Positions 1 to 14,707 of a stretch of 14,707 bases of DNA are shown here, piece by piece. Position 1 is the stretch's first letter. Every line of letters begins with the position of its first letter. The stretch covers positions 1-14,707 of the forward strand of contig DATFEP010000027.1 in the NCBI GenBank assembly GCA_035250975.1, written 5' to 3'. The notes beneath the pieces were generated by a model. The model ran no database searches and was not told the DNA's origin. It saw nothing but the letters and a program-made list of their open reading frames with translations. This stretch comes from Nitrososphaeraceae archaeon. GTDB taxonomy: Archaea > Thermoproteota > Nitrososphaeria > Nitrososphaerales > Nitrososphaeraceae. Made by a program: the position numbers and the translations under genes.

Positions 1-1
1 A

Positions 2-1216
2 GATGGAAAAGAGGTCTCTACAAAAATAACGAGAGGAGCGTTACCAGATAATACTGGTACCCAACCTTTAAGGATAGGAGCAAATTCATTGGAAGAAGAT
101 AAATTTTTCAATGGTGCTTTGGATGAAATAAGAGTTTGGAACAGAGGGCTATCAGATGAAGAAATAAAACAGGTTTATGGCAACAACGCAATTAACACAA
201 AAGTTAAAAATGGTCAGGTCATACACCTTGATTTTTCTACAACAAATGTGACGGAGGCTGTAACCATGGGAAGTAGTGTGACTAAGGCCGCAACTGTAGG
301 ACCTAGTTTTAAAGATGCTACAAAATACAAAGTGGTAAAAGTATGGGGGGGAGCAGGAACCGAAGATGGTAAGTTCTTACGTCCACATGATTTGGATTTC
401 AACAATGATGAATCAATTCTTTATGCTGTTGATAGGGACGGAGGGAGAATACAGGCATTTGATAAAGAAGGTAATTTTCTTTTTAGTTTTGGTAAAAATG
501 GACAAGGAGATGGTGAATTCTCTGTACCCTATGGACTAGACGTAGATAAGGAAGGAAATCTTTGGATAGCTGATAGGGCAAATCATCGTGTTCAGAAATT
601 TGATAGTCAAGGAAATTTCATTCTGAAAATCGGCGGTGATGATTTTAAAAAGAGTGCGGAACCTGGAAAATTTGACAATCCTAGACACATAAGAGTTGAT
701 CCTGATAACAAATATGTCTATGTTGCTGACTCGAAAAATAATCGCGTTCAACAGTTTGATACAAATGGTAAGTTTATCAAAGTAATTGGAAAATTGGGAG
801 ATAAGCCTGGTGAATTCAACTTGGTAACTACAATAGAGATAGATCCGGAAGGAAATTTCTTTACTACAGAACGAGGCAATGAAAGGATTCAAAAATTCGA
901 TAAGGACTGGAAGCCGATATTAATGTGGGGTAGCAAAGGAAGCGGAGATTCACAATTCTGTCATTCGGAGCATTTTGCGATAGACAAATATGGTAATGTG
1001 TATATGAATGATCCTCAATCTGACCCCGGCTGCAGTCAAATACCGGTGGTCAAAAAATTCGACAACAACGGTAAATTTATAACAAAATGGGGATCTTTGG
1101 GTAAGGAACCAGGTCAATTTGGGGACCCAGAACATATGGCAATAGATTCGGAAGGGAATGTCTATATTTCAGATAGAAAAAATGATAATATCCAAAAGTT
1201 TGCTCCAATTCCCTAA
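2..1216 (+). CDS. 5'-truncated LamG (ConA-like lectin/glucanase) domain + six-bladed NHL beta-propeller protein
   Basis: The frame is open from position 2 (DGKEVSTKITRGALPDNTGTQPLRIGANSLEEDKFFNGALDEIRVWNRGLSDEEI), so the TTG at 89 is internal rather than a start. 'LRIG...F.G.LDEIRVWNRGLS.EEI' is the typical LamG C-terminal motif. It is followed by six NHL repeats (GxFxxPxxIxxDxxGxxYVADxxNxRIQKFD). Confidence 0.9.
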   Translation, partial: DGKEVSTKITRGALPDNTGTQPLRIGANSLEEDKFFNGALDEIRVWNRGLSDEEIKQVYGNNAINTKVKNGQVIHLDFSTTNVTEAVTMGSSVTKAATVGPSFKDATKYKVVKVWGGAGTEDGKFLRPHDLDFNNDESILYAVDRDGGRIQAFDKEGNFLFSFGKNGQGDGEFSVPYGLDVDKEGNLWIADRANHRVQKFDSQGNFILKIGGDDFKKSAEPGKFDNPRHIRVDPDNKYVYVADSKNNRVQQFDTNGKFIKVIGKLGDKPGEFNLVTTIEIDPEGNFFTTERGNERIQKFDKDWKPILMWGSKGSGDSQFCHSEHFAIDKYGNVYMNDPQSDPGCSQIPVVKKFDNNGKFITKWGSLGKEPGQFGDPEHMAIDSEGNVYISDRKNDNIQKFAPIP

Positions 1217-1217
1217 C

Positions 1218-1236
1218 GATTTTTTTTAAAAAAATC
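1218..1236 (+). terminator. oligo-T terminator candidate
   Basis: A T8 run starts 4 nt after the stop codon and sits in a near-perfect palindrome, GA-T8-A7-TC. Confidence 0.5.
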
Positions 1237-1396
1237 TTAATATTCATATCTTAATATGATAATATAAAAAACAATTAAACAGGTTTAGGTATTCAAATCA
1301 AAAAATTTATAATAATAGTCTGAAAACTTTTGTGTTTTAACTTTGAATAGAATCGGGTTATAGTTATATGTCATAGAAGTATTAACAGAGATAAAA

Positions 1397-2386
1397 ATGA
1401 CTATTGGTATTCCATGTGTTATATGTAAATTATACTCCGTCATTCTATTATTGGGTTCTTTCTTTTTATTTTTTTATGGCAGTGAAAATTTAGATGTTTT
1501 TGCTGTTGAAAATAAGGATAAATACATTCTGGCAAATACATGGGGAACAGAGGGACAGGAAGATGGCAATTTTGCTATTCCACACAGTATAGCTATAGAT
1601 AAGTCTGGTTTTGTTTATGTCACAGACACTGGAAATGATAGGGTTCAAAAATTTACTCCAGACGGTACTTTTGTAACAAAATGGGGTAGCAAGGGTTCAG
1701 AGAATGGTCAATTTCTTTCATTGCACGATATCGCTGTCGATACTCAGAAAAATTTTATCTACACAGTCGAATTAGATAATCATCGTGTACAGAAATTTTA
1801 TACTAATGGAACGTTTATTTCAAAATTTGGATATGATGAAACTGGTGGTGATGCGGAAAATAGAACGCCACATCAAGTATATGTAGACTCTAATGGATTT
1901 GTATATCTACCTGATAGAGGAAATTCGGAAGTCCTAAAATTTGATAGTAATGGCAAATTTATTAAAAAATGGGGTTCTGATGGTCAAGGAGCTGGTCAAT
2001 TTTCCAAGCCTCATGGAGTCGTAACGGATTCAAATAACAATATCTATGTAACGGATATGGCAAATTCACGTGTTCAGAAATTTGATAGTAATGGCAAATT
2101 CATAACAATGTGGGGAGCAAAGGGAAGCGGAGAGGGAAAATTTTCTTATAGCATCCCAGGAATAGGCATTGATAATTTAGACAATATCTATATTGTAGAT
2201 AGACTGCAGTCAGTTATTCAGAAATTTGATAGTAATGGCAAATTCATAACAATGTGGGGAGCAAAAGGTTCTAACGACGGAGAATTTAATAAACCTGAAG
2301 ATATTGCCATTAACCAACAAAACGGAGATGTCTATATAACTGATACGAAGAATTCAAGAATTCAACATTTCAAGATAAGTAAATGA
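1397..2386 (+). CDS. secreted NHL-repeat six-bladed beta-propeller protein
   Basis: Hydrophobic N-terminus ending in VFA, then six NHL repeats (e.g. GQFSKPHGVVTDSNNNIYVTDMANSRVQKFDSNG). Confidence 0.92.
   Translation: MTIGIPCVICKLYSVILLLGSFFLFFYGSENLDVFAVENKDKYILANTWGTEGQEDGNFAIPHSIAIDKSGFVYVTDTGNDRVQKFTPDGTFVTKWGSKGSENGQFLSLHDIAVDTQKNFIYTVELDNHRVQKFYTNGTFISKFGYDETGGDAENRTPHQVYVDSNGFVYLPDRGNSEVLKFDSNGKFIKKWGSDGQGAGQFSKPHGVVTDSNNNIYVTDMANSRVQKFDSNGKFITMWGAKGSGEGKFSYSIPGIGIDNLDNIYIVDRLQSVIQKFDSNGKFITMWGAKGSNDGEFNKPEDIAINQQNGDVYITDTKNSRIQHFKISK
2073..2265 (+). repeat. exact 49-nt intragenic direct repeat (2073-2121 and 2217-2265), with a partial third copy at 1937-1959
   Basis: TTCAGAAATTTGATAGTAATGGCAAATTCATAACAATGTGGGGAGCAAA occurs twice, 144 nt (one blade) apart, encoding QKFDSNGKFITMWGAK. 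Confidence 0.9.
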
Positions 2387-2718
2387 TAAGCATTATGTTT
2401 AATGTTAAATTAAAATAAACCAGAAACGATGGTATAAGATAATTTCGATATATCTTTATGGACATCAATGATTTTTGGTTTTTCTTTTTTGCTACACCAA
2501 TTAGTAGTTATAAATTCTACTTTCAGTCCCCTGATTGCTTTATTATTTCTATTTTCAATTAATTGATTTATAATTAGAAAATATCAAGATCTATGTTTTT
2601 TATTTTAAATAAACTTTGAATATAACTATACTACCATTAATGTTATGTATATAAAATTTAGAGAAGTGTATTATAATTCTTAAATACTGATTTAGGTATA
2701 GTGAAATAACTTAAAGGA

Positions 2719-4845
2719 ATGAAAATTGCTTCATTTATAACATATTTGATTTTTAGTCTGATTGTTCTTATGATGTTAAATCCTGGGAATACAAATTCGT
2801 ACGGACAGAGTTTAGCAAAGGTTCCTGTCGTACCAACTGTTTATGATCCAAATCTGAAGATAGAATTAGTTGCGGATGGATTTAACTTTCCGACCACCAT
2901 GGAATTTCTTGGACCGAATGATTTTCTAATTCTTGAAAAAGATACAGGTCTTGTTAAAAGGGTAATTAATGGTAAAACAATAGAAAATCCGCTGTTACAG
3001 ATCGAGGTAAGTAAAAAAGATGAAAGAGGTCTACTAGGAGTGGCTGTCAGTGAAATAAAAAAACCTGATCCTACTGACGACAGCCTGGTAAATAATAATG
3101 ATATTACTCACAACGTATTTTTGTACGCTGTCCAGTGTGAAGGTAAAGGGAAATCTGAAAACTGTGAGAACCGAATTTACAGATACGATTTGGATAACAA
3201 GAACAATCTCCTTATAAACCCTAAAATGTTGCTAGCAATTCCTTCTTTTCCAGAGAGTTCGCACGTTGGAGGCATAGTGAAAGTTGGTCCGGATGGAAAT
3301 CTCTATTTGACTGTCGGAAATTTTCAAAGAACCGTTCCAATAATTCTTTATGAAAGTAAGAGCCAAAATTATGAGACAGGTCATGATTTTGATGGAAGAG
3401 GTGGAATACTTCGGATAACACAGGACGGCGAACCAGTGAATGAAATAATACTTGGAAATGAATATCCTCTTAATTTGTATTATGCGTATGGAATTAGAAA
3501 CAGTTTTGGAATGGATTTCGATCCTTTGACAGGCAAATTATGGGACACTGAAAACGGTCCCTATTTCGCAGATGAAATAAATCTTGTTGAACCTGGATTT
3601 AATAGTGGAGCAGAAAAAATTTTTGGAATATGGCATAGTGATGGCATCGGAAACAAGCTGAAATTGGATGAATCTTCTAAGACATATGACATCGTGGAGG
3701 CGGATAAACCCAGTGATCTGTTATATGTAGGAAAGGGATATTATAGTCAACCAAAATTTATATGGGATAAAACTGTGGCACCAACAGCACTAGTTTTTTA
3801 TCAATCCAATAGTCTTGGAAACCAGTATGAAAATGATATATTTGTGGGTTCTGCGGATGGTGGTAGAATATTCAATTTTAATTTAAACGATCAGAGGGAT
3901 GGATTACTCTTAAATGGACCACTATCTGACAAGATCGCGAACAATAAAGAAGAATATCAAGATATTTTGTTTGCTGATGGATTTAGCTATATCACTGACA
4001 TAAAGATTGATCCAGGAAGTGGTCATATGTATATTATTACCGGATCAAAAGCATCCAAAACTGAGAAATTCGGAGAGGTATACCGAATAATGCCCGGTGA
4101 AGATAATGTAATGCAAGAGAGTATAGCCCAGCAGGTAGACCAAGCCCAGCATGTTGATGTTGGTGTATCAGTTCTAGATGCTTTGACTAAAATGGCACCT
4201 AAACAAGCCGAAAAACCAAAGATAGATGCAAAAAGTATAGCAGACTTTGTCACAAAACCATACAAGGTTTCTCCTCAAACGCTCACAGATGGTAAAAATG
4301 ATAATACTATTGCAACTGTTGATGTAAAAACCAATAATGATGGTGCAAAAAAAATGAACTTTGACCAAATATCAAAAATCGTAAATGAGTATGCAATAGG
4401 TGACCAGATAATACTGAAAGGAATACTATCTTCAATACCAAAAGATGTCCAAGAAGGTAAAAAATCTGAAACTTATCAAACAGCTGTAATTCTTCCACCA
4501 AGAGAAGATGGTGCTATATATTCTGGAATTCTGACTCTTTCATCTAACAAGGCAATAGATCTTATTTCCCTAAATAATTATGAAATAGATTCAAATATTC
4601 TTGCAAATATATCATCACTTGAAAATGTTCCAGATTCATGGTCTAAATCAGTTATGCAGCAAGATGAGTATATTGAAACAACCATAGCGTCGATTGAAGA
4701 GAAAAGCGGAGATAAATATGATTTGTCTATTCCATTTCTAGGAAATGCGATACAAATACAAAATCCTGAAAATGAATCGTTTACAGCAGTCTTGACTGTT
4801 AAAGCAGATGTACTAAGAGCAGAAAATATCAATGACTCTAACTAA
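2719..4845 (+). CDS. secreted PQQ-dependent sugar dehydrogenase (glucose/sorbosone dehydrogenase family) with linker and extra C-terminal domain
   Basis: Signal peptide, then GSDH motifs PTTMEF, ERGLLG, HVGG..KVGPDGNLY, GGILRI, YAYGIRNSFGMDFDP, LWDTENGP..DEINL and APTAL. About 250 extra residues follow the propeller. Confidence 0.88.
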   Translation: MKIASFITYLIFSLIVLMMLNPGNTNSYGQSLAKVPVVPTVYDPNLKIELVADGFNFPTTMEFLGPNDFLILEKDTGLVKRVINGKTIENPLLQIEVSKKDERGLLGVAVSEIKKPDPTDDSLVNNNDITHNVFLYAVQCEGKGKSENCENRIYRYDLDNKNNLLINPKMLLAIPSFPESSHVGGIVKVGPDGNLYLTVGNFQRTVPIILYESKSQNYETGHDFDGRGGILRITQDGEPVNEIILGNEYPLNLYYAYGIRNSFGMDFDPLTGKLWDTENGPYFADEINLVEPGFNSGAEKIFGIWHSDGIGNKLKLDESSKTYDIVEADKPSDLLYVGKGYYSQPKFIWDKTVAPTALVFYQSNSLGNQYENDIFVGSADGGRIFNFNLNDQRDGLLLNGPLSDKIANNKEEYQDILFADGFSYITDIKIDPGSGHMYIITGSKASKTEKFGEVYRIMPGEDNVMQESIAQQVDQAQHVDVGVSVLDALTKMAPKQAEKPKIDAKSIADFVTKPYKVSPQTLTDGKNDNTIATVDVKTNNDGAKKMNFDQISKIVNEYAIGDQIILKGILSSIPKDVQEGKKSETYQTAVILPPREDGAIYSGILTLSSNKAIDLISLNNYEIDSNILANISSLENVPDSWSKSVMQQDEYIETTIASIEEKSGDKYDLSIPFLGNAIQIQNPENESFTAVLTVKADVLRAENINDSN

Positions 4846-5183
4846 ATTTTATATCGAGTGATCAGGATCATCAAGATCATTTTTTATATCCATTTGTCTT
4901 TATCCTTTCGTCTAAATTCCTAAAAAGAAATGGTAGACTTGTACTGATGTTGAGATCTACTTTATAAAGACTCTTCACTATATTGGGATTTTTCAAGCGT
5001 TTTTTTTGTGAATATTTTTTATTTTTTATAAAAAGTATGTATGAGTGAAATATGAATATTATCAAGATCACAGGTTTTCCTTACAGCAATTTTAAGAGTA
5101 ATTGAGTTAATTAAAATCAATCATATTATTTATTTGCGCAACAAAGCATATTTATAATAAGGGTAGGAAAAAAATAGCACCAA

Positions 5184-6095
5184 ATGAATTCTGTAAATAA
5201 CAAGTTATTTAGTTGCTTTGTAATTCTAGCTATTTTTTCATCTGCTTTATTTTTTTCTTATAATATCTTAAATCTAACATATGCCCAATCAGATGATGAA
5301 AATGATGAAGACGTAAAAGATGATAATAAACAAAAAGGAACAATGGAACTCAAAATTAAATTGAATTTAAACAATATAGATCAGAATGCAAAAACAATAA
5401 AAGTGATATCATATGTTAATGGAGAGGCAAAGGAAGTTTATATAGATCTAGCAAAAGAAAAATCACAGACTACAAATAACATACTGATTAAAAATTTACA
5501 ATACGATAAAAGTAATGATATATCGTCAATTGGAATAAAAGATCAATATTTTGTTTGTGGTTATGTTTTTAACAATGGGATACAAAAAACACAAAATATT
5601 CAAAATACTGAAATTCCGATTTTTGATTGTGACGAAGGAAATATAGGTTCTACGGACAAAAATTCAGCCAAGCTCTTTTATGCTCTGAACAAATTTAATG
5701 AAAGTGTAAATCTTAACAAATTAAGTAGTCAGGGTGGGAATGCTGCGAAAGAGGTGAAATTAAACGCAAAAATTCCGCTATACGATAAGACGGACGAAGT
5801 TGATCAAATAAACGTAGTAGCGATGGTAAGGGGAGAATACGAAGTCAAAACAATAAATGCAAAAGAAGAGCTAGAAAAACTCGACGATAAGAGTGGTAAC
5901 GATATATTAGATATTCCATTTATCTTTAACAGAAATACTGAATTGGGACAAGTACAGATAGGTGACATGTTTTTTATTTGTGTCACTGGAGAGGAACTAG
6001 CACCACCAGAACACTCACATTGTGAGAAGAGACTTGTAAAGAGTTTTGATAACGGAAATCAAGTATTTGCAAGGAAGGATAGCTTTTTTAAATAA
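5184..6095 (+). CDS. secreted hypothetical protein with two tandem homologous Cys-pair domains
   Basis: Signal peptide ending TYA|Q, an acidic linker, then two ~100-aa units (..IKVISYVNGE..IGIKDQYFVC..FDCDE and ..INVVAMVRGE..VQIGDMFFIC..SHCEK). Confidence 0.8.
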   Translation: MNSVNNKLFSCFVILAIFSSALFFSYNILNLTYAQSDDENDEDVKDDNKQKGTMELKIKLNLNNIDQNAKTIKVISYVNGEAKEVYIDLAKEKSQTTNNILIKNLQYDKSNDISSIGIKDQYFVCGYVFNNGIQKTQNIQNTEIPIFDCDEGNIGSTDKNSAKLFYALNKFNESVNLNKLSSQGGNAAKEVKLNAKIPLYDKTDEVDQINVVAMVRGEYEVKTINAKEELEKLDDKSGNDILDIPFIFNRNTELGQVQIGDMFFICVTGEELAPPEHSHCEKRLVKSFDNGNQVFARKDSFFK

Positions 6096-6736
6096 AACTA
6101 GATTATTCTATAAATAACTGGTAAAATAGCATTAAACCATTTCCTTTTGAATTAGAATGATACATTATTTTACTTTTGGTTATAGCTTCGATAGGTGATA
6201 AATGAAATAATTGAAAAGATTTAGTGTAATACTCCAAAGGGTATCAAATATCATCATCAGATAGTTTCTCATATGAGTTGAATCTTATACTCTAAGATAT
6301 CTGCATATTAATTTTTATAAAACCTGAATAAATATGGTAATACCAGAAGCCCAACAAATCCTTTTCAGAATTATGATATAATAGAAAATTATTTATCTTT
6401 ACGCTTGCTCATTTCGTTAGAATATTCTCATCTATTAAAATATGGATCGTTTTTGACAAGTCTATAGTAAAAAAACAAATTATAGTTAGCATTAATTGTA
6501 TACCATTCATGGTCATAATAAGATCTTCATTTTTTTATTTTCAATTTATAATAAATAAAGAATTAATTCTAATAAGTCCATAAATAGAGAATTAAATCGA
6601 TAATAAAATATTGTTGTCTTATTTTTAAAAGCACTAACGTGTTTTATGTCTTAACAAAAATATTAGTCGTCACTCGAATTATTTGGAGATAAAAACTGCT
6701 ATAAATTAATATAATCTAAATTATGAAATAAAAGGA

Positions 6737-7822
6737 ATGAATAGAATAACTTTATCAATCTTGATTATTATTAATTTAGTCTGCTCTATTTCTATTATAA
6801 ATCCATTCGATACTCTGTTTTCTTTGTCATATGGTCAACAAGATAAAAATGCGCAAAAAAACATAACAACAGTACAACCTACAACAAACACAACTAGTAC
6901 AGGAGGATATTGTTACAAATTTCAATGGGGTTCTTCAGGCACTGAGGATGGACAATTTTTACGTCCACATGACGTAGTATTTGATTCTAAAGGTTATGTA
7001 TATGTAAATGACCGTGAACGTAACGATATACAAAAATTTACCCATGATGGTAAATTTATTTCAAAATTTGGAGAAAAAGGTGAAGAGTTAGGACAATTTC
7101 AAAGTCCCTATAGTATGATAATTGATTCAAATGATTATCTTTACATCATCGATAGAGGAAATGATCGTGTCCAAAAGATGTATACCAATGGTACTCCAAT
7201 CAAATCATGGAATTCAATTCAAGGCGATTCGGTAACAAAGAATCAAGACAATGAAGATGAAAACGGCGATGTTAACGGAGACCAAGAAACAGATCAATTT
7301 GCAAGTCCTGAAGATATGACCATAGATAAAAAAGGAAATTTTTATTTAACTGATACTGGAAATAATCGTATACTCTCATTTGATAAGAATTTTAATTTCA
7401 TCTCAAATTTTGGCAAAGATGGAACAGGACTTGGCGAATTTAATCATCCACACGGAATAGCAGTGGATTCTGAAGGAAACATATATGTTAATGAATTGGA
7501 AAGTGCAAGAATACAGAAGTTTACTAATAATGGAACATTTATAAAACAATGGGGATCTGCGGGCACTGGAAATGGTCAGTTTACATTACCATTGGAACAC
7601 TTAGAAATTGATTCTTCTGACCATGTGTTTATGGTAGACGGTGCAGACAATCCTCGTATACAGGTATTTGATAATAATGGAACATTTATCACAAGCTTTG
7701 GAAAGTTAGGAATAGGGAATGGAGAGTTTAAAAAACCAGAGCATGTAAACCTTAATTCTAAAGGTGATGTATATGTTGTCGACAGAGGCAATCAACGGAT
7801 CCAAGTATTTTCTCCTTGTTAG
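6737..7822 (+). CDS. secreted NHL-repeat six-bladed beta-propeller protein
   Basis: Signal peptide ending SYG|Q, a Thr-rich linker with NIT/NTT sequons, and six NHL repeats with an acidic insertion before blade 3. Confidence 0.92.
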   Translation: MNRITLSILIIINLVCSISIINPFDTLFSLSYGQQDKNAQKNITTVQPTTNTTSTGGYCYKFQWGSSGTEDGQFLRPHDVVFDSKGYVYVNDRERNDIQKFTHDGKFISKFGEKGEELGQFQSPYSMIIDSNDYLYIIDRGNDRVQKMYTNGTPIKSWNSIQGDSVTKNQDNEDENGDVNGDQETDQFASPEDMTIDKKGNFYLTDTGNNRILSFDKNFNFISNFGKDGTGLGEFNHPHGIAVDSEGNIYVNELESARIQKFTNNGTFIKQWGSAGTGNGQFTLPLEHLEIDSSDHVFMVDGADNPRIQVFDNNGTFITSFGKLGIGNGEFKKPEHVNLNSKGDVYVVDRGNQRIQVFSPC

Positions 7823-7988
7823 TGAATGATAAAAACAGGAACATTGTAATTTGATCTTGAAAGGAATAATGCACATAGTATCATTCAATCAGGATTTTCT
7901 ATTGTTGACGAACAGGAACACCGTAAAAATACTGGTAATATCATATTGGTGAAAATGCATGGTTAAACTTAAATTTGATATAGTACAT

Positions 7989-8000
7989 TCTACTAGTAGA
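7989..8000. promoter_or_regulatory. perfect 12-bp palindrome between the TATA-like element and the start codon (possible operator)
   Basis: TCTACTAGTAGA ends 5 nt before the ATG at 8006. A TATA-like CTTAAATT lies at about 7968-7975. Confidence 0.3.
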
Positions 8001-8005
8001 TAGTT

Positions 8006-9331
8006 ATGAAAAAATTGAAATTAATATCAACATTTAGTCTTTATTTTATTACTTTGATCCTAATATTGCATTTAGAGAGCTCCAGTGTTTATTCCGAGCC
8101 AGATGAAACTTATGAAAATGATGATAAAAAAGAGGTTTCAAATAAAGACGTAGTCGAGGTTTATGATGAATCGATAGAAGTTCAATCAATATATGATGAT
8201 GATGGATTGGATTCCCCTGTTTTTCTTGGGTTTGCTGGGCCCAATGACATTCTAGTTTATGAAAAACAAGGTTTTATAAAGAGGGTAATTGATGGCGACC
8301 TAATCAAAAGACCAGTTTTGAAATTAGATACTCAAAGCGGTAACGAGATCTTTATGAAGGGAATAATCTCAAAAGACACAACTAAAGACGAAATCGTCAC
8401 ACACTACATATTTCTCTACTATACACAGTGCGACCCTAATGATGATTGTAGAGATTTAGTTTATAGGTATGAACTAGACGATAAAAATAATATTCTATTG
8501 AATGCCAAACTATTATTCTCTCTAAAGACTTTTAAGGATTCCATTGAAGACCAAGGAATAATTAGATTGGCCCCAGATAACAATCTTCATCTCGATATAA
8601 AAAACGTGCAGAAAATTTCTGGTTATGATGATTCCGGTACTTTAAATGAGATTGAGAAAGGCAAAATGAGTTGGACGGAGTGTTTTATCCAAACAAACTT
8701 GGGAAATGATTTTAATGACAAATTAACAAGTGAAAATGAATACATCGGATTGGACCATGGTCATGGACTATCTGGTTCATTTGGAGCAGATTTTGATCCA
8801 TACAGTGGAGAACTTTGGTATTTGGAAGATGGTCTTGATAATGCAGATGAAATCCGCATGTTATTACAACCGTCAGATAACAATAATTTGATGAAAACTG
8901 ATCCTTTTAAACAAGTGAATAAAAATGAGAACTTTTTTTGTATCGACAGAGAGTATTATGATGATTTAAAGCATACTGAAGAAGCCGATATTTCTCTGAA
9001 ATCATTATTATTTTTGCATACCCAGTATTTAGGTAAGAAAAATAGTGATAATTTGTTAGTTTCATCAGATACGAATCAAATATTTCAATTTGATCTTGAT
9101 CGTAATAGAAGTAATTTGATCATACCTACTAAATCACAAGATATTCAAGCTTCAGTAGACACTAAAGATGCCAAACAATTTGTTTTTGCCGAAGGATTCA
9201 ACGGTTTATTGGACGTACGACTTAATCCCTACGATGGTTTATTATATGTTCTTGATAAAAATACTGATGAGGAAGATGATTCAACAGCGACAATCTATAG
9301 ATTTGAAAAAAAAGGCAGTAAAAATTTATGA
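8006..9331 (+). CDS. secreted, degenerate GSDH/PQQ sugar dehydrogenase-like beta-propeller (probable pseudoenzyme)
   Basis: Collinear with 2719-4845 (GPNDILVYEK, IKRVIDG, YRYELD.KNN.L.N.K.L, SFG.DFDP..G.LW..E.G...DEI, FA.GF), but the HxGG, ERGLLG and GIRN motifs are replaced. Confidence 0.82.
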   Translation: MKKLKLISTFSLYFITLILILHLESSSVYSEPDETYENDDKKEVSNKDVVEVYDESIEVQSIYDDDGLDSPVFLGFAGPNDILVYEKQGFIKRVIDGDLIKRPVLKLDTQSGNEIFMKGIISKDTTKDEIVTHYIFLYYTQCDPNDDCRDLVYRYELDDKNNILLNAKLLFSLKTFKDSIEDQGIIRLAPDNNLHLDIKNVQKISGYDDSGTLNEIEKGKMSWTECFIQTNLGNDFNDKLTSENEYIGLDHGHGLSGSFGADFDPYSGELWYLEDGLDNADEIRMLLQPSDNNNLMKTDPFKQVNKNENFFCIDREYYDDLKHTEEADISLKSLLFLHTQYLGKKNSDNLLVSSDTNQIFQFDLDRNRSNLIIPTKSQDIQASVDTKDAKQFVFAEGFNGLLDVRLNPYDGLLYVLDKNTDEEDDSTATIYRFEKKGSKNL

Positions 9332-9481
9332 TAGTCCCGCGCAAACGAATACAAAAATGAGAAAAGTATACGAAATTAATTATTTTGTAAATTTCACCGA
9401 CCTCTATTATTTTGATTAATAACTGTTTAAAATTTAAAATAACATTTTAATATTTTAATACTATTAAATGCTTAATAGAGT

Positions 9482-9685
9482 ATGAATGTAAATATGATTT
9501 CATTCTCTTCTCTGTTGCTGTCAACAATTCTTATTCTCTCGTCCATCTCCTTATCTGGCGGATTTACTGATCCCGCAGTAGGTCAAGAGCAAGAAGAAAT
9601 TGAACCAATACCACCTGTAAATATAACAAATCAAACAACTTCACAAGTTTCATCAGAAACGGATGATGTACCTGACCTCAGTTAA
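9482..9685 (+). CDS. small secreted hypothetical protein
   Basis: 67 aa: a hydrophobic signal segment ending AVG|Q, then an acidic Pro/Thr/Ser-rich tail with NIT and NQT sequons. An AT-rich TATA-like region lies upstream. Confidence 0.65.
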   Translation: MNVNMISFSSLLLSTILILSSISLSGGFTDPAVGQEQEEIEPIPPVNITNQTTSQVSSETDDVPDLS

Positions 9686-9813
9686 TAGAGATAACGAAAG
9701 ATTTCCCAATATTTTTTATTACCATGTATCTGTATAAAATTTGAAAAAGAAAGATCGTTCATTACATTACGTAATTAGAAATGCAATAAACGATAACAAA
9801 AGAAAGTGGGACC

Positions 9814-10455
9814 CTATGAATTTGAATACCAAGGTGCCTCAGTTTTTATATCAGAAGAAGCAGTAGCGTTTTTAGCGGAAATTGCTTTATTTGTGCAACC
9901 CTCTGATAACGTATCTCCTTCCTCGATATTAAAATCTATTAATTGGTCTTCATTGTCGCATACAAAATGATCTCCTCCTTTGTCTCCCTGAAGAATATCA
10001 GCACCTTTACCCCCCTCCAATGTATCATTTCCTGATCCACCAACTAATGTGTCGTTACCTTGGTAACCTTTAAGAACATCATCACCTTTGCCTCCTTCAA
10101 GCAAATCATCACCTTTTCCCGCTTTCAACTTGTCATTACCGTCATTTCCGTACAGTTCATCATTCCCTAAACCGCTATCCAAAAGGTCATTACCTTTATC
10201 CCCATCGATTTCATCATTTCCTTCGCTTCCCTTGATCTTATCATTTATTTTTGTACCCTCTATTGATAAATCGAAGTCTCCCTTTCCGGATGAATATTTT
10301 ATTTTTTCTTCTTCTTCCGCTTCTGGATCTACTTCCTGCTGCTGTTGTGCATTAGTAACACCAAATTTCTGATTAGAAAAGAGTGTTAATAGTAGTATTA
10401 CTGTAAATATCACAATTTTTATATAAAACGTTGATTTAAGCGGACGTTCAGCCAT
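9814..10455 (-). CDS. secreted hemolysin-type (RTX) calcium-binding repeat protein
   Basis: N-terminal signal peptide ending TNA|Q, about 11 consecutive GGxGxDxLx-type nonapeptides, then a C..D.LIDF...EGD....C cap. Confidence 0.9.
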   Translation of the reverse strand: MAERPLKSTFYIKIVIFTVILLLTLFSNQKFGVTNAQQQQEVDPEAEEEEKIKYSSGKGDFDLSIEGTKINDKIKGSEGNDEIDGDKGNDLLDSGLGNDELYGNDGNDKLKAGKGDDLLEGGKGDDVLKGYQGNDTLVGGSGNDTLEGGKGADILQGDKGGDHFVCDNEDQLIDFNIEEGDTLSEGCTNKAISAKNATASSDIKTEAPWYSNS

Positions 10456-10741
10456 TTGCTGGTATATATATTATTATTACAGTATTAATTTTTGCTCTAC
10501 AATGTAATTAATACAGATATTGAAAAATTTTTAGGATATATTAATTAATAAAAGATTTACAGATATAAATATAAATTCCAACAACTGTTGGTTTATTCTT
10601 GTCCATCTTTTCTTCTCTTGGACATTGATACATTCTATTTCAAGTGAAAAGCCATTCAGTCGGTTAGAATTTGTACTATCATTTTGCTAGTTTGTTATAT
10701 GGTTATAAAGATGTACTATAAAATACAATGATAACGATTTT

Positions 10742-10778
10742 ATGAGATCTCATTATCAATCAAAACGTTTTGTATACA
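10742..10778. promoter_or_regulatory. cluster of palindromes directly upstream of the MFS gene
   Basis: ATGAGATCTCAT (10742-10753), AAAACGTTTT (10762-10771) and TGTATACA (10771-10778). Confidence 0.25.
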
Positions 10779-10779
10779 T

Positions 10780-11940
10780 ATGAAAGTATTTGAAATGATT
10801 TTTTCACGTATCCCATTTTCTTTATTTTTAGCTAGAATTTTATATACAATAAATTGGTTTAATATTTCGTCGATATTTTATTTTATATCTCAAGATTTTA
10901 ATCTTGATATTTCCTCTTTAGGGTTAATAACTACCAGTTTTATCATAGGAGTCGGTATCTTTCAGGTACCTGCAGGAATACTGGTTGCAAAATTCGGTGC
11001 CAGTAAAGTAGGTGTTTTTGGTATCTTGTTCTCTTCATCCATGGTAGTAATTTCTGGTCTTTTACAAGATATTACACAAATTGCATTTCTTAGATTTTTG
11101 GTGGGTGCTGGCATGGCATGTTTTTTTGGACCAAGTGTTACTTTGATATCTCGATTTTTAGGGGAAAAAAATACTGGATTGGGGATTGGTATTCTTAACT
11201 CAGCACATGCGATAGGTGCACTGTTAGGAATTTTTGGCTGGATAGGATTAACTGAGATCTTTGGCTGGCGCTGGTCCATTATATTTGGAGGAGTAGGCGG
11301 AATAATAATTGCCATTTTCATGGAACTTTATTTAATTAGCGACTTTAGATTGAGAGTTAAAGTTGAAATAAATGAAATAAAAAAAGTACTATTAAACAGA
11401 TCATTAATCACTCTTGGAATTTCATTACTGGGGTTTCAAACAGGTGCAGCCTTGACTCTGACTTTTATGGTTATTTATTTGATAGAAAAAATAAATGTGG
11501 AGCCAGTTCTTGCAGGCTTTTTTGGAAGTCTGAGTTTGATAACAGGGATAGTAGTCTCACCCCTATTTGGAAGGATGTACGACAAGATTAAAGATACAAA
11601 GAAACTTTTGTTCTTTTCAGCAGTCATTTGTGCCTGTAGTATAATGCTTTTGTATATTGATTCAATTTATATCGTCATTTTTTCAATTCTGGTCTCTGGT
11701 ATTTTTCTATCAATGGGATTTGTTGTAATCTACGCAAAAGCAAAACAGGATTACGGTATAAAAGCGCAATATCAGACTCTATCTGTCTGTTTTGTTAACG
11801 GCATTTCGCTATCAGCATCATTTTGGATTCCAGTAATGTTTTCGTATGCTGTAACAGAATATGGATATAACCTGGCCTGGTTTCTTGCAGGAATCGTGAT
11901 AATTTTATTATCTTTGCCTTTGTTAAAACTGAAGACGTAA
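10780..11940 (+). CDS. MFS transporter
   Basis: 386 aa with about 12 hydrophobic segments. Motif-A-like loops are present (AGILVAKFGASK, FGRMYDKIKDTKK), as is LRFLVGAG in TM4. Confidence 0.92.
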   Translation: MKVFEMIFSRIPFSLFLARILYTINWFNISSIFYFISQDFNLDISSLGLITTSFIIGVGIFQVPAGILVAKFGASKVGVFGILFSSSMVVISGLLQDITQIAFLRFLVGAGMACFFGPSVTLISRFLGEKNTGLGIGILNSAHAIGALLGIFGWIGLTEIFGWRWSIIFGGVGGIIIAIFMELYLISDFRLRVKVEINEIKKVLLNRSLITLGISLLGFQTGAALTLTFMVIYLIEKINVEPVLAGFFGSLSLITGIVVSPLFGRMYDKIKDTKKLLFFSAVICACSIMLLYIDSIYIVIFSILVSGIFLSMGFVVIYAKAKQDYGIKAQYQTLSVCFVNGISLSASFWIPVMFSYAVTEYGYNLAWFLAGIVIILLSLPLLKLKT

Positions 11941-11947
11941 CGATCTC

Positions 11948-11977
11948 CTTTCTTCTTCTTTTCTTTACTTTTTTTTG
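11948..11977 (+). terminator. pyrimidine/oligo-T terminator of the MFS gene
   Basis: TTTCTTCTTCTTTTCTTTACTTTTTTTTT follows the stop codon closely. Confidence 0.55.
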
Positions 11978-12037
11978 CTATGGCTATTGATCTTGTTTAA
12001 AACAAGTAATTAGATATACCAGATTTATTTATTTTTT

Positions 12038-12104
12038 GGGTCAGTTCGTCGCGAGTACTTCATAGCTTGTAACTCAGACTGGAGCAGCATATCACTTCAT
12101 TCCC
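12038..12104 (-). ncRNA. archaeal C/D-box 2'-O-methylation guide sRNA
   Basis: Minus strand reads GGG-A-[AUGAAGU C]-GAUAUGCUGCUCCAGU-[CUGA D']-GUUACAAGCU-[AUGAAGU C']-ACUCGCGACGAA-[CUGA D]-CCC. It is 67 nt, has a GGG/CCC terminal stem and a 3-nt bulge before the tandem GA (K-turn geometry), and forms a GC-rich island in AT-rich intergenic DNA. Confidence 0.85.
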
Positions 12105-12124
12105 ATTATGAGCTTATATTTTCT

Positions 12125-12135
12125 TTTTTAAATAT
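12125..12135 (-). promoter_or_regulatory. TATA-box candidate for the C/D sRNA
   Basis: Minus strand reads ATATTTAAAAA. The TTTAAAAA core lies 21-28 nt upstream of the predicted sRNA 5' end at 12104. Confidence 0.5.
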
Positions 12136-12301
12136 GTATTGTATTGTTTCAAATAATAATAATCGCTGAAAAGTGGTCTTGTAATTAACTATTCAAATGT
12201 CACATTCTGTTATCTATTTGTACCTTTTGGATTGGTATTTAATAGATTACATTACTAATTTAATTTTTGAATGATTAAGTTAATCTCAATCACTGCAGTT
12301 A

Positions 12302-13561
12302 TCAGTTTATATTATTTTTTTCCAATATATCCAGGCTACTTACAGGTGGGTGGATCTCTCTAACGCTCAAATTTTTGAAATCCACATCATCTGCAAAATC
12401 CCATCTGAACGTTGCAATTGGACCTCCCCATGTAATAATTTGATCCTTGTCTCCGTCACATTTTTTACCTGATTTACCCCAATTCCCAGTGTCAGTATAT
12501 TCGTCTACTTTTATCCAATTCCCATCATTTCTGGGATCCAGCCAGCTCTCCATTTTTACCACTGTTTGAGAGGGGTCTTCTGGGTTTTCAATGTTATATG
12601 TTATAAACTTGTAACCTATCCACTTATCTTTGATAGGTCCATCTGCTTTCTTGATGTCGCTGAAAACATAGCTAACATGCCACTGTTCTTTTGAAAATTT
12701 TGTATCTCCAGAAAAATAAATACTTCCTTTGTATCCAACTCCTTCACAAGGATTTGAGTCACTATGGTGACCCCCTCGATTGTACCAAGTAAATTTTCCT
12801 TCATCAGGGGGAATAGTATAATGATTCAATTTTATGTATCCAGTTATTTCAACATTTTTCCAGTCTGTTCTAGATCCCATATAACCTTTTTCTGCTAGTT
12901 GTGCATGATCAAAAGTTTCTATCCTTTCAGGACGATATCCCTCGGAAGTAAAGACATCCATTCTTACCTTGGCTTCAGAATTTTTCGATTTTAGTTTCCA
13001 AGATCCATCTTTATTTTGAGAAATTTCAAGGTTTGGATCGGTTTGTTCTGTATTCAAATTGAATGGACTAAAACGAGAGTCCTCAAGTGGATTGACCATG
13101 TTTAGAAACCATTCTTGACCATTTGTGGTCGTAGGATAGATGTACTTTATTCCAAATCTATCGTACATGTTGTTATCTAGTTTGTTTAAATTATCGGGTA
13201 CATTTTCACTTTTAAAACTGTCGCTATCCTTTGATTTTTTCTTCTCTTTATCTTTCTTGCTTTTCTTATCTTTTTCGTTTTCATCATCATCGTCATCATC
13301 CTTTGATTTTTCATCGTCATTTTTATCATCATCTTTATCATCGTTTTCATCATCATCATCGTCATCATCGTCGTTGTCAGATTTCTTTGCAAATGCATAA
13401 TAGCTACCATCCAAATCGATAATTGGAATTAAGAGAATTAACAATACTAAAGGGATCGCGAATACAGGAATAATTTTAAAAAGGGGTCTCAACAAGATCA
13501 ATATATAGAAAAATTTACCAGATTTTAATTTTTTATCATAATGTTCTGTAATTTTCTCCAT
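12302..13561 (-). CDS. secreted or membrane-anchored conserved hypothetical protein with D/K-rich linker (possibly carbohydrate-active)
   Basis: Long hydrophobic N-terminus ending YAFA, about 60 aa of D/E/K low complexity, then a Trp/Gly-rich globular domain (DRFGIKYIYPT..GQEWF, WKNVEITGY, RGGHH..CEG..YKG, KEQWH, ITWGGPIATFRWD, FKNLSVREI). Confidence 0.82.
   Translation of the reverse strand: MEKITEHYDKKLKSGKFFYILILLRPLFKIIPVFAIPLVLLILLIPIIDLDGSYYAFAKKSDNDDDDDDDDENDDKDDDKNDDEKSKDDDDDDENEKDKKSKKDKEKKKSKDSDSFKSENVPDNLNKLDNNMYDRFGIKYIYPTTTNGQEWFLNMVNPLEDSRFSPFNLNTEQTDPNLEISQNKDGSWKLKSKNSEAKVRMDVFTSEGYRPERIETFDHAQLAEKGYMGSRTDWKNVEITGYIKLNHYTIPPDEGKFTWYNRGGHHSDSNPCEGVGYKGSIYFSGDTKFSKEQWHVSYVFSDIKKADGPIKDKWIGYKFITYNIENPEDPSQTVVKMESWLDPRNDGNWIKVDEYTDTGNWGKSGKKCDGDKDQIITWGGPIATFRWDFADDVDFKNLSVREIHPPVSSLDILEKNNIN
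13215..13385 (-). repeat. low-complexity GAT/GAC/AAA codon tract encoding poly-Asp then Lys-rich linker
   Basis: CATCATCATCGTCATCATC-type units on the plus strand, translating to KKSDNDDDDDDDDENDDKDDDKNDDEKSKDDDDDDENEKDKKSKKDKEKKKSK. Confidence 0.85.
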
Positions 13562-14281
13562 AGATATGTTATGTTAAAAAATTTCTGTTATATTGTTACA
13601 AGATTCACTAACAGTTTTGAGCTTAAAAAAATACTATTAGATTTCATCAATAATGAAAAAGCTTGTTAATTAGGTTAGCAAGTACCTCTTATTGTCATAC
13701 ATTATGTTTGGATTGTCTTTATATAGGATCGAGCATAATCGCTATAAAGCCCTCTTGTAAATTTTATTTTAAACTATAAGATAACTATATTAGTAATTAA
13801 AGAGTCATCTGTGTTTATGTAATTGTTAATTTTAAAGATCAATATAGTAAAAAAATATTTTCATAATTGTCCATTTATAAATAACAATTGCAAAATTAAA
13901 GGATACAATTAATAGCTATTTAATAATTAATTTAATAAAAACAGGAGAATTACTTTCAATACGCGCATATCAAGTGAGTTAGTTAAATACAATTTCAATA
14001 TGACTAATTTTGAAAATAGGATACTGTAAAAAAATTTATTAATCATTGTAATTAAAAAAATAGGATAAATAAAAATCTCAATTTTGTGCATATATTTATT
14101 AAATGATTATTGCGATTTGGTAAGCCACGGATTTATCGTTATCAGATTATAAGATCAAGACTGATAAGCGATTTAAGATATTTCATATACTAATGGTATT
14201 AAATTTCAAGATTTGGTATTGAATTTATCTGGAAATTTATGTGTAACAAGTTATTTATTACTCCTCGGTATCAGCTATACC

Positions 14282-14707
14282 ATGTCATCAAAAAGTATTG
14301 GAGAATATATTGGTAATTGTAAATTTTGCAAAGATGATTTATTACTTGATTTTATCTCCTGTTTTAAAACTTCCAGTGAAAAAGATTTTTATTTCTGCAG
14401 TTTAGGACATTATTGGACAGTTGGTGACCTCTCTGAACAGCAACAAGGCAGTGAAGATATTTCTGACCAGCAACCAACGAGTGAAAGTAACGAACAATTG
14501 CATAGTGAGAATATCCCATCTCATACGGACAGACCGTTTAACAGAGATAAACCATTCAACAGAGACAGACCGTTTAACAGAGATAAACCATTCAACAGAG
14601 ATAAACCATTCAACAGAGACAGACCGTTTAACAGAGACAGAGACAGACCGTTTAACAGAGACAGAGACAGACCGTTTAACAGAGACAGAGACAGACCGTT
14701 TAACAGA
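14282..14707 (+). CDS. 3'-truncated protein: Cys/His zinc-finger-like N-terminus, acidic/Gln spacer, D[R/K]PFNR tandem repeats
   Basis: Open from ATG 14282 to the window end (142 codons): MSSKSIGEYIGNCKFCKDDLLLDFISCFKTSSEKDFYFCSLGHYWTVGDLSEQQQGSEDISDQQPTSESNEQLHSENIPSHT-DRPFNR-DKPFNR... A TATA-like TTATTTATTA lies at 14251-14260. It is absent from the ORF track, presumably because there is no stop codon in the window. Confidence 0.75.
   Translation, partial: MSSKSIGEYIGNCKFCKDDLLLDFISCFKTSSEKDFYFCSLGHYWTVGDLSEQQQGSEDISDQQPTSESNEQLHSENIPSHTDRPFNRDKPFNRDRPFNRDKPFNRDKPFNRDRPFNRDRDRPFNRDRDRPFNRDRDRPFNR
14528..14707 (+). repeat. coding tandem repeat with 18-nt and 24-nt units, running off the window end
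   Basis: With A=GACAGACCGTTTAACAGA and B=GATAAACCATTCAACAGA, the order is A B A B B A, then three copies of GACAGA+A. Confidence 0.95.

Follow-up and report, generated by a model that had tools for sequence, protein, structure and literature searches.

Does the minus strand of a short intergenic region in this Nitrososphaeraceae genome encode a guide RNA, and, if so, which nucleotides does that RNA select? The 14,707-nt stretch of DNA that was analysed (hereafter the window) had been proposed to contain an sRNA of the box C/D class, with a D′ guide directed at the P-loop of 23S rRNA. From comparative analysis of the locus, we consider it quite probable that the window carries an unannotated 67-base guide RNA gene, the product of which most likely guides the methylation of two 23S nucleotides including G2251 (E. 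coli numbering). The RNA adds one member to a known class, and the known mechanism is unchanged.

Read directly from 12104 to 12038, the minus strand has the order GGG-A-AUGAAGU-GAUAUGCUGCUCCAGU-CUGA-GUUACAAGCU-AUGAAGU-ACUCGCGACGAA-CUGA-CCC. The C–D′–C′–D layout, the GGG/CCC stem and the TATA box of the original prediction were all found where it had placed them (Table 1). Box C and box C′ are both non-consensus at positions 5 and 7 (consensus RUGAUGA), while box C keeps the essential UGA as well as G in the sixth position. The spacer between boxes C′ and D has the canonical length of 12 nt; the spacer between boxes C and D′ is 16 nt long rather than 12. The proposed 12-nt D′ guide forms the 3′ part of the longer spacer. 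An alternative box C, GUGAUAU, lies 5 nt downstream and would leave an 11-nt spacer; it was rejected, because most homologues read GUAAUAU at this position and have lost the GA. No open reading frame of at least 60 aa overlaps 11941..12301.

Table 1 Features of the box C/D sRNA locus in window coordinates
Feature	Position	Strand	Remarks
Box C/D sRNA gene, whole element	12104..12038	minus	67 nt
TATA-like promoter element TTTAAAAA	12125..12132	minus	First base lies 28 nt before the initial G of the sRNA
Terminal stem, 5′ half, GGG	12102..12104	minus	Partner is CCC at 12040..12038
Box C, AUGAAGU	12094..12100	minus	Variant of RUGAUGA; GA forms sheared pairs
Box C position 5	12096	minus	K-turn position 3b
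Additional nucleotides separating box C from D′ guide	12090..12093	minus	Sequence and length vary among relatives
D′ guide UGCUGCUCCAGU	12078..12089	minus	N+5 is C at 12082, opposite 23S G2251
Box D′, CUGA	12074..12077	minus	C28, G30 and A31 invariant, U29 at least 90% conserved (37 homologues)
D′–C′ linker	12064..12073	minus	10 nt; variable; K-loop type in the window's clade
Box C′, AUGAAGU	12057..12063	minus	U43, G44, A45 and G47 invariant (37 homologues)
D guide ACUCGCGACGAA	12045..12056	minus	N+5 is A at 12049, opposite 23S U2460 (helix 89, 5′ strand)
Box D, CUGA	12041..12044	minus	U at 12043 is K-turn position 3n
Terminal stem, 3′ half, CCC	12038..12040	minus	Pairs with GGG

We determined how often this layout occurs in the genome and how far the element extends among related archaea. 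A permissive regular expression for C–D′–C′–D with a 3-bp terminal stem matches a single site in the 2,488,707-base genome, namely this one, and gives 0, 0 and 0 sites in three locally shuffled genomes. BLAST searches with the 361-nt intergenic region returned matches in 36 of 61 genomes (60 relatives and this genome). Outside the closest relative (G016), the main matches correspond approximately to query positions 197–265 (window 12105..12037), and in some members of the genus the upstream promoter block is included. Boxes and guides are conserved and flanks are divergent, as had been anticipated, and the 67-nt block forms a conserved island within a divergent spacer. Of 29 loci in relatives, 21 have a homologue of the upstream gene beside the element. 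Covariance model R1 detects exactly one copy in 123 of the 151 genomes of the order, a count that takes in this genome and one unpublished genome (G138); exactly one copy is also present in 89 of the order's 103 high-quality genomes. Elsewhere in the phylum, 39 of 131 genomes contain one copy each. In 33 loci parsed by regular expression, mostly of the window's family, the C-to-D′ distance ranges from 16 to 20 nt and the D′–C′ linker from 8 to 14 nt, and the C′–D spacer is 12 nt in all 33. Phylum-level homologues such as L050 have a C-to-D′ distance of 12 nt, and other families of the order carry a stem-loop of up to ~50 nt in place of the D′–C′ linker.

In 28 of 30 homologous loci, a regular expression places the start of a TATA-like hexamer 26–30 nt before the GGG. 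In the two loci that it missed (L025 and L032), visual inspection shows A/T-rich near-matches at -29/-30. Because the background is AT-rich, we treat the element as supportive only. Its position nevertheless bears on a different reading of the locus, in which the block is no guide RNA but either serves the upstream gene, as a conserved 3′-UTR or regulatory element that binds L7Ae, or is some other DNA-level element. The block does lie ~200 nt downstream of that gene (12302..13561, minus) on the same strand, the gene's homologue is a frequent neighbour in the loci counted above, and archaeal mRNA leaders with L7Ae-binding K-turns have been described. We nevertheless regard this reading as very improbable, given that (i) the TATA-like element is kept at -26 to -30, (ii) the single copy recurs throughout the order and beyond it, (iii) in the DNA searched, similarity outside the closest relative stops at the sRNA and promoter block, and (iv) two conserved blocks of 10–12 nt track rRNA pairing, for which a protein-binding K-turn alone offers no explanation.

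The guide RNA reading is consistent with the variation observed at the terminal K-turn. Immediately inside the GGG/CCC stem, the C side has a 3-nt bulge (AAU) and then GA; on the D side, GA leads into CCC. The three stem pairs are G–C in 28 of 29, 33 of 33 and 32 of 33 distinct homologues with letters on both sides, and A5, U6, G7, A8 and G10 of the box C region are invariant in 37 homologues. Position 5 of box C covaries with position 2 of box D: in 33 distinct rows the 3b·3n combination is AU in 19, GC in 6, GU in 5, UA in 1 and other in 2, and the covariation score is reached by 0 of 500 shuffles. Among the homologues of alignment A1, box D reads CCGA only with G at box C position 5, and CAGA with U there. 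Position 5 of box C′ is unconstrained, and A, C, G and U all occur. The 3b·3n pair of the window is A–U; U:U is stated as the 3b·3n pair in an account of box C/D K-turns (PMC5689011). Intramolecular structure was rejected as the reason for conservation. The fold of the single sequence is no better than chance (z = +0.92; 162 of 200 shuffles at least as stable), and the RNAalifold consensus fold of -2.5 kcal/mol displays no covariation, although the K-turn 3b·3n pair is covariant.

The 23S rRNA is absent from this metagenome-assembled genome (MAG), and guide targets were therefore tested on relatives' rRNA only. One of these relatives (G012) carries a D′ guide identical to that of the window. 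The archaeal P-loop sequence given in the original prediction proved accurate: GCUGGGGCGGCA occurs in all 23 relatives' 23S rRNAs examined, and the 12-mer targeted by the D′ guide is identical in 23 of 23. Read on these rRNAs, the guide pairs from N+2 to N+12 with G·U at N+6 and N+9, exactly as proposed, and alignment to E. coli K-12 rrlH bears out the register that places N+5 on G2251. In 16S and 23S rRNA of all four relatives tested, the P-loop is the best site for the D′ guide. It is the best site by duplex energy as well; the value of -21.8 kcal/mol compares with a mean of -16.1 kcal/mol (sd 1.8) for shuffled guides and is reached by 0 of 150 of them. An alternative target in 16S rRNA, GCUGGGGGAGCA, was discarded because N+8, in the centre of the duplex, is mismatched in each of the four relatives. 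No site of at least 9 bp was found in the 22 tRNAs of this genome detected by aragorn, a set that is probably incomplete, and the genome's own partial 16S rRNA (~first 750 nt) contains no site of at least 8 bp for either guide.

Variation among 71 homologues of the D′ guide follows the same target. Full pairing with the P-loop over N+2..N+11 is retained in 64 of them, and positions N+3, N+4, N+5 and N+8 never vary. Each of the positions N+6, N+7, N+9 and N+10, which face G2252, G2253, G2255 and G2256, holds a pyrimidine (C or U) in every one of the 71 homologues; the G·U pair at N+6 adjoins the target pair.

Spacing is important for methylation efficiency in archaea, and the 16-nt C–D′ spacer could impair D′-guided methylation. 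The non-consensus letters of boxes C and C′ and the two G·U pairs of the D′ duplex likewise weigh against the guide reading. It is conceivable that the D′ half no longer methylates and that, with its spacer grown to 16–20 nt, it has kept P-loop complementarity as an rRNA-folding chaperone only. The 16–20 nt of the 33 parsed loci, as opposed to 12 nt in distant homologues, agree with such a loss of function, as does the length of 10–12 nt given for archaeal guides in one description (PMC7994747). We consider the loss improbable, because N+4 and N+5 are C throughout the 71 homologues, whereas nearby pyrimidines alternate between C and U, as would be expected if the target pair had to stay Watson–Crick. 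Moreover, the inserted bases are located at the box C end and leave the distance from box D′ to the target unchanged, and no stand-alone SpoU-type methylase above cut-off was seen in this genome (SpoU_methylase match of 21.6 bits versus a cut-off of 29.7). Methylation of G2251 guided by the D′ half therefore remains our preferred reading.

The D guide had been left uninterpreted in the original prediction. Its best site is 23S helix 89, with 10 bp from N+2 to N+11 and N+5 at U2460. The duplex energy of -18.7 kcal/mol is reached by 1 of 150 shuffled guides. Full pairing with helix 89 is observed in 44 of 51 order-level homologues. In one relative (G044), the rRNA has U for C at 2458 and the guide has A for G at N+3, a compensatory double change. 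A C′–D spacer of 13 nt is present in 10 of the 51 order-level homologues, where N+5 would shift to G2459.

A second 23S site has to be weighed here. The archaeal stretch aligned to E. coli 2591–2599 shares the CGUCG core with helix 89 and places N+5 at U2593, and the D guide of a genuine C/D sRNA may act on this site instead of, or in addition to, U2460. The window-type D guide pairs with it over 9 bp (N+3..N+11, one G·U; G016). Of 20 phylum-level homologues, 15 carry a comparable D guide; in 9 of these 15, an A stands opposite C2463 (site A) or U2596 (site B), which mismatches helix 89 yet pairs at the U2593 site, and 4 of the 15 achieve full 10-bp pairing there. Within the order the picture is reversed, with full pairing at the U2593 site in 0 of 51 homologues against the 44 fully paired with helix 89. 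The variant classes CCU..., GCC... and ...GACAAU drop pairs at the U2593 site and keep those with helix 89, and one of the three is mirrored by a C-to-U change in helix 89 of its own genome. Action on U2593 by the window's guide consequently appears rather unlikely, and we rank it as the weaker alternative target, U2460 being the preferred one.

Complementarity of this length has to be compared with chance. A count-based shuffle control is weak, because 10-bp sites allowing G·U are not rare: in G016, 1695 of 20000 shuffled D′ guides (8.5%) and 440 of 20000 shuffled D guides (2.2%) find a 10-bp match no poorer in Watson–Crick pairs. These fractions, together with the frequency of TATA-like strings in an AT-rich genome, would fit a box layout and an rRNA complementarity that are both coincidental. 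That explanation has a negligible probability in our assessment and is effectively refuted by (i) the covariation within the K-turn, (ii) single-copy conservation across the order and part of the phylum, (iii) a layout that is unique in the genome and absent from its shuffled versions, and (iv) guide variation limited to pair-preserving changes; the energy controls for both guides point the same way.

We further examined whether the host encodes the required machinery and whether the locus is represented in existing annotation and RNA data. L7Ae is encoded in this genome. This MAG, which is 94.6% complete, yielded neither fibrillarin nor Nop5, while fibrillarin scores above cut-off in 39 of 40 relatives. 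The fibrillarin neighbourhood of G016 comprises six ORFs including fibrillarin itself, none of which has a match in this MAG; that all six are missing indicates an assembly gap rather than gene loss. The missing 23S rRNA, fibrillarin and Nop5 together point to such a gap. That standard annotation would overlook the gene was correctly foreseen: the window has 0 Rfam matches at gathering score, and the best match below threshold is yeast snR40 (20.7 bits, E = 0.079, gathering score 50). The hits to snR40, snoR09 and a CRISPR repeat model obtained in E-value mode are far below threshold and were judged generic or chance matches. None of twenty phylum-level homologues exceeds the Rfam gathering threshold. 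Six RNA runs contain small shares of the window, and the contigs of four were compared over 11500..12800. These metatranscriptome contigs, from four soil runs, include parts of the two flanking genes and a short stretch beyond the stop of the MFS gene that ends at ~11976; they have no coverage in 11984..12423, and contigs from standard libraries are uninformative for a 67-nt RNA. In the open-access literature searched, we found no report on C/D sRNAs of ammonia-oxidising archaea or Thaumarchaeota.

From these sequence comparisons, we infer the following course of events. The minus strand from 12104 to 12038 would be transcribed independently into a box C/D sRNA ~67 nt long. Its terminal C/D K-turn and internal C′/D′ K-loop are the expected binding sites of L7Ae, and Nop5 and fibrillarin would subsequently assemble on the sRNA. 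Each spacer would pair with nascent 23S rRNA, and fibrillarin would 2′-O-methylate whichever nucleotide faces the fifth base of the guide, counted upstream from box D′ or D. For the D′ guide, the predicted target is G2251 in the P-loop of helix 80; for the D guide, it is most likely U2460, which lies ~210 nt further downstream in domain V, where helix 89 has its base. Since both sites line the peptidyl-transferase centre, the sRNA may also tether the two domain V segments and hold them together during folding.

A broader evolutionary scenario is possible, though we put it forward only tentatively. It assumes one ancient, vertically inherited, single-copy guide lineage throughout the phylum, in which the D′ guide has stayed locked on G2251 and the D guide has migrated between two sites of the peptidyl-transferase centre. 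The D guide would be of the U2593 type in many lineages and of the U2460 type in ammonia oxidisers, with passage through G·U-tolerant intermediates that pair with both CGUCG-core sites. Ammonia oxidisers would in addition have gained a Watson–Crick 3b·3n pair and a long, eukaryote-like C–D′ spacer. If true, this history would allow the retargeting of a guide to be traced in the absence of any gene duplication.

To our knowledge, Gm2251 is among very few rRNA 2′-O-methylations common to all domains of life. It is made by a dedicated enzyme in bacteria and by a guide RNA in eukaryotes and some archaea. Mesophilic ammonia-oxidising archaea are globally important nitrifiers; they keep a single-copy predicted G2251 guide, which extends across their phylum. 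The covariance model provides a ready annotation and could become an Rfam family, and the two predicted methylation sites, G2251 and U2460, are both at the catalytic centre. Spacers of 12 versus 16–20 nt, different types of 3b·3n pair and a D register that is shifted in some homologues are natural variants relevant to the way in which the archaeal RNP measures its substrate.

Comparison with known systems sets the predicted sRNA among several routes to the same modification. In E. coli, Gm2251 is made by RlmB, described as a stand-alone SPOUT methyltransferase (PMC11542601). The product is the same, but RlmB is a protein-only enzyme and the route proposed here is RNA-guided. Eukaryotic C/D snoRNPs share both the target nucleotide and the N+5 rule with the window's sRNA, although no snoRNA family in Rfam matches it at gathering score. 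In eukaryotes, spacers longer than 12 nt are usual, and yeast snR40 guides other sites. Equivalents of Gm2251 attributed to C/D snoRNPs are Gm2619 of yeast 25S, Gm4196 of human 28S and Gm2620 of Arabidopsis 25S rRNA (PMC11542601). Among archaeal Rfam families, snoPyro_CD (RF00095), sR5 or sR7 weakly match the phylum-level homologues L061, L063 and L064, the best of these weak matches scoring 34.7 bits; a weak sR45 match in L065 overlaps the homologue on its own strand. With these families, none of which reaches its gathering score, the homologues share the generic archaeal C/D architecture.

Other archaea already provide known or predicted cases of Gm2251 guided by an sRNA. For Haloarcula marismortui, Gm1950 of 23S rRNA, which corresponds to E. 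coli Gm2251, is attributed to aFib and an sRNA in a review (PMC11542601). By description, this case resembles ours in the modified nucleotide and the RNA-guided route; H. marismortui has few 2′-O-methylations and belongs to a different phylum. A survey of seven archaea (Dennis et al. 2015, PMC4644070) assigns predicted sRNA guides to G2251 (consensus G2520) in three of them, namely Thermoproteus tenax sR7, Pyrobaculum calidifontis sR36 and two sRNAs of Methanopyrus kandleri. These sRNAs, as listed there, are of the same class and have the same predicted P-loop target as the window's sRNA; their partner targets are consensus U2544, G2546, G2490 and G2564, whereas the second target here is in helix 89. 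The phylum-level homologues of the window's sRNA share its D′ guide core within a canonical 12-nt spacer. Unlike the listed sRNAs, the window's clade consists of mesophilic ammonia oxidisers and combines a 16–20-nt C–D′ spacer with a 3b·3n pair other than U:U.

The 67-nt layout of the minus-strand element listed in the table is the complete C–D′–C′–D order of an archaeal box C/D sRNA. The 3′ part of its 16-nt C–D′ spacer reads UGCUGCUCCAGU and its 12-nt C′–D spacer ACUCGCGACGAA; GGG/CCC is positioned such that an AAU bulge of 3 nt leads into the box C GA, with the GA of box D opposite, which is the geometry of a K-turn. The TATA-like element TTTAAAAA begins 28 nt ahead of the first G, and in 28 of 30 loci a TATA-like hexamer starts 26–30 nt upstream of the GGG; because the background is AT-rich, we take it as supportive only. 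No ORF of at least 60 amino acids overlaps the 361-nt gap holding the sRNA. A permissive layout pattern (variant boxes, spacers of 11–20 and 11–13 nt, 3-bp terminal stem) found a single site in the 2.49-Mb genome, the sRNA itself, and none in three locally shuffled genomes. The box C/D sRNA gene is almost certainly real.

Features of the sRNA and its surroundings in the window
Feature	Position	Strand	Details
Box C/D sRNA, 67 nt	12104..12038	minus	GGG-A-AUGAAGU-16-nt spacer-CUGA-10-nt linker-AUGAAGU-12-nt spacer-CUGA-CCC
3b.3n nucleotides of the K-turn	12096 + 12043	minus	columns 9 and 93 of the homologue alignment A1
Extra C–D′ spacer bases	12090..12093		
MFS transporter gene	10780..11940	plus	one flank of the 361-nt gap holding the sRNA
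Gene for 419-aa protein, acidic N-terminal region	12302..13561	minus	other flank of the 361-nt gap
213-aa ORF	9814..10455	minus	

The neighbouring 419-aa protein has an N-terminal hydrophobic stretch and, after it, a long D/E/K run; its Pfam matches are sub-threshold only (RRN3, CDC45) and probably stem from low complexity. In 21 of the 29 loci from relatives, its C-terminal ~290 amino acids are conserved beside the sRNA. The 213-aa ORF carries four RTX calcium-binding nonapeptide repeats (HemolysinCabind, E = 2e-30), here in an archaeal genome.

The source genome, a MAG of 91 contigs and 94.6% completeness, encodes an archaeal AmoA; the source organism is therefore an ammonia-oxidising archaeon, as the original prediction had guessed. 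Conservation in relatives by BLASTN, also predicted there, was borne out: the whole intergenic region returned matches in 36 of 61 genomes (60 relatives and the source genome). Beyond the closest relative, G016, the main matches barely exceed query positions 197–265 (window 12105..12037), and in some members of the genus the match also takes in the promoter block upstream of the sRNA. Alignments of 30 loci and of 37 trimmed homologues show invariant box cores and two conserved spacer blocks; all other sequence is variable, including the length between box C and the first spacer block. A covariance model built from these 37 homologues detects the sRNA, always as a single copy, in 123 of 151 sampled genomes of the order Nitrososphaerales, a count that takes in the source genome and the unpublished genome G138, and in 89 of the 103 high-quality genomes. 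In a sample of the phylum Thermoproteota, one copy is found in 58 of 151 genomes (39 of 131 outside the order); 20 of these 39 homologues were re-scored and all were full-length matches, 15 with both guide blocks and 5 with the D′ block only. Neither the window nor any of the 20 phylum-level homologues reaches an Rfam gathering score. The best Rfam match in E-value mode (window 12017..12104, minus strand) is yeast snR40 (20.7 bits, E = 0.079), aligned over the D′ guide and D′ box; it is below threshold and was judged a generic C/D resemblance.

Because no 23S rRNA was found in the MAG, we performed the target tests on the rRNA operons of four relatives (two from the genus of the source organism, a third from its family and a fourth from a different family). 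Each relative's own D′ guide finds its best match in 16S and 23S rRNA at GCUGGGGCGGCA in the P-loop (helix 80). There N+5, the fifth guide base upstream of the box, falls on the G run's second G, which corresponds to 2251 when aligned with the annotated rrlH of E. coli K-12. The D′ guide of the window is identical to that of the relative G012, and on the relatives' P-loop the original prediction held in both respects: the pairing extends from N+2 to N+12 with G·U at N+6 and N+9, and the alignment of the relatives' 23S upholds N+5 on G2251. The two chance controls differ in strength. Counting 10-bp sites with G·U allowed, 1695 of 20000 shuffled D′ guides perform equally well in G016 (418 of 20000 for the guide of G048), and by duplex energy the P-loop site lies at −21.8 kcal/mol against a mean of −16.1 (sd 1.8) for the best sites of shuffled guides, a value reached by 0 of 150.

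The strongest evidence for the D′ guide is the comparative pattern. Among 71 homologues (37 + 20 + 14, after removal of a spurious row, E = 0.66), the guide positions opposite G2252, G2253, G2255 and G2256 are each C or U in all 71, in 14 combinations, while N+3, N+4, N+5 and N+8 are unchanging. Positions N+2 to N+11 are fully paired in 64 homologues, the other 7 having at least one end-position mismatch, and the P-loop target 12-mer is identical in 23 of 23 relatives' 23S rRNAs. Exchange of C and U only opposite G, with strict Watson–Crick pairing at and beside the target, is the pattern expected of a working P-loop guide, and we consider it likely that the D′ guide directs 2′-O-methylation of G2251.

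For the D guide the original prediction offered no reading. Each of the four relatives has a D guide that pairs with its helix 89 stretch CUCGUCGCGGGC and places N+5 on a U aligned to E. coli U2460; this U lies at the 5′ base of helix 89, three nucleotides from position 2457. The stretch is the top match in 16S and 23S rRNA in three of the four; in G048 it ranks fourth by a crude score because of mismatches at the 5′ end of the guide. The window D guide forms 10 bp with helix 89 of G016 (−18.7 kcal/mol, reached by 1 of 150 shuffles; 440 of 20000 in the count-based control). A second site with the CGUCG core in common, an archaeal stretch aligned to E. coli 2591–2599, pairs over 9 bp with window-type D guides and would make U2593 the methylated nucleotide, instead of U2460 or as well. 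Outside the order, many D guides have an A that suits this second site and is mismatched with helix 89, which suggests that the targets of D guides differ between lineages. Within the order, full pairing with helix 89 is seen in 44 of 51 homologues and full pairing with the second site in none of the 51; three variant guide classes keep their helix 89 pairing and lose pairs at the second site. In G044, helix 89 (23S locus L070) reads CUUGUCGCGGG, with U rather than C at 2458, and the D guide (sRNA locus L092) reads ...GACAAU, with A rather than G at N+3, a compensatory guide/target change known from this one genome. We regard U2593 as an improbable target and favour, with some reserve, methylation of U2460 directed by the D guide. 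U2460 is a predicted, not a known, methylation site, and we found none listed at its equivalent in eukaryote and archaeal table entries of PMC11542601.

Two genomes, G045 (loci L080, L091) and G200 (L088, L090), have a split match to 23S domain V. The distance from the P-loop to the CGUCGUGAG site is 1376 nt and 946 nt, respectively, and 345–346 nt elsewhere, which suggests insertions of ~1.0 and 0.6 kb between helix 89 and helix 93, possibly rRNA introns.

The sRNA does not fold stably: it has an MFE of −9.8 kcal/mol (z = +0.92), 162 of 200 shuffled sequences reach an equal or better fold, and RNAalifold on the homologues yields no covarying helix. Its K-turn is supported by covariation of the 3b.3n pair (box C position 5 with box D position 2), which in 33 distinct sequences is A–U (19), G–C (6), G·U (5), U–A (1) or unpaired (2), with a covariation score reached by 0 of 500 shuffles. 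In the A1 homologues, box D CCGA occurs only with G at box C position 5, and CAGA with U; at phylum level, AUGAUG occurs together with CAGA and AUGAGG with CCGA. Whereas U:U is described at 3b.3n of box C/D K-turns (PMC5689011), the pair in this family is Watson–Crick or wobble and covaries. With a Watson–Crick pair at 3b.3n, ions are reported not to induce folding (PMC4382518), which would here fit protein-dependent folding.

Archaeal guide length is stated as 10–12 nt (PMC7994747), whereas the C–D′ spacer of the window's clade measures 16–20 nt in the parsed loci (L004–L033, mostly of the window's family) and 12 nt in phylum-level homologues. The extra bases, variable in sequence, sit next to box C; the long spacer is a lineage-specific expansion towards a eukaryote-like spacer. 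Several other families of the order (L044, L045, L094–L102) carry a stem-loop of up to ~50 nt instead of the short D′–C′ linker, so that the internal K-loop becomes a stem-closed K-turn. A 13-nt C′–D spacer, found in 10 of 51 order-level homologues, is also present in many of them and would shift N+5 of the D guide by one nucleotide to G2459.

An L7Ae gene is present in the MAG. Fibrillarin and Nop5 were not found in this 94.6%-complete assembly; fibrillarin scores above cut-off in 39 of 40 relatives, and tblastn of six ORFs around and including fibrillarin of G016, the closest complete relative, gave no match in the MAG. The whole block is therefore missing from the assembly and not specifically lost; the 16S rRNA is represented by its first ~750 nt only, at a contig end. 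No SpoU-type methyltransferase reaches the Pfam cut-off in the MAG, and thus, within the limits of an incomplete genome, there is no obvious stand-alone route to Gm2251. We infer that the sRNA is transcribed, assembles into an RNP and guides methylation.

An unproven second C/D sRNA candidate of ~65 nt lies outside the window on contig C29 of the source genome (minus strand, reverse-complement coordinate 8267); its box C is the canonical AUGAUGA, its box D is CUGA and its terminal stem has 4 bp (AGGG/CCCU). Its first spacer pairs over 10 bp, including G·U, with three 16S sites, among them the conserved CAGCCGCCGC stretch. Its pattern, found once in the genome, does not exceed the shuffle counts (0, 2 and 2), and the candidate therefore remains unproven.

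RlmB makes Gm2251 in E. coli, C/D snoRNPs make it in the cytosolic ribosomes of yeast, human and Arabidopsis, and Gm1950 of H. marismortui, the same site, is attributed to aFib and an sRNA (PMC11542601). Dennis et al. (2015) predicted sRNA guides for G2251 in three of seven archaea (PMC4644070), namely T. tenax sR7, P. calidifontis sR36 and two M. kandleri sRNAs. Both target and mechanism are thus already known. We found no report of a C/D sRNA in ammonia-oxidising archaea in the open-access literature searched. New are the sRNA family in these archaea, the breadth of its conservation and two clade peculiarities, the 16–20-nt C–D′ spacer and the non-U:U 3b.3n pair, together with the helix 89 partner guide: the T. 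tenax, P. calidifontis and M. kandleri sRNAs share the G2251 target but carry different partner guides.
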